Shown here one piece after another: positions 1 to 64,000 of a stretch of 64,000 nt of DNA. Below the pieces are notes generated by a model. The model ran no database searches. It had not been told where the DNA came from and saw only the letters and a list, made by a program, of their open reading frames with translations. Every line of letters begins with the position of its first letter. Positions within the stretch are counted from its first letter, which is position 1. A program made the position numbers and the translations under genes. The DNA lies in contig JBHPGB010000002.1 of NCBI GenBank assembly GCA_042571085.1, positions 6,796 through 70,795 on the forward strand, written 5' to 3'. Origin of the DNA: Patescibacteria group bacterium. GTDB lineage: Bacteria; Patescibacteriota; Minisyncoccia; Phycocordibacterales; JBHPGB01.

Positions 1-33
1 AAAAACCAATTTGTCACCTAATAATATCACAAT

Positions 34-999
34 CTATTTACCTTCCAAAGTCAAAGCTACTATATGATCAAGAAATTCGGAAAGGTTTGAGCCCACGGCA
101 TCAAGCGCCTTAGGTAAAAGAGATTCTTCTGTAAGTCCTGGCAAAGAATTGGTTTCCAAAAAATAAATACCGCGCGGTGAAAGAATAAAATCAGATCTGG
201 AATAATGTTTTAAATCAAGCGCTTTGTGCATTTTTTTCGCAGCCTCTATAATCTGCTTTTTTTCATCTTTATTGAAATTCCCTGGGCATATCTTTCGTGC
301 TTTACCATTATATTTGAGCTCTTTATCAAAGATGTTATCTCCATCTGGAGTTTGTATTTCTACTACAGGTAAGGAGTATACATCTTCATTGCGAAACTTT
401 TCTATTATCGCACAAGTTGCTTCCCTGCCTTTTACATACTCTTCTACCAAAATAGAATCTGACACTGAAAGAGCTTTGTGTATGGCCTCGGTAAGCTCAT
501 CATACTTTTTCACAAAAGAAACACCTACGGATGACCCAAGTCTGGCCGGTTTTACAATAAGCGGAAATGACATTGAGTGAAATATGTCGTGTGTTTTTTG
601 ATTTACATCTTCATTTGCTTCCACGCGTACAAAATTTGGTGTTAAAATTCCAGCCTTTTTTGCAATATCTTTTGCGATCGGCTTATTCATTGCAAACACA
701 GACGCAAGTACTTTTGAACCAGTATACGGGATAGCAAATCTATTTAATTCTTTTTGTACTCCACCATCCTCACCATATTCCCCATGCAAGCAGTTGAAAA
801 TAATGTCTACTTTTCGAGACGCTTCCTCAATAGAAACAGGCACGCCACCAATATGCCATGTACCATCTTTTGTTATTAGAATATCCTCTTTAGAATATTT
901 TTGGGGTAAGTGTTTAAGTACGTTTGCGCCAGTCTGTAGAGACACATCATATTCGTGCCCAACACCGCCACGCAAAACTCCAATTCGTGTTTTCGACAT
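34..999 (-). CDS. ddl: D-alanine--D-alanine ligase; the ORF-track start at 1149 is an upstream in-frame extension
   Basis: Translation from MSKTRIGVLRGG has the ATP-grasp Ddl architecture. Starting at the MSK Met removes a 50-aa non-homologous extension. Confidence 0.85.
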   Translation of the reverse strand: MSKTRIGVLRGGVGHEYDVSLQTGANVLKHLPQKYSKEDILITKDGTWHIGGVPVSIEEASRKVDIIFNCLHGEYGEDGGVQKELNRFAIPYTGSKVLASVFAMNKPIAKDIAKKAGILTPNFVRVEANEDVNQKTHDIFHSMSFPLIVKPARLGSSVGVSFVKKYDELTEAIHKALSVSDSILVEEYVKGREATCAIIEKFRNEDVYSLPVVEIQTPDGDNIFDKELKYNGKARKICPGNFNKDEKKQIIEAAKKMHKALDLKHYSRSDFILSPRGIYFLETNSLPGLTEESLLPKALDAVGSNLSEFLDHIVALTLEGK

Positions 1000-1104
1000 A
1001 TCTCTATTGTACGACAAGTGAAGCCTATTGCACAATACATAAGGGTGGTGTAATCTATTAATCAGGTAAGTAACACTAACGCATATCTGTTTGGGAGAAT
1101 AGAC

Positions 1105-1380
1105 ATGAGCAGTGCGGCAAGACAACTTAAAAAACCTGATTCTATTCAAAATCCTGTAATATCAAAAGAGTTAGATGAACAGCTTTCGAATTTCGCAAAA
1201 AAAGAGCTTGCTAAGGTTGTTGGAGAAGTTGGCTGTAAATTAGAAGAAATGTTGTCTGAGACTGGTTTAGACTCAGGAACAAAACAACAGATCATAAGAA
1301 ACAAATTGCGAGAAGCTAGAAATAGCGGATTGGTACTCAGGGAAACCGAGCATCAGGTCAATGAAGAAGATGATGATTAG
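1105..1380 (+). CDS. small acidic hypothetical protein (91 aa)
   Basis: GGGAGA Shine-Dalgarno 6 nt upstream of ATG. Followed by a GGCGGGAGG...CCTCCCGCC hairpin with T-run. No recognisable domain. Confidence 0.5.
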   Translation: MSSAARQLKKPDSIQNPVISKELDEQLSNFAKKELAKVVGEVGCKLEEMLSETGLDSGTKQQIIRNKLREARNSGLVLRETEHQVNEEDDD

Positions 1381-1396
1381 GTGGGAATACAAAAAA

Positions 1397-1437
1397 GGCG
1401 GGAGGTCATTCAGACCCTCCCGCCGTTATTTTTTTAT
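1397..1437. terminator. bidirectional rho-independent terminator between ORF 1105-1380 and uvrC
   Basis: GGCGGGAGG-N9-CCTCCCGCC hairpin flanked by an A-run and a T-run. Confidence 0.7.
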
Positions 1438-2714
1438 TATTTCAAAGCTTTTCGCATCTTTTTTCTGTGTCCAGTAATTGAAAATCTGTGTGCTTCGTAA
1501 TTTACAAGCAGGATTTCTTTTTCACCCACAGGGCACTTCGCATATTTTTGCACCAATTCTTTTTTACCTAAGATTTCTTTTGGTCTGTGTTTTTCATCTT
1601 TTACAACAGCAAGTACTGGGATTTTTACACCAATTTCCTTCATAACTTTTTCCGCAGCATTCTTTTGCGCCTTTCCACCGTCAACAACAATCAACCTCGG
1701 ATATTGCCATTCAGGATGAGCAAAGCGCCTTTCAAGCACTTCTTTTAGGCTCGCTACATCATTCACACCATCAACTGTTTTAATATTAAACTTTCTGTAT
1801 TCATTTTTGTTTGGCTCAGAACCATCAAGTACTGTCATAACTCCAAGCATTCCCTTCCCGCTCAAATGCGCCACGTCGTATCCTTCTATCCTGAAACCAT
1901 TCGTTTTTGTACGATTTGAATAGTTCTCTTTTAGAAGAACGACATCTTGAATATGATTAAGTGCAAAAACTTGCCGCTTTAATTCTCCAGCCTTTTCAAA
2001 TTCCTTCTTCTTTGCGTAAGCACGCATCTCCTTCTCAAGTTTTTTAATCAAACCAGGCTTCTTGCCATTCAAAAGCATTTTTATATTTGTAATAATCTTA
2101 CGATACTCTCGCTTTGAAATCTCACCAGTACAAACTCCTGGACACAATCTAATCTGACGATTAAAACACGGCTTCACCAATTTGGTGCCCCGAGTACCAA
2201 ATTGAGAGCTCGGAGCTACCAATGGTACACACTTATCGCGGAATGGAAAAATCTTTCGCACAATTTTTAGCACATCTCTCAAAATTCCACCTTGAGGAAA
2301 CGGGCCAAATATTTCTTTGATTCCTTCTGTGTTTTTTTCTAATTCCCTACCACGCTTTATAAGCACGCGCGGAAAATCCTCATCAGTAATCACGATGTAA
2401 TTATGGCTTTTATCACTCTTTTCTTTTGAGTTATATTTTGGTTGATATTTTTTAATCAAGCTCACCTCAAGAATCAACGCCTCGAGTACGGAGTCTGTTT
2501 CTTGCCACTTCACATTATTTGCCTTTTCAACCATCTCAAAAACAACAGGTCCACGCTTTTCCATCAAATCACCAGCAAAATAGCTTCGCACACGTGTGCG
2601 AATACTGGTTGCCTTGCCTATGTATAACAACTCTTTTCCTTTAAAGAATAGGTACACTCCGGATTTATCAGGCAATTTATATTTTTTTATGTCTTGACTA
2701 TTCATATTTGCCAT
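1437..2714 (-). CDS. uvrC: excinuclease ABC subunit C, short form (GIY-YIG + UVR + RNase H-like endonuclease domain, no C-terminal HhH)
   Basis: N-terminal GIY-YIG motif (GVYLF...LYIGKA). UVR-like helix (EKEMRAYAKKKEFEKAGELKRQ). Central endonuclease region. Only 425 aa. Confidence 0.8.
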   Translation of the reverse strand: MANMNSQDIKKYKLPDKSGVYLFFKGKELLYIGKATSIRTRVRSYFAGDLMEKRGPVVFEMVEKANNVKWQETDSVLEALILEVSLIKKYQPKYNSKEKSDKSHNYIVITDEDFPRVLIKRGRELEKNTEGIKEIFGPFPQGGILRDVLKIVRKIFPFRDKCVPLVAPSSQFGTRGTKLVKPCFNRQIRLCPGVCTGEISKREYRKIITNIKMLLNGKKPGLIKKLEKEMRAYAKKKEFEKAGELKRQVFALNHIQDVVLLKENYSNRTKTNGFRIEGYDVAHLSGKGMLGVMTVLDGSEPNKNEYRKFNIKTVDGVNDVASLKEVLERRFAHPEWQYPRLIVVDGGKAQKNAAEKVMKEIGVKIPVLAVVKDEKHRPKEILGKKELVQKYAKCPVGEKEILLVNYEAHRFSITGHRKKMRKALK

Positions 2715-2756
2715 TATATATTAATAAGTAGACAAAGCTACTTAGGGAGAAGCCCT

Positions 2757-3260
2757 ATGAAGATCAGAGAGGTGAGACTTCTTTTACCGAGAATTTCTGG
2801 TCTAATCGAAACAGAACTTGGTAAACTCAAATTAAACCATATAGAATTTGAAGAGCTTGCACGTTTTATTCTAGAGGAAGGCTTGTTAAAAACAGAAGGT
2901 TCAGTGACTAAATCTTATAGGTTTAATAATTTTGTACGAGAATACAAAATACAAAAACTTCGGTCACTTACAACTGCCATTAATCAGGACCCTGAATGGA
3001 GATTGCACAACAATTCGATTTCCATAGTTGCTGCCATTGAGCATGTAAAAATATGCTTAATAAAATATGATAAAATTGTTTCATATGAGGCCGCGAGAAA
3101 GATTCTACTTAATATACAATCAGAACTCTCAAAGGTCCCGGAAACCAGGTATCTGAGCATTGCCGTAAGAAGAAAACTGAAAGGTAAGAAATGGACGATC
3201 GTGTATGAAGCACCGATTGAACACCATCTTGCCAAAATGTACCGTAATGGTGAATTATAG
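2757..3260 (+). CDS. hypothetical protein (start chosen at MKIREV after a GGGAGA RBS)
   Basis: ORF in the gap between convergent uvrC and uvrA. RBS GGGAGAAGCCCTATG. No domain recognised. Confidence 0.45.
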   Translation: MKIREVRLLLPRISGLIETELGKLKLNHIEFEELARFILEEGLLKTEGSVTKSYRFNNFVREYKIQKLRSLTTAINQDPEWRLHNNSISIVAAIEHVKICLIKYDKIVSYEAARKILLNIQSELSKVPETRYLSIAVRRKLKGKKWTIVYEAPIEHHLAKMYRNGEL

Positions 3261-3292
3261 TAGCGAGTAATATTTTTTTGCTCGCTCTTTTT

Positions 3293-5902
3293 TTATAAAT
3301 GTTTTTTCAAATACTCTCCTGTAATTGATTTTTTGTTATCGGCCACCTGCTCTGGTGTACCCTTCGCAATCAAATTTCCGCCACCCTTTCCTCCCTCAGG
3401 GCCGATGTCTACTATATAATCAGCTGTTTTTACTATATCTAAATTGTGTTCAATTAAAACAACCGTGTTTCCTTTATCTACTAATTTCTGTAAAATTTCA
3501 ATCAATTTTTTCACATCTTCATAATGCAAACCAACAGTTGGCTCATCCAAAAGATAAATAGTTTTTTGCACATGAGGACGATACAATTCTGAAGAAATTT
3601 TTACTCTCTGTGCTTCTCCACCAGAAAGCGTCGTTGCTGATTGTCCCAATTCCAAATACCCAAGCCCTACATCATTCAAACTTTTTAGACGATCGTGAAT
3701 TGCTGGAATATCTTCAAAAAATTCCAGAGCTTCTTCAACTGTCATTTTAAGCACATCGTAAATATTTTTCTTTTTATACTTTACTTCCAAAGTTTCTTTT
3801 TCAAATCTTTTTCCGCCACACACATCACACTTCACATACACAGTCGGCAGAAAATGCATTTCAACAGCTATCTGCCCATTACCTTGGCATGATTCGCAGC
3901 GACCACCCTTCACGTTAAAACTAAAGCGGTTAGCTTTCCAGCCACGAAATCGCGCTTCTTCTGTTGCCGCAAACAAATCTCTAATATGTGTAAACGAACC
4001 AGTATATGTAGCTGGGTTAGATCTTGGTGTGCGTCCAATCGGTGCTTGATCTATAAGAATAGAACGAGAAACATATTCAGAACCAGTAAAGTCTGCGCAA
4101 TTATATATATCATTGCTTCTATATTTTTTATCGAAACGCGCCCGTAAGTTTTTATACAAAATCTCATGCATCAAAGAGCTTTTTCCAGAACCAGATACAC
4201 CGGTAATCACACTCATTTTCCCAAGCGGAAAATCAACATTCATGTTTTTGATGTTAAATATATTTCCTCCGCGAATTTTGATTGAACCTTTGTCTTGATC
4301 GCGGCGTTTATGCGGTACTTCTATTTCAGTATCTCCACGCAAATAATCAAGTGTTAAAGATTTTGATGGGTTTGTTTTTGCTGATAAAAGTTTTTCCAAA
4401 TCATCTGCAACAACAATCTCACCGCCATGTATACCCGCCTTTGGACCGATGTCCACAATATAATCAGAAGCAAAAATAGTATCCTCATCGTGCTCGACAA
4501 CAATGATGGTGTTGCCAAGGTCACGTAGGTTTTGAAGTGTTTTTATGAGACGGTCATTATCACGCTGGTGTAGGCCAATAGTAGGCTCATCAAGCACATA
4601 CAGTGCTCCAACCAAGCGAGAACCAAGCTGTGATGCCAAGCGAATACGCTGTGCTTCTCCACCAGAGAGTGTGTTGGCGCGTCTATCTAATGTAAGATAT
4701 TCAATTCCAACATCAAGCATGAAAAATAACCGAGCTTCAATTTCCCTCATAACAGGCTCGGATATTTCTTTATCTCTAACAGACAATTTCAAACTAGTGA
4801 AAAATTCTGCTGCTTCGCCAATAGACATTGATGTCACTTCTACTATATTTTTACCCCCGATTAAAACATTAAGCGCTTCCGATCTTAATCTCGCACCTTT
4901 ACACGTATCACATACCTCTTTACCAAAGAAATGTTTTGTACCAAGGCCATTACAAGCCTCACAAGCACCATAAGGTGAGTTGAATGAGAAAAGTCTTGGC
5001 TCAACTTCTGGATATGAAAAACCATCCTCCGGACAAGAAAACTTCGATGAAAGTATTATTTCATCATCATCTATGCGCACGCGTACAAGCCCATCAGCTT
5101 CATCAAGAGCGCGCTCTAGAGATTCCTGTAAGCGTTGTTTAGTATCTTTCGCATTCTCTTTAAAATCAAGTAAATCAATTTCATCCACCAAAACGTCGAT
5201 GTCATGCTTCTTTGTTTTGGTGAGCACAATCTGGTCACGTAAAGATTTCATTTTTCCGTCAACTCGCACATTTATATACCCTTTGCCTAGTAAATCATAA
5301 AGAAGTTGGTAATACTCACCCTTTCTCCCACGCACCACCGGTGCAAAAAGCTGTACTGAGCTAGACTTATATTCCACACCCATTACTTTTTTTGTACCAT
5401 TTTTCTTTTGTGTCTTTCCTGCACCTTTCACTTTTTTCAAAACAAAATTCAAAATCTCTTCATTAGAAAGCTTTTCAATTTCCCTACCACACTCCAAACA
5501 ATGCGGCTTTCCAATACGCGCAAAAAGTACACGCATATAATCGTATATTTCTGTAATAGTCGCCACTGTTGAACGTGGGTTGTTTGATCTACTTTTCTGA
5601 TCAATAGAAATCGCTGGAGAAAGCCCGACGATCTCATCAACATCTGGCTTCTGCATTTGACGCAAAAATTGTCGCGCGTATGCAGACAAAGATTCTACAT
5701 AACGACGCTGTCCTTCAGCAAAAATAGTATCAAAAGCAAGAGAAGATTTTCCTGATCCAGATAATCCAGTAAACACAACCATCTTATTGCGAGGCATTTC
5801 TACCGTCACATCTTTGAGATTATGTGTGCGGGCACCTTTTACTATTATTTTGCCAGACTCGAACATGTCTGATTCTTTTTTGTTATTTGTATTCTTTTTC
5901 AT
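3293..5902 (-). CDS. uvrA: excinuclease ABC subunit A (start uncertain: MKKNT at 5902 or MFESG at 5866)
   Basis: Two ABC ATPase modules ([20 protein letters not shown]), zinc-finger CxxC pairs, LSGGEAQR signatures. Confidence 0.9.
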
Positions 5903-5966
5903 GACAGAAATCGCCCCCACATCATTCATAGGGGTTATATACAAATAAATATACCAGAATACTTAG

Positions 5967-6125
5967 AGCATGTCCAAAAATTCTAGACTGCTGCGAAATT
6001 GTGTTGCGAGCTGCGAATATCGGCTCAAAAAACTCACCGTAGCTACGGCTATGGCTCATTTTCCTCGCCGCATTCTCGCCTCGCAACCCAATCTCTCGCC
6101 ACGTCAATAGTTTTTGGACATGCTC
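5967..6125. repeat. long imperfect palindrome in the uvrA/ORF6205 divergent intergenic region, with perfect 15-bp terminal inverted repeats
   Basis: GAGCATGTCCAAAAA at 5967-5981 and TTTTTGGACATGCTC at 6111-6125. Inner arms partly complementary (TTGCGAGCTGCGAAT / ATTCTCGCCTCGCAA). Centre CCGTAGCTACGG. Confidence 0.6.
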
Positions 6126-6204
6126 TGCAATTACACAAACTCTTTGTTTTTTTGTAAATACGTGCTACCTTTGTGTTAGAAATGTTTTTAAAGAGGACAA
6201 AATC

Positions 6205-6558
6205 ATGGCAATTCCGCCCCAAATATACCCAGAGCTTATACCAGAACCCCTTTCAGAAAAACAAAAACTTGAGTTAGAAAATCTTATAAAGATTATTGAT
6301 AAAAAACTCGAGAAAGCAGACAGTCCTGATTTGGTACGAGTACGAATCTCAATGGAGTGCGAAATACCAGAATGCGCAGTATTATTTGGGGTTGGCCCTT
6401 TCTACATTAAGAAAGGCTGGTACGCAATACTCTTTGACACAGAACAGGCGAAGCTTTACGAGAGCCGTCTTGAGGGATTTTGGATTCTCGATTTTTACAA
6501 AAAATCACATCTTGTGTTTGGTACAAAAACATCCAACTGGGCAACCACACGCAAATAA
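6205..6558 (+). CDS. hypothetical protein (117 aa)
   Basis: AAGAGGA RBS. Followed by a perfect 13-bp-stem terminator at 6561-6600. Confidence 0.5.
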   Translation: MAIPPQIYPELIPEPLSEKQKLELENLIKIIDKKLEKADSPDLVRVRISMECEIPECAVLFGVGPFYIKKGWYAILFDTEQAKLYESRLEGFWILDFYKKSHLVFGTKTSNWATTRK

Positions 6559-6608
6559 AAAACCGGCTACATGTTGTACACATGTAGCCGGTATCTTTTT
6601 TGTTGAAA

Positions 6609-7070
6609 CTAATTTACTGAATCAGGCTTTTCAGGGAAATCACACCCGAGATGTTCGGAAAGATCTGCCGAATCAAACTCGGAAGACTGCATCTCTGCCG
6701 GCCCTTGTTCTTTTTCATCATCCTCATTCGAGTTTTCAGACTCAATGACTTTTTCTGAGCTTGCGAACATCTGCAGCAAATCATCTGTACTCATTGTTAT
6801 TGCTTCATTTTGTGCATAATATTCACAAAACTCTATTTGTAATTCATCATCACCGCTAAATAAATACATCATGATGCTCAACCGTGCATCAATTCCTTCA
6901 GAAAAATTTGATATTAATCTAAGATCTTTATATGGATACTTAGATTTTTCGCCGGTATCTTCAAGTGAGTTAAAGAGTTCCCCGTCACCAGAAAGCCTTG
7001 CCATATCATATATATCATCAACTAATATGGACATCAATTCAAATAAATATTCTTTCTTAAACTGTTTCAT
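6609..7070 (-). CDS. highly acidic hypothetical protein (153 aa, Asp/Glu-rich C-terminal tail), immediately downstream of uvrB on the same strand
   Basis: GAGGT RBS. Folded-looking N-terminal half, poly-acidic tail DDEKEQGPAEMQSSEFDSADLSE. Probably co-transcribed with uvrB. Confidence 0.5.
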   Translation of the reverse strand: MKQFKKEYLFELMSILVDDIYDMARLSGDGELFNSLEDTGEKSKYPYKDLRLISNFSEGIDARLSIMMYLFSGDDELQIEFCEYYAQNEAITMSTDDLLQMFASSEKVIESENSNEDDEKEQGPAEMQSSEFDSADLSEHLGCDFPEKPDSVN

Positions 7071-7114
7071 TGGAAACCTCGTTTTAATTAGCTCATTCTA
7101 ACCTATTTCTACCA

Positions 7115-9142
7115 TTATTTACCCATCTTTTCAAGAATTTCTATTTCGTCTCGAAGAATTGCAGCTGTTTCAAAATCTAGAATTTTTACCGCTGCATTCA
7201 TTTGTTTCTCCTTGGTCGCAATCACCTTCTTTAGTTTCTTAGGATTATCAGCAAATTTCTTTTTATCTATTTCCAGAAGTGCGTTGACTGCTTTACCGTG
7301 CTGGCTTTCCATTTGCTCGGTAATATCATGAATTTTTTTGATGATTGTTTTGGGGGTAATTCCGTGCTTTTTATTATATTCCATTTGCAATTTGCGACGA
7401 CGGTTTGTCTCCCCTACGGCTCGGTCAATTGAACCTGTAATGTTGTCGGCATACAAGATAACTTTACCTGCCGCATTTCGTGCCGCACGTCCGATAGTTT
7501 GAATAAGGGCTGTTTCGCTACGTAAAAAACCTTCTTTGTCTGCATCTAAAATTCCAATTAGTGTAACTTCTGGCAAATCCAACCCTTCACGCAAAAGGTT
7601 TACACCAACCAAACAGTCAAATTCACCCTTACGAAATTCCGTAAGAATTTTAATCCTATCTATTGTTTTTATATCACTATGCAGATATTCGGCTTTTATT
7701 CCTTTTTCTTTTAGAAATACACTCAGATCTTCCGCCATTCTTTTTGTGAGGGTTGTTGCGATGACGCGATTCCCTTTCTTGATTTCCTTCTCTGATTCAG
7801 CAATGAAATCTTTAATCTGCCCTTTGTACTTACCTTTTTCAATAATCGGTCGGATATCAATCTCTGGGTCCAGAAGTCCTGTTGGTCTAATTATCTGTTC
7901 AACAACATTACCTTTTGACTCTTCGATCTCATATTCGGCCGGTGTTGCAGATGTATATATTACTTGTCCAACTCTCTCATCAAATTCTTCAAATCGTAGA
8001 GGTCGGTTATCTAGCGCGCTCGGTAGTCGGAAACCATATTCTACCAAAGTACTCTTTCGTGACTGGTCACCTGCGTACATACCACGAACCTGCGGCACTG
8101 TTACGTGCGACTCATCTATTACTGTAAGAAAATCTGCACTCCCGTCTTCTTTGTGTGGAAAATAGCTAAGTAAAGTTTCCGCTGGCTCTCCAGCTTTTTT
8201 ACCAGAAAGATGTCGGGAATAATTTTCAATACCATTACAATATCCAACCTCTTTGATAAGTGCCAAATCATGATTGGTACGACGCCGCAATCTCTCCGCG
8301 TCTAATTCCTTCCCATCTTTTTCTAATTTTTTTAATTGCGTAGCAAGTTCAGCTTTGATAGCTTTAATTGCTCGCTTCTTTTTACTTTCGTCAGTTAAAA
8401 AGTGTTTTGCCGGGAAAAGAAATACGTCATCCACCTCTTCCAAAATTGTACCGGATACTGGATCAATATGAGTAATTCTCGCAATTGCCCCATTGGAAAT
8501 TTCAATACGATAAACAGTACGTTGTGATGTAGACATCACCTCTACAACATTACCAACACTTCTAAATGTGCCGGGTTTCAAATCAGCTGTTGTGCGTTCA
8601 AAAAACACTGAAACTAATTTACGCAAGAGCGTATTCCGATCCATTTTATCTCCAATCTTCAAAACCAAATTCATTTCCAGATATTCTTTTGGGCTTCCGA
8701 GGCCGTAAATACATGAAACCGATGCAACAATAATCACATCTTTTCTCGAAAGCAACGCTTGTGTGGAGGCATGGCGCAACCTATCGATTTCTTCATTAAT
8801 CTGCGCATCTTTCTCAATGTATGTATCTGTCACGGGCATATAAGCTTCTGGCTGATAGAAGTCGTAATAAGAAACAAAATAGTGCACCGCATTGTCTGGA
8901 AAAAACTCTTTGTATTCTTGCGCAAGCTGAGCTGCTAGAGTTTTGTTATGAGCAATCACAAGCGTTGGTTTTTGCACGTTCTCAATCACATTCGCAACCG
9001 TGAAAGTCTTTCCGGAACCAGTCACACCTAAAAGCGTCTGGTGCTCTATTCCATTTTTCACACCGTCAATCAGTTTTTTTATTGCATTCGGCTGATCCCC
9101 AGCAGGTTTATATTCGCTTTTTAACTTGAATTTTTTCGACAT
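7115..9142 (-). CDS. uvrB: excinuclease ABC subunit B
   Basis: GVTGSGKT Walker A, helicase motifs, beta-hairpin region, C-terminal UVR domain (ILRDEIEILEKMGK). Confidence 0.9.
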   Translation of the reverse strand: MSKKFKLKSEYKPAGDQPNAIKKLIDGVKNGIEHQTLLGVTGSGKTFTVANVIENVQKPTLVIAHNKTLAAQLAQEYKEFFPDNAVHYFVSYYDFYQPEAYMPVTDTYIEKDAQINEEIDRLRHASTQALLSRKDVIIVASVSCIYGLGSPKEYLEMNLVLKIGDKMDRNTLLRKLVSVFFERTTADLKPGTFRSVGNVVEVMSTSQRTVYRIEISNGAIARITHIDPVSGTILEEVDDVFLFPAKHFLTDESKKKRAIKAIKAELATQLKKLEKDGKELDAERLRRRTNHDLALIKEVGYCNGIENYSRHLSGKKAGEPAETLLSYFPHKEDGSADFLTVIDESHVTVPQVRGMYAGDQSRKSTLVEYGFRLPSALDNRPLRFEEFDERVGQVIYTSATPAEYEIEESKGNVVEQIIRPTGLLDPEIDIRPIIEKGKYKGQIKDFIAESEKEIKKGNRVIATTLTKRMAEDLSVFLKEKGIKAEYLHSDIKTIDRIKILTEFRKGEFDCLVGVNLLREGLDLPEVTLIGILDADKEGFLRSETALIQTIGRAARNAAGKVILYADNITGSIDRAVGETNRRRKLQMEYNKKHGITPKTIIKKIHDITEQMESQHGKAVNALLEIDKKKFADNPKKLKKVIATKEKQMNAAVKILDFETAAILRDEIEILEKMGK

Positions 9143-9211
9143 ATTGCCATATTACCACAAGAATGAAGAAGAAAAGAACCCCGATGAATCGGGGTTCTAA
9201 CATTTTGCCAT

Positions 9212-9514
9212 TTAAAGCGATTTTTGCGGCCAAGAAAGTAGTCCAAAATAGTAGATGAACATTTCATAATTATCTGCTGTCCAGCTATTCATCTGTCTCC
9301 ATACCACATTGCAGATTTGCTTTTCGGCAAGTTCACGACTTTTTGTGCCACTTGCTTTTATAGGAAATCGAAGCTTGTTGGCATCGCGAAGCTTTTGATA
9401 AGTCGCAAGTGTTTTTTTGTTTTTCATAAATCGGCGATACTTTACAAGAGTATTTAGAAACCTTTCTTCCTGTTTGTTTCTTGCCAAGATTTTGATATCA
9501 AATTCTATAGTCAT
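9212..9514 (-). CDS. hypothetical protein (100 aa)
   Basis: ORF only. Flanked by terminators. Confidence 0.4.
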   Translation of the reverse strand: MTIEFDIKILARNKQEERFLNTLVKYRRFMKNKKTLATYQKLRDANKLRFPIKASGTKSRELAEKQICNVVWRQMNSWTADNYEMFIYYFGLLSWPQKSL

Positions 9515-9637
9515 AAAATTATCCTCGGTTTTTCTATATGTATTTATATCATGAAAATAAATTTTGTCTAATCTTTATATGAACTTTAAAAAGCCTTGTT
9601 TTCAGCCATATTAATCGGCTCAACCGGGTTGAGCCGA

Positions 9638-10846
<1,209 letters not shown>

Positions 10847-10901
10847 TCACCGCAGTATAACACGAAAAAAGCGCCTTGTGCGGCGCTTTTTTCAAAGATG
10901 A

Positions 10902-12620
10902 TTATTGAATATATTTATCTACATTAATATATTTCTTTATATTAACGACCGTCTTTCTCATTGAGGCATATATTGTTTTTGATCTAAGTTGAAAGTCTTT
11001 AGGAACTCTTTTTTGAGTGGATAATAGAAGTTCAAGCTCATCAAGATTTTTAGCGAGAATGTCTGAAATTTTTTGAATGTCTCTATTAATTACCACACGG
11101 TACGCATATTTTTTCTTCTCGTTTTCATTGTAATACCAATAGCTACCTCCACCACCTACAATAATAAGGAAAGCGAGCAGCATCAATATTTCCAGTAAAG
11201 TTAAATCAATAGGACCAGCCGACAAAATATTTTTTGCACCAACTCTCAAAGTAATTTCTTCTGTAGAGTAGCTGACAGCACCTCTATTATCACGTGATGT
11301 GAATATTAATTTATATCTACCTTTATCTAGACCATCGTCAATCGTAACTTCCCATTTCCCTGAAATATCAACTTCCGCAACACCTGAATAGACCTCTTCT
11401 TCCTTTTTTGAAATAAGATAATCAACAAATTCTCCTGCAATTCCTTTACCAGAAGCATGAAAAGTATCTTCTAATGTAATGTCATCTGTAATAAAATCAA
11501 TCGTTGGCATCTCTAAAGGAAGGATTTCAAATTCCAATTCATTATCTATATGATTACCAGCTTCATCAAATACATCAACTCGTATTGTGTGTTTTCCAGG
11601 TTTTTGAGGCTTTAATGTGATTGTGGTACTTGCCAATTCATAAGGATTTTGGCCGTCAACAGAAACCATGGAATGAGAATACCCGGAAAGACTATCGCTT
11701 CCAATCCAACTCATTTCAGGTGTTGGATTATCAGAAACCAGAGATGGTGTCTTTATATCAAAAGCAATTGGAGAAGTTACATCAATAGATATTTTATAAT
11801 GAGCTACAGCACCCCAACCTTTGTTATTCTTGAATTGAACATGTATATAATGAACACCCTCATCCAAAATTCCTAAATTCTTACCTGTAAACAATTCTTC
11901 CTCAGCTTCTTGAGGCTCTGTTTTTGGTTTATTGTTTACAGAAACAGCTATCTTAATAACATCATCAGGTACATCCCAGAACACAACTGTTTCTCCTTGA
12001 TACGTATACCATCGCTCCTGATCTGCATATAAAGGTATGCTGAGATCTGGTTTTATAGGTAATTCCTTAGAAATAACAGCTTCTCTTACTATTATTTCTG
12101 GTTGTTCAATAACTTGTGGTTTTGAAACCCCTTCCACTGGGACAGTCCCTTCGCCTATTGTAATACTAAGATTTTTAACAGTATTTAAAACATTTGTTCC
12201 TTTCCCGTCATTTGCTGTGACTATTGGCTTAGATATTCTTATTTCAGCCAATCCTGAATTAAGTGTTTTAAAATTGATTCTCACGATGCGAAGATCTTCA
12301 CCTTCCAAACCGCGCGTCGTGCCACCAATAAAACTTACTGTTCCATCCTCATTTGAAAACACTGGTTCTTCCACCCAGAAATCAAAAACTGAATTTACTC
12401 TATCAACACTCACAACCTCCAAAAGATTTGGTGGAAAAGATACTACAGACTGCGCTGCGTTTATATAATCTTCATCTGTATCAACTAAGATATCTACATA
12501 AAATTCTGTTTGTGTATTAACAGTATTTTTTTCAGATGAAAAATATAGAATTGCTGCTTCTGCTTGAGCAGCAGCAGACATAAATAAAGTAACAAAAATT
12601 ATTAAAAGTATTTTTTTCAT
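10902..12620 (-). CDS. secreted, C-terminally membrane-anchored surface protein with N-terminal cohesin-like domain
   Basis: Signal peptide MKKILLIIFVTLFMSAAAQA. Cohesin-like block (EFYVDILVDTDEDYINAAQSVVSFPPNLLEVVSVD...GTVSFIGG). C-terminal TM helix plus GGGGSYWYY. Confidence 0.55.
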   Translation of the reverse strand: MKKILLIIFVTLFMSAAAQAEAAILYFSSEKNTVNTQTEFYVDILVDTDEDYINAAQSVVSFPPNLLEVVSVDRVNSVFDFWVEEPVFSNEDGTVSFIGGTTRGLEGEDLRIVRINFKTLNSGLAEIRISKPIVTANDGKGTNVLNTVKNLSITIGEGTVPVEGVSKPQVIEQPEIIVREAVISKELPIKPDLSIPLYADQERWYTYQGETVVFWDVPDDVIKIAVSVNNKPKTEPQEAEEELFTGKNLGILDEGVHYIHVQFKNNKGWGAVAHYKISIDVTSPIAFDIKTPSLVSDNPTPEMSWIGSDSLSGYSHSMVSVDGQNPYELASTTITLKPQKPGKHTIRVDVFDEAGNHIDNELEFEILPLEMPTIDFITDDITLEDTFHASGKGIAGEFVDYLISKKEEEVYSGVAEVDISGKWEVTIDDGLDKGRYKLIFTSRDNRGAVSYSTEEITLRVGAKNILSAGPIDLTLLEILMLLAFLIIVGGGGSYWYYNENEKKKYAYRVVINRDIQKISDILAKNLDELELLLSTQKRVPKDFQLRSKTIYASMRKTVVNIKKYINVDKYIQ

Positions 12621-12622
12621 AT

Positions 12623-15346
12623 TTATATTTTAGACATTGATTTTAGAAAAATACTAAAATCGCTAATATTAATTATACCATTATTATCAAAATCAAGTGC
12701 ATTACGCAGTGGATTATTTTCGTCTCCCCATCTAAAAAGAAAGATACTCCAATCTGTAATATCAATTGCATCATCATCGTTCAAATCTGTATTTGCTGAT
12801 ACTTGTCCAGAAACTTTAAAAGTTATCGGATATGAATACGTACTTGTTATTTCGTTCCAAGTTTGTCTGACTTTTGCAAAATAAATACCCTCTTCAATTT
12901 CGGATGCGGGAATTTCAAATAAATATGAACCATCTGAACCAGCATCTGTTTCAAACTTATAAGTCCCATCCAAACTAAGCTCCACAACACTATTTGCAGC
13001 CGTATGACCAAACACAATCAAGTTTTCACTGAGATTTAAGTATTCCTTTTCAATACTTATTGTTGGTGACATGAGAATATTTTCAACAACAAGACTTCGC
13101 TCTGAATTAAAATCAACCCTGAAAGACATTATTCCGGTTTCGTGCTCATCTTTATCTACTGCTTTTAAAGTAATGAAATATTTACCTGTCAGAAGTGCCG
13201 TATAATCGATATAAAATTCTCCATTTTCTGTAATCCTATTTATGGCAATGGGGATATTTTGAAAAGAAGGATTGACATCATTTACCATTGAAACTAAAAT
13301 TTGGCTTCTAGGAAAAGCTTGCCCGGAAAATCTAATTTTTGTTGCAGCAGATCCGCCGCCGCCTTCTAGTACGGTTATAGATGGTCCTTCTAGTGTTGTT
13401 TCATTTGTAACATTGGAGAGTGCTGACTCATTAGGTGCCTCATCTGAAGTTTTCATTGCAAAATAATATGTCGTACCTGAATTCAAACTAGAAACGGTCA
13501 TTGATTCGCCAGTACCTGCAATAGACGGAGTCGGTTCTCCTGTGGCCTGTGTCGCACTACCCCAATTACCATCATTAATAGTTGCTGTGGAATATCTCAC
13601 GTCATATGTTGTCGCAGTGCCACTAGATCCATCGTCTCCTGGAGCAGTCCAAGACAAATCTATCGCGTAACTAGCTGGGTTAGAAGCAGCAAGATCGGAA
13701 ACAGCTGCTGGTGGTGTGGAATCTCCAGATGAGGTTGTGGTATCACTCGCTACATTTGAAAGCCCTGACTCATTGGGAACTTCATCAGAAGTCTTCATTG
13801 CAAAATAATATGTTGTGCCAGCGCTCAGACCTGTGACAGTCATTGATTCGGCTGTACTTGCAACAGACGGTGATGGTTCATCCGGAACTACAGGTGTAGC
13901 GGAAGCCCAGTTGCCATCATTAATAGTTGCTGTGGAATATCTAATATCATATGTAGTCGCTGTGCCACTAGATCCATCGTCTCCTGGAGCAGTCCAATCT
14001 AAATCAATAGTAGTATCTGTTGGAGATGATGCTGCTAAATCTGAAGTGGTTGATGGTGGAGTTGAATCTCCAGACACCCCTGTTGCAGCACTCGTAACAT
14101 TAGAAAGTCCGGATTCATTTGGTACTTCATCTGAGGTCTTCATTGCAAAGTAGTACGTAGTATCTGCACTTAGTCCAGTAACTGTCATTGATTCAGCAGT
14201 ACTAGCAACGGATGGTGATGGCTCATCTGGAACAACAGGAGTTGCTGAGGCCCAGTTGCCGTCGTTGATAGTTGCGGTTGAGTATCTAATATCATAAGTA
14301 GTGGCAGTACCTGTACTTCCATCATCTCCAGGGGCTGTCCAATCAAGATCTATAGTAGAAGTAGTCGGGCCAGAAGCTGTAAGATCAGAAGTGGTTGCCG
14401 GTGGAGTTGAATCACCAGCAGGACTTGTTGCAGCACTCGTCACATTAGAAAGCGCAGACTCGTTTGGAACCTCATCTGATGTTTTCATTGCAAAATAGTA
14501 TGTTGTGCCAGCACTCAGACCTGTGACAGTCATTGATTCGGCTGTACTTGCAACAGACGGTGATGGTTCATCCGGAACTACAGGAGTTGCTGAGGCCCAG
14601 TTGCCGTCGTTGATAGTTGCGGTTGAGTATCTAATATCATAAGTAGTGGCAGTACCTGTACTTCCATCATCTCCAGGGGCTGTCCAGTCTAGATCTATAG
14701 TCGTGCTTGTTGGACCAGAAGCAGTCAGATCAGAGGTTGTTGCTGGTGGAGTCGAGTCTGCCGGGGTGTAGGTGATAACTGTTTTTAATTGAGAAATCCT
14801 CACATCCTTACCTGCGCTTGTGTCAATAATACCAATCTCTATATCACTCCCACTTGCTTTAGTATGACTCACTGAAAAAGACTGCGTTGCTTCTGCATAA
14901 CTATTCCCTGTTGTAAGATCTGCTCCAGAACTTGTACAGGCACCATCAAAACAATAACGAGTCTGAAATGTACCACCATTTGAACCCTCTTTAAAATAAC
15001 AAGCAGTAACATCTATATTAGTAATGGATGCACCATCTGGAATACCTGATTCATCAATATCAAACGTTTGACTCACGTCAACACCGTTACTATATATGTA
15101 TGAAATATCTCCATCCGAATTAGCACATTCAGCGCCAGTGGTTTCATCAACTTCCAAATAACAATCAGCGGCATTACATGCTGTAGCACCGGTATTTAAC
15201 CAACTTGCACTGTCTTCTCCACCATCAGCGGACGGCATCAAAGAAGAGGTAACGTCTGCAGACACACTAACAACCATTATTGCGATCCAAGCAATAATAA
15301 AAGCGCCTAAAAAAATGGAGAATTTTTTGATTTCAAATTTAATCAT
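12623..15346 (-). CDS. large surface protein with 4 tandem fibronectin type III-like repeats and a C-terminal type-I dockerin module
   Basis: N-terminal signal/TM. Four roughly 115-aa near-identical repeats (TPPATTSDL...TTYYFAMKTSDEVPNES). C-terminal duplicated Ca-binding dockerin repeats DLNDDDAIDITDWSIFL and DFDNNGIINISDFSIFL. Confidence 0.7.
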   Translation of the reverse strand: MIKFEIKKFSIFLGAFIIAWIAIMVVSVSADVTSSLMPSADGGEDSASWLNTGATACNAADCYLEVDETTGAECANSDGDISYIYSNGVDVSQTFDIDESGIPDGASITNIDVTACYFKEGSNGGTFQTRYCFDGACTSSGADLTTGNSYAEATQSFSVSHTKASGSDIEIGIIDTSAGKDVRISQLKTVITYTPADSTPPATTSDLTASGPTSTTIDLDWTAPGDDGSTGTATTYDIRYSTATINDGNWASATPVVPDEPSPSVASTAESMTVTGLSAGTTYYFAMKTSDEVPNESALSNVTSAATSPAGDSTPPATTSDLTASGPTTSTIDLDWTAPGDDGSTGTATTYDIRYSTATINDGNWASATPVVPDEPSPSVASTAESMTVTGLSADTTYYFAMKTSDEVPNESGLSNVTSAATGVSGDSTPPSTTSDLAASSPTDTTIDLDWTAPGDDGSSGTATTYDIRYSTATINDGNWASATPVVPDEPSPSVASTAESMTVTGLSAGTTYYFAMKTSDEVPNESGLSNVASDTTTSSGDSTPPAAVSDLAASNPASYAIDLSWTAPGDDGSSGTATTYDVRYSTATINDGNWGSATQATGEPTPSIAGTGESMTVSSLNSGTTYYFAMKTSDEAPNESALSNVTNETTLEGPSITVLEGGGGSAATKIRFSGQAFPRSQILVSMVNDVNPSFQNIPIAINRITENGEFYIDYTALLTGKYFITLKAVDKDEHETGIMSFRVDFNSERSLVVENILMSPTISIEKEYLNLSENLIVFGHTAANSVVELSLDGTYKFETDAGSDGSYLFEIPASEIEEGIYFAKVRQTWNEITSTYSYPITFKVSGQVSANTDLNDDDAIDITDWSIFLFRWGDENNPLRNALDFDNNGIINISDFSIFLKSMSKI
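13390..14765. repeat. four tandem direct repeats of about 345 bp (FN3-repeat coding units)
   Basis: Repeat anchors TTCATTGCAAA(A/G)TA at about 13452, 13794, 14140 and 14485 (spacing 341-346 bp). Units 1-3 are nearly identical at nucleotide level. Confidence 0.8.
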
Positions 15347-15391
15347 TAAAATACCAGACTTGTTCCCCGCGCAAAAAACAAATCGTATTAA

Positions 15392-15829
15392 TTATTTTAA
15401 AAAACTCTTTACCTTATCAATAATTTCAGCAACAGAATGTTTGGACTTAACAATATAATCATCAGCCCCCAAACTTAATCCTTTTTTAACATCATCATCA
15501 CTCCCAAGAGCAGTTATAATGATAACTGGAATATTTTTTGTATGGGAATCTTTTTTAATTTTTGTTAATATGTCAAAGCCGTGAACTTCAGGAAGCATAA
15601 GGTCCAATAAAATCAACTCCGGAAGCTCAGTCCTAACCATTCTTAATGCATCACCGCCAGAAAATACAGGCTTAACTGTAAACCCGGATTTTTCTAATTC
15701 ACCACTTATAACCTGAGACAAGGTTTTGTCATCTTCTATAAATAGAATTTTTTTACCTGATGTAATCGGCTCATTTATTTCGTCTATTTTATTTATTTCA
15801 TTTGTTTCGTTTACTTCTTCCATATTCAT
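15392..15829 (-). CDS. single-domain response regulator (REC only) with N-terminal EINE repeats
   Basis: CheY-like fold residues: acidic pocket EDD, phospho-acceptor D in ILLDLMLP, conserved K in YIVKS. No output domain. Confidence 0.75.
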   Translation of the reverse strand: MNMEEVNETNEINKIDEINEPITSGKKILFIEDDKTLSQVISGELEKSGFTVKPVFSGGDALRMVRTELPELILLDLMLPEVHGFDILTKIKKDSHTKNIPVIIITALGSDDDVKKGLSLGADDYIVKSKHSVAEIIDKVKSFLK

Positions 15830-15965
15830 TTAATTATACTAGAGTTTTTCATAAGTTCCCAGTATTATGCCGTGTATTATCCACACAAAACAAAAAGCAC
15901 TCTTGTGAAGTACTTTTTTAAAACACTATTGTAAACTTTAGATGTTTACTACGGTTTTGTGTATC

Positions 15966-16352
15966 TTATCTTTTGTGTATGTTATCAAAAAATTCTGTAA
16001 CCTTTTCTACAATTTCTGCTACTGCGTGTTGCGCCTTCACAATGTAATCATCCGCACCTAATTGAATTCCTTTTTTAATATCCTCATCACTACCGAGCAT
16101 GGTAATAATAATTACTGGAATCTCTTTTGTTTCGGGAGATTGTTTCAATTGCTGCAACACATCAAAACCATGTTTTTTGGGAAGTACTAGATCAAGTAGT
16201 ATTAAATCTGGTTTTTCTGACTTTATTATATCCCAAGCCTCTTCACCGTTGTATGCATTTGCTACCTCAAAACCAGCATCAGATAATTCCTCATAAACAA
16301 CTTTTGATAAAATTTTGTCGTCTTCAACCAAGACTATATTTCCTTTTTTCAT
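15966..16352 (-). CDS. single-domain response regulator (REC only)
   Basis: VLVEDD, LILLDLVLP, YIVKA motifs. 128 aa. Confidence 0.75.
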   Translation of the reverse strand: MKKGNIVLVEDDKILSKVVYEELSDAGFEVANAYNGEEAWDIIKSEKPDLILLDLVLPKKHGFDVLQQLKQSPETKEIPVIIITMLGSDEDIKKGIQLGADDYIVKAQHAVAEIVEKVTEFFDNIHKR

Positions 16353-16421
16353 AATAATTAATTTAATCGATAATTTGCTGTAATTATATACTGGACATTA
16401 TAACATGATTATCTGGATTTG

Positions 16422-18803
16422 TTATGCAAGTTTTTTTCCACCTTTTTTAGATACTGTAGATACTGATTTTATGGGCAATTCCACAAAGAATGTGGTCCCC
16501 TTATCTTCAACAGATTCAAACCATATTTTTCCACCAAGAAGATCGACGGCTTTTTTGGCTATGTACAAACCAAGACCAGTTCCTGATGTGTTTGTAAGTT
16601 TTGCGTTGTCACCCCTTGTAAATTTATCGAAAATGGTTTTCTGCGCGCTTATTGGAATACCTATACCAGTATCCTTAACAGTAAAAGTGAATGTTTTGTT
16701 ATCTTTTTTCTTTAGGACAATTTCTATCTTACCACCTTCGGGTGTATATTCAAGCGCATTTGAAATCAAAGATTGTATTATATTTCGCAAAGCACCCTTA
16801 TCTGTAAGTATTTCCAATGAATCTGGATGCTCGTCAAAAGTTATAGTTAAGCTTTTCTTTGTTGTCATTGGTACTATTTCATTCAAATATCTTTTCAAAA
16901 GATCAACAAGTTCTATCGGTTGGACTTGTACCTCTACAGCACCACCCTCAATACGAGATACATTAAGCAATATATCAACAAGTTCGGAAAGCTCTTCGGT
17001 GCTTGAGTGAATATCTTCAAGATATTCTTTTCCTTTTTTTGAAACCTTTTCTTTTTTCAAGAAATGTTCTATTACCCACCTGATACCGGTGATTGGTGTT
17101 CTCAACTGATGAGATGCTGTCGAAATGAAGTCCGTTTCCATTTTGTCAATTTCCCTTTCTCTAGTTACATCTCGAAAAACAACTACACAACCAAGAATTT
17201 TTCCATCCAGATCTTTTATCGGAGCAGCGCTATCATCAACAGGTATTTCCACTCCATCTTTATTGATTATTAAAGCGTCCTTTTCTATCTTTGTCTTTTC
17301 CCCCATTTGCATTGCTTTTGCAATAAAATCCTCAACTGGGGTTTTTTCAACCTCTGATATAAATTTAAGATACTTATCGTAATGCCTACCAGTAACTTCA
17401 CTAGCTGTAAAGCCAGTTAATTCTTCAGCAACGGCATTAAACAGCATAATCTTTCCATCTCCATCACAAGCCATAAGCGCATCACCAATGGAAGCCAAGA
17501 TTGCCTCATCTTTACTTTTTTCTTCTGCCAATTCCTGATTCTTTATATTCACATCTTCAGCGATATTTAACATTGCCTCTTTGACCCCTTCCAGATCTGT
17601 TATTTTTGCGGCCAACTCTTCTGTTCTCTTTTCAACCTTTTGCTCCAAACCAGCAGCGTATTCCTGTACCTTATCTTGAGATTGTCTCAGATCAGCTGAC
17701 ATTTTATCAAACGCCTTACCTAATTGAGAGACGTCATCACCCTCTTTATCATCGGCATTAGTGATTGATCCTACATCTTCTTGAAGCTCTTTAATAGGGC
17801 GGGCGATTATTTTCGCAAATAAAATCGCTGCAACAATAATAAAGAAGGCAAATAATGCGATCATAAATCCAAGCAGGAATCTCATACTAGCAATTGGAGA
17901 AAAAGCATCTTCCGTCTTAATTTCGGCCAACAACTTCCATCCTTCCTCTAGACACATAGATGCACCAATCACTTCTTCTGCTTTATGATTTGTGTAGATA
18001 TCAATAACCTCTACAGCATGAGAACATTGTTGTACCGGGTATGTGTTGATCACAAAATCATTTTCATCTTCTGAAATAAATGGATTAATAAATGCTATAT
18101 TGTCTTCGTTTACTATATATATTTTTAAAATTCCTGATAATTCTGAAAAGGTTTCTTCGAATATACCACTTCTGCTAAAATTAAATTGATTTGAAAAAAC
18201 ATTTCGAATATCATCAATATCAAATACATTTGCAATAACACCAATAATTTCTCTAGTGTTATCATCTTCAATAGGGGCAGTAACAACAAAAATATCTTTA
18301 ATTCCAAAATGTACATGCCTTTTGAGTTCTGTTGCAAATGAAATAGATTCCTTGCCATTAATAAAATAGGACTCATTGGATTCATTTTTACCAATTTCAC
18401 TATTGTCCGTTGAAGAAATAATTACACCATTCAAATCCATAATAAAAATGCCTTTGATGTTTTCATCCAATGGTTTTTTATTTTTTATTAAATGGTTGTT
18501 GAGATTTATTATTGAATTTTCTGTGTCATCACCAGATAAAATTTGTGTAAGACTATTTTTAATGAATTCGTCTAATGCAAAATCAGCTGTCCTGCCTTTG
18601 GTCGATTCTAAGTACATTTCAAGCTGGTGCTCTTGTGCCTCAGCCAAAAGCACGATCTTGTTGAAGATTTCAGTTTTTAAATTATCTCTAGTTTCTCGTA
18701 TACTTAAAACACCAAAAATTATTAGTGGTAATAATCCAACTAATAAAAAAGTAACCAGTAATTTTATATTAAAACTCCTTATGTGTGGTTTTTTTATTTT
18801 CAT
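16422..18803 (-). CDS. membrane sensor histidine kinase (TM / extracellular sensor / HAMP / PAS / HisKA / HATPase_c)
   Basis: Two TM helices. H-box ASHQLRTPITGIRW. PAS-like segment. G-box GTGLGLYIAKK. Confidence 0.8.
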   Translation of the reverse strand: MKIKKPHIRSFNIKLLVTFLLVGLLPLIIFGVLSIRETRDNLKTEIFNKIVLLAEAQEHQLEMYLESTKGRTADFALDEFIKNSLTQILSGDDTENSIINLNNHLIKNKKPLDENIKGIFIMDLNGVIISSTDNSEIGKNESNESYFINGKESISFATELKRHVHFGIKDIFVVTAPIEDDNTREIIGVIANVFDIDDIRNVFSNQFNFSRSGIFEETFSELSGILKIYIVNEDNIAFINPFISEDENDFVINTYPVQQCSHAVEVIDIYTNHKAEEVIGASMCLEEGWKLLAEIKTEDAFSPIASMRFLLGFMIALFAFFIIVAAILFAKIIARPIKELQEDVGSITNADDKEGDDVSQLGKAFDKMSADLRQSQDKVQEYAAGLEQKVEKRTEELAAKITDLEGVKEAMLNIAEDVNIKNQELAEEKSKDEAILASIGDALMACDGDGKIMLFNAVAEELTGFTASEVTGRHYDKYLKFISEVEKTPVEDFIAKAMQMGEKTKIEKDALIINKDGVEIPVDDSAAPIKDLDGKILGCVVVFRDVTREREIDKMETDFISTASHQLRTPITGIRWVIEHFLKKEKVSKKGKEYLEDIHSSTEELSELVDILLNVSRIEGGAVEVQVQPIELVDLLKRYLNEIVPMTTKKSLTITFDEHPDSLEILTDKGALRNIIQSLISNALEYTPEGGKIEIVLKKKDNKTFTFTVKDTGIGIPISAQKTIFDKFTRGDNAKLTNTSGTGLGLYIAKKAVDLLGGKIWFESVEDKGTTFFVELPIKSVSTVSKKGGKKLA

Positions 18804-18822
18804 AAAAAAATAACTAAACTTA

Positions 18823-19539
18823 TTATATACTGAACAGTAACTTAATACCTATTAAAAACAGAGCAATTAACACAACTTTTCTAAATGTTTCTGTAGGTAT
18901 TTTCTGTACTATTTTTTTGCCAAAAAGTGTCCCGACAAATGCGATTATTATCAAAATTGGTATGTAATAATAATGCATCGTATCCAACACTATACCGTCC
19001 ATTAAGTATACTGGGATTCTGGTCATATCAATCACCAATGCAATCATTGCTGATGTTGCTATATATATTTCTTTTGGTAATGAAAAAGCATTCAAAAAAA
19101 GTGAGCGTATTGCACCTCCGGTGCCAATAAGCCCGGCAAGAAAACCTGATGCCAATCCACCGCTCACAGCAACACAATTTGTTGGCTTAAATTTAACAAC
19201 ATTTACAAGAAAGGAATACGCAACAAAGGCAACAAGAAATAACCCGAAAATAACCTGTATTGTTTCTGTATTTAGTGTTGTTATAAGCTTAGCTCCAATA
19301 AAAGCCGTCAAAATACTAGGAATTCCAAATTTCAAAAATATTTTCCAATCAATCTTTTTAAAAATAGCAATCTTGGATAAATTTCCAAATAAATGAAAAA
19401 AAGCAACTAAAACAATCGCTGTTTTTATATCCAAAATCAATAAGCTAAATGGAATTAAAATTGTCGACGTGCCGAAACCAGCCACAGCACTAATTGTGGT
19501 GGCTATAAAAGCTATTATAAAAAAGAAAATGTGCTCCAT
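18823..19539 (-). CDS. TauE/SafE (DUF81) family membrane permease
   Basis: Polytopic membrane protein with internal duplication and the GxGGG motifs typical of sulfite-exporter TauE/SafE. Confidence 0.6.
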   Translation of the reverse strand: MEHIFFFIIAFIATTISAVAGFGTSTILIPFSLLILDIKTAIVLVAFFHLFGNLSKIAIFKKIDWKIFLKFGIPSILTAFIGAKLITTLNTETIQVIFGLFLVAFVAYSFLVNVVKFKPTNCVAVSGGLASGFLAGLIGTGGAIRSLFLNAFSLPKEIYIATSAMIALVIDMTRIPVYLMDGIVLDTMHYYYIPILIIIAFVGTLFGKKIVQKIPTETFRKVVLIALFLIGIKLLFSI

Positions 19540-19591
19540 AAAAAATATTGGTGCGAGGTATAAAGAGAGATTTTATTTTTATATATTCTGT

Positions 19592-19972
19592 CTATTTAAT
19601 CTTGCTTTCAACCATTTTTATAAGATCTTCAACAGACCACTTTGTTTTAGTAAGATAATCACTTGTTCCATATTCAACAGCTTTAGCTATTCTTTCAGAA
19701 TCACTAAGATTTGTAAGGATTATTACCTCAGCATTTTTACCCCATTCATCTTCCCGCAACTCTTTAAGCATGTCCATCCCATGCATCACAGGCATAACGA
19801 TATCAAGCAAAATAACATCTGGATGTTCAGCAAAAGCAACATCTAAACCTTCTCGTCCATTTTCAGCTTTAAATACATCGAAGCCATGGTCACTGAATTC
19901 ATTATCAAGTATTCGAAGTAACTTTTCATCATCTTCAACTATTAAAATCTTCTTTTTATCTTCTGTAGTCAT
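19592..19972 (-). CDS. single-domain response regulator (REC only, CheY-like)
   Basis: ILIVEDDE, VILLDIVMP, YLTKT motifs. 126 aa. Confidence 0.75.
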   Translation of the reverse strand: MTTEDKKKILIVEDDEKLLRILDNEFSDHGFDVFKAENGREGLDVAFAEHPDVILLDIVMPVMHGMDMLKELREDEWGKNAEVIILTNLSDSERIAKAVEYGTSDYLTKTKWSVEDLIKMVESKIK

Positions 19973-20116
19973 AAATAAATATTACGGATTAATTATTAAG
20001 TTTTTATTTGATTGCATTTATTATATCAAACAAATACGTAATAAAAAATAGTGCCTGTGTGTAACACAGGCGCTATTATGATGAAAGGGTTGGAAAACCC
20101 TTGAGTGTGTTGGAAA

Positions 20117-20896
20117 TCATTTTTTTGTTTCCTCGTAATCAAGCCAATACGAGAGACGTGAGCGTAAGCGCAGGACCGCCTGACTATGGATCTGACACGC
20201 CCGTGACTCACTGACCCCTAACACCTGACCGATCTCTCTCAAATTAAGTTCTTCATCGTAACGTAGAGTTATCGCCAAGTGTTCTCGTTCTGGTAGAGAT
20301 TTTATGGCATGATCAAGATCTTTTTTAAGCTGCTTTTTCTGCAAGTTTGCAAACGGTTCAGACATAGTATCACAAGCAACGGATGTTCTTGAAACCTTAT
20401 TATTGCGGTTGTCATTACTGTCATCATGATTATCTTCAAACAAAGCACCGTCTAAACTAAAGACCCGGCAGCTTGATACATCACTTAATACAGCATGATA
20501 ATCCTTAATCCTCATATCCAGAGCTCTGGCAACTTCCATATCACTAGCCTCGCACCCCTGCTCATTTTCAATCTCACGTCTAGCCTCCGAAATCATGCGT
20601 GCCTTGCGATATACCGATCGTGGCGTCCAGTCACTGCGCCGAATCTCATCCAGCATAGCGCCGCGAATACGGATGCCTGCATAGGTCCCAAAGCTGGCAC
20701 CCTGGCTAGGATCATAGTTTCGACTTGCCTCAAGCAAACCGAGCATTCCATTCTGGATCATATCATCCGCCTGCACATTTGGCGGCAATCGATTCATCAG
20801 ATGATAGGCAATGCGCTTCACCAACGGCGCATGCCGAGTCACCAATTCATCAAAACTAGGGGGTTCCAGTGCAACAACACTATTTATTTTACTCAT
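20117..20896 (-). CDS. fliA: RNA polymerase sigma factor, FliA/sigma-28 family; GC about 48-50% versus about 35% in flanking genes
   Basis: Translation closely resembles gammaproteobacterial FliA as I recall it (APLVKRIAYHL, DMIQNGMLGLLEA, GASFGTYAGIRIRGAMLDEIRR, YDEELNLREIGQVLGVSESRACQIHSQAVLRLRSRL). Host-like AGGGAG RBS and AT-rich flanks with terminators on both sides. Confidence 0.8.
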   Translation of the reverse strand: MSKINSVVALEPPSFDELVTRHAPLVKRIAYHLMNRLPPNVQADDMIQNGMLGLLEASRNYDPSQGASFGTYAGIRIRGAMLDEIRRSDWTPRSVYRKARMISEARREIENEQGCEASDMEVARALDMRIKDYHAVLSDVSSCRVFSLDGALFEDNHDDSNDNRNNKVSRTSVACDTMSEPFANLQKKQLKKDLDHAIKSLPEREHLAITLRYDEELNLREIGQVLGVSESRACQIHSQAVLRLRSRLSYWLDYEETKK

Positions 20897-21011
20897 GATA
20901 TTCTCCCTTTCTTTTGTGTACCTATTTCAAATATATGTAAAACAGTCTCATGTGTCAAGGAAAAAATCCCACCAGAATTTTGGTGGGATTTTTCTATAAA
21001 TAACTCAAGCT

Positions 21012-21755
21012 CTAGTTAAAAAGTTTTACGAACCAACCAAATAGACTGAATTTGTCTTCATTCTCTTCTATAAATGCCTCTGCATTAGCCTTTACTTCAT
21101 TAAGTGCTTCGATTTCTGCCCCGAGCTCTGTTTTTAATTCTTCAACAACCACGGATTCTAAAACTCTTGTTAAGCGATTGATGTGATTCTCTGTGGTAAC
21201 AATCTCACTACGCAAACCACCTAAATTTTTATAATCAGCACCAATCAAAAATGTCTTAAGCTTCCCTCTTTTCCCAATCTCTTCCATAGAATTTGCAATA
21301 CGTTCTTTTGAATCATTTTGCTCTTGTGCAACTATTCGCACTTCTTCACCAATAACACCAGCTTTTTCAGCCGTATCCTTTAATTCCTTAACGAGTTCAG
21401 CGACGGCACTGCGGTGCTCGTCACCTCTTTTTTTATACTCCTTACCTTTCCCACGGCCCATTCCTTCATCTTCACCCTCCTCAATGTCAGTAGCATCTTC
21501 AACGTACTCCTCATCAGTACCATCATTTGCACTATAATCAGTAGCATTATCAACAGCGTCGTTATATGCATCATCGTCGGCAGCATTAACGTCGCCAAGA
21601 TCAGCATCAGCATCGTCTATGTTACTGGTAGTCATAACCCCAACAGCATCATTATCATCATCAGCAAATGCTGGAATTGCGGCAATAGAAAAAGTTGCCA
21701 CAAAAGCAAAAACTATAAAAGGTATTATATATGTGGATAAATTGTATGTCTTCAT
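21012..21755 (-). CDS. secreted hypothetical protein with acidic low-complexity region
   Basis: Signal peptide. D/A/N-rich low-complexity segment. Coiled-coil C-terminal half. Confidence 0.5.
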   Translation of the reverse strand: MKTYNLSTYIIPFIVFAFVATFSIAAIPAFADDDNDAVGVMTTSNIDDADADLGDVNAADDDAYNDAVDNATDYSANDGTDEEYVEDATDIEEGEDEGMGRGKGKEYKKRGDEHRSAVAELVKELKDTAEKAGVIGEEVRIVAQEQNDSKERIANSMEEIGKRGKLKTFLIGADYKNLGGLRSEIVTTENHINRLTRVLESVVVEELKTELGAEIEALNEVKANAEAFIEENEDKFSLFGWFVKLFN

Positions 21756-21922
21756 AATTATTATAATAGTTATTAATTAATAAGTAGACCAATAGAAAGC
21801 CTTTATTGATTTAATTGTACACTCACATTTAAAATAATGCCATAACAACTTATCTACAGTTACGATTGGCAATAAAAAAAGCCCGCCAGAGTGGCGGGCT
21901 TATCTCTACGACGAGGTGTTTG

Positions 21923-22429
21923 TTACTCCTTTTTTACAAGCCGCAAATCCGGCTTCTTTTGTGAAAGGCTATGTAAATGATGCAACTCTTTAGATTGTTC
22001 ATTAACAACATCTCTAAAATCAAAAAACTTTTCCGACATATTGCTAAACATTTTTCCTGCTGATGCTAATGGGTGTTTATATCTAGATGGAACACTATCT
22101 GCATGAGCTTGCAATACTCGCAATTTTAACTGATATGCGGGTTTTGCACTAACTATTAATCTATCTGCGAGTTCACGCCTCATCTGATCAACACCATCAG
22201 CATCTATCTCTGCTAATCTTTTTATATAGTCAAAATTTGACCACAAGGCATTGTCAATTTTTGCTTGAATTTCTCTCGAGCCTTGTTGACCCCGATCAAA
22301 TGAATTTGCTATACACTCCCTTATGCATACCGCGGCTTTTTGTTCAAATGCAATGGGATCCTTATGGATTAATTCAAGTAATGTTTCGAAGTCTTTTTCA
22401 AATAACTTATCTTCAAATACGGGCATCAT
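21923..22429 (-). CDS. hypothetical protein (168 aa)
   Basis: ORF with terminator hairpin (AAAAAAAGCCCGCCAGAGTGGCGGGCT) just downstream. No domain recognised. Confidence 0.4.
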   Translation of the reverse strand: MMPVFEDKLFEKDFETLLELIHKDPIAFEQKAAVCIRECIANSFDRGQQGSREIQAKIDNALWSNFDYIKRLAEIDADGVDQMRRELADRLIVSAKPAYQLKLRVLQAHADSVPSRYKHPLASAGKMFSNMSEKFFDFRDVVNEQSKELHHLHSLSQKKPDLRLVKKE

Positions 22430-22546
22430 AATGGCGTCCTCAAAGATTGTCTAATTCCATCCTAACCATATCTTCTGCATTAGTCAAGTAATTAAACCGC
22501 TGTACACCCTAAATACACAGCAGCTTTAATTATAGTTTTTTTGTTT

Positions 22547-23011
22547 TTAATTATCTGTATTGCGGACAAATTCCAATGTGTTTCCTCTATCAAGATAAAT
22601 AAGTGTTAGATTTGTATCTGTTACAGACTCAACAATATAAAACATTACCTCGCCATCACTTTCTTTGATAAGAAATGGTCCATCTGTAGCATTTGGATAT
22701 TGCTCGCTTATTTTTTCTGGCAATGTTTCCGCAATGCTCCATGAGCCAATACTTACAACTTCACCATCATAATATTCTTCAAGAAAAGCATTTTCACCAT
22801 GGGATACTTCGTATTTATTATCATCCACACTTACCCACTTGCCAATAAATTGCACTTCATTTATTTCATTACTTTCGTTAGCAGAAGCCGCAACATTATT
22901 TTCTACATTTATATTTGTTTTAACATCTTCGCTCGCTGTCCTACCACTCAGAAAAAAGAAGGTTGCCGCAATAATTATTAATATAAAAATTGTATAAAAT
23001 ATTTTTTTCAT
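22547..23011 (-). CDS. secreted/lipoprotein-like hypothetical protein (154 aa)
   Basis: N-terminal hydrophobic signal. No recognisable domain. Confidence 0.45.
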   Translation of the reverse strand: MKKIFYTIFILIIIAATFFFLSGRTASEDVKTNINVENNVAASANESNEINEVQFIGKWVSVDDNKYEVSHGENAFLEEYYDGEVVSIGSWSIAETLPEKISEQYPNATDGPFLIKESDGEVMFYIVESVTDTNLTLIYLDRGNTLEFVRNTDN

Positions 23012-23166
23012 GGGTTAATTGTATCATACGTCAAAACACACGTCAGTACTGACGTGTGTTTTGTGAAAAATTGATTCACGTCTTGGTGCCCTTTGTAGGA
23101 GCATCCGCGATGCGAATTCGAGCTTTGTGATACAGAAGCTTCGCTTCGTATCACAAACCCTAATTC

Positions 23167-23281
23167 GGCTGCCAGATAGGGACTCGCCTCTCACAAATCA
23201 AAGATTTGTTCCGAAACGCACTATTTTTATAATCGCTTCGCTCTTTAAAAATAGGCGCCTACGGTTCGAGTCCTATATCTG
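23167..23281. repeat. tRNA-associated element copy 1: conserved core of about 76 nt flanked by an inverted and a direct copy of the tRNA-Gln 3' end
   Basis: GGCTGCCAGATAGGGACTCG (reverse complement of the tRNA-Gln T-arm/acceptor 3' strand), then core CCTCTCACAAATCAAAGATTTGTTCCGAAACGCACTATTTTTATA...AAAAATAGGCGCCTAC, then GGTTCGAGTCCTATATCTG. Same core at 40405-40522. Confidence 0.75.
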
Positions 23282-23332
23282 AAAAACACGCAATAAAACA
23301 GACCTCACAAAAGAGGTCTGTTTTATTGCGAG

Positions 23333-23403
23333 CTGCCAGATAGGGACTCGAACCCCAATAGACGGCACCAAAAGCCGTAGTCCTACCATTAGACGATCTG
23401 GCA
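23333..23403 (-). tRNA. tRNA-Gln (anticodon TTG)
   Basis: Manual fold: acceptor TGCCAGA/TCTGGCA, D-stem GTCT/GGAC, anticodon stem ACGGC/GCCGT with loop TTTTGGT, T-arm TGGGG-TTCGAGT-CCCTA. CCA not encoded. Confidence 0.75.
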
Positions 23404-23475
23404 ATGATTATATTTATAGTGCATTCATCACAACACACTCGGCCGTCAATAGCGGCACCAGCTATCTAAAAACTG

Positions 23476-23505
23476 CGTAGTCCTACCATTAGACGATCTG
23501 GCAAT
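23476..23505 (-). pseudogene. exact duplicate of the 5' 28 nt of tRNA-Gln (5'-half pseudo-copy) about 70 nt upstream of the tRNA
   Basis: CGTAGTCCTACCATTAGACGATCTGGCAAT is identical to the 5' part of the tRNA gene at 23376-23405. Confidence 0.7.
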
Positions 23506-23613
23506 AAATTAGACTTGTGATCTAATAGTCTATAATTTACCGTAAAAACGGTCATTTAGCAACTTAAGAAGCGGCGAAAAGCAAAGCTTTTCGCCGCCTT
23601 CTACTATTGTTGA

Positions 23614-24645
23614 TTATTTATTATCAATCAATTTTATCACAGCAAGTTCAAGTGGCAGATGCGGAAGGTATGAATTCCCTATTTTTGTATACGCATCTAG
23701 GAATTCTTTTAGTACTTCGGAATTAATATGTGCTTCCTTGTCTTTTGCCAAGTCGGAAAGAAACGCATTATCCTCTTCACTGAAATCACTCTCAATAACT
23801 TGTGTCAAATTTTGCGCAAATCTCATAAGAAGCACTGCTCGCAATTTTCGTAAAATAAGTTTTGCATACACTGTCATATCTACATTGTATTCTGTTGCTG
23901 TATGAATTGCACCAAGAGCTTTCTCTGAATCTTTTACTGCAATTGCATAAATTAAATCATTTACCAACTTAGCACTCGGGGCGCCAAGTACTTTTTCTAC
24001 CTCCTCGCGGGAAATTTCTTTATCTGCGGATGCACTAATTACCTTTTGCACAATTCCGAGTGTGTCGCGAAATGATCCATCACCAAGCATTGCGATTAAA
24101 TCGGCAGATTCTTTTTCAATTGCGAAACCTTCTTTCTTTGCAGTATCAAGCGCAAGTTTTTTAAGCACCTCGTGACCCGGCTTTTTAAATGTAAATGTTT
24201 GGCAACGTGACACGATTGTGTCAGGTAATTTTTGTATTTCAGTAGTAGCAAGCATAAAGATGGCGTGCTTTGGTGGCTCTTCAAGTGTTTTCAAAAGCGC
24301 ATTAAAAGCCTCCTTTGTAAGCATGTGCACCTCATCAATAATATACACTTTATATGGTGACTCAAGTGGCAACACTCTCACAGCTTCTCGCAACTCACGA
24401 ATATCATCAATACCACGATTGCTCGCTGCGTCTATTTCTTGTAAGTCATTTACAGAGCACCCTATTTCATGCGCCAAAATTCTAGCAATTGTTGTTTTGC
24501 CTGTACCTCGTGTGCCAGCAAAAAGATATGCGTGAGAAATATTACCTTCTTTCACGGCGTTTTTGAGTACATCTATTACATGATCCTGACCAAGCACATC
24601 TCCCCATTTCTCCGGCCGATATTTTCTATATAAAGCTAATGACAT
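23614..24645 (-). CDS. dnaX: DNA polymerase III subunit gamma/tau, short form (start at MSLALY; the ORF-track extension to 24705 runs through the dus terminator hairpin)
   Basis: YRPEKWGDVLGQ, GTRGTGKTT Walker A, IDEVHMLT Walker B/sensor. Confidence 0.8.
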   Translation of the reverse strand: MSLALYRKYRPEKWGDVLGQDHVIDVLKNAVKEGNISHAYLFAGTRGTGKTTIARILAHEIGCSVNDLQEIDAASNRGIDDIRELREAVRVLPLESPYKVYIIDEVHMLTKEAFNALLKTLEEPPKHAIFMLATTEIQKLPDTIVSRCQTFTFKKPGHEVLKKLALDTAKKEGFAIEKESADLIAMLGDGSFRDTLGIVQKVISASADKEISREEVEKVLGAPSAKLVNDLIYAIAVKDSEKALGAIHTATEYNVDMTVYAKLILRKLRAVLLMRFAQNLTQVIESDFSEEDNAFLSDLAKDKEAHINSEVLKEFLDAYTKIGNSYLPHLPLELAVIKLIDNK

Positions 24646-24835
24646 TGCAGATAGTATATCATAATTGAATGTTCTAACGAAAAAATGCGCCTCCTCAAGG
24701 CGCACCTTTAAAACAAATTGGAAAATGGCGATATAAAATATTCAATATACGCCAAAGGAAAGAACATGAGCAAAAATAATACTTTAAACATTTAATTTTA
24801 CCTTGGAATCAACTGTGCAAGATAGTATCATTTAT

Positions 24836-25807
24836 TTATTTTTTGTGCAAAAATTTGTCAACAATTCCTTCAACCTCATCTGCATTTTTGGCATCCATTA
24901 ATTCAATTCGTAATTCTTTTGCGCCATCAAAACCTTGCACATATGCTTTGTAATGCTTTTTCATAAGTGCAAAATTTTTCACATCACCTAGCTTTTCTTC
25001 AAAAAGCTTCGTGTGTTCTACCATTATCTTTAATCGATCATTTAATTCTGTGATTTGATCACCAAAAAACCAAGGCGTGCCAAATACAGCGCGGCCGACC
25101 ATAACACCATCTGCGCCAGACTCTTTCGCTTTTTCTTTTCCATCTTCCAAACTCTCCACATCTCCATTACCTATTATTACAGCATCGCTCCCCAACTCAT
25201 CACGAATTTCTACCACACGCTTTACATGCTCCCAGCGCGCTGGCACATCACTCATTTCTTTACGAGTACGTGTGTGAACCGTAAGCGCATAAATTCCAGT
25301 GTTCAAAAGTATCGGAATCCAATCCTCAATCTCATTTTTATTGTAACCAATACGAGTCTTAACAGAGAGCGGAATATTTTTACAAGAATCTTCAATCCCC
25401 TTCTGTGTAGCCTCAATTATTTTCACAGCAAGTTCTGGATTTTTCATTAAGCTCGCACCAGCTCCTTGCTTCTCAATAATTTTATGCGGGCAACCCATGT
25501 TTATATCAATTCCATCAAAGCCGAGTTCTGCAATTATTTTTGCTGATTCATAAAAATTCTCTGGCTTCCCACCAAAAATCTGAGCAACGATTGGACGCTG
25601 CGCTTCCGTGTACTCTAAATCGCGCAGAAGCGCTTTTTTACCCTCTGGATGAGTGAGTCCATCACAAGCAACAAATTCAGTCCAAAAGACGTCTGGTGAC
25701 CCATAGCGTGCAAACATTTCTCGAAACGCCACATCTGTCACATCTGCCATCGGTGCCAGCGCAAAAAACGGGTTCTTCTTCTTTTGTAATTCTTTCCAAA
25801 AAGTCAT
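24836..25807 (-). CDS. tRNA-dihydrouridine synthase
   Basis: Dus family TIM barrel: LAPMADVTD, DINMGCP (catalytic Cys), FMN-binding residues. Confidence 0.85.
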   Translation of the reverse strand: MTFWKELQKKKNPFFALAPMADVTDVAFREMFARYGSPDVFWTEFVACDGLTHPEGKKALLRDLEYTEAQRPIVAQIFGGKPENFYESAKIIAELGFDGIDINMGCPHKIIEKQGAGASLMKNPELAVKIIEATQKGIEDSCKNIPLSVKTRIGYNKNEIEDWIPILLNTGIYALTVHTRTRKEMSDVPARWEHVKRVVEIRDELGSDAVIIGNGDVESLEDGKEKAKESGADGVMVGRAVFGTPWFFGDQITELNDRLKIMVEHTKLFEEKLGDVKNFALMKKHYKAYVQGFDGAKELRIELMDAKNADEVEGIVDKFLHKK

Positions 25808-26652
25808 TAATCTATAAATTTGTAGAATACCTTATTGCCAAATCGTAAGTCAATATACTCGAGTGGCTCTGTACTAGTTTGTATCGTATCGATTGATGAA
25901 TCTAGATTTTCAAGCAAATCATCAAAGTTTTGTTCTTCATTAAATATAATTTTTGAATCATCCGTTAAAAGTAACTCGAAATCATTTTCTTCTTTTTCAA
26001 CAAATCCAATAGTTTCAAATCCTATTTTTTCAACTTCTTTCTTGAATGCAATAAATTTTTCAAATTCACTTATTTCAAAAAGCTGATTACCAAGCACGCC
26101 ATCATCAGAATCATTCCGGAGATTAAATTCACGAGGTGTATAGAATGTAAAGAATACAGATCCTGAAAATTGAGGAGCTTCCACAAATATGTACCCAAGC
26201 TCATCCATGAAAAAACACTTTTCGCCTGTTTCTGTTTTAGATTCACACCATACATACTCTGGTTTACGTTCAAAAATTTCAACCGCAACTGAGGTCAAAG
26301 AATCTCTGTGTATATTAAGTGCTCGTATTCTTTTGTCTATAGCAAAAACAGCTTCTTCTATATCCCCTTTTGGATATATAAAAATATTATCCTTACGGAA
26401 GAGCCATAAATATTTTCCAAGCATTTCTTTACGCACACTTTCTTGTATATCAGACTCCTTCACAATTTCATTACCCGACACAGAAATTTCAGAAATCACA
26501 ACCTTTTCATTTCCAGATTGCCAAGCAAGTATCCCCATTACAAAAAGTAGGATAATAAAAATTATCAGAACCTTTCGCACAACGGTCTGACCTTTTGCAA
26601 CAACCTTTTTATATCGCGTCTTTTTAATTATAGATTTTCTTGAATAAATCAT
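25807..26652 (-). CDS. ftsQ: cell division protein FtsQ/DivIB-like (TM + POTRA)
   Basis: N-terminal TM helix then POTRA-like VISEISVSGNEIVKESDIQE. Position next to other division/wall genes is not conserved here. Confidence 0.55.
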   Translation of the reverse strand: MIYSRKSIIKKTRYKKVVAKGQTVVRKVLIIFIILLFVMGILAWQSGNEKVVISEISVSGNEIVKESDIQESVRKEMLGKYLWLFRKDNIFIYPKGDIEEAVFAIDKRIRALNIHRDSLTSVAVEIFERKPEYVWCESKTETGEKCFFMDELGYIFVEAPQFSGSVFFTFYTPREFNLRNDSDDGVLGNQLFEISEFEKFIAFKKEVEKIGFETIGFVEKEENDFELLLTDDSKIIFNEEQNFDDLLENLDSSIDTIQTSTEPLEYIDLRFGNKVFYKFID

Positions 26653-26720
26653 GATTTGTTATCTCAATTATATCATAGAAAAAAGGCGGGCTTTGCCCGC
26701 CTTTTTTCTATGATATAAGA

Positions 26721-27986
26721 TTATTTTGTTATCAAATCTTTTCCGCCCATATATTTCTGAAGTACTTCTGGAATTTTTACTGAACCATCTGCTTGCTGGA
26801 AGTTTTCTATAAGAGATACTAAAATTCTCGGGGTTGGAATAGCAGTACAGTTCAGCGAGTGAGCAAACTGCTGTTTACCAGACTCATCTTTATATTTAAT
26901 ACCAAAGCGTCGTGTTTGAAAATCATGGAAATATGAAGCTGATGAAATCTCTCTATATTTTTCTTCCATTGGCACCCACAACTCAATGTCATACTTTTTC
27001 ACTTGCCCTAATCCTAGATCACCTCCGCAGTTTATAACTGTGTGGTAAGGAATATTGAGTGACTCAATAAATTCTTCTGTATTTCTATTCAGCCAATCAT
27101 GATACTCTACAGACTTTTGATGATCTGCTTCACATAAAATCACTTGTTCTAATTTATAAAATTCATGCACACGAATAAGCCCCTTTGTATCTTTTCCATA
27201 TGAACCAGCTTCACGTCTGTAGCAGGGTGAAAAAGATAGAAACTTTTTGTCCCCATCTTTAAAATCAATTACTTCATCAGAGTAATAGCCCATCGTTGCA
27301 ACTTCAGCAGTACCAGAAAGATAGTCGCCATCTTGTGTTTCGTATAAGTCTTCTGCTTCGGTCGGTAAATGACCAGTTCCATATAAATTTGCCTTCTTAA
27401 CAATCGCAGGAACTATCATTGGTGTAAACTCTTTTTTCAAAAAGAAATCCTGTGCGTAATTCCAAATCGCCCAAGAAAGAAGTGCCCCGTCATTCTTTAA
27501 ATAATATCCACGAAATCCGTGTACTTTACTTCCCCGTTCAAAATCAACCATGTCTAGATTTTTCATAATTTCAACATGGTCGCGTGGCTCAAAATCAAAC
27601 TTTGGTTTTTCTCCCCATGTTTTAGTCTCCACATTTTCTTCATCACTTTTTCCTTCTGGCACAGACATGTCGGGGATATTTGGCACTTGTAGCATGAGTG
27701 TTTGCCACTTGGTCATAATTTCTTTCAACTCTTTCTCTTTTTCTTGTAGTGAGTCTTTTAAAATCTGCATCTGTGAGATTTTGGCATCTCTTTGTTCAGT
27801 TGGCACATTTGCAATTTGCCTTGAAACAACATTCTGTTCTGCTTTCATTTCTTCAACTTTAGACAAAAATGCTTTTCGATCATCATCAACTTTAAGTAAT
27901 TCTTCCACGTCAAATTTTACATGCTTTTTCTTAGCACCAGCTTGAATCAAATCCTTGTTTTCCCTGATGAATTTTATATCTAACAT
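26721..27986 (-). CDS. serS: serine--tRNA ligase
   Basis: N-terminal coiled-coil arm. Class II motifs 2 and 3 (FRREAGSYGKDTKGLIRVHEF, GLGQVKKYDIELW). Confidence 0.9.
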   Translation of the reverse strand: MLDIKFIRENKDLIQAGAKKKHVKFDVEELLKVDDDRKAFLSKVEEMKAEQNVVSRQIANVPTEQRDAKISQMQILKDSLQEKEKELKEIMTKWQTLMLQVPNIPDMSVPEGKSDEENVETKTWGEKPKFDFEPRDHVEIMKNLDMVDFERGSKVHGFRGYYLKNDGALLSWAIWNYAQDFFLKKEFTPMIVPAIVKKANLYGTGHLPTEAEDLYETQDGDYLSGTAEVATMGYYSDEVIDFKDGDKKFLSFSPCYRREAGSYGKDTKGLIRVHEFYKLEQVILCEADHQKSVEYHDWLNRNTEEFIESLNIPYHTVINCGGDLGLGQVKKYDIELWVPMEEKYREISSASYFHDFQTRRFGIKYKDESGKQQFAHSLNCTAIPTPRILVSLIENFQQADGSVKIPEVLQKYMGGKDLITK

Positions 27987-28021
27987 GTGTATATACTACT
28001 ATAAATGTTAGAATTAATAAA

Positions 28022-28882
28022 ATGCAAAAGGATATCAAAATTTTAAATAAAAATGAAGTTCCAGAGCAGCTTTTAGAAATTCCGGAGCCACCAGAAAAAT
28101 TATATCTACGTGGTGAATTACCAAGCGCCGATACTAAATTACTATGTGTCATTGGCTCACGCAAATATTCAAACTATGGTAAAGACGTTTGTGAAGAATT
28201 AATTAAAGGACTTGCAGGATACGACATTGCAATTGTTTCTGGGCTCGCAATTGGAATTGATGCAATTGCCCATCATGCAGCAATTAAAGCTGGACTCAAA
28301 ACAATCGCGGTTCCAGGGTCTGGAATTTCAGAAGATGTGCTTTATCCAGCAAGCAACCAACCACTTGCCAGAGAAATACTCTCTCATGGTGGTGCTCTAA
28401 TTTCAGAATTTGAGCCGAACTTCCGTGCAACTGTGTGGAGCTTTCCTAAACGCAACAGAGTAATGGCCGGTTTGTGTGATGCTGTATTAATTATCGAAGC
28501 GGCCGAAAGGTCCGGTACGCTCATTACAGCGCGACTCGCACTTGATTATAATCGCGATGTGCTCGTTGTCCCTAACTCAATATTTTCTGAACACGCAAAG
28601 GGTTCAAACTCTCTTGTGCGCCGTGGCGCAACACCAATCACCTCAAGTGCTGATTTGCTCCAGGAGCTCGGTTTTGACCAGTCTCATAAAAAAGTATCTT
28701 CTATTGAAAAGAATTTATCTGAAAACGAGCAAAAAGTAATTAGTCTACTCAACGAACCACTTGCTCGGGATGATCTAATCCGCCAACTCAAAATAGAAAC
28801 GAGCGAAGCAAATATTTTACTTTCTGCAATGGAAATTAAAGGGCTTATAAAAGAGTCTCTTGGTTTATTGCGTAAAAGTTAA
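28022..28882 (+). CDS. dprA: DNA-processing protein DprA (SMF family)
   Basis: Rossmann-like DprA core: VSGLAIGIDAIAHHAA, GTLITARLALDYNRDVLVVP. Confidence 0.85.
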   Translation: MQKDIKILNKNEVPEQLLEIPEPPEKLYLRGELPSADTKLLCVIGSRKYSNYGKDVCEELIKGLAGYDIAIVSGLAIGIDAIAHHAAIKAGLKTIAVPGSGISEDVLYPASNQPLAREILSHGGALISEFEPNFRATVWSFPKRNRVMAGLCDAVLIIEAAERSGTLITARLALDYNRDVLVVPNSIFSEHAKGSNSLVRRGATPITSSADLLQELGFDQSHKKVSSIEKNLSENEQKVISLLNEPLARDDLIRQLKIETSEANILLSAMEIKGLIKESLGLLRKS

Positions 28883-28938
28883 AATTAAAGTAATGTAAAA
28901 ATAGCAACAGTAATGAACTTGGATTTGGGAGAAAAATC

Positions 28939-29049
28939 ATGAATACTGGCTTCATATATTTTAGTATTGTTGTACTTGCTGTTATTGCAGTAATACCCAT
29001 TTTTTACGCCATGAGAATCGCAGAAAATGACGACGGATATCATGAATGA
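28939..29049 (+). CDS. possible 36-aa single-TM small protein
   Basis: GGGAGAAAAATC-ATG RBS. Hydrophobic MNTGFIYFSIVVLAVIAVIPIFYAM. Followed by a GGCCAGC...GCTGGCC terminator. Below the ORF-track length cutoff. Confidence 0.3.
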   Translation: MNTGFIYFSIVVLAVIAVIPIFYAMRIAENDDGYHE

Positions 29050-29295
29050 TAAGACAGTAGAAAAAGTTTACATCGGCCAGCACTTCGCTGGCCCTTTTCT
29101 TATGTTTTCAACATGTTAAATTTTTTGAAATTTGCATTATTCTGTTAGACTTGCTATAAACTGCTGATCAAATATGAATCCCGTTAGAGATATAAACTGT
29201 TATTTTTGAGATACGGGAAAATAATATGATATTTATGAATTATCAATCAAACATTAATCAGATACGTAAATCTTCGATTTACTATCTCTAACGGG

Positions 29296-31503
29296 ATGAA
29301 ATTAGTAATCGTTGAGTCCCCCGCTAAAACAAAAAGTGTGGGTAAATATTTAGGATCAGAATATACCGTCACTTCTAGTGTCGGCCATATTCGTGACCTT
29401 CCTAAAAGCAATAAAGCCGCAATTGATATTGAGGCTGGTTTTGTGCCGCATTATGAGGTAAGCAAGGGAAAGGAAAAGGTTGTTGCTGAAATAAAGCGCT
29501 TGGCAAAAAAAGCAGATGAGATATATCTCGCAACCGACCCCGATAGAGAGGGTGAAGCTATTGCATACCACGTGGCAGAAGTAGCTGGAGCGAAAAATCC
29601 AAAGCGTATCGCATTTAATGAAATTACAGAATCTGCTGTACAAGAAGCGATCAAACACCCGCGTGAAATTGATCAAAATCTTCTTAAGGCTCAAGAAGCT
29701 CGTCGGGTATTAGACCGACTTTTTGGTTATGACCTATCAGGCCTTATTTGGAAAAAAGTGCGCTACGGGCTTTCCGCCGGGCGCGTGCAATCTCCTGCAC
29801 TACGTATACTTATGGAGCGCGAACGAGAAATCCGAGCGTTTGACCCTGTTACTTACTGGACAATCAATGCAGAAGTAAAAAAGGATAAGATAGAATTCCC
29901 TCTTGTTTGTGCAGAAGAACCGCGTGAAAAGAAAGAGATGGAGCGAATTTTGGAAGAAGGTAAAAAAGGCGAATGGTCTGTAATGGATGTAAAAGAATCT
30001 GAACAAAAAAGATCTCCAAAGCCTCCGTTTACTACTTCAACTCTACAACAAGCCGCCAGTACACGTCTTGGTTTTGCACCAAGCCGCACCATGGGTGTTG
30101 CACAAAAATTGTACGAGGCAGGACACATCACATATATGCGTACTGACAGCACGACTCTTTCAAAAGATGCGGAGAAACAAATTGTTTCTTTCGTGCAGTC
30201 TGAATATGGAAAAGAATATACTGCGCCACGTACATACAAAACAAAAAGTAAAACTGCCCAAGAAGCCCACGAAGCTGTGCGTCCTTCTAACATCAAAAAA
30301 GAATCTGCTGGAATGAATGAGGACCAGAAAAAACTTTACCGTTTAATTTGGGCCAGAACAGTAGCTTCACAAATGAGTGACGCGAAATTACTCAAGACAA
30401 AAGTTGTTGCAAACATCAAAGAAGAGTCTATTCCAAACTTTTCTATAAATGGTTCACGCGTAATATATGACGGTTGGCTTAAGGCTGATCCTGAAGCGCG
30501 CGGTGAAGACACAGAGGTTCCAAAAGTAGCAAAGGGAGATACACTCAATTTGATTGATATAAGCTCAGAAGAAAAAGAAACAGCGCCACCAGGGAGATAC
30601 ACAGAAGCTGGACTCATAAAAGAATTAGAAAAGCGAGGCATTGGTCGCCCTTCTACGTATGCGTCTACTATTAAAACGGTTGTTGATCGTGGCTACGTAG
30701 AAAAACAAGGACGCACTCTTTTCCCTACCGACACCGGTGATGTTGTCAGCTCTTTCCTTGAAGAACATTTCGCGAAATATATTAGTGATTCTTTTACAGC
30801 AGAAATGGAAGATGAGCTTGATGATATTGCAAATGGTGATCGTGAATATGTGAAAACCCTTAAAGACTTCTATACTCCATTCACAAAAGATGTTGCTTCA
30901 AAAGAAAGTATGGAAAAAATCACAAACATGGGTGAGGCAGATCCAAAATACAAATGTCCTGAGTGTGACGGCAAAATGGTAATCAAGCTCAGCAAAGCTG
31001 GAAAATTTATGTCTTGTGCAAAATTCCCAGAATGTACTGGGGCGCGAACTATTGAAGGAGAAGAATTGGAGGGTCCCAAAAAAATCGGTAAGAAGTGTCC
31101 AAAATGTGGTGACCCAAAACAATCAACCAGAAAAAATGCTAAGAAAAAAATTCCTGGTGAGCTTGTTGAAAGAGATGGACGCTTCGGTAGATTTATATCT
31201 TGTTCAAATTATCCAAAGTGTAAATATATAGAAGAAAGTGCAGAAGAAGTTGCAAAGAAAAATACTGGCGTAAAGTGTACTGAATGTAAGGATGGTGAAA
31301 TGATAGAACGCACAGGGCGCTTCGGAATATTTTACAGCTGTTCAAACTACCCAGAATGTAAGCATGCGATTAAAGCAAAACCTACTGGCAACAAATGTAA
31401 AATGTGTGACAAGCTTATGATGGAAGGGACAAAGACTATTCCGGAAAGATGTTCCGATAAAGCATGTCCAAATCATAGACCAGACAAATTGGATAAGAAA
31501 TAA
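29296..31503 (+). CDS. topA: DNA topoisomerase I with C-terminal zinc-ribbon repeats
   Basis: TOPRIM (MKLVIVESPAKTKSV), catalytic Tyr region, three C4 zinc ribbons at the C-terminus. Confidence 0.9.
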   Translation: MKLVIVESPAKTKSVGKYLGSEYTVTSSVGHIRDLPKSNKAAIDIEAGFVPHYEVSKGKEKVVAEIKRLAKKADEIYLATDPDREGEAIAYHVAEVAGAKNPKRIAFNEITESAVQEAIKHPREIDQNLLKAQEARRVLDRLFGYDLSGLIWKKVRYGLSAGRVQSPALRILMEREREIRAFDPVTYWTINAEVKKDKIEFPLVCAEEPREKKEMERILEEGKKGEWSVMDVKESEQKRSPKPPFTTSTLQQAASTRLGFAPSRTMGVAQKLYEAGHITYMRTDSTTLSKDAEKQIVSFVQSEYGKEYTAPRTYKTKSKTAQEAHEAVRPSNIKKESAGMNEDQKKLYRLIWARTVASQMSDAKLLKTKVVANIKEESIPNFSINGSRVIYDGWLKADPEARGEDTEVPKVAKGDTLNLIDISSEEKETAPPGRYTEAGLIKELEKRGIGRPSTYASTIKTVVDRGYVEKQGRTLFPTDTGDVVSSFLEEHFAKYISDSFTAEMEDELDDIANGDREYVKTLKDFYTPFTKDVASKESMEKITNMGEADPKYKCPECDGKMVIKLSKAGKFMSCAKFPECTGARTIEGEELEGPKKIGKKCPKCGDPKQSTRKNAKKKIPGELVERDGRFGRFISCSNYPKCKYIEESAEEVAKKNTGVKCTECKDGEMIERTGRFGIFYSCSNYPECKHAIKAKPTGNKCKMCDKLMMEGTKTIPERCSDKACPNHRPDKLDKK

Positions 31504-31548
31504 AAAGAGCCGCGACTTATGTCGCGGCTCTTTAGAGCACTAAAACAT

Positions 31549-32217
31549 CTACAACAACACATCCTTATCCATTCTGTTATTAAGAACTCGCCACAACCCG
31601 ATACGATCTGAACTACCAACACGTTGTTCATTACCGAGTCTTTTAATAAGCCAAAGGCTTTCGCCATTAAAATTATAGACTGGCTGCAAATCCCTACGCT
31701 GGGATACTGGTTTAATCACACCTGTGAGATTATCTAGTACCAACGGCTCAGCATGACTGTGTTCATAATATATAAGAACCATATGTGCCACATTCAGCTT
31801 CAAAGATTTTACATAGGTTATGCGAAGTTTCTCAACAGACACACCCATCTCAAGCAAAGTAAAATATTTGGCGATAGAGTAATCTTCACAATCCGCTTGC
31901 CAAACAAAGAGCACCTCGGTCGGTGTTGCCCAATAATCTTCCCTTCCCCAAATTTCATAATCTGATCCGTATTCAGCTTTGTTGAAGAAATCATTAACTA
32001 ACTCAAGTTTTTCATGTTCGGACTTGTCTCTATTGTTTACAATAAGTCCGTGCAATTCTGTAATTCGATTTTTTACAGCTATGTCATGATCTTTGGAAAT
32101 AGCCGTATGTGAAAAAAGAATGACACATATAAAACATGAGAGAATTAGATGGGATGTTTTTTTAAAAAGATCTGTTTCTGTGCGAGATACGCACAGAAAA
32201 TTAATGCGATATTTCAT
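31549..32217 (-). CDS. bacterial transglutaminase-like cysteine peptidase (BTLCP) family protein (start at MKYRINF after a GGAGGA RBS)
   Basis: Signal peptide. Cys motif QADCEDYSIAKY, His in NVAHMVLIYYEH, Asp in LDN, matching the BTLCP Cys-His-Asp arrangement. Confidence 0.6.
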   Translation of the reverse strand: MKYRINFLCVSRTETDLFKKTSHLILSCFICVILFSHTAISKDHDIAVKNRITELHGLIVNNRDKSEHEKLELVNDFFNKAEYGSDYEIWGREDYWATPTEVLFVWQADCEDYSIAKYFTLLEMGVSVEKLRITYVKSLKLNVAHMVLIYYEHSHAEPLVLDNLTGVIKPVSQRRDLQPVYNFNGESLWLIKRLGNEQRVGSSDRIGLWRVLNNRMDKDVLL

Positions 32218-32435
32218 GTCCGTATCCTCCTTAAAAACTGGATGTTCCAAAATTAAATACTGGTTGTAAGTATAACTTAAAATTTAAAAAAGTCAAATAC
32301 TTCCATACGTACATAATACTTGTGAAAAACACCCTAAAAAAGTTTCTTACATTAAACAAAGCCGCGCTAAAGCGCGGCTTTTTGTGGAAATTGGTATCCA
32401 CTCAGAGGCACGGTCGTAAAAGACCTCATTCACAC

Positions 32436-32717
32436 CTATTTTTGATCAAGTTCAAATGGTGTTCGAGGTAAATACATACCATAAACATACCCGCCAAATG
32501 AAAACATGAAAGATAATCCGATTATACCCTGTGCGACGCCTGAAAGCGCAAAACAAAGCACGGTAATGATGGCACATACAATACCACCAATGCAGTATAT
32601 TGGAAACTTTGTATCTGCCCTACTACCGAAATACCAAGAAACTGCTCCGAGTATCATCGAGATAACAAACGCCGCAACCAAACACAAAACAACCAAAAGG
32701 CTCGTATCACTGATCAT
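32436..32717 (-). CDS. small polytopic membrane protein (93 aa)
   Basis: Three predicted TM helices. Downstream terminator AAAGCCGCGCTAAAGCGCGGCTTT. Confidence 0.4.
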   Translation of the reverse strand: MISDTSLLVVLCLVAAFVISMILGAVSWYFGSRADTKFPIYCIGGIVCAIITVLCFALSGVAQGIIGLSFMFSFGGYVYGMYLPRTPFELDQK

Positions 32718-32740
32718 GACCTATCTCCTAAAGATTTGAA

Positions 32741-33022
32741 TTAATCCGCAATCTTACCGCCGCCACTATCAACATTTCGTTTTAGCATATTATTTACAAT
32801 GACAAACCGCACAATCACAAACGAGACAAGTGCTACTGCTAAGCTTACCACGAGAATAATACCAAGTACTTGATCCGGGACAAAAAACATTACTGGTATA
32901 CCAACGCAAAAAGATAGAACGAGTCCATCAAAATCTCCACCAATTCTTCTGAAAGCAAATAATACACCAAGTAATGCAGAGCACCCTGCACATCCAATGA
33001 GGTACCAAATAAAGTCGGTCAT
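32741..33022 (-). CDS. small polytopic membrane protein (93 aa), similar size and topology to the neighbouring gene
   Basis: Three predicted TM helices. Confidence 0.4.
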   Translation of the reverse strand: MTDFIWYLIGCAGCSALLGVLFAFRRIGGDFDGLVLSFCVGIPVMFFVPDQVLGIILVVSLAVALVSFVIVRFVIVNNMLKRNVDSGGGKIAD

Positions 33023-33093
33023 TTTAAACTCCCTCTAACCGTATAATATTGTAATATATTGCCAATCTTCTATTTTTGAGTATACTGAAATAT

Positions 33094-34566
33094 ATGAATG
33101 ATGTCAAAGAAATCATTGATCTAATGAGTGAGCCCTCAGAAAAAGATGCCGCTTTAATACGCAAGGCTTACGAAGTGTCGCAAAAAGCACACGATGGGCA
33201 AACTCGGTACACTGGCGAACCATATTTTTGTCACGTTTTTGAAACCGCAAAAACATTAGCTGAATTACACATGGACTCAGAAACAATCGCTGCTGGATTA
33301 TTGCACGACTCAATTGAAGATGAGCGGTTAAGTGAAGAAAATATAAAAAAGGAATTTGGAGAAGATGTATTGTTCCTAATAAATGGAGTCACAAAACTAG
33401 GTAAACTTAAATACAAAGGACTAAAACGACATGCGGAAAGTTTGCGTAAGCTCTTTATTGCGACGTCACAAGACATGCGTGTGCTTATTATTCGCCTTGC
33501 GGACCGTTTACACAATGTAAAAACTTTGGAAGGACACCCTTCTAAAGAAAAAAGAAAGCGAATAGCAACAGAAACATTAGAAGTTTTTGCTCCACTAGCA
33601 CACCGATTAGGTATGTGGCATCTTCAAGGAGAGCTTGAAGACAACGCTTTTAAGTATGCACTCCCGGAAGAATACAAAAAAATGAAAGAGCTCTTAAAAA
33701 ACAGAAGTAAATTTGATGAAAAACTTATGGAGAAAGTAAGAAGGGCTCTCCAAAAAGAATTGGCACAACATGAAATAAAACCTGTACAAATGAGCTACAG
33801 AACGAAGCGACTTTACAGTTTATATAAAAAACTTTCACGCAAAAAGAGTATTGATGAAATATATGATTTTATAGCGATACGCGTAATAGTTGAAAATGTT
33901 GAAGATTGTTATCGCACACTTGGGATTGTTCACAAAATCTGGCAGCCATTACCAGAGCGTATCAAGGATTACATAGCAATACCAAAACCAAATGGATATC
34001 AAAGCATCCACACAACCATTTTTACCGGGGATGGTGCTGTTGTTGAAATACAAATCAGAACAGAGCAAATGAACAAAGATGCAGAATTAGGTATCGCATC
34101 ACACTTGGCATATAAAGAAGTTGGCGACAGTATCAATAAAAATCATAGATACAAAAAAACTCCTGCTTGGATTGAACAAATACTTGAATGGCAAAAAGGT
34201 GTGTCTGAATCTGGAGAATTCCTAGAACATCTTAAAATGGATTTCTTTAGTAACCGGGTATTCGCATTCACCCCCGAAGGAGATGTGATTGATCTTCCTG
34301 AAGGGTCGAGTGCTGTTGACTTTGCTTATGCAATCCACACAGATGTGGGGCAGCATATCTCTGGAGCAAAAATAAATGGAAAAATGTCGTCATTAGAAAA
34401 CACCCTACACAATGGCGACATTGTTGAAATCCTTACAAATAAAAATAGTCACCCAACAAGCAAGTGGTTAAAGTATGCAAAAACAACGCTCGCAAACAGG
34501 CGTATAAAAGCATATCTTGCAGAACATGACAGCTCAATATTTAATTTTCTTCCAAAGATTGGTTAG
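33094..34566 (+). CDS. rel: bifunctional (p)ppGpp synthetase/hydrolase, short form (HD + synthetase + TGS, no ACT); the ORF-track start at 33076 is a TTG
   Basis: HD motif HDSIED. Synthetase RelA/SpoT motif (DFIAIRVIV, YQSIHTTI). TGS domain (DVIDLPEGSSAVDFAYAIH). Confidence 0.85.
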   Translation: MNDVKEIIDLMSEPSEKDAALIRKAYEVSQKAHDGQTRYTGEPYFCHVFETAKTLAELHMDSETIAAGLLHDSIEDERLSEENIKKEFGEDVLFLINGVTKLGKLKYKGLKRHAESLRKLFIATSQDMRVLIIRLADRLHNVKTLEGHPSKEKRKRIATETLEVFAPLAHRLGMWHLQGELEDNAFKYALPEEYKKMKELLKNRSKFDEKLMEKVRRALQKELAQHEIKPVQMSYRTKRLYSLYKKLSRKKSIDEIYDFIAIRVIVENVEDCYRTLGIVHKIWQPLPERIKDYIAIPKPNGYQSIHTTIFTGDGAVVEIQIRTEQMNKDAELGIASHLAYKEVGDSINKNHRYKKTPAWIEQILEWQKGVSESGEFLEHLKMDFFSNRVFAFTPEGDVIDLPEGSSAVDFAYAIHTDVGQHISGAKINGKMSSLENTLHNGDIVEILTNKNSHPTSKWLKYAKTTLANRRIKAYLAEHDSSIFNFLPKIG

Positions 34567-34600
34567 TAAGAAAAAACCCCGCACAAGCGGGGTTTTTTTC

Positions 34601-35755
34601 TTACAATGAAAAATTCTTCATTGAATATAATTCTTCCTGATCATCCTCATCTTTTTTTTCATTATTACCTTCATTAAATGTTGTAGATTCTGAATCAGCA
34701 ATCTTATCTTCTGATTCTGAGTTTTGTATATTGTATAGATCCTCATCTGCATCACCGCCAAAAAGATTGTCACTCTCGTGAATATCATTTGAAGTATTTT
34801 TATTTTCCTGACCTGACATTTCAGCAACACTTACATATTTTTGACTTGGGTGCTCCGGAACCGAAGTGCCAAGATTTTCAATCGTGTATCCTTCGGTAAC
34901 ATTTGTTTGCATTGTCTCTAAAATTTTTCGCAAATCATCATTTGAAAAGAAATCAATAGTAACCTTTCCACCGTTTTCCTTTTTATCTATTTGTACTCGA
35001 GTACCAAATGTTACTTTAAGTTTTTGTTCTATCTCTATTATTTCAGGGTCTAAATTACTCTTTTTCCGAACTTTGTCATACGCAACACGGCGAGCAATCC
35101 CCTCTGCATCACGCACAGTAAGCTTCTTAAATGTAATCTCTTTATAGAGTGTTATTTGCTCATCTGGACGGTCTACAAGCATCAAAAGTGGTCGTGTGTG
35201 CCCTTCGGTAATCTTACCAGCGACTAATGAATCTAGGATTTCTTGCGGGAGCATAAGCATGCGCAATGTGTTTGCCACATATTCCCTACTTCTTCCAATT
35301 TTTCGCGCAACATCAGCTTTGGAGAATCCAAAATCATCAACAAGCTTTTTGAAGGCAAGTGCTCGATCAAGTGGATTTAAATCTTCACGTTGTAAATTTT
35401 CAATAATTGCAAGCTCCAATTTCATTCTGTCACTATCTTCTGTAGCCCTAATCACTGCTGGAATTTGTGACAAACCTGCAATTTTTGATGCGCGTGTTCG
35501 TCTCTCACCAGAGATCAGCTCATACTCTGTGACCAAGCCGCCATCTGACGTTTCAACTTCTCTACGAGTTACTACGATTGGTTGCAAAATTCCATATGCT
35601 CTAATTGAGCTAGCGAGTTCTCGCAACTTACTCTCATCAAATTCACGTCGTGGTTGATACGGGTTTGGTTTTATTTTTTCAGTTTCTATATAGAAAACAG
35701 AATCATATACTTTGCTTTCTTGTGTTCTATTATCGTTGTTGTTCATGATGCTCAT
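34601..35755 (-). CDS. parB: ParB/Spo0J-family partition protein with long acidic C-terminal tail; no parA in the window
   Basis: ParB box II GERRTRAS. HTH region. Acidic low-complexity C-terminus. Confidence 0.75.
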   Translation of the reverse strand: MSIMNNNDNRTQESKVYDSVFYIETEKIKPNPYQPRREFDESKLRELASSIRAYGILQPIVVTRREVETSDGGLVTEYELISGERRTRASKIAGLSQIPAVIRATEDSDRMKLELAIIENLQREDLNPLDRALAFKKLVDDFGFSKADVARKIGRSREYVANTLRMLMLPQEILDSLVAGKITEGHTRPLLMLVDRPDEQITLYKEITFKKLTVRDAEGIARRVAYDKVRKKSNLDPEIIEIEQKLKVTFGTRVQIDKKENGGKVTIDFFSNDDLRKILETMQTNVTEGYTIENLGTSVPEHPSQKYVSVAEMSGQENKNTSNDIHESDNLFGGDADEDLYNIQNSESEDKIADSESTTFNEGNNEKKDEDDQEELYSMKNFSL

Positions 35756-35835
35756 ATTTTAACACATGAAAATTAAAATCTAAAGTTCTGGAAATGTTTG
35801 ATTTTTATAAACTTTTTCAGTAGTATATGTGCATT

Positions 35836-35899
35836 GCCGGAGTGGTGGAATTGGTATACACGCACGACTCAAAATCGTGTTCCGCAAGGATTGAGGGTT
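35836..35899 (+). pseudogene. truncated tRNA-Leu(CAA) copy: the 5' 64 nt are identical to the complete gene 200 nt downstream, then diverge
   Basis: GCCGGAGTGGTGGAATTGGTATACACGCACGACTCAAAATCGTGTTCCGCAAGGATTGAGGGTT followed by GAACTCCGAGC instead of the T-loop/acceptor. Confidence 0.65.
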
Positions 35900-35931
35900 G
35901 AACTCCGAGCTAGACGAGGAGTGAAAAACCT

Positions 35932-35987
35932 TTTGAGGTAGATTAGAGTGAGGTACGAACGAATAATGTACCCAAAAGGTGTACTGA
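35932..35987. repeat. conserved tRNA-cluster motif (family 2), copy at the Leu(CAA) locus
   Basis: TTTGAGGTAGATTAGAGTGAGGTACGAACGAATAATGTACCCAAAAGGT. Related copies at 50976-51032, 51405-51452, partial at 49932-49947. Confidence 0.65.
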
Positions 35988-36033
35988 TCCTGTAAGGATC
36001 AAGTCCGGACTTGAACCCTTTAAAATTAAATAT

Positions 36034-36115
36034 GCCGGAGTGGTGGAATTGGTATACACGCACGACTCAAAATCGTGTTCCGCAAGGATTGAGGGTTCAA
36101 GTCCCTCCTCCGGCA
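36034..36115 (+). tRNA. tRNA-Leu (anticodon CAA), type II with long variable arm
   Basis: Acceptor GCCGGAG/CTCCGGC. Anticodon stem CACGA/TCGTG, loop CTCAAAA. T-arm GGGTTCAAGTCCC. Confidence 0.8.
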
Positions 36116-36228
36116 CAAAAAGAAAAATCTCAAGTTTTGCTTGAGATTTTTACTTTTTACAAACTAGACAAATGTAATCAAAAAGACTACTATGCTGCCA
36201 GGCTTCCTATGATCTAATGGAGAATATA

Positions 36229-36384
36229 AATGCCTCAGAAAAAACCTGAGCAAAAAATCCCAAAAACCAAACGTTTCGCTGTATCACATAATGTTGTGTG
36301 CCCAAACTGCTGTAAAATGAGCCGTAATGTTAAATTGGGCACACAAACATGTGTGTATTGTTGCAAAAAAATGCACGTCTATTA
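36229..36384 (+). CDS. possible 51-aa Cys-rich zinc-ribbon small protein
   Basis: GGAGAATATAA-ATG RBS. CPNCC...CVYCC motifs. Followed by a strong terminator AAAACCCTTGATC...GATCAAGGGTTT. Below the ORF-track cutoff. Confidence 0.4.
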
Positions 36385-36423
36385 AAAACCCTTGATTCTT
36401 TTTTGATCAAGGGTTTCTTTTAT

Positions 36424-36924
36424 TTACGATTGCTTTTCAATCTCAGTCCCATATTTTTCAAATATAATTTGCCGTAATTCATCTACATACTCCATTCCAA
36501 CTTTCTCCGCAATCGCCAGGGCAAAATATTCCGAAAGATATGGATTCCCTCTTCCAGATAGAATTCCTCCAACACACTCACCACATGGATGTACACCATT
36601 CACAATATCATCTAAACAAGTACACGAAGCTCCTTTACCATGCCATGGATCAAGCGCAATACAAGTGACACATGGTTTTTCTAAACAACATCGATATTCC
36701 CCTTCCATCATCATGTGTTCAATTATTGCATCTTTTTCAGTAATAAAAGCCATCCTATGCTCATCTCCACCATCCATACTCATACTCATGTGTTCATGAT
36801 TCATATCATGCATGCTGTGATTACTTGCGTCCATATTCATTCCACCAACAAAAGATATCCCAGCAACAACAGCCAATATACCAATCATAGATACAAATTT
36901 ATTTAGTTTTTTATTTATTTCCAT
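36424..36924 (-). CDS. secreted Met/His-rich and Cys-rich putative metal-binding protein
   Basis: Signal/TM. HSMHDMNHEHMSMSMDGGDEH Met/His motif. Cys cluster CCLEKPCVTCIALDPWHGKGASCTC. Confidence 0.5.
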   Translation of the reverse strand: MEINKKLNKFVSMIGILAVVAGISFVGGMNMDASNHSMHDMNHEHMSMSMDGGDEHRMAFITEKDAIIEHMMMEGEYRCCLEKPCVTCIALDPWHGKGASCTCLDDIVNGVHPCGECVGGILSGRGNPYLSEYFALAIAEKVGMEYVDELRQIIFEKYGTEIEKQS

Positions 36925-36929
36925 ATAGT

Positions 36930-37421
36930 TTAAAGTGTTAGATATGATGAAACTTCTCCATCAATTAGTTGATAAATTTCCCAAGGTTTTGTTTTGATAC
37001 CAGGCATTCCTGGAGTTCCAGCTGGCATATTTGGTAATGCAATGCCATCAATCTCTGGCTTCTCTTCAATCAAATCATTTACTACAGAAATCGGCACATG
37101 TCCTTCAATAAAGTATCCATCTATTACTGACGTATGACAACTTTCCATTTCTCTTGGAATATTATGTTCCTTTTTTACTGTGCTCATGTCTTCTATCACA
37201 ACCATATTCACATCAAAGCCTTCTTTTTCTAACTCACCAACATACCCAACACAACATCCACATGTTGGAGATTTATACACAGTAATTTTTGGTCCAACTG
37301 AGCTTTCGTTTTGCATCATACTTTCTGTTATGTTTTCTGTTTTATTTTCTTGCCCGAATATGTAGTATCCGCCCAAAGCAACAAAAATCATAACAAATGC
37401 TGTTAATATATCATTTTTCAT
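36930..37421 (-). CDS. DUF411/CopG-like metal-binding protein
   Basis: Signal peptide then YKSPTCGCCVGY plus a conserved His, as in DUF411 copper-resistance proteins. Confidence 0.6.
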   Translation of the reverse strand: MKNDILTAFVMIFVALGGYYIFGQENKTENITESMMQNESSVGPKITVYKSPTCGCCVGYVGELEKEGFDVNMVVIEDMSTVKKEHNIPREMESCHTSVIDGYFIEGHVPISVVNDLIEEKPEIDGIALPNMPAGTPGMPGIKTKPWEIYQLIDGEVSSYLTL

Positions 37422-37486
37422 AATTTGTTTTCTAAATTTAAAAGCACCTATTAAAAAATAGGTGCATGAATAAAGGTTATCGATTA

Positions 37487-37939
37487 TTATTTAATCGATA
37501 TGTTTTCATACACCAAAGTGTGTGAGAAAGAATCTTTATTCCTAATTAAAGCAAGCCATTTTTGTACTGCATACATAAAACGATTTGGTTTAATTTTTTT
37601 ATCAACATTAAATACAGAAATTAATTCTGTATTTAGCTCTAGATACTCTTTATTATTATGTATAAACAATACTGCCAAAAAAGCGAGTGCGACCAAAGAA
37701 AGTAGTAGCAAACTCACGTTCGAATTAAGTATAGATTGCATCAAAGCTTGAAATCCGGAAATATGGTGCAGTGTCATCGCAAAAGCTGTTGTAATATCAG
37801 AACACATAGCACTGGAAAGTACCGCAAACGGACAATCCATATTTCCACCATGCATAGCCATCTCAAACGCAAAAATACCAAACATCCCAACGAGCAGGAC
37901 AGACAAAATCATTAAAATTGAAGTTAATTTAAATTTCAT
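37487..37939 (-). CDS. membrane hypothetical protein with MHGGNMDCP motif
   Basis: Three or four TM helices. Met/His/Cys motif near the N-terminus. Confidence 0.4.
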   Translation of the reverse strand: MKFKLTSILMILSVLLVGMFGIFAFEMAMHGGNMDCPFAVLSSAMCSDITTAFAMTLHHISGFQALMQSILNSNVSLLLLSLVALAFLAVLFIHNNKEYLELNTELISVFNVDKKIKPNRFMYAVQKWLALIRNKDSFSHTLVYENISIK

Positions 37940-37973
37940 TGGTTTATTATATCAAACATGTAAATATTTATAC

Positions 37974-38441
37974 TTAATTCAGCATCAAAAGCGAGTAATT
38001 AAGATATGTAGCGAATGATACCCATGCAAGATATGGGATGAATAGATAGGTGGCGCGATGGTCGATACGCCAGAACAGAACCATTAGTATTATGAGTGTC
38101 GCAAGCACTGCGATAATATCCACAAAAGCAAACAGGATATTTTGCGCGCCGAAAAATAAGATTGACCAAATACCATTCAAAAAGATATGCAAAAAGAAGA
38201 GAAGAAAAACTCTTCGATTATATGTACTATCGAATGCTTTTTGCCATATTAAATAAAATGCAATACCGATAAGTATATACAAAGTAATCCAAACAGGTCC
38301 AAAAATCCAACTCGGTGGATTAAGCGCCGGTTTTGCAATGGTGCTATACCAAGTACTTACTGAAGACATTGTAAAGAGTGACCCGATAAATCCTGCCAGC
38401 TGTGGTATTAAAATTGAAACGATGAGTTTTTTGTAGTTCAT
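37974..38441 (-). CDS. tspO: TspO/MBR family tryptophan-rich sensory protein
   Basis: Five TM helices. NPPSWIFGPVWITLY motif. Confidence 0.75.
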   Translation of the reverse strand: MNYKKLIVSILIPQLAGFIGSLFTMSSVSTWYSTIAKPALNPPSWIFGPVWITLYILIGIAFYLIWQKAFDSTYNRRVFLLFFLHIFLNGIWSILFFGAQNILFAFVDIIAVLATLIILMVLFWRIDHRATYLFIPYLAWVSFATYLNYSLLMLN

Positions 38442-38443
38442 AG

Positions 38444-38956
38444 TTATATTTTACGTGAATCATACGCCCAATGCAAAAGGGCTTGGCGCTGACGTGGGCG
38501 GCACACCAAGTCTTTTGCATTACAATTATTCCTTACCGCACTTGCGTGTCTACGAAACCCTTTCCAGCGTTTTATTTGTCGCTCATCATCCTCATGTCGC
38601 CTACCCATATAGTACCTACAGTACCACTGAAACCATCCTCGCGGATCATCTTTGTGAATCCAACCTTTTTTACGCCACACAGAAAGCGGTTGACTCGCAT
38701 TTATTTTGAAATAATTTATATTTTTGTCGCGCATTTCAGGCGAGAGCTTTGCTTTAGCAAACCAGCTTGCAGGAAACTCTTTTTTACAATCTGTCATATA
38801 CTTCCCACCAAAAACACCGAGCTCCAGCATCTCTTTGGGCGTAAGCTCTGGTTTGAAATCTGGTGCAAAATTCTTTCCCACCGGTTGACTGAGCATATAT
38901 GTATACCCTTTCTGCATCTTATCCCGCACAGTAACTTTTTTCACTCTCTTTTTCAT
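38444..38956 (-). CDS. hypothetical basic protein (170 aa)
   Basis: ORF with conserved-looking Trp/Tyr-rich block WFQWYCRYYMGRR. No confident family assignment. Confidence 0.45.
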   Translation of the reverse strand: MKKRVKKVTVRDKMQKGYTYMLSQPVGKNFAPDFKPELTPKEMLELGVFGGKYMTDCKKEFPASWFAKAKLSPEMRDKNINYFKINASQPLSVWRKKGWIHKDDPRGWFQWYCRYYMGRRHEDDERQIKRWKGFRRHASAVRNNCNAKDLVCRPRQRQALLHWAYDSRKI

Positions 38957-39017
38957 AATTTAGCTTTTAAAATACGGCTCATTTGAAATGAGCCGTATTT
39001 TACACTTAAAAATAAGG

Positions 39018-39317
39018 TTAATCTAGCGTGTAAAATGTTCCTTTTGATTCTCCGCGCTGAGTGATTTTCCCTTCTTTTTCTAACTCGTCTAGATATCTAG
39101 TGGCTGTTGCATCTGAAACACCGAGCAATTCTTCAATATCATTATTTCTTATCTCTCCATTTTTTCGCAAAAAATCTAATATTTGGCTTTTGTTTTTTTC
39201 TTTTTTCTTACTGCGAGCTGAAAGCCGCTGAACTCCTCGATGAGTTATCGCACCTATATAGTACCCAACCATGATGCTTGCGAATATTATAAAAAATAAA
39301 GTTATCGTGTTTATCAT
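39018..39317 (-). CDS. membrane-anchored winged-helix (HTH) protein
   Basis: N-terminal TM helix. C-terminal MarR/ArsR-like HTH ([40 protein letters not shown]). Confidence 0.45.
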
Positions 39318-39404
39318 ATAATTTATTGTACCATATTCAATTCTTTAAAAACAAAACCTGCTCACAGGTGAGCAGGTTTTGTTTTTTATTTTAAAGATTA
39401 CTCG

Positions 39405-39545
39405 TTAAAATTCTTCCTCAATATCTACACCACAACCTTCTTCATCTTCAAAATCAGTGTCGTAATTGCCTTCTGAATCACATACAAGACAAAGCCCGTC
39501 TTCATCAAGTTCAACGTCACATTTAGAACAAAAATTTTGATCCAT
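39405..39545 (-). CDS. possible 46-aa acidic zinc-ribbon peptide
   Basis: MDQNFCSKCDVELDEDGLCLVCDSEGNYDTDFEDEEGCGVDIEEEF with two CxxC pairs. Below the ORF-track cutoff. No clear RBS. Confidence 0.3.
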   Translation of the reverse strand: MDQNFCSKCDVELDEDGLCLVCDSEGNYDTDFEDEEGCGVDIEEEF

Positions 39546-39677
39546 ATGTTGTACAAAACAATTAAATTATAATTTACTTAGTACTATACAAATACTAAGG
39601 CAAGAAATATTATTTCCTATTTCAATTATAATGTCAATACTTTTTCAGGCCTTTTTTATGTGGAAAAATGAACCATC

Positions 39678-40337
39678 TCACAAAGACCAATTTATTGGTT
39701 TTTTGTTGTTTTTTGTAAGATATTCGTTAGCTTTTTTAAAATGATCACAACCGAAAAAACCACTATATGCAGAAAAAGGAGACGGGTGTGGGGCTTCTAA
39801 TATAAGATGTTTATTTTTATCTATAAGTACAGATTTTGCACGTGCATAATTTCCCCATAGCACAAATACAACATTTTCTTTTTCATCCGATATTTTTTTA
39901 ATTACAAAATCAGTGAAACCTTCCCAGCCTTTTCCTGCATGAGACGCTGGAGAATTTTTAATCACTGTTAGTACCGCATTTAGCATAAGCACTCCCTGCT
40001 TTGCCCAACCTTCTAAATCACCATTCTCTCTTTCAATACCTACTTCTTTTAAAATATTTTTAAGAGATGGTGGAAGTTTAATTCCTTCATTTACTGAAAA
40101 ACAAAGTCCATTTGCTTGCTCTGCTCCATGATATGGATCTTGCCCGAGTATTACCACTGAAACTTTACTGAACGGACACAAATCAAAAGCACGAAAAATC
40201 TGCTTTGGTGGCGGATAAACTTCTTTTGATACATATTCTTTTTCCACAAAATCAGTAAGTGCTTGAAAATCTTCTCGTTCAAAATACTCATTCAAAATCT
40301 TTTTCCAAGATTTTTCTATCTTTATGTCTTTTGTCAT
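39678..40337 (-). CDS. ung: uracil-DNA glycosylase, family 1
   Basis: GQDPYH water-activating motif. Leu-intercalation loop region HPSPFSA. 219 aa. Confidence 0.85.
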   Translation of the reverse strand: MTKDIKIEKSWKKILNEYFEREDFQALTDFVEKEYVSKEVYPPPKQIFRAFDLCPFSKVSVVILGQDPYHGAEQANGLCFSVNEGIKLPPSLKNILKEVGIERENGDLEGWAKQGVLMLNAVLTVIKNSPASHAGKGWEGFTDFVIKKISDEKENVVFVLWGNYARAKSVLIDKNKHLILEAPHPSPFSAYSGFFGCDHFKKANEYLTKNNKKPINWSL

Positions 40338-40404
40338 GTTGGGTATTATACAATAGATGCATCACAAACAAAAAAAGAGCTGTCGCTCTTTTTTTTGGTG
40401 AAAT

Positions 40405-40522
40405 GTGCGCCGAGTAGGATTTGCCTCTCACAAATCAAAGATTTGTTCCGAAACGCACTATTTTTATAGTCGTTAAACACTCCTTAAAAATAGGCGCCTA
40501 CGGTTCAAACCCTACTCGGCAT
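40405..40522. repeat. tRNA-associated element copy 2: same conserved core flanked by an inverted and a direct copy of the tRNA-Tyr 3' end
   Basis: GTGCGCCGAGTAGGATTTG (reverse complement of the tRNA-Tyr 3' end), core identical to the 23187-23262 core over its first 46 nt and last 16 nt, then GGTTCAAACCCTACTCGGCAT. Confidence 0.75.
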
Positions 40523-40572
40523 AATAAATATAAAAAACGATAATCTTTTCAGATTACCGTTTTTTATGTTTA

Positions 40573-40658
40573 TGGTGCGCCGAGTAGGATTTGAACCTAC
40601 GTAGGACAAGTCCGGCAGATTTACAGTCTGCTGCGATTGACCACTCCGCCATCGACGC
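40573..40658 (-). tRNA. tRNA-Tyr (anticodon GTA), long variable arm, CCA encoded
   Basis: GCGTCGATGGCGGAGTGGTCAATCGCAGCAGACTGTAAATCTGCCGGACTTGTCCTACGTAGGTTCAAATCCTACTCGGCGCACCA. Confidence 0.8.
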
Positions 40659-40742
40659 ATTTATTCAATTGAATACTTAAATAATGTACCATAAAAAAAC
40701 AATCGGCTCAATAGATTGAGAGCCGATTGTTTTTTTATGTGT

Positions 40743-43454
40743 CTACACTGTTGTGGTTTTTCTTTTTGCTTTTGTAATCTTTCTTACTGTCTTTTTCTTT
40801 GTGCCCGCATTGCCACTTTTCTCTGCAGTGACAACAATTTCACCTGCTTTCATATCTACCGAAACCTTACCACCATCCACTACTCCGCGCGCAACCATCA
40901 TATTTGCGACCGCTGTGAGAATTTTATCTTGGATAAGACGCTTGAGTGGTCGTGCCCCATATTGAGGATTGTATCCTTCTTTACCAAGATAGGTAAGCGC
41001 TTTATCTGAAACAGTAAGTTTAATCCCCTTTTCTGCCAATCTTTTTGTAACAATATCAATTTGCACATCTACAATATTTCGTATTGCTTCTGGAGAAAGG
41101 ATGTCAAACACAACAATTTCATCCAATCGATTCAAAAATTCTGGGCGGAAATGATCACGCAAGCTTCCCAACACCTTATCTTTCGCATCGCTGTAATCCT
41201 CTTCGGCATCCTTGTTTGAAAATCCAATTGATTCCATTTTGTCTATATATTCTGCGCCGATGTTTGAAGTAAGAACGATAATAGTATTTTTGAAATTAAT
41301 TTTTCGGCCTTTTGCATCTGTAAGCTGACCTTCATCAAGCACTTGTAGAAGTACGTTGAACACCTCAGGGTGTGCCTTTTCAACTTCATCAAAAAGAATT
41401 ACTGAATATGGACGATGTCGTACCGCTTCTGTTAGTTGCCCTGCTTCTTCGTGCCCCACATAGCCCGGAGGTGAGCCCATAAGCTTTGAAATTGAGTGTG
41501 ATTCCATATATTCGCTCATATCCACACGCACAAGCGCTTTGTCGTCATCAAACATAAACTTGGCAAGGGTTTTGGTAAGCTCTGTCTTTCCAACCCCTGT
41601 TGGACCTAAGAATATAAATGATCCGATTGGACGATTTGGGTCTGAAATACCCACCCGTGAGCGCTTCACGGCATCTGCAACCTTTCTCACTGCTTCACTT
41701 TGTCCAATTACTCTTTCCTCCAAAACCTCTTCCATGCGCGCTAATTTTTCTGCTTCTTCTTCAAGCATGCGTGATGTTGGTACACCAGTCCATCGGGCCA
41801 CCACTTCTGCAATATCTTCCTCAGTAATTTCCTCTTTCAATATTCTGCGTGTTTTCTGTAATTTCTTTAATTTTGCAACTTTAATTTTCAGTTCCTTTTC
41901 TAGAACCGGAATTTTTCCGTATCGAATTTCTGCAGCAGTTCCGAGGTCTGCATGTATTTCTGCATTCTCTGCTTCAATACGAAATGTTTCCAATTCTTTC
42001 TTTATTGTTTTAATGCTTGTGTGTAATTCTTTTTCATTTTTCCATTTAAGCTCAAGCTCGCGTGTTTTCTCGCGCAAGTTTGCAATCTCCTTATCAATTA
42101 CCCGTACACGAGCACGCGCTTTTTTTGCGACAGCGGTTTCCCCCTCTTTTACTTCTTTTTTAAGTGCCTCTTTCTCAACATCTAGTCGCATAATCGAACG
42201 ATGCGTAGCTTCGAGTATCACCGGCTTATTTTCAAGTGTCATACGAAGAGCTGCTGCGGCCTCATCAATAAGATCGACTGATTTGTCCGGCAAAAATCGG
42301 CTTGTGATATATCTACTTGAAAGCTCCACGGAAGCAATAATCGCATCATCAGTAATACGCACGCCGTGATAAAGCTCATATTTTTCTTTAAGCCCGCGCA
42401 TAATTGCTTTTGCATCTTCTAAAGATGGTTCATCTACATAGATGGACTGGAAGCGTCGTGCAAGTGCCGCGTCCTTCTCAATATATTTTTGGTATTCTTT
42501 GATTGTTGTTGCACCAATTGCACGTAGCTCACCACGCGCCAGTGCAGGCTTTAACATGTTTGATGCATCCATTGATCCTTCTGCAGATCCAGCACCAACA
42601 ATAGTATGAATCTCATCTATAAAGAGGACAATCTTCCCTTCTGATTTTTCAACTTCCTTAATTACATTCTTTAGACGCTCTTCAAACTCACCGCGAAATT
42701 TTGTTCCAGCAACAAGAAGTCCTAGATCGAGACTCACCAATTCTTTATCTTTTAAAGAATCAGGAACCTCTCCTTTTGCAATACGCACAGCGAGCCCTTC
42801 TGCAATCGCTGTTTTTCCAACCCCTGGTTCACCAATTAGCATTGGATTATTTTTTGTACGACGAGAAAGTATTTCCATCACACGACGAATTTCATTATCA
42901 CGCCCAATAACAGGGTCTAGCTTATCTTCGGAAGCGAGTTTTGTTAGGTTGCGAGTATATTTTGCAAGAGTGCGGTATTTTTTTTGCCCTGTATCAATAT
43001 CAGTAATATTTGAACTACGTAACTCTTCTAGAATTTTTTCTGCACTATCTCTTTCAACCTTAAAACGAGCCAGTAATTCTTTTGCTGGGTTAGCTGACCC
43101 AAGCATAGAAAGGAATAGGTGCTCCGTAGAAACAAACTCGTCTTTCAATTTCTGTGTCACTTGCATTGATTCTTCTAAAATACGAGCAAGTTCGGGTGTA
43201 AGATAAATCTGGTATGAAGGAGAAACTGTGTTTGAGCTTTCGCCCTCAATGACTTCTAGAGCTGTATCAATAAGTAGTGGTGTATCTACTTCCATTCTGT
43301 CTAACATAGAAATAACCATTGATTCTTCTTGGAGTAACATTGCTGTAAGCAAATGCACTGGATTCACATGATTTTGACCACGTTCAATAGCGAGCTCGTG
43401 GGCCCGCTTAATTGCTTCTTTTGCTTTTGTTGTAAATGAATTTAGTGGTGGCAT
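40743..43454 (-). CDS. clpB: AAA+ chaperone ClpB (two NBDs with coiled-coil middle domain)
   Basis: Clp N-domain repeats, two Walker A/B modules ([16 protein letters not shown]), long M-domain coiled coil. Confidence 0.85.
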
Positions 43455-43712
43455 CGTTTACTTTTAAAGAGTAAGTAAGGTTATTTTATAAACTCACTTA
43501 CTCCTATTTAATTATCTTTAATAAGTGCAGTATAAAACACATCCCCTTATTTTTCAAGGCAAAATTAAAACCCCCGCAGTGTTAGTGCGGGGGGTGTTGA
43601 TGCGAAGTCATAGACTCCTTGTAGATATCATCCGGCGAAATCATTTCACCTTCAATTGATTATCTCTTTAAAGAACAAATTCCTTTTCGCTCTAGCCGGT
43701 GATCGATTGTGA

Positions 43713-43847
43713 TCAGGCGCAGGTCGCGGACGGTGCGGGCAGGCCGATGGTGCCGGTGTCGCGGGTCAGGCCGATGGCAGTGGTCAGGTTGGCGGTTGCA
43801 ATATTGGCATCAATACAGGTCTTGGTCAAACGGTGTCGATGGTGCAT
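43713..43847 (-). CDS. candidate small protein A (44 aa, MHHRHRLTKTCIDANIATANLTTAIGLTRDTGTIGLPAPSATCA) in a roughly 60%-GC island
   Basis: Strong SD AAGGAGAG 7 nt upstream of ATG. Near-consensus promoter TTGACA-N16-TACACT. Terminator AAAACCCCCGCAGTGTTAGTGCGGGGGGT downstream. In-frame paralogue at 61271-61357. Confidence 0.4.
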   Translation of the reverse strand: MHHRHRLTKTCIDANIATANLTTAIGLTRDTGTIGLPAPSATCA

Positions 43848-43913
43848 CGTGTCTCTCCTTACTGGCCGTTTTGGCGAAGTGGGTCAGCAACGCTTTTGCT
43901 AACCTCCCTCGTA

Positions 43914-43940
43914 GTGTACACGCCACACAAAATTTGTCAA
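43914..43940 (-). promoter_or_regulatory. sigma-70-type promoter of locus A (TTGACA -35, TACACT -10)
   Basis: Minus strand reads TTGACAAATTTTGTGTGGCGTGTACACT. Confidence 0.5.
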
Positions 43941-44031
43941 GCCTTTTCTTCAACTAACAAAACTTACTCTCCTACACACTAAAAAAATTGCTTAAAATAT
44001 AAATATTTTAAGCAATTTTCATTTTTTATAA

Positions 44032-44895
44032 TTATTCCGTTGCGGTATCAGCCTCACTTAAAGAGAGCTTTGAGCTGTAAATAAATCCTTCTATTGTGCC
44101 AGATGGAACAGTAAACACATTAGCATCTCGCACCAAATTCATTCCGGCAATATTACCGCTTACATCAAATAACATACTGCCTGAATCGTATTTTTTAAGA
44201 GTTATGTTTGTATAAATTGCGTACAAATAAGATTCTGTTGTGCTTCCTTCATCTTCCTCACCAGCAACTTCCCTTTCAGACATTTTTAAATTTGAAATGA
44301 ATCCAGAAGAAATTTTATTATTGCTGATTCCGCTTAGAGTAATCACAGTTTCCCCAAGAGAAAGCGTGCTTTCATTAGCAAAAGCAACTGGTGTAAATAA
44401 GGTGTCTACGCTTTCATTAGGAGAAAGTATGGCAATACCAACACTTTCGGTTTGATCAACCACACTCATACTAAACTCGCTACCATCACCAAGTACAATT
44501 AAGTAATCTATATCTGCACCGACTAATGCACTGTCTGTAACAACCATTCCGTCTTCTGAAACAACAAAACCAAGTGCTATAAATTCATCTTCTCCATCTT
44601 CTCCTATCGCAGCTTTTTTAATGCGTACCAAACTCTGCTTATTCTTTGCCACTGCCTCAACCAAAGCATCATCTTTTTCAACAACGATAGTTTTCACAAC
44701 TGTTGATCCTTGAGTTTTTTCGGGCACAACGGTTTCAATTGTTTTTTCAACGACCTTACTGATTGTATGTGTCATACCTGGTGGCGCTTGATCCATAAGA
44801 GAAACCGTTACAATACCAGTCGCGATTGAGGTCACAAAGCTTGTGAGCAATGTAAGGAGAATTATTTGAGATTTGTTTAGTTCCTCTATGTTCAT
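44032..44895 (-). CDS. membrane-anchored trypsin-like (S1C/HtrA-like) domain protein, possibly catalytically inactive
   Basis: N-terminal TM. Blocks resembling the HtrA His and Ser regions (TDSALVGADIDYLIVLGDG, YDSGSMLFDVSGNIAGMNL), but the His position is not conserved. Confidence 0.4.
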   Translation of the reverse strand: MNIEELNKSQIILLTLLTSFVTSIATGIVTVSLMDQAPPGMTHTISKVVEKTIETVVPEKTQGSTVVKTIVVEKDDALVEAVAKNKQSLVRIKKAAIGEDGEDEFIALGFVVSEDGMVVTDSALVGADIDYLIVLGDGSEFSMSVVDQTESVGIAILSPNESVDTLFTPVAFANESTLSLGETVITLSGISNNKISSGFISNLKMSEREVAGEEDEGSTTESYLYAIYTNITLKKYDSGSMLFDVSGNIAGMNLVRDANVFTVPSGTIEGFIYSSKLSLSEADTATE

Positions 44896-44922
44896 ATTAC
44901 GTATAGTATACTGTATTTTGTA

Positions 44923-45492
44923 TTATGCTCCAAATCTTTCACTAGCCATATCCCAGTTTATTTGCTTCATAAATGTGGAAATATAATCCGCACGAGCAAG
45001 TCCATAGTCTCTGATATAAGCATGTTCAAATACATCCATCACAATTAGTGGTTTTGCTCCGATCAAATGTCCTACATCATGTTCATTTATCCAAATATTG
45101 AAAAGTTTTCCTGAGTCTCCATCTTGAGCTAGTACCACCCAACCAATTCCTCGCATCGCACCTGTTGCTTTAAAATCTTCAGCCCATTTTTCAAATGAAG
45201 TAAACTGCTCAGTAATTTTTTTATGAAGCTCTGAATCTTCACTTAAATTTTGTGCATCTTTGCTCAAATTTCCAAAATACAATTCGTGCATACGCATACC
45301 GTCCCATTCCCAACCAAAGCGACGCTTCAACTCTGCGTATTCTGGCGTACCTGATTCCATATCATATCCTTTCTCCATGAGCTTGTTTGTATTTGCAACA
45401 TAACCTTCATATAATTTGAAGTGGTCTTGTAAGAGCTCGTCACTAAATCCTTCAGTTCCTAATAAGTGTGTAAAATCTTTTTTTTCGTACAT
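44923..45492 (-). CDS. sod: Fe/Mn superoxide dismutase
   Basis: C-terminal signature DVFEHAYIRDY. Metal ligands HELYF, WINEHD. Confidence 0.85.
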   Translation of the reverse strand: MYEKKDFTHLLGTEGFSDELLQDHFKLYEGYVANTNKLMEKGYDMESGTPEYAELKRRFGWEWDGMRMHELYFGNLSKDAQNLSEDSELHKKITEQFTSFEKWAEDFKATGAMRGIGWVVLAQDGDSGKLFNIWINEHDVGHLIGAKPLIVMDVFEHAYIRDYGLARADYISTFMKQINWDMASERFGA

Positions 45493-45653
45493 AATTTTAA
45501 GTTGTTAATTGTTAAAATATTTTATAATAACCCTCTTGCACAAGATACATAAACAATATATACTATAAGAACAAATGGCCTTCGGGCTCCGAGACTTTCT
45601 TCGCGAGGAGAAAGATCGTTGCAAAAACATCTCTTTTGAGATGTTTTTGTTTT

Positions 45654-46052
45654 TTACAAAAATTCTTTTACTAAATTTCTAACCTTTTCAAACTCTTCTT
45701 CAGAAAAGGTACGGACCTTTCTCAAAAGCCTTTTACTGCTTATTGTTCTAATTTGAGACAATATAATTGAATATTTTTCTCCATTATATTCAAATTGGTA
45801 ATAATACTTCCCTGTTTTGTTTTTGCTCGTAAGTGGCAATATCCATAACATATCTTTATTAAACTTTTTCAAAATAAGTATAGGTCTTTCAAACTTTTCA
45901 TTCTTTCCGTCTTGCTCATACCCAATATTAGCACCTAGACTTGCCCACCAGATTTCTCGTTCCTTAAAATATGGTAATTCCTCTTCGGAAATATAAATTC
46001 TAACTTTTAACTTCGTCCATTCTACGAACTTTAATAATATTTCCCTATTCAT
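45654..46052 (-). CDS. mazF: PemK/MazF-family endoribonuclease toxin homologue; start overlaps the iscS stop (ATGA)
   Basis: MazF-like blocks IWWASLGANIGYEQDG and ERPILILKKFNKDMLWILPLTS. No antitoxin ORF upstream. Confidence 0.55.
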   Translation of the reverse strand: MNREILLKFVEWTKLKVRIYISEEELPYFKEREIWWASLGANIGYEQDGKNEKFERPILILKKFNKDMLWILPLTSKNKTGKYYYQFEYNGEKYSIILSQIRTISSKRLLRKVRTFSEEEFEKVRNLVKEFL

Positions 46053-47233
46053 ATTTTAACAACCTTAAAAATATTCTTCAAACTTTTTATTGTGTAATCT
46101 AAATCTCTTTTTGTTGTACTGCGCCCCATACTGAACCTTATTGCGCTTTCGGGGTGATGTCCTTTGCCGAGTGCGCTGATCACATAAGAAGCATCCTTAT
46201 CGCTCTCACACGCGCTGCGCGATGCAACCGCGATCCCTTTCGCATCTAGCCGTAAAATCAATTCTTCACTGCCAACTCCCGGGAAAGAGACGTTCACCAT
46301 GTTCGGCAATATCTCTCCTTCACCATTAAATACGGCTTTTGGAAATTCCTTTTCTATTCTATCAACAAAATATTCACGCAATTCCTGCAGACGCGCGTTT
46401 TCTTCTTCTTTTATTTCTGCAGAGATTTTCACGGCCTCACCACAACCAACTATTCCGGTCACGTTTTCAGTACCAGCGCGCAACCCACTCTCCTGTTTTC
46501 CGCCATAAATAATATGTTCAATTTTTACTCCTCTTCTTACATACAGTATTCCAGCTCCTTTTGGCCCGTATACTTTTGACCCACTGCCTGAAAGTAAATC
46601 AACATGTAGTTTGCGTATGTCCGTTTCTAAATAGTTTAGCGCTTGTGCTGTGTCTGTGTGAAGTATAGTCTTCTGACTTCCATTTTTGTTATGTTCACGA
46701 ATTACTTTTGCAATTTCTTTAATTGGCTGTATGACTCCTGTTTCATTATTGGCATACATTATAGAAACCATTACTGTATTTTCACGCAGCGCTTCTTTTA
46801 TTTCTTTAGGATCAACAGCTCCATTTTCACCGACTTCAAGATATGTGACTTCAAGACCTCTTTTTTCAAGCCCGCGAAACACATCAAGTATTGAAGGGTG
46901 TTCGATCTTGGTCGTAATCGCATGTAATTTGCTGTCTGGTGTGCCAAATGATTCCAAGGCGTTAAAAAAGCCAGCAATCGCAAGATTGTTTGATTCGGTA
47001 CCACCACTAGTAAACACTATCTCATCTGGTGGGCACGCAAAAAAGTCTGCGACTTTTTTGCGTGCATCTTCAAGTGCTTTTTTTGCTTCTACACCTTCTT
47101 TGTGGATTGATCCTGGATTACCAAAATTTTTTCTACTGTATTCATCCATCATCTTTTTAACTCGTTTGTCTATTGGAGTGGTTGAAGCATGATCTAGGTA
47201 GATTCGTTTTTTGTTGAACATGTTTATTATCAT
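46049..47233 (-). CDS. iscS: cysteine desulfurase (IscS/NifS family, class V aminotransferase)
   Basis: PLP-lysine motif SGSGSKVYGPKG. Catalytic Cys loop SRSACESD. Confidence 0.85.
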   Translation of the reverse strand: MIINMFNKKRIYLDHASTTPIDKRVKKMMDEYSRKNFGNPGSIHKEGVEAKKALEDARKKVADFFACPPDEIVFTSGGTESNNLAIAGFFNALESFGTPDSKLHAITTKIEHPSILDVFRGLEKRGLEVTYLEVGENGAVDPKEIKEALRENTVMVSIMYANNETGVIQPIKEIAKVIREHNKNGSQKTILHTDTAQALNYLETDIRKLHVDLLSGSGSKVYGPKGAGILYVRRGVKIEHIIYGGKQESGLRAGTENVTGIVGCGEAVKISAEIKEEENARLQELREYFVDRIEKEFPKAVFNGEGEILPNMVNVSFPGVGSEELILRLDAKGIAVASRSACESDKDASYVISALGKGHHPESAIRFSMGRSTTKRDLDYTIKSLKNIFKVVKI

Positions 47234-47300
47234 TAACTTTAATTGTAAAGCATTTTTATATTAATGTAAAAAGTGTGAAATTTTTATTATTTACGATATA

Positions 47301-47792
47301 ATGAAGGGCATGAATTTTGATTTTATAACAACAGATATACTTGTGTACACACTTATCAGCCTACTCATAATCACGGTAATTTTAATCCTGCTGATTATTC
47401 GTCTAGAAATTAAATTGCGTGGAATACTGCGCGGTAAAAATGCGAAGACTCTTGAAGACACAATCAACTCTTTAGGTAACGAAATAAAAAACCTACACGT
47501 ATCAAGAGAAGAAATCGAGACTTACTTAAAAAGTGCGGAAAAGCGAATCAAAAGAAGCACGCAAGGGATAGCTACTGTGCGGTTCAATCCATTCAAAGGT
47601 ACTGGTTCTGGAGGCAATCAGAGTTTCGCCACTGCTTTTGTAGACGAACACGGAGACGGTGTTGTGATTTCAAGCCTGTATAGTCGTGACCGCATGAGTG
47701 TATATGCAAAACCGCTCAATAATCACAAGTCAGAGTTTGAACTAACGACGGAAGAAAAGGAGGCTGTCAAAAAAGCAAGTTTAAACAATTGA
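47301..47792 (+). CDS. membrane-anchored hypothetical protein (resembles the DUF4446 family)
   Basis: N-terminal TM, coiled coil, then VRFNPFKGTGSGGNQSFATAFVDEHGDGVVISSLYSRD block. Confidence 0.4.
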   Translation: MKGMNFDFITTDILVYTLISLLIITVILILLIIRLEIKLRGILRGKNAKTLEDTINSLGNEIKNLHVSREEIETYLKSAEKRIKRSTQGIATVRFNPFKGTGSGGNQSFATAFVDEHGDGVVISSLYSRDRMSVYAKPLNNHKSEFELTTEEKEAVKKASLNN

Positions 47793-47859
47793 TTACTATA
47801 TTAGCCTACTGGCTTATTACAAATTGCGCTTAGGCGCAATTTGTTGTATTCTACACAGC

Positions 47860-49365
47860 ATGACTGAAAAAACTGAACAAAAAAATATCATTGAACGACC
47901 ACCTGTAATTGCTGTTATGGGGCATATTGATCATGGTAAATCAAAATTGCTTGATTATATCCGTAAGTCAAACGTGGTAGAGGGTGAATCAGGAGGCATT
48001 ACACAACACATCTCAGCATATGAAGTTGAGAGAAAAGATGCCGAAGGAAATGTGAGACACATAACATTTCTTGATACACCAGGACATGAGGCTTTTTCAG
48101 CTATGCGTGAACGTGGTGCAAACATAGCCGATATTGCAGTTTTGATTGTGTCAGCAGAAGATGGTGTGAAGGCACAAACACTTGAGGCCCTAGAGTCAAT
48201 AAAAAATGGTGGCATACCTTTCATTGTTGCGATAAATAAAATAGACAAGCCTGCAGCAAATGTACAGAAAACAAAAAACGAACTCGTAGAACATGGTGTT
48301 TACATCGAAGGAATGGGTGGTGATATTCCATTTGTGCCGATATCAGCAATAACCGGAGAAGGTGTTGATGATCTTCTAGATACAATGCTTCTTGTTGCAG
48401 AAATGGAGGAACTCACAGCAAATACAGATGAGCCAGCAAGTGGGTTTGTATTAGAATCAAATGTTGATCCTACAAAAGGAATCTCGGCAACACTAATAAT
48501 AAAAAATGGCACACTTAAAAAAGGAATGTGTATTAGTGCAGGAGAATCAATGTCCCCTGTTCGTGCAATTGAAAACTTCTTAGGAAAACATATTGATGAA
48601 GCAAAGTTTTCTTCACCGGTTAGAATAATAGGATTTAACAGTGCTCCGGAGACAGGTGTTTCGTTTTCATCTTTTGCAGCCAAAAAAGAAGCCGAGGCTG
48701 CTTGCGGTGCATTCGAGTCACAACAAAGCTCAATTGAAATAATTGGAAATCCTGAAGCGAGTGTAATAATTCCACTTATCATAAAAACTGACGCACTTGG
48801 TACACTTGAAGCAGTAGAAAAAGAATTGGCGAAAATAAAGCACGAAAAAGTTGGTTTCAGAATAATACAAAAAGGTGTAGGTAATATTGCTGAAAATGAT
48901 ACCAAGGTTGCCTCTGGCTCACCAAACACAATCATAATTGGCTTTAGGGTAAAAGCGGACAGAGACGCAACAGCATACGCAGAAAAATTTGATATGCCTG
49001 TAAAAACATTTGCTATCATATACAACATTACTGATTATTTGGAAGAGGTTGTTAAAGAGCGAGTGCCGAAAGAACGTGTTGAGGAAGCGACAGGTAAAGC
49101 AAAAATTATTCGTATTTTCAGCAAAACGAAAGACAAGCAGGTGTTGGGTGCAAAAATGCAAGAAGGAGAAATTTCTTTGAAAGCACGTATAAATATTCTT
49201 CGCAGAGATGTTGAAATAGGTAAAGGAGTCGTGTTGGAACTGCAAGAGCAAAAAGTAAAAAAAGACAAAGTTTCTGAAGGTGCTGAGTTTGGACTTATGG
49301 TAGAATCAAAAATGGATATTGCAGAGGGAGATAAGTTAATACCATTTACAATCGTAGAGAAGTAA
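47860..49365 (+). CDS. infB: translation initiation factor IF-2, short form (start at MTEKTEQ; the ORF-track start at 47824 lies inside a hairpin)
   Basis: G-domain GHIDHGKSKLLD, DTPGH, NKID. IF-2 domain II and C-terminal beta barrels. Confidence 0.85.
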   Translation: MTEKTEQKNIIERPPVIAVMGHIDHGKSKLLDYIRKSNVVEGESGGITQHISAYEVERKDAEGNVRHITFLDTPGHEAFSAMRERGANIADIAVLIVSAEDGVKAQTLEALESIKNGGIPFIVAINKIDKPAANVQKTKNELVEHGVYIEGMGGDIPFVPISAITGEGVDDLLDTMLLVAEMEELTANTDEPASGFVLESNVDPTKGISATLIIKNGTLKKGMCISAGESMSPVRAIENFLGKHIDEAKFSSPVRIIGFNSAPETGVSFSSFAAKKEAEAACGAFESQQSSIEIIGNPEASVIIPLIIKTDALGTLEAVEKELAKIKHEKVGFRIIQKGVGNIAENDTKVASGSPNTIIIGFRVKADRDATAYAEKFDMPVKTFAIIYNITDYLEEVVKERVPKERVEEATGKAKIIRIFSKTKDKQVLGAKMQEGEISLKARINILRRDVEIGKGVVLELQEQKVKKDKVSEGAEFGLMVESKMDIAEGDKLIPFTIVEK

Positions 49366-49559
49366 AAATTAAACAGGAGTGACTATTTGAAACAAACCCC
49401 AGTGAAATATCATAGTTGTAATATGTTTTTGCAAAAACATATTACAACTATGACTATTTTAAAATTTTCTAAGAAAGGAAAATTTTAAAAATCTTTCACG
49501 GGGTGATGATTTTTATAGTCATAAAATCACTTTGTGATTTTATTCCTTAAAAATCTATC

Positions 49560-49886
49560 ATGCCTGAAAACTATTCAAAAAAGAAAGTGAGTGAGGTTTT
49601 GAAAACACTCGCTGCCGATTTTCTTCAAAAGGAGTCTAGCGGCAAATCGCTCATAACGGTGACCGATTGTACGGTTGCAGACAACCAGCGTAATGCGGTA
49701 ATATTCTTTAGTGTACTCCCAGCAGAAGCAGAGGAAGAGGCGCTGAACTTCACTAAACGACAAAGGAGAGAGTTTCGTGAGTATATAAAAAAACATTCAA
49801 GATTGCGATATGTTCCTTTTGTAGATTTCGAAATTGATCTCGGTGAAAAGAATAGACAAAGGATTGAGGAATTATTAAATGAATAA
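49560..49886 (+). CDS. rbfA: ribosome-binding factor A
   Basis: KH-like RbfA fold motifs. Conserved infB-rbfA order. Confidence 0.8.
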   Translation: MPENYSKKKVSEVLKTLAADFLQKESSGKSLITVTDCTVADNQRNAVIFFSVLPAEAEEEALNFTKRQRREFREYIKKHSRLRYVPFVDFEIDLGEKNRQRIEELLNE

Positions 49887-49893
49887 ATAGAAA

Positions 49894-49921
49894 GGTCTGG
49901 TGGCGAAGTGGTAACGTAGCG
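49894..49921 (+). pseudogene. tRNA-Cys-like 5' fragment (26 of 28 nt identical to the 5' part of tRNA-Cys 120 nt downstream)
   Basis: GGTCTGGTGGCGAAGTGGTAACGTAGCG versus GGCCTGGTGGCGAAGTGGTAACGCAGCG. Followed by a family-2 motif fragment (AAAGGAGTGAAGCGAC) rather than an anticodon arm. Confidence 0.55.
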
Positions 49922-50041
49922 CTCAATGAAGAAAGGAGTGAAGCGACTATTCTGAATTAGTGCAAAGCCGATAATCGATTCCCGTACATTATCATGTTAG
50001 AATTGTTACAATATTAAAATAAGCAAAGCTTGAAATTATAA

Positions 50042-50113
50042 GGCCTGGTGGCGAAGTGGTAACGCAGCGGTTTGCAAAACCGATATGCGCGGGTTCAATT
50101 CCCGCCCAGGCCT
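50042..50113 (+). tRNA. tRNA-Cys (anticodon GCA)
   Basis: Acceptor GGCCTGG/CCAGGCC. Anticodon loop TTGCAAA. T-arm GCGGG-TTCAATT-CCCGC. Confidence 0.75.
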
Positions 50114-50200
50114 CAATTTTCCATGCGATTTAATTATTAAACAGGTAAACGCATATATTTACGTATTGCGTATTGGTTTACCTAATGATATTATGAATAA

Positions 50201-50692
50201 ATGCACGGAAAAGAGAAAAAAAGAAGATGGTCAGAAGATGACTTAAAAAATGCTGTGTTGAATTCTACAAGTATTCGACAAGTTCTGGGTAAGCTTAATT
50301 TAAAACAAGCTGGTGGAAATTATGTGCAGGTCAAATATTATATTAAAAAATATAATATTGATATAAAACATTTTACTGGACAAGGCTGGAACAAGGGAAT
50401 GCGCGGCATTGGTAAACCTAGAATTTCTTTAAAAGAAATTCTAACAAAAAATAGTTCTTTTCAAAGTTATAAATTAAAAAAAAGACTTTTTAAAGAAGGT
50501 CTAAAAAAACCACAATGTGAAGAGTGTGGCTGGGCAAAAAAATCTAAAGACGGAAGAATTCCTTTAGAGTTAGATCATGTGAATGGTACCCGAACAGATA
50601 ATCGATTAGAAAATTTACGAGTACTATGCCCAAACTGCCATAGTCTAAAACCTACACATCGTGGATTGAACAAAAAAAAGGGCCAGTGGTGA
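50201..50692 (+). CDS. free-standing HNH endonuclease (homing-endonuclease-like), embedded in the tRNA cluster; the stop overlaps the 5' end of tRNA-Leu(TAA)
   Basis: HNH motif CEECGW...LELDHVNGTRTDNRLENLRVLCPNCH. Basic N-terminal DNA-binding-like region. Confidence 0.7.
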   Translation: MHGKEKKRRWSEDDLKNAVLNSTSIRQVLGKLNLKQAGGNYVQVKYYIKKYNIDIKHFTGQGWNKGMRGIGKPRISLKEILTKNSSFQSYKLKKRLFKEGLKKPQCEECGWAKKSKDGRIPLELDHVNGTRTDNRLENLRVLCPNCHSLKPTHRGLNKKKGQW

Positions 50693-50762
50693 AATCGGTA
50701 TACACGCAACACTTAAAATGTTGTCCGCTTTGCGGGTGAGGGTTCAAGTCCCTCCTGGCCCA
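50680..50762 (+). tRNA. tRNA-Leu (anticodon TAA), type II
   Basis: Acceptor GGGCCAG/CTGGCCC. Anticodon stem CAACA/TGTTG, loop CTTAAAA. Long variable arm. T-arm AGGGTTCAAGTCCCT. Confidence 0.75.
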
Positions 50763-50826
50763 CAAAATCTAATGCAGATTTTACGAATCTGTGTTAATAT
50801 TTTTAAATTAATGAATTGATACATAT

Positions 50827-50899
50827 CCGCCTGTAGCTCAGTTGGTAGAGCATCCGACTCTTAATCGGCAGGTCGAAGGTTCAAATCCTTCCGGGCGGA
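50827..50899 (+). tRNA. tRNA-Lys (anticodon CTT)
   Basis: CCGCCTGTAGCTCAGTTGGTAGAGCATCCGACTCTTAATCGGCAGGTCGAAGGTTCAAATCCTTCCGGGCGGA. Confidence 0.8.
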
Positions 50900-50975
50900 C
50901 ACGCAGCGTTAGCGTAGTGCACAACCGGAAGCACAGCAATTTTGAAAAAATTGCGTCATGCGGATTTGAAAAGCT

Positions 50976-51032
50976 TTTGAGATAGATTGGAGTGCGGAGC
51001 ACGAACAATATATCCAAAAGGTTGAAGTGTGA
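50976..51032. repeat. conserved tRNA-cluster motif (family 2), copy downstream of tRNA-Lys
   Basis: TTTGAGATAGATTGGAGTGCGGAGCACGAACAATATATCCAAAAGGTTGAAGTGTGA. Covarying triloop hairpin GTGC-GGA-GCAC (GTG-AGG-TAC and TGC-GAA-GCA in other copies). Confidence 0.65.
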
Positions 51033-51134
51033 TTTTTATGAACACTGAAAGACCATTTGAGTTAATTTCGAATCTGAAAGATGAAGAAAATAACCAAATG
51101 GTATACTGCTCATGTAATGAGGGCAGAATCTGTA

Positions 51135-51162
51135 AGATTCAAATCCTTCCGGGCGGACACGC
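51135..51162 (+). repeat. direct repeat of the 3' 28 nt of tRNA-Lys, about 230 nt downstream of the gene
   Basis: GATTCAAATCCTTCCGGGCGGACACGCA versus tRNA GGTTCAAATCCTTCCGGGCGGACACGCA (27 of 28 nt). Confidence 0.7.
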
Positions 51163-51185
51163 AATTTAGCGTAAAATTAAATAAT

Positions 51186-51267
51186 GCGGGTGTGGTGGAA
51201 TTGGTATACACGCTAGTCTTAGGAACTAGTGCCTCACGGCTTAAGAGTTCGAGTCTCTTCACCCGCA
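51186..51267 (+). tRNA. tRNA-Leu (anticodon TAG), type II
   Basis: Acceptor GCGGGTG/CACCCGC. Anticodon stem CTAGT/ACTAG, loop CTTAGGA. T-arm GAGTTCGAGTCTC. Confidence 0.8.
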
Positions 51268-51404
51268 CAAAACAAAAAAGTGTGATGCGTCAGCATTACA
51301 CTTTTATTGTTTTGTAGTGTGGTGGAGAAACTCGAAAAAAGCTTCCGGTATACAAGAAGCGACTGGAAGGAGCTTCTTGTCGGAAGCGACGGGGTCGCGT
51401 AGCT

Positions 51405-51475
51405 TAGATATTTTGGAGTGCGAAGCATGAACAAAATATCAAGCGAAGGCGACCGAGTCTCTTCACCCGCACAAA
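51405..51475 (+). repeat. family-2 motif copy fused to a 22-nt direct repeat of the tRNA-Leu(TAG) 3' end
   Basis: TAGATATTTTGGAGTGCGAAGCATGAACAAAATATCAAGCGAAGGCGAC followed by CGAGTCTCTTCACCCGCACAAA (identical to the tRNA 3' end plus 3 flanking nt). Confidence 0.7.
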
Positions 51476-51638
51476 TAAAAGACGAAAATGCTATGCATTT
51501 TCGTCTTTTTGCTTGTATTTAAAAAGTGATACTACCTTGACTTTTAACCTATTTTATGCTTAAATATAGCCAGAACAGTTCGGGGCTTTAGGGATTAATT
51601 CCCTCCCCTTTTGACAATTTTTTGACTGGAGAATAATC

Positions 51639-52787
51639 ATGAGTAAATTCGACTTATATTCCTATGGAATAGTTGGACTAATCATATTGCTGATTGTGTC
51701 ACTAATTATCTTTAGTAAACGCAAAAAAGCTAGAAAACCTGTTGATATTGAGATCATTGCTGAAGATGCTCTTGCGCAACGATGCGTATGGTCACGTAAC
51801 ATACATTTTGTATTTATAACAGCACTTGCTGCGTACACACCTTTCTTTGTGTCAGATTTACTATACGTCAAACTTGTACCACATCTCGGTGCGTGGTTTA
51901 GTGAATTTGAAACACCTAGAGCTACAATAATGGCTCTTTGTGTATACATAGTATGGGGCATGTATGGATACTTTCTACCGCGTAGGCTGTTGACCTTCGT
52001 GCCAAAAGTCAAGGGTTTTGTTTCGCAAGACATCTTCAAAAAAAGAGATGTAATGGTTCCTTATGGGCCAGGTCTTCATGCGTCATTCTTTTGGGAAGCT
52101 CGAGACAAAGACAGTAACGTGCCACTGGAGACATTTTCATGGTCAGATACAGTCACCATACCTACGAGCACCTCTGCTGTGGAGTTTGAATACACAGTAG
52201 TATGTCGTGCATACATGCCAAAACTGCCAGAGTTTCATGCTACAGATGAAACTGTATTGAGAGAAAAGTTTTTGCAAATATATGAAACCTTTCTTTCAGT
52301 CTGGGTAAATAAAAATATAGACGATGAGGTGAATGGTTCCATAGAAAAAGATGTTGCCTATATCGTAAAGAACGGTGTGCATGATGTAAATGAAGCATTG
52401 AAAAAAGTTTTCACCTTTAAACCTGGAGAAAGATACGTGCCAGAACAGGACGAGGAGAAACTTTTCGCATACCAGCACGGGACTCTCATCATAAGTACTG
52501 GCGTAAACAAAGTTAAATTGCCAGATGAAGTACAAAAAACTCGTGATGCACTTGCTGAATCCGAAACCATATTTGCAGGAACCGCAAGTATCCTCGGATT
52601 AAAATCAAATGAACTACGACAACGTCTTGACGGTGAAACAGTGTCGCATGAGCAATATGAGGCCGCACGAGCTGTATATCTGTCAACAAGTGGCAATGCA
52701 AAACTAGACTTTATAAACGTCACAGGAACGGCAGCCGATGCAGTAAATGCGCTAATTGGCAAACATCTGAAAGGAGGTGTTCAATGA
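51639..52787 (+). CDS. membrane protein, possible SPFH/band-7-like domain
   Basis: GGAG RBS. Two N-terminal TM segments. PGLH block reminiscent of stomatin/prohibitin-like proteins. Weak assignment. Confidence 0.45.
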   Translation: MSKFDLYSYGIVGLIILLIVSLIIFSKRKKARKPVDIEIIAEDALAQRCVWSRNIHFVFITALAAYTPFFVSDLLYVKLVPHLGAWFSEFETPRATIMALCVYIVWGMYGYFLPRRLLTFVPKVKGFVSQDIFKKRDVMVPYGPGLHASFFWEARDKDSNVPLETFSWSDTVTIPTSTSAVEFEYTVVCRAYMPKLPEFHATDETVLREKFLQIYETFLSVWVNKNIDDEVNGSIEKDVAYIVKNGVHDVNEALKKVFTFKPGERYVPEQDEEKLFAYQHGTLIISTGVNKVKLPDEVQKTRDALAESETIFAGTASILGLKSNELRQRLDGETVSHEQYEAARAVYLSTSGNAKLDFINVTGTAADAVNALIGKHLKGGVQ

Positions 52788-53239
52788 GTGCTCATGCCAA
52801 TGCGATTACTGAGGCCAAAAAGGACGGTACAGAGCGTTATGAAGTTTTCCGTACCACAACCTGGAAAATTGCTCGCCGTGTTACAAAAGCTGTTGTTTTG
52901 ATTATTATTCTTGGAACAGCGGTATTGAGTGACACACAAAAATGGCTTGCAATGCCTGATTCAGACCCGGGTGTAAATCCGGAAAAAACAGTAATGACCT
53001 CAAAAACTACGGCAAAACAACCAACCATTACACTTTCAAAAGGAGGTGTGTATGGACCATACCACGCAAGAAGGTTGTCGGAATGGAAAGTTATAAAAGG
53101 ATGTGTGCTTGTGCAACTATCCGATAGAAAGGATTATAACAAATGCGCTGGTGCGCCTGATGTACGTATTGACGTTAGTCGCCACACAACAGTGAGCTTT
53201 TTAGTACTCAGCAATACTGCTGAACTGCTGATTCGCTAA
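52784..53239 (+). CDS. hypothetical protein (151 aa) overlapping the previous gene by ATGA
   Basis: One TM helix. Terminator GGGTTACCAACCTAGTTGGTGACCC downstream. Confidence 0.45.
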   Translation: MSAHANAITEAKKDGTERYEVFRTTTWKIARRVTKAVVLIIILGTAVLSDTQKWLAMPDSDPGVNPEKTVMTSKTTAKQPTITLSKGGVYGPYHARRLSEWKVIKGCVLVQLSDRKDYNKCAGAPDVRIDVSRHTTVSFLVLSNTAELLIR

Positions 53240-53349
53240 GTTGAGCAATATTTGAGTGAGGGTTACCAACCTAGTTGGTGACCCTCTTTTTTTATTTTAT
53301 ACAAAAAACACCAGCACTATGCTGGTGTTTTTTGTAAACATTTATTTAT

Positions 53350-53649
53350 CTAAACAGGGTTTGTGAATCCAAAAGTATTGGCTAAGAATGTAACTATGCC
53401 CATAACGGAAATCATAATAAACATACCAAAGAGCCCCCACATGATATGCTTCTTGCCTTGCTCACGCGCATTTTCATCATTTGCTTGAAACAAGAAGCGT
53501 GCGATTCCCCAAAGGAATAATACAAGGGCAAGTGCAAACAAAAATCCAATAAGAGGATTTATTATGTTGTCTACAACCCTATCAATAAGTGGCTCAAGCC
53601 CAGACTCTACTACCGCAGCATGCACTGTTTGTACATTTAGAACATTCAT
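53350..53649 (-). CDS. VirB2/TrbC-like small membrane protein, paralogue 1 (start at MNVLNV; the ORF-track start at 53697 would overlap the upstream paralogue)
   Basis: Two hydrophobic helices separated by a conserved charged loop ANDENAREQGKKH. Confidence 0.45.
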   Translation of the reverse strand: MNVLNVQTVHAAVVESGLEPLIDRVVDNIINPLIGFLFALALVLFLWGIARFLFQANDENAREQGKKHIMWGLFGMFIMISVMGIVTFLANTFGFTNPV

Positions 53650-53653
53650 AGAT

Positions 53654-53977
53654 TTATATTCTTGGTAATGTGATTGTACCACCTGTCTGTACACCAAATG
53701 TATTAGCTACAACTTCAACAAGACCCCACACCGCAACCATCACGAAGAGTGCCAAGATACCATAGATCATGATGCTCTTTCCTTTTTCTTTATCTTCATC
53801 AGCCTTGAAGATGTACTGTGCCAATCCATAGAAAAATCCAATAAGAGCAACAGTCATCACAATTGGAATAATTAAATCCAATATTTGTTTAAACTTGTTT
53901 AAAACAGATATAGCATCTGCTGCCAATGCAACACTAGGAAGTGCTACTGCACCAGCAATAATAAGAAATCTTTTCAT
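53654..53977 (-). CDS. VirB2/TrbC-like small membrane protein, paralogue 2
   Basis: Signal peptide. Two TM helices. Loop KADEDKEKGKS. Confidence 0.45.
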   Translation of the reverse strand: MKRFLIIAGAVALPSVALAADAISVLNKFKQILDLIIPIVMTVALIGFFYGLAQYIFKADEDKEKGKSIMIYGILALFVMVAVWGLVEVVANTFGVQTGGTITLPRI

Positions 53978-54117
53978 ACAAATAAAATTAATTGATTAAA
54001 TTGATTAAAAAAATTAAAAGCGACCTTGTAATTTATACTTATATAATAGCCAATATACTCACAAATAACAAATCAAATGTGGAAAATTAATTTTCAACCT
54101 ACAAAATAAAGGTGTTA

Positions 54118-54459
54118 TTAAAAACCGAAAAATGTTCTCCGTACAGCAATCGCAATTCCCCACACTGCAATAAGAGCAAATAAGGCAAAAATACCAAATA
54201 CCATAGCTTTGCGCCCTTCCTCGCGAGCATTTGCATCGTCTGCCTTCAATACCATCTTCGCAATTCCCCAAAAAAATCCTGCCAAAGCGGCTGTTATTAG
54301 AATAGGGATCGCAATATCAAAAATACGTGTGAAAATACCTAGAAAATCTGCAAAATTTGTAGGAGCCGCAGCAAAAGAAATGGTTGGGCTAAGTAATAAT
54401 ACCACGTATAAAATTGCCGTAGATAAGATATTTATTCTTCTGTTTTTTAAATTTAACAT
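54118..54459 (-). CDS. VirB2/TrbC-like small membrane protein, paralogue 3
   Basis: Signal peptide. Two TM helices. Loop KADDANAREEGRK. Confidence 0.45.
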   Translation of the reverse strand: MLNLKNRRINILSTAILYVVLLLSPTISFAAAPTNFADFLGIFTRIFDIAIPILITAALAGFFWGIAKMVLKADDANAREEGRKAMVFGIFALFALIAVWGIAIAVRRTFFGF

Positions 54460-54547
54460 TTTTAAATTTCACGACTCGGCTTCGCCTCGCTGCACTGCGT
54501 TTTGTATTCAATCACTGCGTTCTTGAACAAAACGGGAGCATAATAAT

Positions 54548-54904
54548 TTACCTTAATGTGCTTATTGTTCCGCCTATCGCCTCTGCAAGAACCCATGCGC
54601 CAAGTATAATCGCTCCGCCAATGATAGACCACGTAAGTGCTGTTTTTGCTTCTCCAAGCTTTGTTTCATTACCTTGTGCCTTAATATACAAAAATCCAGA
54701 ATACACTATTGCAAGCACAACAACAGGAAAACCGATGTCAGCTACAACCTTAAGTACTTTCTGCAAAAATATATATATAGTATCAGTGCCCCTAAGAGGG
54801 TTTTCCAAATCCTGACTTATTACTGGCGTGTCTGCAAAAACAGTGTTTACGGAAGCAAAAAAAGCAACGAGTGATGTGTAATAAATTTTATTAAATAATT
54901 TCAT
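54548..54904 (-). CDS. VirB2/TrbC-like small membrane protein, paralogue 4
   Basis: Signal peptide. Two TM helices. Loop KAQGNETKLGEAK. Confidence 0.45.
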   Translation of the reverse strand: MKLFNKIYYTSLVAFFASVNTVFADTPVISQDLENPLRGTDTIYIFLQKVLKVVADIGFPVVVLAIVYSGFLYIKAQGNETKLGEAKTALTWSIIGGAIILGAWVLAEAIGGTISTLR

Positions 54905-54928
54905 AAGATTTTTATTAAAAGTATTAAA

Positions 54929-55333
54929 TTATCTCCCAAGTCTAATTGCCCAATCTTCTGCACCAAGACCTACAAGAATTGCTTTCACAATAAGCCACGC
55001 TGCAAGTATTATTACCAAGCCAATAAAAACAGATGTGAAAATTCCGTGTGCTTTTTTTATCTGTCCTGTATCCCCAGCTGCTGTAATATACATCCACCCA
55101 GCATACGCAAATGCAACCGCAGCAACAAATGGTGACGCCATTATTATAAATTCAATAATATTTTGAGCGAGTTGTACAAGCATATTAAAATCACAGTCTG
55201 GTTGTCCACTACCACCACATGGAACAAGTTTCTTCTCAGCGGCAAAAACAATAATCGGCATAAATAGCACCATACTCAATACTGTTGCATACAAAACCTT
55301 TATTATTTTGTTTTCATGTTTTAATGTTTTCAT
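54929..55333 (-). CDS. VirB2/TrbC-like small membrane protein, paralogue 5 (extra Cys pair)
   Basis: Signal peptide. CGGSGQPDC. Two TM helices. Loop AAGDTGQIKKAH. Confidence 0.45.
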   Translation of the reverse strand: MKTLKHENKIIKVLYATVLSMVLFMPIIVFAAEKKLVPCGGSGQPDCDFNMLVQLAQNIIEFIIMASPFVAAVAFAYAGWMYITAAGDTGQIKKAHGIFTSVFIGLVIILAAWLIVKAILVGLGAEDWAIRLGR

Positions 55334-55336
55334 AAT

Positions 55337-56644
55337 CTATTTAATCCTCTCCATTTGTGCATCGGCACTCATCACAGCTTCACTAGTTCGGAATCTCCCA
55401 GAAGTAACACTCTCAACCATGTCTTTAAATATAGTATATGTTTCTTTTGGATTTGGATCAAACCATCCGCGACTCAATAAAGCACTTTCATAAAAAACGG
55501 CCTTATACGCATCGCTTTGTTTTTGTGACAGCAAATCTCTGCGTATCGGTGGCACATTAATTGCTTCAGACAACTTGCCTGAAAAATCTATGCCAGACAA
55601 TATAAGAGCAACCTGAAGTGCCGTCATAGGATTGTCAGAATTTTTTGCAATTGCAACAGCACTAACGCGTCCATAAGTAAGCCTGTTTTTAACATCTTTT
55701 ATTTGTGGCACCACAGCAACGTCAAAATTTAAGTGTGGATTTTTTGTTCTTATGTCACTCAATTCACTAGCATAACCAAAGTAAATTGCTAACTCTTCAG
55801 ATATAAATGCATTTTTTGAATTCGCAATAGATCTATTCCATGAATACAGAGGGTTTGCTGTGTTTGAAAAGTCTGTATAAAAGCGAAGTACTGATTCTAC
55901 TGGTTGACTAGAAAAACCTTCGATAACTTCAGTAAGTACCGGCTCTATGACACCCTGCATATTGAATTCTGTAATATTGTTTCCTGTCTGAAGTATAAGC
56001 ATTGAAATAATATCTTTGGCGTGCAAAACATTTGAAAATTCTCCGAATGAAACCGCTGATTGTATGATGTGTTTTGATTCACCTACCTGTGTTAATTGTG
56101 GAGTAATTGATTTCAATTCAGCCCAAAACTTAGGTGGAGTTGCAATATTAGCTGATGAAAACATATCTCTGTTCCAATACATCACAAGAGGATTAACATA
56201 AAGAGGTAATGCGAGTATGCTATTTTCAGTGAGATATAATTCACCTTCTTCAGCAAATGTGCTCTTAAAATCTCTTTCAGAAATAAGCTCAAAAGAAATT
56301 GGTGACACCTTATCTTCATGACGCAATATTAAATCATGCGAAAGAAAGAACAGGTCTGGACCAACACCAGCAGCAAGTGCCTCAACTAAATCAGATTCAA
56401 ATGTGTTAGTATTTTTTTCCTCATATAAAAATGAAAATTCACCGCTGTGATCACTATTTAATTCACCCACGAGTGGATTCATGGTTTCCTCCGGTATAAT
56501 TCCCCACATTAAAACCTCTCCACCAACGCCAGTTGGAGCTTTTTGAAAACCTGGCAACACACCAGCAAAAATAAGTACTGCAATTACAATAAATCCTCCG
56601 AAAACGATTCTTAGTATTAGTTGGAAATTAGATGTTTTGGCCAT
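55337..56644 (-). CDS. membrane-anchored extracellular solute-binding-protein (family 1)-like protein
   Basis: N-terminal TM anchor. SBP-like fold length and motifs. Immediately downstream of the VirB2-like array. Confidence 0.5.
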   Translation of the reverse strand: MAKTSNFQLILRIVFGGFIVIAVLIFAGVLPGFQKAPTGVGGEVLMWGIIPEETMNPLVGELNSDHSGEFSFLYEEKNTNTFESDLVEALAAGVGPDLFFLSHDLILRHEDKVSPISFELISERDFKSTFAEEGELYLTENSILALPLYVNPLVMYWNRDMFSSANIATPPKFWAELKSITPQLTQVGESKHIIQSAVSFGEFSNVLHAKDIISMLILQTGNNITEFNMQGVIEPVLTEVIEGFSSQPVESVLRFYTDFSNTANPLYSWNRSIANSKNAFISEELAIYFGYASELSDIRTKNPHLNFDVAVVPQIKDVKNRLTYGRVSAVAIAKNSDNPMTALQVALILSGIDFSGKLSEAINVPPIRRDLLSQKQSDAYKAVFYESALLSRGWFDPNPKETYTIFKDMVESVTSGRFRTSEAVMSADAQMERIK

Positions 56645-56659
56645 AATCTTTGATAGAAA

Positions 56660-57187
56660 TTATACTTTTGTAAATACGAACCCGTAATGATGCTCTCCTG
56701 CATCAAATTCTTCTTCTAATGCAAATCCGGCACCTCCAAATAAATGCTTCGCTTTAGCTTTTTGAACGACATGTTCTGGCTGTGGCCCAAGTCCAGAAAA
56801 AGATTCTGACCATTCAACCACTAAAATCTTTCCTCCTGATTTTAATATTCTATTTGTTTCTGCAAGTAAGCCATCTTTATCTTCTGTTTGAAATAATATG
56901 TTTGAAATAATTACCGCATCAACAACATTATCAGCAATCTTGCTGCCGCCTTTTTCTTCAACATCTCCCCAAAGCACTTCCACGTTTTCAAGTTTGGCAC
57001 CAAGTGCACCGTTTCTTATTTTAGACACGAGGTCTTTCTGTACTTCCACTGCATATACCTTTCCAGACTTACCAATTTTTCTGGCAGCAGCAAATGAGTA
57101 CGCACCAATACCAGCACCAAGGTCTGCAACCTGATACCCTTCTCTAAGATGTAAATGATTTATATTTTGTTCTGGATCAGTAAACAT
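56660..57187 (-). CDS. class I SAM-dependent methyltransferase
   Basis: Motif I VADLGAGIG. Motif post-I YAVEV. Motif II DAVIISNIL. Confidence 0.75.
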   Translation of the reverse strand: MFTDPEQNINHLHLREGYQVADLGAGIGAYSFAAARKIGKSGKVYAVEVQKDLVSKIRNGALGAKLENVEVLWGDVEEKGGSKIADNVVDAVIISNILFQTEDKDGLLAETNRILKSGGKILVVEWSESFSGLGPQPEHVVQKAKAKHLFGGAGFALEEEFDAGEHHYGFVFTKV

Positions 57188-57282
57188 AGATTATTGGATA
57201 CATTATATCATCCAGTGATTTTTTTACATCTTTTATCGTTGAAAACTTTTTCAAAAATATGAAATGTTTATTGCAAAAAATC

Positions 57283-59757
57283 TTACAAGCAAACTAGTGA
57301 CGCGATACTGTCTCCTGCACGCAATTTCATGAGTCGCACACCTTGTGTTTGTCTACCAAGTGCAGGGATATCTTTCATGTCCATGCGGATCACTTGTCCT
57401 TTCTTTGAGATAGCAATTATTTCTGCATCTTCACTTGAAACAACATTAGCGGCGATAAGATCTCCAGTCTTTGAAGTAACTTTTGCTGTTTTAATACCCG
57501 AGCCACCGCGATTTTGTACTTTATATTCTTTAATGTGTGTTTTCTTTCCATATCCACCAGAACCAATAACCATCAAATCAAGGTCTCCTTTACCTCCTTT
57601 CACAACACCAGCACCAACAAGCTCATCAGCCTTGCCAAGCTTAATAGCACGCACACCACCAGCAACACGCCCCATAACCCTAATATCAGATTCATCAAAT
57701 CGAATTGATTGACCTTTTGAAGAAACTAGTGAGATTTCATCTTTCTTTTCAACAAAGAGCGCGGACAGCAATTCGTCACCCTTAGAAAGCTTGATAGCAA
57801 TAAGACCACTTCTGCGCACGTCTTTGAAACTTTCTGTACTTACCTTCTTTGCAGTACCGTGCTTTGTAACCATAAATAGATTTGAATCTTTAGACTCTTT
57901 TATTTCTTTTGTCATTGGCAATACAGAAGTAACCTTCTCATCTCCTTCAAGAGCCAAGAAGTTTACTATCGACTTGCCTTTTGTTGCACGCTTCCCTTCT
58001 GGTATTTCATACATTTTCATTTGATATACTTTTCCTTTATCAGTAAAAAACAAAAGATCGCTGTGTGTGCTTGTTGTCAAAAAGATAGTCACAAAATCTT
58101 CATCTTTTGTGTTCATATCAATAACACCCACACCGCCGCGCTTTTGCTTCTTGTATTCATCTGGATCTGTGCGCTTTATATAACCACCCTTTGTGAGTAC
58201 AAGAACTGATTCTTTTTCTTCAACCATATCTTCAGGAGAAATTGTTGTCGCTGTCCCTTTCACAATTTTAGTTCTACGATCATCACCGAATTTTTCTTTT
58301 ACTGCCTTTAGCTCATCTTTAATGATCTTTAAAATCTTTTTAGGATCAGCTAGAATCGCTTTCAATTCTTTAATCAAATCTTTCTTTTCTTTAAGCTCCT
58401 CTTCAATATTTTTTCGCTCAAGACCAGCGAGCTTTTGCAGCTTCATTTCCAAAATCGCTGATGCTTGTATATCAGAAAACTTGAATTCTTTTACCAAATT
58501 AGCATGTGCTGTTGGAGTATCTTTTGATTTCTTAATCGTCTTAATGATTTTATCAATGTGATCAAGTGCTTTTTTCAAACCTTCCAGAATATGTGCTCGG
58601 TCTTCTGCTTTTTTAAGCTCAAATTTTGTGCGACGGGTCACAACCTCTACACGGTGCGCAACAAATTCCTGAAGTATGCCCTTCAGTGACATAATTTGCG
58701 GTACTCCATCCACAAGCGCAACCATGTTGAAATTAAAGCGACTCTCAAGCTCTGTGTGTTTATATAGATAATTAAGCACCTTTTGTGGCTGTGCACCAGA
58801 TTTCAAATCAATCGCGATACGAATATCTTTTGCTGATTCATCTCGCAAACCTTTAATGCCGTCTATCTTTTTCTCGCGCGTAAGATCAGCAATTTTCATA
58901 ATCAAATCTGCTTTATTCACACGGAATGGAATAGTCGTAATTATAATTTGGAAAGATCCTGCTTTACCTTCTATAATTTCAGCTTCACCTCGACAAGTCA
59001 CCCCACCGCGACCTGTTGCGTAGGCATGATGCAAATCTTTTTTACCAAATACAATTCCACCAATTGGAAAATCAGGACCTTTCACAAATTCAAGAAGGTC
59101 TTCTGTTGTTGCTTTTTTATTTTCTGCTAGATGAATCGTTGCGTCTACAAGCTCCCCAAGATTGTGTGGTGGGATGTTTGTTGCCATACCAACAGCAATA
59201 CCAAGCGTTCCATTTAAAAGAAGTTGCGGAACAGCAGCTGGCAGGAATGCTGGCTCTTGCTTGGTCCCATCAAAGTTTGGATTCCAATTCACTGTATCTT
59301 TTTCAATATCACGAAGCATCTCATCAGCAAGCTTACTCATCTTTGCTTCTGTATACCTGTACGCAGCAGCTTTATCTCCGTCAATTGATCCGAAGTTTCC
59401 TTGTCCTGCTACCATAGGGTATCGTGCAGCGAAATCTTGTGCCATCTTTACCATTGCTTCATATACGGACGCATCTCCATGTGGGTGGTAAGAACCAAGA
59501 ACATCTCCAACCACTGTCGCAGATTTTTTAAACTTCGCGGAATAAGAAAGCCCATTCTTATGCATTGCGAAAAGAATACGGCGGTGCACTGGCTTCAAAC
59601 CATCTCGCACGTCTGGCAGAGCACGTTCAACGATCACACTCATCGCATAATCCAAAAAAGAACTCTTCATTTCAGAGCTTATGTTGATCGGTACTATATT
59701 GTCTTTTGTTTGAATTTCTTTTGATTCAGAATTTTCCTCTTTTTTCTTTTTCGCCAT
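57283..59757 (-). CDS. gyrA: DNA gyrase subunit A
   Basis: Active-site region [10 protein letters not shown] (Tyr). QRDR-like [20 protein letters not shown]-terminal beta-pinwheel repeats. Confidence 0.9.
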
Positions 59758-59896
59758 ATATGTTTTTCTTATCTTTTGCTTTTTTATTTACTCAAGTTGC
59801 ACTTATTTTAGCATATTTCTACACAATATTCCACCAAAAATGTGCATATTGTGTGCACAAACACATCCTAAAATATGGCTCAACTACAACATATTA

Positions 59897-60160
59897 TCAG
59901 TTTCCAATATCTGATTTTATTTTATTAATTCCACCAACAAAATCTTGAAATATTACTGATGTGCTATCTTTAAGAACTTTAAATGGAGACGGGGTAGATA
60001 TTGTTTCCTCAGCTTGGATTTCTTTTTCTGGAAGCACATGCCCTCGTATTGTCCAAACCCACAAGGAAACAACAACCAACATGCAAACAAAAAGGGTCGC
60101 ATATAATATTCTCCACCGTACGTATTCTGGCTTGTTTTGAATGTTTTGTAAAAAGTTCAT
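59897..60160 (-). CDS. hypothetical single-TM protein (87 aa)
   Basis: ORF with one TM helix. Confidence 0.35.
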   Translation of the reverse strand: MNFLQNIQNKPEYVRWRILYATLFVCMLVVVSLWVWTIRGHVLPEKEIQAEETISTPSPFKVLKDSTSVIFQDFVGGINKIKSDIGN

Positions 60161-60194
60161 TTAATTAGAAAAAGTAAAATGTCTCTTCTTATTC

Positions 60195-60818
60195 TTATAG
60201 TGATTTTAGTACTACAATCTCACCTTCTTTACTCTCCACATCTTTCTTTTTTATCGTAAGTTTGTCTACAGCCTTAAGCGATTCTGATCCGGCTTCTTTC
60301 AAAAACTGTTTCAAAGATTTGTCGTCATAATCCATTGGAATAATGATACTTGGTCCAAGTTTGGTAGATAGCTTGTGAGCCTCTTCTGGTGCAAGTACCT
60401 CACCACCCCCTGTTGGTACAAAAAGAATATCAATACCGTCAAGACCTTCTTTAATTTCATTTGAAAGTTCTGGGGTATTCAATACACCAAGAAATGCAAT
60501 ATTTATATTATCAATCAAAATTGAATAGATGGTATTTATTTTATTTTCCTTTTCGTAAGAAGATTCTGCTCCAAAACCTTTTACAAAAATACCACTCCTT
60601 TCATATTCACCTGGTCCTGTGATCGCAAACGGAACCTTGTCTCCGTATTTCATATCCTCAACACCATTGAAATCAACATGATTAAGAGAAGAGACAGCAA
60701 TATCCGCGCCGAATTTCGCGGCTTTAATTTTTGATTTTTTTCCGACAGGATTAATTGCGACCGTTGTATCGCCTTGTTGGATTTTGAAAAATTGTTTTCC
60801 GTAGTAAGTTATTATCAT
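60195..60818 (-). CDS. MBL-fold metallo-hydrolase
   Basis: Metallo-beta-lactamase fold length and His/Asp metal-ligand blocks (SSLNHVDFNG, VPTGGG, IPMDYDD). Confidence 0.65.
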   Translation of the reverse strand: MIITYYGKQFFKIQQGDTTVAINPVGKKSKIKAAKFGADIAVSSLNHVDFNGVEDMKYGDKVPFAITGPGEYERSGIFVKGFGAESSYEKENKINTIYSILIDNINIAFLGVLNTPELSNEIKEGLDGIDILFVPTGGGEVLAPEEAHKLSTKLGPSIIIPMDYDDKSLKQFLKEAGSESLKAVDKLTIKKKDVESKEGEIVVLKSL

Positions 60819-60990
60819 GGGCTACAGTATATCGTATTTTGTATTCTGTATCCAGTATTAAAAATGTTTATAAATGGCTTGATAAATTTTTAACTAATGT
60901 TATATTTGAATTAGAAATTAATCAGTAAAAAGAATTGTGGTGTACACTGGTGTATACCATACATACCTCCGGATATTTTATTCGGAGAAG

Positions 60991-61057
60991 AAAGGAGGTG
61001 ATCCGAGCCTTGGGGAGCAATGCAAAAACATTGACTCCTTGTATCTACGACTTCACC
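60991..61057 (-). ncRNA. isolated 16S-rRNA 3'-terminus-like segment (h44 3' strand + divergent h45 + anti-Shine-Dalgarno), with no 16S body
   Basis: Minus strand reads GGGTGAAGTCGTAGATACAAGGAGTCAATGTTTTTGCATTGCTCCCCAAGGCTCGGATCACCTCCTTTCT. Compare canonical GGGGTGAAGTCGTAACAAGG...GGATCACCTCCTT. Confidence 0.5.
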
Positions 61058-61135
61058 CTTCCCTTCAACCCTGGGTGCACCTCTTTGAGGTGCACCCATA
61101 GCTTTTTATATAAAATAAACAAGTAGGTGTTGGGG

Positions 61136-61163
61136 TTGACAAATCCTGTGGGTATGCTAAGAT
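61136..61163 (+). promoter_or_regulatory. sigma-70-type promoter of locus B (TTGACA-N16-TAAGAT)
   Basis: TTGACAAATCCTGTGGGTATGCTAAGAT. Confidence 0.5.
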
Positions 61164-61270
61164 ATCCACAGGTTCAGTTAGCGCGAGTAACATTGCTGCT
61201 GACCTAGCGAAGGTTCTGTGGCGACTGCCACAGCCTATATTGCCCTCTAGCCATACAAGGAACCAAGCCT

Positions 61271-61357
61271 ATGATTGTTCTCAATTTCAGTGCCATCGGC
61301 ACTTATCTTGATAATTCTGACACCATCCTGGCCACCGGCATCGTTGCCATCGCCTGA
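61271..61357 (+). CDS. candidate small protein B (28 aa, MIVLNFSAIGTYLDNSDTILATGIVAIA), in-frame paralogue of the locus-A peptide
   Basis: AAGGAA 12 nt upstream. Shares the in-frame blocks GCC ATC GGC, GAC ACC ... ATC ... CTG and terminal GCC TGA with the ORF at 43713-43847. 5'UTRs also homologous (GTTAGC...TTGCTGACC). Confidence 0.3.
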   Translation: MIVLNFSAIGTYLDNSDTILATGIVAIA

Positions 61358-61732
61358 TTGTCTGCCACCGGCGTAGCCCCTAAAGCAGGGCTCTCAAAGA
61401 GCAGTAGCCGTCTGGAAAACAGCTGAACGAAACGCTTGTTTTCCAGCCGGCTGGCCGCAAACCGCCAAATAACCCAAAACAATGCACGGAGGTGCACATG
61501 GGGCTATCGTATTGTACCTAATGGCGCAATGGATTGTGCCTGAACATCTGGTGTTCTACCAATAAAGGATTCGGTAGATGGTGTTCCTCATCAAGCAAAA
61601 GGGGTTTTCTCTGTCACACTAATAAAGCGCCCGTTCGGTGCTTCGCATCAAGATTGAAAGTCACTTGTTCTTCCGAGAATAAAACTTCAAAACTTAAGCA
61701 AATGCAATTTTTACGACAGTGAAAATCTAGCA

Positions 61733-61821
61733 GGACCCGCAGACGTCAAAAACGTCCCGGGTCCTTTTATTTTTTACATGGCTGGCGAGCGAAGCTCGCC
61801 AGCCATTTTTGAACTTTTGAT
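61733..61821 (+). terminator. two consecutive rho-independent terminators ending the locus-B transcript
   Basis: GGACCCGCAGACGTCAAAAACGTCCCGGGTCC followed by a T-run. GGCTGGCGAGCGAAGCTCGCCAGCC followed by TTTTTG. Confidence 0.65.
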
Positions 61822-62080
61822 TTGATGTTTTGGATTTAATATTGTATACTCTCTCCATTAACAGCGGGATTTTAAGATAACACTTTGTCGTCCACAAAAG
61901 GCAGTTTGACAAAGACTCTTGAGATTATTAACTTATCCGCATAAATTAAGCGGATTTTTTTGTGAAAATAAATGGAGTGGGTATTTGAACATACCCGCCA
62001 AATTTTTCTCTCGACAAACTCGAGAAAACTTAGGCGGGTAATATTTTTCTAAACTCACTTCGTTCATTAAGAAAAATATT

Positions 62081-63220
62081 ATGAGCATAGCAGAAACAAT
62101 AAAAGAAAAAGTTGCTGAAAAAATCGGCAAAAAAGATGACGATGAGAAACAAGCCGAAGTCAAAACAAGTGTAATGACTAAGCATATGGCAGATTTGCCT
62201 AATCCACCAGAAGTTGGTGAATTGGTAGACGGTGTAATCGTTGGATTTGGTCGTGGAGCAGTTTATTTAGACTTACCCCCATTTGGCACAGGTATTATAT
62301 ATGGACGTGAGTACATAAATGCGCGCGATGTTGTTAAAAACAGTAATATCGGCGACATGATAACAGCGAAAGTTGTTGATGTAGAAAGCGAAGATGGATA
62401 TATAGAACTATCTTTGAAAGAAGCGCGCCAGGCACTCATCTGGGGTGAAGCTGAATCAGCAATCAAAAACAAAACTCTTCTTGAACTCCCAGTAAAAGAA
62501 GCAAACAAAGGAGGTCTTATTATTGAATGGCAAGGTATCGCAGGATTCCTTCCAGCATCACAGCTTTCAGCAGAACATTACCCACGCGTAGAAGATGGAG
62601 ATAAAGACAAAATTTTATCTGAATTGCGAAATCTTGTTGGACAAAAAATATCTGTCCTTATGATCAACGCAGATCCAAAAGAAGGAAAGCTTATCTTTTC
62701 TGAAAAAGGAATCGTTGATACAGATAAAACAGAAATTATTGAGAAATATTCTGTTGGTGACGATGTTGATTGTGAAGTTACAGGTATTGTGGACTTCGGT
62801 GTATTCCTTAAGATTGAAGATGGTCTTGAAGGACTTGCGCACATCTCAGAACTTGATTGGGGCTTGGTAGAAGATCCAAAACAGCTCGTAAAAGTTGGAG
62901 AAAAAGTGAAAGCAAGAATAATTGAAATCAAAGACAACAAAATTTCTCTATCAATCAAAGCACTTAAACCAAACCCATGGGAAGGTATCGAAAAGAAATA
63001 CAAGAAAGACGATACTGTGGACGGAGTGGTTATTAAATTCAATAAATACGGTGCGCTCGTATCAATTGAAGAAGGTATTGCTGGTCTAGCACATGTTTCA
63101 GAATTTGGAGATGAAGAAAAATTGAAAGCGGCTCTTGAGCTCGGTAAAACATACAAATTCAAAATCTCTTTGTTTGAACCAAAAGAACATAAGATGACCT
63201 TAAGTCTTCAAGCGGAGTAA
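62081..63220 (+). CDS. rpsA: 30S ribosomal protein S1-like (four S1 domains)
   Basis: Repeated S1 OB-fold motifs (GELVDGVIVGF, GDMITAKVVDV, GDDVDCEVTGIV, DDTVDGVVIKF). Confidence 0.8.
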   Translation: MSIAETIKEKVAEKIGKKDDDEKQAEVKTSVMTKHMADLPNPPEVGELVDGVIVGFGRGAVYLDLPPFGTGIIYGREYINARDVVKNSNIGDMITAKVVDVESEDGYIELSLKEARQALIWGEAESAIKNKTLLELPVKEANKGGLIIEWQGIAGFLPASQLSAEHYPRVEDGDKDKILSELRNLVGQKISVLMINADPKEGKLIFSEKGIVDTDKTEIIEKYSVGDDVDCEVTGIVDFGVFLKIEDGLEGLAHISELDWGLVEDPKQLVKVGEKVKARIIEIKDNKISLSIKALKPNPWEGIEKKYKKDDTVDGVVIKFNKYGALVSIEEGIAGLAHVSEFGDEEKLKAALELGKTYKFKISLFEPKEHKMTLSLQAE

Positions 63221-63275
63221 AGACACGAAAAATAAAAAGCGGCTGCCTCTGGCAGCCGCTTTTTATTGCTTAAAT

Positions 63276-63857
63276 TTAATTAAACTTATTTGCCGCTTTC
63301 TCTCTTCCCTCTTTTATAATCATGTCGATTGCCTGCACAGCTTTTGTGGAGATTTCTTTTACAGCCTCTGCTTCGCGCGCGGTGAACTTTCCAAGTACAA
63401 ATCTTGATTGATCGCGTTGCTTTTTAATTTTTCCGAAAATATTTTTTTGCGCCACACCGATGCGCACGCGTGTGAAATTTTTTGTTCCAATATGTTTAAT
63501 AATTGAATCAATACCATTATGTCCACCTGTTCCCTTCCCGTAAGAAATTTTTATTTCTCCGAGGGGTAAGTACATATCATCGTGCACCACGATAAGATTT
63601 TCTACATCAGCATCAGACTTCACAAAATACTTCACAGACTCGCCAGAATTGTTCATATAATTATCTGGTTCTACAAGCACAGCTTCCTTATTGCCAATCA
63701 TATTTTTTACAACAAGAGATTTTGAATACTTATCTGCACTCCAATCAGAAAATCCACGCGCTTCGCGAATGGCATCAAGAACAACACGGCCAACATTGTG
63801 TCGCGTATCTTCGTATTTTTCTTCTGGATTTCCTAAACCAACGATTGTGTAAGTCAT
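63276..63857 (-). CDS. pth: peptidyl-tRNA hydrolase
   Basis: GLGNPEEKYEDTRHNVG, HDD..LPLG, GHNG motifs. Confidence 0.85.
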   Translation of the reverse strand: MTYTIVGLGNPEEKYEDTRHNVGRVVLDAIREARGFSDWSADKYSKSLVVKNMIGNKEAVLVEPDNYMNNSGESVKYFVKSDADVENLIVVHDDMYLPLGEIKISYGKGTGGHNGIDSIIKHIGTKNFTRVRIGVAQKNIFGKIKKQRDQSRFVLGKFTAREAEAVKEISTKAVQAIDMIIKEGREKAANKFN

Positions 63858-64000
63858 ATTAGTACTAGTATACCCAAAGGGCTACCGTTTTGTTCAAATT
63901 TTAATTTGATTACAAAACGCAGTGCTTTAGTGTACAGGTAAAGTATAAAGTATTTAATAAGAATTAGGAAATTAAAATAAAAAAATCAGACCGCCTTTTG

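What the first reader, a model, noticed from the sequence alone, without database searches (positions are those of the whole stretch)
60991..61057. Orphan copy of the 16S rRNA 3' terminus (anti-Shine-Dalgarno included) with no rRNA gene attached
The minus strand carries GGGTGAAGTCGTA...CAAGG...GGATCACCTCCTTTCT. This is the universally conserved h44-3'/h45/anti-SD tail of 16S rRNA, with a replaced h45 hairpin (GGAGTCAATG-TTTTTG-CATTGCTCC).

Nothing upstream resembles a 16S body. It is preceded by a perfect hairpin (GGGTGCACCTC-AAAGA-GGTGCACCC) and sits divergently to the locus-B promoter, with a possible minus-strand -35 TTGTCA.

It could be a relic of an rRNA operon rearrangement. CPR rRNA genes are known to be fragmented or intron-rich. 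It could also be a small RNA presenting an anti-SD mimic, or it could provide an extremely strong SD (AAAGGAGGTGATCC) on the plus strand.
Basis: partly seen in the sequence, partly recalled or inferred. Interest (0 to 1): 0.55.

Follow-up and report, generated by a model that had tools for sequence, protein, structure and literature searches.

The report
Antisense 16S-tail look-alike in small RNA
A 70-base stretch that copies the end of 16S ribosomal RNA is real, but it most likely sits backwards inside a small stand-alone RNA gene, so the RNA made would be complementary to a ribosome's 16S tail, in a bacterial group that seems to have given up that tail.

Summary
Window 60989-61058 (minus strand) reads as the last part of a canonical 16S rRNA: a 13-mer of the h44 3' strand, ACAAGG after a 3-nt insertion, a foreign hairpin where h45 should be, then a 16-mer anti-SD tail. 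It matched once in the window and in 0 of 100 shuffles. No 16S body is attached. An independent contig spans the site.

The predicted signals lie on the other strand. A sigma-70-like promoter (60879-60906) and an intrinsic terminator (61072-61098) bracket a unit of about 195 nt on the plus strand. Both recur in the only close relative found (L083), with compensatory changes.

The predicted RNA therefore carries the complement of the 16S end, a 16-nt "super-SD", folded into a long hairpin. The nearest precedent is the rreB/rreR small mRNAs of alpha-proteobacteria.

- The genome shows no SD usage.
- 12 of 12 order-type 16S genes examined lack the anti-SD.
- About 17 other genomes of the order carry 13-19-nt tail complements outside long reading frames.

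Expression, the organism's own 16S end and the function are all untested.

The parts
60989..61058 (-). 16S-3'-end look-alike: 13-mer of the h44 3' strand, GAT insertion, ACAAGG, substitute hairpin, 16-mer anti-SD tail. Read on the plus strand it is the complement, AGAAAGGAGGTGATCC ... CCTTGT ... TACGACTTCACCC.
60990..61066 (+). Long imperfect hairpin whose two arms are the tail complement and the h44 complement. This is the core of the predicted small RNA.
   Evidence: Folds. A 176-nt stretch has z-scores of -7.1 (minus) and -6.8 (plus). The hairpin alone gives -27.3 kcal/mol on plus and -31.1 on minus.
60879..60906 (+). Sigma-70-like promoter (TTGATA, 16 nt, TATATT, with a TG extension) predicted to start the small RNA near 60913.
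   Evidence: 10 of 12 matches. The -10 block is conserved in L083.
60936..60987 (+). Two 5' hairpins of the predicted RNA. The second (60967-60987) is kept in L083 with a different upper stem.
   Evidence: Hairpin 2 gives -11.0 (plus) against -7.1 (minus) here, and -12.9 against -6.8 in L083.
61072..61108 (+). Intrinsic terminator: a 12-bp GC-rich stem followed by a T-run.
   Evidence: Conserved in L083 with one U-A to C-G change and a T-run.
61136..61163 (+). It starts a conserved leader and a possible small ORF.
   Evidence: Conserved in L083.
61271..61357 (+). Possible 28-codon ORF (MIVLN...). Its start is conserved in L083, with some synonymous changes.
   Evidence: read directly from the alignment.
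60195..60818 (-). Flanking gene: MBL-fold hydrolase (Lactamase_B_3), divergent from the small RNA.
   Evidence: E 4e-21.
62081..63220 (+). Flanking gene: ribosomal protein S1 (four S1 domains), about 1 kb downstream on the plus strand.
   Evidence: E 2e-36.

Best explanation
The 70-mer is the antisense face of the central hairpin of a small, independently transcribed unit on the plus strand, about 195 nt long (roughly 60913-61108). The RNA made is therefore not a copy of the 16S tail but its complement. It has a 16-nt stretch complementary to a canonical 16S 3' end (a 'super-SD'). It also has 6-nt and 13-nt stretches complementary to ACAAGG and to the h44 3' strand. These are held together in one long hairpin, with a foreign stem-loop opposite the place of h45.

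Shown by computation only:
- the sequence match to 16S;
- the predicted promoter and terminator on the plus strand, and their conservation in one relative;
- the fold;
- the absence of a usable short ORF.

Inferred:
- that the unit is transcribed as predicted;
- that it acts as an RNA;
- that it acts, like the rreB/rreR small mRNAs of alpha-proteobacteria, by pairing with the 3' end of a 16S rRNA in a 30S subunit. The A-rich 5' edge would serve as a seed and the hairpin would then open.

Which ribosome it would meet is open. The organism's own 16S is not in the assembly. Its relatives' 16S genes lack the anti-SD.
For: 1. The match to 16S is far beyond chance.

2. Plus-strand signals.
- The promoter at 60879-60906 scores 10 of 12 with a TG extension. 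The terminator is at 61072-61098 with a T-run. Across 60700-62200 the only minus-strand promoter-like site is the one in front of the MBL gene.
- No other plus-strand gene lies upstream for this terminator to end.

3. Conservation in L083, the only relative with a homologous upstream region. It was 1 of 80 loci kept from 235 relatives of the MBL protein, at 83% amino-acid identity.
- L083 keeps the -10 block, hairpin 2, a GGAGAA..GGAGG purine run, CCTTGTAT and the terminator.
- The stems carry compensatory changes.

4. Strand of the structure.
- Hairpin 2 is more stable on the plus strand in both genomes. The terminator is more stable on the plus strand in L083 and equal on both strands here.
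- G.U pairs on the plus strand would be A-C mismatches on the minus strand.

5. No usable ORF.
- The only start codon 3-15 nt after GGAGG is a TTG at 11 nt, and its frame has no stop before the terminator.
- No short ORF is shared with L083.

6. Precedent. rreB is a 165-nt transcript with its own promoter and terminator and a 17-nt complement to the 16S 3' end. That complement is mostly buried in a hairpin, and the RNA co-sediments with 30S (PMC5711450: abstract and sections 13, 18 and 19 read).

7. Recurrence in the order.
- The 13-mer tail was found 43 times in 39 of 301 genomes, against 2 hits for the reversed control.
- I treated 18 of these hits, this one included, as non-coding.
- 10 of the 18 have a promoter-like site upstream on the SD strand, against 2 of 18 on the other strand.
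- 14 of the 18 have no start codon 3-15 nt after GGAGG.
Against: - There are no expression data. No RNA run was listed, so the strand rests on consensus scans and a single relative.
- The long hairpin itself is slightly more stable on the minus strand (-31.1 against -27.3 kcal/mol).
- In L083 the two 16S-like arms are not kept. Only ACAAGGTAGC and a GCCTCC remain, and the body of the unit gives no BLAST match. The 16S complementarity is therefore not conserved between the only two members.
- The genome shows no SD signal upstream of 359 long ORFs. G falls to 8-13% at -12 to -4.
- 12 of 12 order-type 16S ends examined lack CCTCC. Three genomes (G009, G039, G049) carry both such a 16S and a tail complement. 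A partner in the cell's own ribosome may therefore not exist.
- The other 17 units share nothing with this one beyond 13-19 nt.
- Two of the 18 units (L050, L061) lie inside long open frames and may be coding.
- Terminator-like sites downstream are only 10 of 18 on the SD strand against 6 of 18 on the other strand.
Confidence: 0.45

Rival explanations
1. Decaying relic. A piece of canonical-type 16S rDNA, foreign or ancestral, was captured in this intergenic small-RNA locus. Its likeness to 16S has no present function.
For: - The h44 13-mer is of the common bacterial type seen in L060. It is not the type of this order's 16S genes, which read GGGA(G/C)TAAGTCGTA.
- L083 keeps a different scrap of canonical 16S (ACAAGGTAGC) at the matching place. 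This would fit an older and longer fragment that has decayed differently in the two lines.
- The likeness is not conserved between the two relatives.
Against: - The alignable non-coding blocks of the two genomes are 74-83% identical and the body of the unit is unalignable. Yet 13+6+16 positions here are perfect, which neutral decay would not leave. This is my inference, not a formal test.
- h45 is missing between two perfect flanks, so a single captured fragment does not explain the layout.
- No 16S gene with the GAT insertion exists among the genome contigs records. The 17-mer has 12 matches there, and 0 of 12 are in a 16S context.
Confidence: 0.25
2. Minus-strand RNA. A small RNA that presents a mimic of the 16S 3' end (decoding-site strand plus anti-SD tail) acts as a decoy for something that binds or cuts that region.
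For: - The order and spacing of the 16S elements are those of the sense strand.
- The hairpin is a little more stable on the minus strand.
- A weak terminator-like hairpin lies downstream on the minus strand.
Against: - No minus-strand promoter-like site lies upstream. TTGTCA is the complement of a plus-strand -35.
- The upstream hairpin has its T-run on the plus side.
- Hairpin 2 is weaker on the minus strand in both genomes, and the terminator is weaker there in L083.
- In the fold the tail is paired, not presented.
- L083 lacks the tail.
- No CsrA gene was found when I tested one candidate binder.
Confidence: 0.1
3. A true, very strong SD that drives translation of a short peptide on the plus strand. 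This would be an rre-type small mRNA in the strict sense.
For: - There is 16-nt complementarity, as in rreB and rreR.
- A TTG lies 11 nt after GGAGG.
- A 54-codon GTG frame (60937-61101) reads the motif as KGGDP.
Against: - The TTG frame has no stop before the terminator.
- The 54-codon frame starts far upstream of the SD and runs into the terminator stem.
- No frame is conserved with L083, whereas RNA stems are.
- The genome shows no SD usage.
Confidence: 0.07
4. A separately encoded 3' piece of a fragmented 16S rRNA, or the far exon of a 16S gene split by a very long insertion.
For: - 16S genes of relatives carry insertions, with matches spanning up to 2.9 kb.
- In G049 a tail look-alike lies 1.6 kb downstream of the 16S gene on the same strand, ahead of tRNA-Ile.
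Against: - Relatives' 16S genes already contain the h44 3' strand and h45, then continue in a conserved AT-rich tail. Nothing is missing for this piece to supply.
- No 16S piece lies on the 99-kb contig.
- The genome shows no SD usage.
- The transcription signals are on the other strand.
Confidence: 0.02
5. Assembly artefact or chimera at this point.
For: The genome is a 21-contig metagenome bin.
Against: - One X1 contig runs through 60195-61444 with 2 differences.
- L083, from another data set, has the same flanks in the same order.
Confidence: 0.02

Closest known systems
rreB / rreR small mRNAs of alpha-proteobacteria (Hahn et al. 2016, PMC5711450; abstract and sections 13, 18, 19 read)
   Same: - Small stand-alone unit (165 nt there, about 195 nt here) with a sigma-70-type promoter and a terminator.
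[quoted passage not shown]
- Most of that stretch is buried in a hairpin, with a few 5' bases free.
- The genomic context is not conserved between groups.
   Different: - rre units carry a conserved 14- or 18-codon ORF whose GTG start overlaps the end of the complementary stretch. None is present here.
- Here the complementarity extends to ACAAGG and the h44 3' strand.
- The hosts of rre have a canonical anti-SD and use SD. This genome shows no SD usage and its relatives' 16S genes lack the anti-SD.
- Sequence homology to rre was not tested, because no rre sequence was in hand.
3' minor domain of bacterial 16S rRNA (Rfam RF00177)
   Same: The minus strand reproduces the h44 3' strand end, ACAAGG and the anti-SD tail, in the right order.
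   Different: - There is no body.
- h45 with its GGAA loop is replaced by an unrelated 10-bp hairpin.
- There is a 3-nt insertion.
- It is not detected by the SSU model even at E<=10.
- The signals point to transcription of the other strand.
Ordinary Shine-Dalgarno sites
   Same: It contains AAGGAGGTGA.
   Different: - The complementarity is 16 nt long.
- No start codon lies at working distance with a closed frame.
- The genome has no SD signal.
Loss of the anti-SD in a Parcubacteria subgroup (Tsurumaki et al. 2022, PMC9297842; passages read)
   Same: The relatives' 16S genes lack CCTCC at the 3' end, as that paper reports for about half of Parcubacteria.
   Different: In the passages I read, that paper does not mention tail look-alikes or tail complements elsewhere in such genomes.

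Membership tests
Bacterial SSU rRNA gene or pseudogene (RF00177) | Match to the SSU covariance model over a body of the molecule | tested here: not met
   There is no SSU match in the window at gathering score. There is none in 60000-64000 at E<=10, and none in the whole assembly.
Bacterial SSU rRNA gene or pseudogene (RF00177) | h44 3' strand, ACAAGG linker and anti-SD tail in order | tested here: met
   with a 3-nt insertion.
Bacterial SSU rRNA gene or pseudogene (RF00177) | Helix 45 with its GGAA-type loop between linker and tail | tested here: not met
   The hairpin here has a different stem and a TTTTTG loop. Compare the real ends.
rre-type small mRNA (rreB/rreR) | [quoted passage not shown] | tested here: inconclusive
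   This is met against a canonical end such as that of L060 or L067. The organism's own 16S end is unknown, and the relatives' ends would not pair.
rre-type small mRNA (rreB/rreR) | Stand-alone short unit with its own promoter and terminator | tested here: met
   Prediction only. Both signals are conserved in L083.
rre-type small mRNA (rreB/rreR) | Conserved short ORF whose GTG start overlaps the end of the complementary stretch | tested here: not met
rre-type small mRNA (rreB/rreR) | Binding to 30S subunits | not testable with these tools
   This needs sedimentation or a pull-down.
rre-type small mRNA (rreB/rreR) | Sequence homology to rreB or rreR | not tested
Functional Shine-Dalgarno site | Start codon about 4-12 nt downstream that opens a closed reading frame | tested here: not met
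   A TTG lies at 11 nt, but its frame has no stop before the terminator.
Known small RNAs (SRP RNA, 6S RNA, any Rfam family) | Covariance-model match | tested here: not met

The most novel reading that the evidence does not exclude
Small RNAs carrying 14-19-nt (here 16+6+13-nt) complements to the canonical 16S 3' end may be a maintained class in Parcubacteria-like lineages whose own ribosomes have lost the anti-SD. If so, they would be aimed at ribosomes that are not the cell's own. The target could be a host or neighbour of these presumed episymbionts.

In this element the h44-side arm fits the common bacterial 13-mer. It does not fit the version found in the order's own 16S genes, so the RNA would discriminate non-self from self.
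Probability: 0.05. Interest if true: 0.85.

Novelty: new variant of a known kind. Interest (0 to 1): 0.5.

Why it matters
If the unit is expressed as predicted, it is an rre-like RNA with extended complementarity to the 16S tail, in a lineage that shows no SD-led initiation. That raises a direct question about what such an RNA pairs with.

There are three possible answers, and each is informative:
- This organism's 16S still has the tail. The tail would then be kept for something other than start-site selection.
- The RNA has no partner and is decaying.
- The RNA meets foreign ribosomes.

The question can be tested with one recovered 16S gene and one strand-specific transcript map.

If the element is only a relic, it is a curiosity.

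Tried and rejected
**Dead ends and negative results**
- Genuine 16S of this genome: not in the assembly. The 23S and 5S genes are on contig C8 with their own promoter-like site and nothing 16S-like upstream.
- RNA evidence: no RNA holder was listed.
- Contigs laid on the region: X2 and X3 gave no cover over 60902-61103, so they say nothing about variation in the element.
- Relatives in the held genomes are only at order level. The 1262-nt gap found no homologue of the element in 40 of them.
- Donor search: the 17-mer with the GAT insertion has 12 matches in genome contigs, and 0 of 12 are in a 16S context.
- CsrA decoy idea (a motif recalled from memory resembles the ACAAGGA stretch): no CsrA gene was found.
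- Divergent SRP RNA or 6S RNA: no model match.
- Conserved short ORF: none is shared with L083.
- A wider 'family': the 18 non-coding units share only 13-19 nt. Only this one has 16S likeness upstream of the tail; the other 17 have p>0.09. Two syntenic pairs (after dus: L033/L044; after rmuC: L034/L057) do not align beyond the motif.
- Complementarity to the genome's own 23S: a 14-mer and a 12-mer that are adjacent in the element also occur in the own 23S. Exact matches of 12 nt or more between the genome and the 23S number 408, near my own estimate of the chance level. I leave this as borderline.
- The phylum-wide count was not classified hit by hit, so it gives only the contrast in totals.
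- Supplements of the two papers were not seen. Those of PMC9297842 may list which lineages lack the anti-SD.
- No tool named the organism. 'Parcubacteria-like' is my inference from genome size, the 16S insertions and the passages read.

Full report
**1. The observation**

On the minus strand, window 60989-61058 reads GGGTGAAGTCGTA, GAT, ACAAGG, a hairpin (GGAGTCAATG / TTTTTG / CATTGCTCC), CCAAGGCTC and GGATCACCTCCTTTCT.
- The composite pattern occurs once in the window and in 0 of 100 shuffles.
- The 16-mer occurs once exactly.
- The 90 nt upstream of the tail align to a canonical 16S end taken from locus L060 with a score that 0 of 300 shuffles reach.
- No SSU model matches the window at gathering score. 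None matches 60000-64000 at E<=10, and none matches the whole 637-kb, 21-contig assembly.
- GATCACCTCC occurs 4 times in the assembly, and only here with the tail context.
- A 9971-nt contig of run X1 spans 60195-61444 with 2 differing letters, which argues against a mis-join. X1 may be the source sample.

**2. Surroundings**

The element lies in a 1262-nt stretch without long ORFs (60819-62080). On one side is an MBL-fold hydrolase on the minus strand. On the other is ribosomal protein S1 on the plus strand.

The consensus scan places these signals on the plus strand:
- a promoter at 60879-60906 (TTGATA/16/TATATT, 10 of 12 matches, TG extension);
- an intrinsic terminator at 61072-61098 followed by a T-run;
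- a second promoter at 61136-61163 (TTGACA/16/TAAGAT).

The only minus-strand promoter-like site is the one just ahead of the hydrolase.

**3. Fold**

A 176-nt stretch folds far better than shuffles on either strand (z -7.1 and -6.8).

The 16S-like parts form the two arms of one long hairpin (60990-61066 on the plus strand). The tail pairs with the purine-rich and h44-like arm, and the substitute hairpin sits at the tip. The hairpin alone gives -27.3 kcal/mol on plus and -31.1 on minus, so it does not settle the strand.

**4. The one close relative**

A scan of metagenome contigs with the hydrolase protein gave 235 relatives, of which 80 were kept. Only L083 (83% amino-acid identity) has a homologous upstream region.

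L083 keeps:
- the -10 block of the first promoter;
- a hairpin equivalent to hairpin 2, with a different and compensated upper stem;
- a GGAGAA..GGAGG purine run and CCTTGTAT;
- the terminator, with a U-A to C-G change and a T-run;
- the second promoter, its leader, and the start of a small ORF.

Hairpin 2 is more stable on the plus strand in both genomes. The terminator is more stable on the plus strand in L083 and equal here. This is because G.U pairs on plus would be A-C mismatches on minus.

The two 16S-like arms are not kept in L083. It has ACAAGGTAGC and GCCTCCATTCTCC instead, and the body of the unit gives no BLAST match, while neighbouring non-coding blocks are 74-83% identical.

No short ORF is shared. 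The plus-strand unit is therefore conserved as an architecture, and the 16S likeness is not.

**5. The lineage**
- Relatives in the held genomes are only at order level.
- 12 of 12 order-type 16S 3' ends that I could read lack CCTCC after h45 and continue in an AT-rich tail. The anchor was not found in 3 further loci.
- 3 canonical ends were found in the order (L059, L060, L067). L060 sits at a contig start and looks unlike the others.
- In this genome, 359 long ORFs show no SD signal. GGAG and GAGG occur 0-4 times per position, and G drops to 8-13% at -12 to -4.
- This fits the report that the anti-SD motif is missing in a Parcubacteria subgroup (PMC9297842, passages read).
- In a phylum-wide sample, 159 of 301 genomes hold the 13-mer, mostly once. 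In the order, 39 of 301 do.

**6. The same motif elsewhere in the order**

The 13-mer GGATCACCTCCTT has 43 hits in 39 of 301 genomes, against 2 for the reversed control. One hit is from the unpublished genome G249.

By context:
- 9 hits are the codons of a cyclophilin-type FMIQGGDP motif;
- about 13 are in other long frames;
- 3 are true 16S ends;
- 18 (this one included) I treated as non-coding, although L050 and L061 lie in long open frames.

Among the 18 units:

| Feature | Count |
|---|---|
| Promoter-like site upstream on the SD strand | 10 of 18 |
| Promoter-like site upstream on the other strand | 2 of 18 |
| Terminator-like site downstream on the SD strand | 10 of 18 |
| Terminator-like site downstream on the other strand | 6 of 18 |
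| No start codon 3-15 nt after GGAGG | 14 of 18 |
| Complementarity continues into the CCA(A)G of the canonical end | 7 of 18 |
| A precedes the motif | 13 of 18 |

The units share nothing else. Only the present element has 16S likeness upstream of the tail. Three genomes (G009, G039, G049) hold both a 16S without anti-SD and such a unit.

**7. Comparison with what is known**

The nearest described thing is rreB/rreR (PMC5711450). These are small stand-alone transcripts with 16-17 nt complementary to the 16S 3' end. That stretch is largely buried in a hairpin, and the transcripts bind 30S and are weakly translated from a short GTG-started ORF.

The present unit has the length, the signals, the 16-nt complement and the hairpin. 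It differs in three ways:
- It lacks the ORF.
- It adds complements to ACAAGG and the h44 strand.
- It sits in a genome without SD usage.

I therefore file it as working like an rre RNA, but not as a member of that family.

**8. Origin**

A captured 16S fragment cannot be excluded, but three points weigh against it:
- h45 is absent between two perfect flanks.
- The 35 matching positions are perfect while the rest of the unit has diverged beyond alignment from L083.
- No 16S gene with the GAT insertion was found (0 of 12 matches in a 16S context).

Selection on both arms, or a very recent event in this line only, would each explain the pattern. With two sequences I cannot tell them apart.

**9. 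Verdict**

Best reading, at confidence 0.45: the antisense face of a plus-strand small RNA with a 16-nt extended complement to a canonical 16S tail. Its function is inferred by analogy only.

Rivals:

| Reading | Confidence |
|---|---|
| Relic | 0.25 |
| Minus-strand mimic | 0.10 |
| Translated small mRNA | 0.07 |
| Split rRNA | 0.02 |
| Assembly artefact | 0.02 |

Noticed in passing
window 61976-62079 (just upstream of rpsA); G000 C3:1427-1531, C1:540-636, C14:9120-9200, C3:18553-18599, C1:66941-66994, C3:8156-8216; L083 593-698: A cassette of about 100 nt sits directly before the rpsA start codon. It consists of a GC-rich hairpin, then an AT-rich run ending in AAGAAAAATATT and the ATG. It recurs at 6 or more other places in the genome and in G018 and G030. 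In L083 it lies directly before the hydrolase gene. It may be a portable promoter/leader module in a genome without SD.
   Followed up: partly
16S loci L021-L027, L029, L031, L032, L076, L077: The 16S genes of the order end, after h45, in GGA(A/T)T..TTC instead of the anti-SD. In 10 of 12 a small hairpin follows, TTC(C/A)...(G/T)GAA, with a C-G to A-T switch between genomes. This looks like a conserved structure replacing the tail.
   Followed up: partly
whole genome G000 and 20 relatives of the order: No SRP RNA was found: RF00169 in 0 of 21 genomes, and RF01854 in 0 of 1. No SRP54-type GTPase domain scored above its cut-off except one marginal P-loop match; 4 of 21 genomes had weak matches at E<=0.001. 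No Ffh M domain was found in G000. The controls were found in 12-14 of 14 model genomes. The whole SRP/FtsY pathway may be missing in this order. One literature search listed no paper on this among its first 10 results.
   Followed up: partly
window 61031-61058 (minus strand) and own 23S (G000 C8:4140-7783, positions 587-598 and 683-696): Two adjacent pieces of the element, a 14-mer and a 12-mer one base apart, occur exactly in the organism's own 23S rRNA. There they lie about 85 nt apart and in the opposite order. Genome-wide, such matches are about as common as I would expect by chance (408 of 12 nt or more). The adjacency is only borderline unusual.
   Followed up: partly
window 61445-61836: In the X1 contig these 392 bases are replaced by 197 other bases, so this is a variable segment inside the gap. 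X2 contigs show further joints around 61602-62336.
   Followed up: no
G049 (L164 5800-10000; L041): Gene order is: a 16S gene without anti-SD, then 1.6 kb with three small GC-rich ORFs that do have SD-like sites, then a tail look-alike (AGTCGTAA, hairpin, 13-mer), then tRNA-Ile(GAT) and tRNA-Leu(CAG), and no 23S.
   Followed up: partly
window 61136-61357: The second plus-strand promoter, a leader of about 100 nt and a possible 28-codon ORF (MIVLN...) are conserved in L083 at 74% nucleotide identity, with some synonymous changes.
   Followed up: no
G000 C8:2657-7783: The 23S match spans 3644 nt against a 2925-position model, so it probably holds an insertion. The 23S and 5S genes are unlinked from any 16S gene and have their own promoter-like site upstream.
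   Followed up: no
loci L037, L049, L056, L063, L065, L068, L069, L070, L073: 9 of the 43 hits of the tail 13-mer in the order are the reverse strand of codons for a conserved FMIQGGDP motif in proteins of about 210-270 aa. I take these to be cyclophilin-type isomerases from recall, not from a family search.
   Followed up: no

Follow-up and report, generated by a model that had tools for sequence, protein, structure and literature searches.

Does the short GC-rich unit in front of rpsA in a Patescibacteria genome encode a small protein, or is it an RNA gene whose reading frame matters for other reasons than its product? The unit, locus B, lies in a stretch of 64,000 nt of contig JBHPGB010000002.1 (assembly GCA_042571085.1), which we call the window. 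The initial annotation had regarded it as a paralogue of a second unit of the window, locus A, and as a member of a small-protein family. Our analysis identified locus B as a real, self-contained RNA gene of ∼610-640 nt in this Paceibacteria-like genome, for which no match to any known RNA family or protein family was obtained. Since RNA design and host-avoided codons are conserved, and not the 28-aa peptide, the locus resembles a translated regulatory RNA more closely than a small-protein gene. We tentatively propose, with a probability of about 0.4, that it is a lineage-restricted, independently transcribed regulatory RNA with leader-peptide-like short translated frames and without a conserved protein product.

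Transcription unit and genomic setting

Locus B is located between a leftward hydrolase gene and the rightward rpsA, in a neighbourhood of gyrA, an 87-aa ORF, the Lactamase_B_3 hydrolase, rpsA and pth. It is GC-rich compared to the genome (37% GC), and folding of the entire unit beats that of shuffled sequences (z = -4.3). The sigma-70-type promoter (Table 1) has 10 of 12 matches together with the TG of an extended -10 element, and predicts a transcription start at ∼61170. Because promoter-like sites are overall not enriched in the region (19 found, 16.3 expected), the telling evidence is the conservation of this promoter in the related genomes L081 (TTGACAAAT...TGCTAAGGT) and L083 (TTGACAAAT...TGCTAGGAT). 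At the other end, terminator T1 comprises a stem (61733-61764) and the U-tract TTTTATTTTTT, the region 61728-61786 folding with -21.3 kcal/mol (z = -3.2), and is followed by T2; both are present in the MFE fold. A simple terminator scanner missed both, which may be due to the internal loop of T1 and to the maximal stem of T2 taking up the first T of its tail.

Most of the structure described in the initial annotation is borne out by these data: the GC-rich transcription unit, which is indeed an independent one, the consensus promoter TTGACA-N16-TAAGAT, the ORF exactly as called, and an extension of ∼400 nt lacking a convincing ORF, which corresponds to the tail in Table 1. The tandem terminators are both real, but the position given for T2, 61788-61821, has to be shifted to the left by ∼10 nt.

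Table 1 Positions of the elements of locus B, and of locus A, in the window
Feature	Position	Strand	Description
Sigma-70-type promoter	61136..61163	+	TTGACA, 16 nt, TG-n-TAAGAT (extended -10)
-35 element	61136-61141	+	TTGACA
-10 element	61158-61163	+	TAAGAT
Structured 5' leader	61170..61256	+	hairpins P1 and P2; fold z = -2.7
Leader hairpin P1	61177-61182 with 61198-61203	+	GUUAGC with GCUGAC
Leader hairpin P2	61216-61222 with 61227-61233	+	CUGUGGC with GCCACAG
Shine-Dalgarno-like AAGGAA	61257..61262	+	8 nt upstream of ATG
sORF1	61271..61357	+	28 codons and UGA, MIVLNFSAIGTYLDNSDTILATGIVAIA
CACCGGC pair	61333-61339 and 61366-61372 (61333..61372)	+	brackets last codons and UGA stop
Tail	61358-61732	+	∼375 nt, without long ORF
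Conserved long hairpin	61412..61446	+	CUGGAAAACAGC, loop UGAACGAAAC, GCUUGUUUUCCAG
Module M2	61483..61540	+	SD in hairpin, mini-ORF, post-stop hairpin
M2 SD within hairpin	61483-61496	+	UGCAC-GGAG-GUGCA
M2 mini-ORF	61498-61521	+	ATG...TAA, 7 codons, MGLSYCT
M2 post-stop hairpin	61523-61540	+	directly 3' of stop
Conserved block	61574..61604	+	GUAGAUGGUGUUCCUCAUCAAGCAAAAGGGG, kept in L081
Intrinsic terminator T1	61733..61775	+	two-part stem, then UUUUAUUUUUU
Intrinsic terminator T2	61778..61811	+	13-bp stem 61778-61806, GAA loop, UUUUU
Locus A	43550-43945	-	same window, upstream of clpB

A GC-rich, structured and strongly promoted transcript might be an unusual housekeeping RNA (RNase P RNA, tmRNA, 6S or SRP RNA). 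Rfam gave no match at gathering score in the window or at E<10 any relevant one in 60500-62300, nor did it at E<0.1 in six related loci, and ARAGORN predicted no tmRNA. This agrees with the earlier impression by eye that RNase P, tmRNA, SRP and 6S signatures are lacking, and the Rfam scan, which had been named as a possible refutation of the reading of locus B, returned no match that explains the unit. As locus B is moreover absent from the close relative L082, a housekeeping RNA identity is effectively refuted; the same absence makes it unlikely that the locus is essential.

Two other identities were considered and rejected from the setting. A gene on the opposite strand is not supported, since no antisense promoter was found and the register of the 64-aa antisense ORF (61303-61497) differs from that of sORF1; this antisense ORF cannot be conserved in L083, because the L083 sequence downstream of the sORF is unrelated. 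Likewise, a RiPP or bacteriocin precursor was dismissed, as the neighbouring genes listed above include none for modification, export or immunity.

Codon class and peptide of sORF1

The codons of sORF1 are 78% RNY, 56% C-ending and 96% pyrimidine-ending, opposite to the usage of host genes, where C3 is 0.11-0.16. In the extremity of RNY and C-ending codons, locus B ranks first and locus A second among 913 small ORFs in the window. In-frame values of 0.55-0.78 (RNY) and 0.50-0.66 (C3) for B, A and the related units L083, L029, L010a and L010b demonstrate that the codon class is conserved where the amino acids differ, while the L081 values are lower (0.47 and 0.32). RNY does not exceed 0.21 in the two other frames, and the strong 3-nt periodicity matches the phase of the ORF, setting in at the ATG. 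Among 2426 SD-preceded small ORFs in all DNA compared, only 13 passed the filter, nine of them members of this class. The C/G ratio of the class ORFs is 1.5-2.2, with L081 (1.2) as an exception; in locus B it amounts to 1.6 in the ORF and 1.4 over the next 40 nt. An SD sequence, GAGGAA, is kept 7-9 nt before the starts in L081 and L083. sORF1 is probably translatable, a reading based on SD, AUG and periodicity only.

The surroundings of the stop codon are conserved as well. CACCGGC occurs seven times in the window (2.0 expected), and four of the seven copies belong to loci A and B. Their paired placement around the stop is non-random, and CCGGC motifs near the stop were also found in L083, L081, L010a/b, L029 and L005.

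Comparison of the same slot in three related genomes revealed three different outcomes: the ORF is kept in L083, leader and tail are kept in L081, and the locus is absent in L082. The L083 orthologue, which is without the long tail, shares 68% aa identity with sORF1, differs by an in-frame 9-nt indel and has the same C-terminus (GxVAxA-stop). In L081 the ORF has diverged and is truncated by a UGA within the homologous part. Between the window and L083, aa identity is 0.68 for sORF1, compared to 0.90 (S1) and 0.83 (hydrolase). Yet of the 18 identical residues of sORF1, 15 have retained their codon (0.83), a fraction that amounts to only 0.64 in S1 and 0.55 in the hydrolase. Judged from this pair of sequences, sORF1 appears to be subject to faster amino acid change and slower synonymous change than its neighbour genes. 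No match was obtained in Pfam and NCBIfam for nine peptides. In large protein searches, for which the 28-aa B peptide is too short, a profile of the L010 peptides found only itself, as did the locus A peptide among 1.84 billion representative proteins. The class peptides evolve fast and are without homologues in the databases searched.

These data bear on the view that locus B is a true small-protein gene with a fast-evolving 28-aa product, the leader and tail being ordinary UTRs. It might, for instance, be secreted or act in signalling, the 5-6 C-terminal residues following a conserved Gly being those that matter. Signalling peptides typically diverge fast, and a Gly is indeed located 5-6 residues ahead of the stop in B, L083, L097, L029 and L010a/b. 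The conserved SD and ATG, the periodicity in ORF phase from the ATG onwards and the L083 orthologue with its in-frame indel and identical C-terminus are in agreement with this view; the good conservation of the L083 ORF speaks against the regulatory RNA that we favour, as it would suit a functional peptide too. We nevertheless consider a small-protein gene doubtful, because the L081 frame has diverged and contains a UGA inside the homologous part, the peptide of the locus A orthologue is unrelated, the peptides lack homologues in all databases searched, the codon usage runs counter to that of the host with synonymous sites conserved in excess, and export, modification or receptor genes are not adjacent.

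A type I toxin-antitoxin system, in which locus B would be the toxin mRNA with a long structured UTR, shares with it the small ORF, strong promoter, long structured leader, patchy distribution and presence in more than one copy per genome. This is highly improbable, since the peptides are not transmembrane-like (the middle of the B peptide is acidic and polar, and L010b and L029 are polar throughout) and the stretch 61130-61830 lacks an antisense promoter.

Locus B could also be the decaying remnant of a horizontally acquired or once longer GC-rich gene, drifting and with UGA at differing positions. Its codon choice is similar to that in high-GC organisms, the three B-type loci have their UGA at different codons (29, 32 or 21), the in-frame RNY/C3 bias weakly continues past the stop, and presence among relatives is patchy, with L082 lacking B and L100 lacking A. 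Against this, promoter, SD, leader and M2 have been retained between genomes with largely randomised neutral sites, several AT-rich lineages hold the C3 bias in spite of mutation pressure, and the locus A peptide matches no larger protein, so that we regard decay as very unlikely. Frame 0 of locus B has five TGA and neither TAA nor TAG over 560 nt. UGA read-through or an alternative genetic code was rejected as the reason, as every frame of L081 contains TAA and TAG, and code 11 leaves the host genes intact; we therefore regard the five-TGA frame as an unexplained coincidence or a weak relic periodicity.

Locus A had been taken as a paralogue that preserves the frame. It resembles locus B in its TTGACAAAT promoter, hairpin leader, SD, RNY/C3-rich sORF, UGA stop and intrinsic terminator, and also in its CACCGGC pair, with one copy in the ORF and one 10-14 nt past the stop. 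Unlike locus B, its ORF encodes 44 aa instead of 28 and its tail is short (163 nt). Homology between the two units did not withstand statistical evaluation: 20 of 300 shuffles were as good as the whole-unit local alignment (z = 2.1), and 5 of 200 as good as that of ORF plus 30 nt (z = 2.6); blastn gave E = 5-9, and nhmmer and phmmer nothing. For the leaders, which had been described as homologous, the alignment reached z = 1.1, and the B leader covariance model did not find locus A at E<10. The in-frame peptide alignment of the initial annotation finds no support by phmmer, and the indel in multiples of three carries no weight, because the aligned part is gapless and the similarity at chance level. 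Frame-preserving paralogy with A is at or near chance in all these comparisons, and a real small-protein family is only partly supported, considering the truncated L081 ORF, the empty Pfam and NCBIfam searches, and the locus A orthologue in L101, which encodes an unrelated 20-aa peptide but conserves the post-ORF block. A and B are linked at the design level only, by RNY/C3-rich codons and CACCGGC pairs around a UGA stop.

The B-like design is found again in this genomic slot in other Paceibacteria and, as locus A, upstream of clpB; L010 (two copies), L029, L005 and L097 have it too. The links of the B group to A, L010, L029 and L005 consist of design, short motifs and marginal alignment scores. 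A scan of metagenome contigs with the leader-motif pattern returned the L083 species again and otherwise only chance matches in high-GC contigs. Among 80 S1-anchored loci of species-representative genomes, blastn and nhmmer detected no similarity to B, and the leader model found nothing new.

Leader, tail and module M2

The RNA-level parts of locus B, i.e. leader, tail blocks and M2, are better conserved than the peptide. In a leader alignment of four sequences, three of them distinct, 95% of the cells are paired and the pairing is register-specific; double-sided compensatory changes were not observed in this alignment. The leader covariance model matches only the window, L081, L083, L084 and L093, and its E-values for three genomes range from 1e-15 to 1e-26.

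In the tail, the region of the long hairpin (61395-61460) folds with -28.3 kcal/mol (z = -3.6), and this block is kept in L081. The strict M2 pattern occurs only three times in ∼0.8 Mb of DNA compared, namely in the window, in L081 and in L005, and all three occurrences sit in tails of locus-B-like units. The mini-ORF peptides differ (MGLIRCI* in L081, MIPVATEL* in L005), and the post-stop hairpin of L081 has another sequence at the same position, but SD in hairpin and mini-ORF of 7-8 codons are conserved as far as L005, a distant relative. Downstream of its M2, L005 also keeps the CUCAUCAA..AAGG part of the block at 61574..61604. The suggestion that the transcript may also act as an RNA gains from these findings, as the tail represents an RNA module conserved in L081 and L005.

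Conservation of RNA blocks but not of the peptide, together with the GC-rich composition and folding beyond shuffles in a 37% GC genome, would also be expected for a purely non-coding, trans-acting sRNA, whose frame is incidental and whose C-rich stretch acts as a seed or binds a protein. A 3-nt periodicity tied to the SD-AUG frame in at least eight independent units is, however, hard to explain without ribosomes. RNA-RNA duplex prediction yielded no convincing complementarity: pairing to the 16S 3' end was not significant (z = -1.0), and the duplexes formed with the upstream unit and with the rpsA leader were long and uninformative and no better than shuffles. Nor are GGA motifs enriched (6 compared to 6.9 ± 2.0 in shuffled sequences), and we consider a purely non-coding sRNA unlikely. 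The GGA count also led to rejection of a CsrA/RsmA sponge, an idea prompted by GGA-in-loop hairpins and by csrA in the same slot in L098; csrA is present only there and is absent from the window.

Proposed function and relation to known systems

For the translated regulatory RNA that we favour, we infer that ribosomes translate sORF1, and probably the M2 mini-ORF too. Translation of a C-rich, G-poor, YC-dense stretch, followed by UGA termination beside the conserved motif, would then set the fate of the RNA, candidate routes being folding or decay, access of Rho in the manner of tnaC-type leaders, and read-through in the direction of rpsA. The 3' domain might be the regulatory output, and the sORF1 peptide may be secondary or dispensable. 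The position of the sORF1 stop ∼375 nt upstream of T1 means that there is no direct ribosome-terminator overlap in locus B, and rpsA, which follows T1 and T2, is preceded by a separate promoter and leader. Rho was not recognised among the 10 window proteins scanned.

A more far-reaching and rather improbable extension is that B, A and their relatives represent RNA cassettes of Paceibacteria that sense translation, a class not described before, with a codon-class sensor instead of an amino-acid-specific attenuator. The mini-ORF, composed almost entirely of rare RNY and C-ending codons that are read by G34 (including Q34) tRNAs, would signal the condition of the translation apparatus or of a subset of tRNAs, and the ribosome position at the CCGGC-flanked UGA would gate RNA fate and possibly also read-through into genes for housekeeping or stress, such as rpsA and clpB.

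Patescibacteria have tiny genomes with few classical regulators, and to our knowledge almost nothing is known about their regulatory RNAs or small ORFs; full-text literature searches for sRNAs in CPR/Patescibacteria retrieved nothing relevant. A recurring cassette that adjoins rpsA and clpB and conserves codon class, stop-codon motif and SD-in-hairpin mini-ORFs, but not the peptide, would, as a real regulator, represent a new coupling of translation status to RNA output. If locus B were merely a fast-evolving small gene, it would be of modest interest. Similar elements, which escape gene callers as well as Rfam, can be searched for by the concrete signature of this design.

Among known systems, dual-function sRNAs share with locus B a size of ∼0.5-0.65 kb, an own promoter and terminator, a 5' ORF of less than 50 aa and a long structured 3' domain. 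RNAIII has its 26-aa delta-haemolysin ORF in such a transcript. We know of no dual-function sRNA with a counterpart of the rare-codon/RNY composition or of the paired CCGGC motifs. Locus B further differs from RNAIII/hld, SgrS/SgrT and SR1/SR1P (overview in PMC12310071) in that its peptide is not conserved among orthologues, homology is lacking and pairing targets were not found.

Ribosome-dependent leader-peptide RNAs that act through Rho or attenuation, such as tnaC-tnaA, pyrBI and trpL, resemble locus B in that a short ORF with an SD is part of a structured RNA, the sequence of the peptide matters little with only the codon class being conserved, and the UGA stop lies beside a conserved C-rich motif. 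In tnaC, a rut/boxA site adjoins the UGA stop. The released RNA of locus B could act in trans like rnTrpL/peTrpL of Sinorhizobium, an attenuator RNA that persists as sRNA (PMC7968998, PMC7298713). There is no sequence similarity to the tnaC, pyrBI and trpL leaders, and the biased codons in locus B comprise a whole class (RNY, C-ending) and not those of one amino acid. As is typical for attenuators, the structured leader of locus B carries a short ORF with an SD and biased 'sensor' codons, but its stop or ORF does not overlap a terminator or alternative hairpins, and a regulated gene is not evident on its transcript, as sORF1 ends far ahead of the terminators and rpsA is separately promoted. 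Such an overlap is present in sister units: mini-ORFs run into terminator stems in locus A (its second mini-ORF), in L010b and in the unit just upstream of locus B.

Architecture and setting of locus B

Locus B, an RNA gene containing a 28-codon ORF (sORF1), lies in a 1.26 kb gap between a Lactamase_B_3 hydrolase gene and rpsA. The host genome, AT-rich at ∼37% GC, belongs to a member of the Patescibacteria of the Paceibacteria/Parcubacteria type, and locus B forms the highest-GC 500-bp stretch of the window (0.50). In genes of the window, C3 (fraction of codons with C in third position) is as low as 0.11-0.16, with GCA, GGT and ACA as preferred codons; UGA is a minority stop in the genome (7 of 46 genes). 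S1 of the window matches an NCBI 'Patescibacteria group bacterium' entry with full identity, and Paceibacteria MAGs are its relatives; the hydrolase-gap-rpsA synteny is kept in the close relatives fetched via S1 proteins.

Coordinates of features in the window and in loci from related genomes (L numbers)
Feature	Position	Strand	Remark
Locus B promoter	61136-61163	+	TTGACA-16-TAAGAT
sORF1	61271-61357	+	MIVLNFSAIGTYLDNSDTILATGIVAIA
Terminator T1	61733-61775	+	hairpin and U-tract
Terminator T2	61778-61811	+	hairpin and U-tract
Locus A	43550-43945	-	upstream of clpB
Lactamase_B_3 hydrolase gene	60195-60818	-	one flank of locus B gap
Small unit directly upstream of B	60879-61108	+	promoter TTGATA-16-TATATT
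Terminator of this unit	61072-61098		
rpsA promoter and conserved leader	61822-62080	+	TTGATG-17-TATACT
rpsA	62081-63220	+	other flank of locus B gap
L010 tandem units	2340-3590		
L010 mini-ORF	3527-3583		18 codons, SD-led
L029 counterpart of upstream unit	3683-3787		
L098 csrA	2416-2727		Pfam PF02599
L096 unit 5' of rpsA promoter	2530-2810		
L097 unit 5' of rpsA promoter	2628-2850		
L001 unit 5' of rpsA promoter	3611-3790		

All features of locus B described in the initial annotation were found in the sequence, which confirms the observation. The promoter, with a TG extended -10, is among the top-scoring sites of the region, the ORF reads as claimed with AAGGAA 8 nt 5' of its start, and a long ORF is absent from the tail. 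Both closing hairpins exist, the second one ∼10 nt to the left of where it had been placed. Folding of the unit beats shuffled sequences (z = -4.3). A match to a known RNA over the unit, raised earlier as the counter-explanation, does not arise, since Rfam gave none at gathering score or E<10 and ARAGORN found no tmRNA; a known housekeeping RNA can practically be dismissed.

Within 61271-61830 the sORF1 frame has five TGA as its sole stops over 560 nt and neither TAA nor TAG, of which the other two frames hold 9 and 4. Likewise, six TGA precede the first TAA in the locus A orthologue of L101. The pattern is not common to L081, and under code 11 the host genes are uninterrupted.

Relatives and shared design

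L083 (with L084 and L093, same species; S1 88% identical) carries the same promoter and leader, and its ORF, MIVLNPRAIGTYIDNYSTIMTTQACGQVASA, can be aligned with that of B over its full length, with identity at 19 of 28 residues, a single in-frame indel of 3 codons and the same GxVAxA-stop end. Its terminator follows within ∼100 nt after the ORF, without a long tail. L081 (S1 87%) has the promoter, the leader and the majority of blocks in the 400-nt tail; its frame, MNWQNPSGAATSIRIVEEHT-UGA, is recognisably akin to B at the DNA level. UGA breaks it inside the homologous part (...ACC TGA ACC CTG GTC GGC GCC GGC; B has ...ACC ATC CTG GCC ACC GGC). A decaying acquired gene was also considered and seems improbable to us. 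In ∼0.75 Mb of related DNA, a covariance model of the leader matched only the B-bearing genomes named, and locus B is absent from L082 (S1 82%). Pairing in the leader structure reaches 95% and is register-specific; because there are just three distinct sequences, double-sided compensatory changes were not seen.

Locus A had been proposed as a paralogue of B, but every pairwise test of homology failed (blastn E = 5-9; nhmmer and phmmer negative; shuffle z 1.1-2.6; no match of the B leader model to A). Their kinship lies in an unusual design of composition and layout and not in alignable sequence. Of the 913 small ORFs of 18-80 codons in the window, B ranks first and A second for RNY (purine-any-pyrimidine) codons and C3, with 0.78 and 0.56 for B and 0.56 and 0.58 for A, against a background of 0.22 ± 0.10 and 0.20 ± 0.11. 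This periodicity is tied to the ORF frame (RNY ≤0.21 in the other two), and both frames use GCC, GGC and ACC in place of the host-preferred codons. Four of the seven CACCGGC heptamers of the window, where 2.0 are expected, lie in A and B, each having one late in the ORF and one 10-14 nt past the UGA.

In addition to a 44-aa frame, locus A holds another SD-led mini-ORF (AAGGAG, 5 nt, AUG ACU UCG CAU CAA CAC CCC CCG CAC UAA), the last codons of which supply the 5' arm of the terminator of this unit, with the stop in the loop. Such an arrangement is, on paper, classic for read-through towards clpB that depends on ribosomes; clpB lies next, with a promoter of its own and an inverted repeat (AGTAAGT...ACTTACT).

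When all SD-preceded small ORFs in the sequences collected (n=2426) were screened with cut-offs of RNY ≥0.5 and C3 ≥0.4, 13 passed, and 9 of them are members of the class: B, A, L083, L084, a tandem pair in L010, an identical copy in L099, L029 and L005. L097 has one further, similar frame. Except for A and the short L099 contig, the units sit in the hydrolase-rpsA slot, and almost all carry a promoter of their own and, on both sides of the stop, a CCGGC-type motif. Tails measure 130-160 nt in the short forms and 390-470 nt in the long ones; alignment across groups is marginal (B vs the L010 pair, z 3.6-4.0). The paralogous L010 units have near-identical promoters and leaders, RNY-rich frames of 46 and 48 aa (47% identical) and tails of ∼390 and ∼140 nt, and the mini-ORF of the second passes through the terminator.

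The B tail includes a module (M2) in which a GCAC-nGGAG-GUGC hairpin encloses an SD, followed by AUG and a frame of 7-8 codons. The DNA collected contains exactly three occurrences, each in the tail of a class unit, with about 0.07 chance matches expected by our estimate. The peptides, each ending at a stop, are MGLSYCT in the window, MGLIRCI in L081 (two synonymous changes; the stop is in the same place but another codon) and MIPVATEL in L005 (S1 only 69% identical). A CUCAUCAA...AAGG block comes after M2, with the order preserved.

Probable translation and possible function of sORF1

As far as sequence comparison can tell, the peptide is not the conserved part of these units. Between the window and L083, sORF1 has 68% amino acid identity, S1 90% and the hydrolase 83%, while the same codon is used at 15 of 18 identical residues in sORF1, but at 64% in S1 and 55% in the hydrolase. 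The L101 orthologue of A keeps promoter, SD and post-ORF block (GGAATTTGTTCTTTAAA) and has an unrelated C-rich 20-aa frame and a long tail; A is absent from the L081 genome. No peptide matched Pfam or NCBIfam, a search of 1.84 billion representative proteins gave no relative for that of A, and the L010 profile retrieved nothing but itself. The interpretation in the initial annotation is borne out in part: the unit is real, novel and probably translated, but a small-protein family is not demonstrable.

Since sORF1 combines an SD-AUG, periodicity that sets in at the AUG, an in-frame indel and a codon class outlasting amino acid turnover, we argue that ribosomes probably read its frame. A non-translated sRNA, which the folding of the unit might suggest, would hardly explain this periodicity and is unlikely. 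Fast peptide turnover, host-rare codons, excess synonymous conservation and stop-straddling motifs argue that selection may act on translation itself and not on the peptide. A genuine fast-evolving small or signalling peptide would account for translation and turnover, less readily for the synonymous conservation, and is a serious though doubtful alternative. We consider a type I toxin very improbable: the peptides are polar, and an antisense promoter was not found.

From translation, composition and the features of the sister units we therefore propose, tentatively and with a probability of roughly 40%, that B is a regulatory RNA with leader-peptide-like mini-ORFs. The B RNA would be gated through Rho, folding or decay. 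Being C-rich and G-poor (C/G 1.6; most of the class 1.5-2.2), dense in YC dinucleotides and ended by UGA, sORF1 resembles Rho-coupled leader peptides of the tnaC type. However, the sORF1 stop is distant from T1 and T2, whereas mini-ORFs of the sister units extend into terminator stems, and rpsA has its own promoter and leader. B is probably best filed as an sORF-bearing regulatory RNA of the leader-peptide kind, limited to few Paceibacteria lineages. If it indeed senses a codon class, it would be of high interest, otherwise of moderate interest.

Other units in the hydrolase-rpsA slot

The separate small unit upstream of B is kept even in L082. Its hairpin CUCCGGA...UUCGGAG shows compensated changes in L081, L082, L083 and L029, and its AAGAAAGGAGGUGAUCC, perfectly complementary over 16 nt to the canonical 16S rRNA 3' end (-30.4 kcal/mol), is maskable by ACCUCC upstream. 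A C-rich CACCCUUCCCUU comes next, then the terminator, which falls within a moderately C3-rich frame (0.41). The L029 counterpart weakly matches the Xanthomonas C-rich sRNA sX13, below threshold (29.8 bits vs a gathering score of 50, E = 0.08), a likeness probably of composition and architecture only.

The rpsA leader includes a hairpin resembling a terminator (AUCCGC-AUAAAUUAA-GCGGAU, then U7) and an element, AACAGCGGGAU, that is able to pair with the 5' arm of this hairpin. Both elements co-vary in L001, where GCGGAAUU pairs with AAUUCCGC, making the leader a candidate antiterminator/terminator switch; Rfam does not recognise it.

L098 has csrA exactly in the slot that B fills in the window, and csrA is absent from the window and all other fetched loci. 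A CsrA sponge was rejected for B (GGA 6 vs 6.9 expected; csrA only in L098). Small regulatory genes seem to favour the slot. Just 5' of the rpsA promoter, the more distant relatives L096, L097 and L001 carry a different small unit, which looks like an anti-SD-type C-rich sRNA. Its -35 lies in the same context, TTGACAAAT; it also contains an extended run of C (CCCCAUCCCCCC, CCUUCCCCC or CCCUCCCCCC) and ends in a terminator of the form CCCGUUAG...CUAACGGG.
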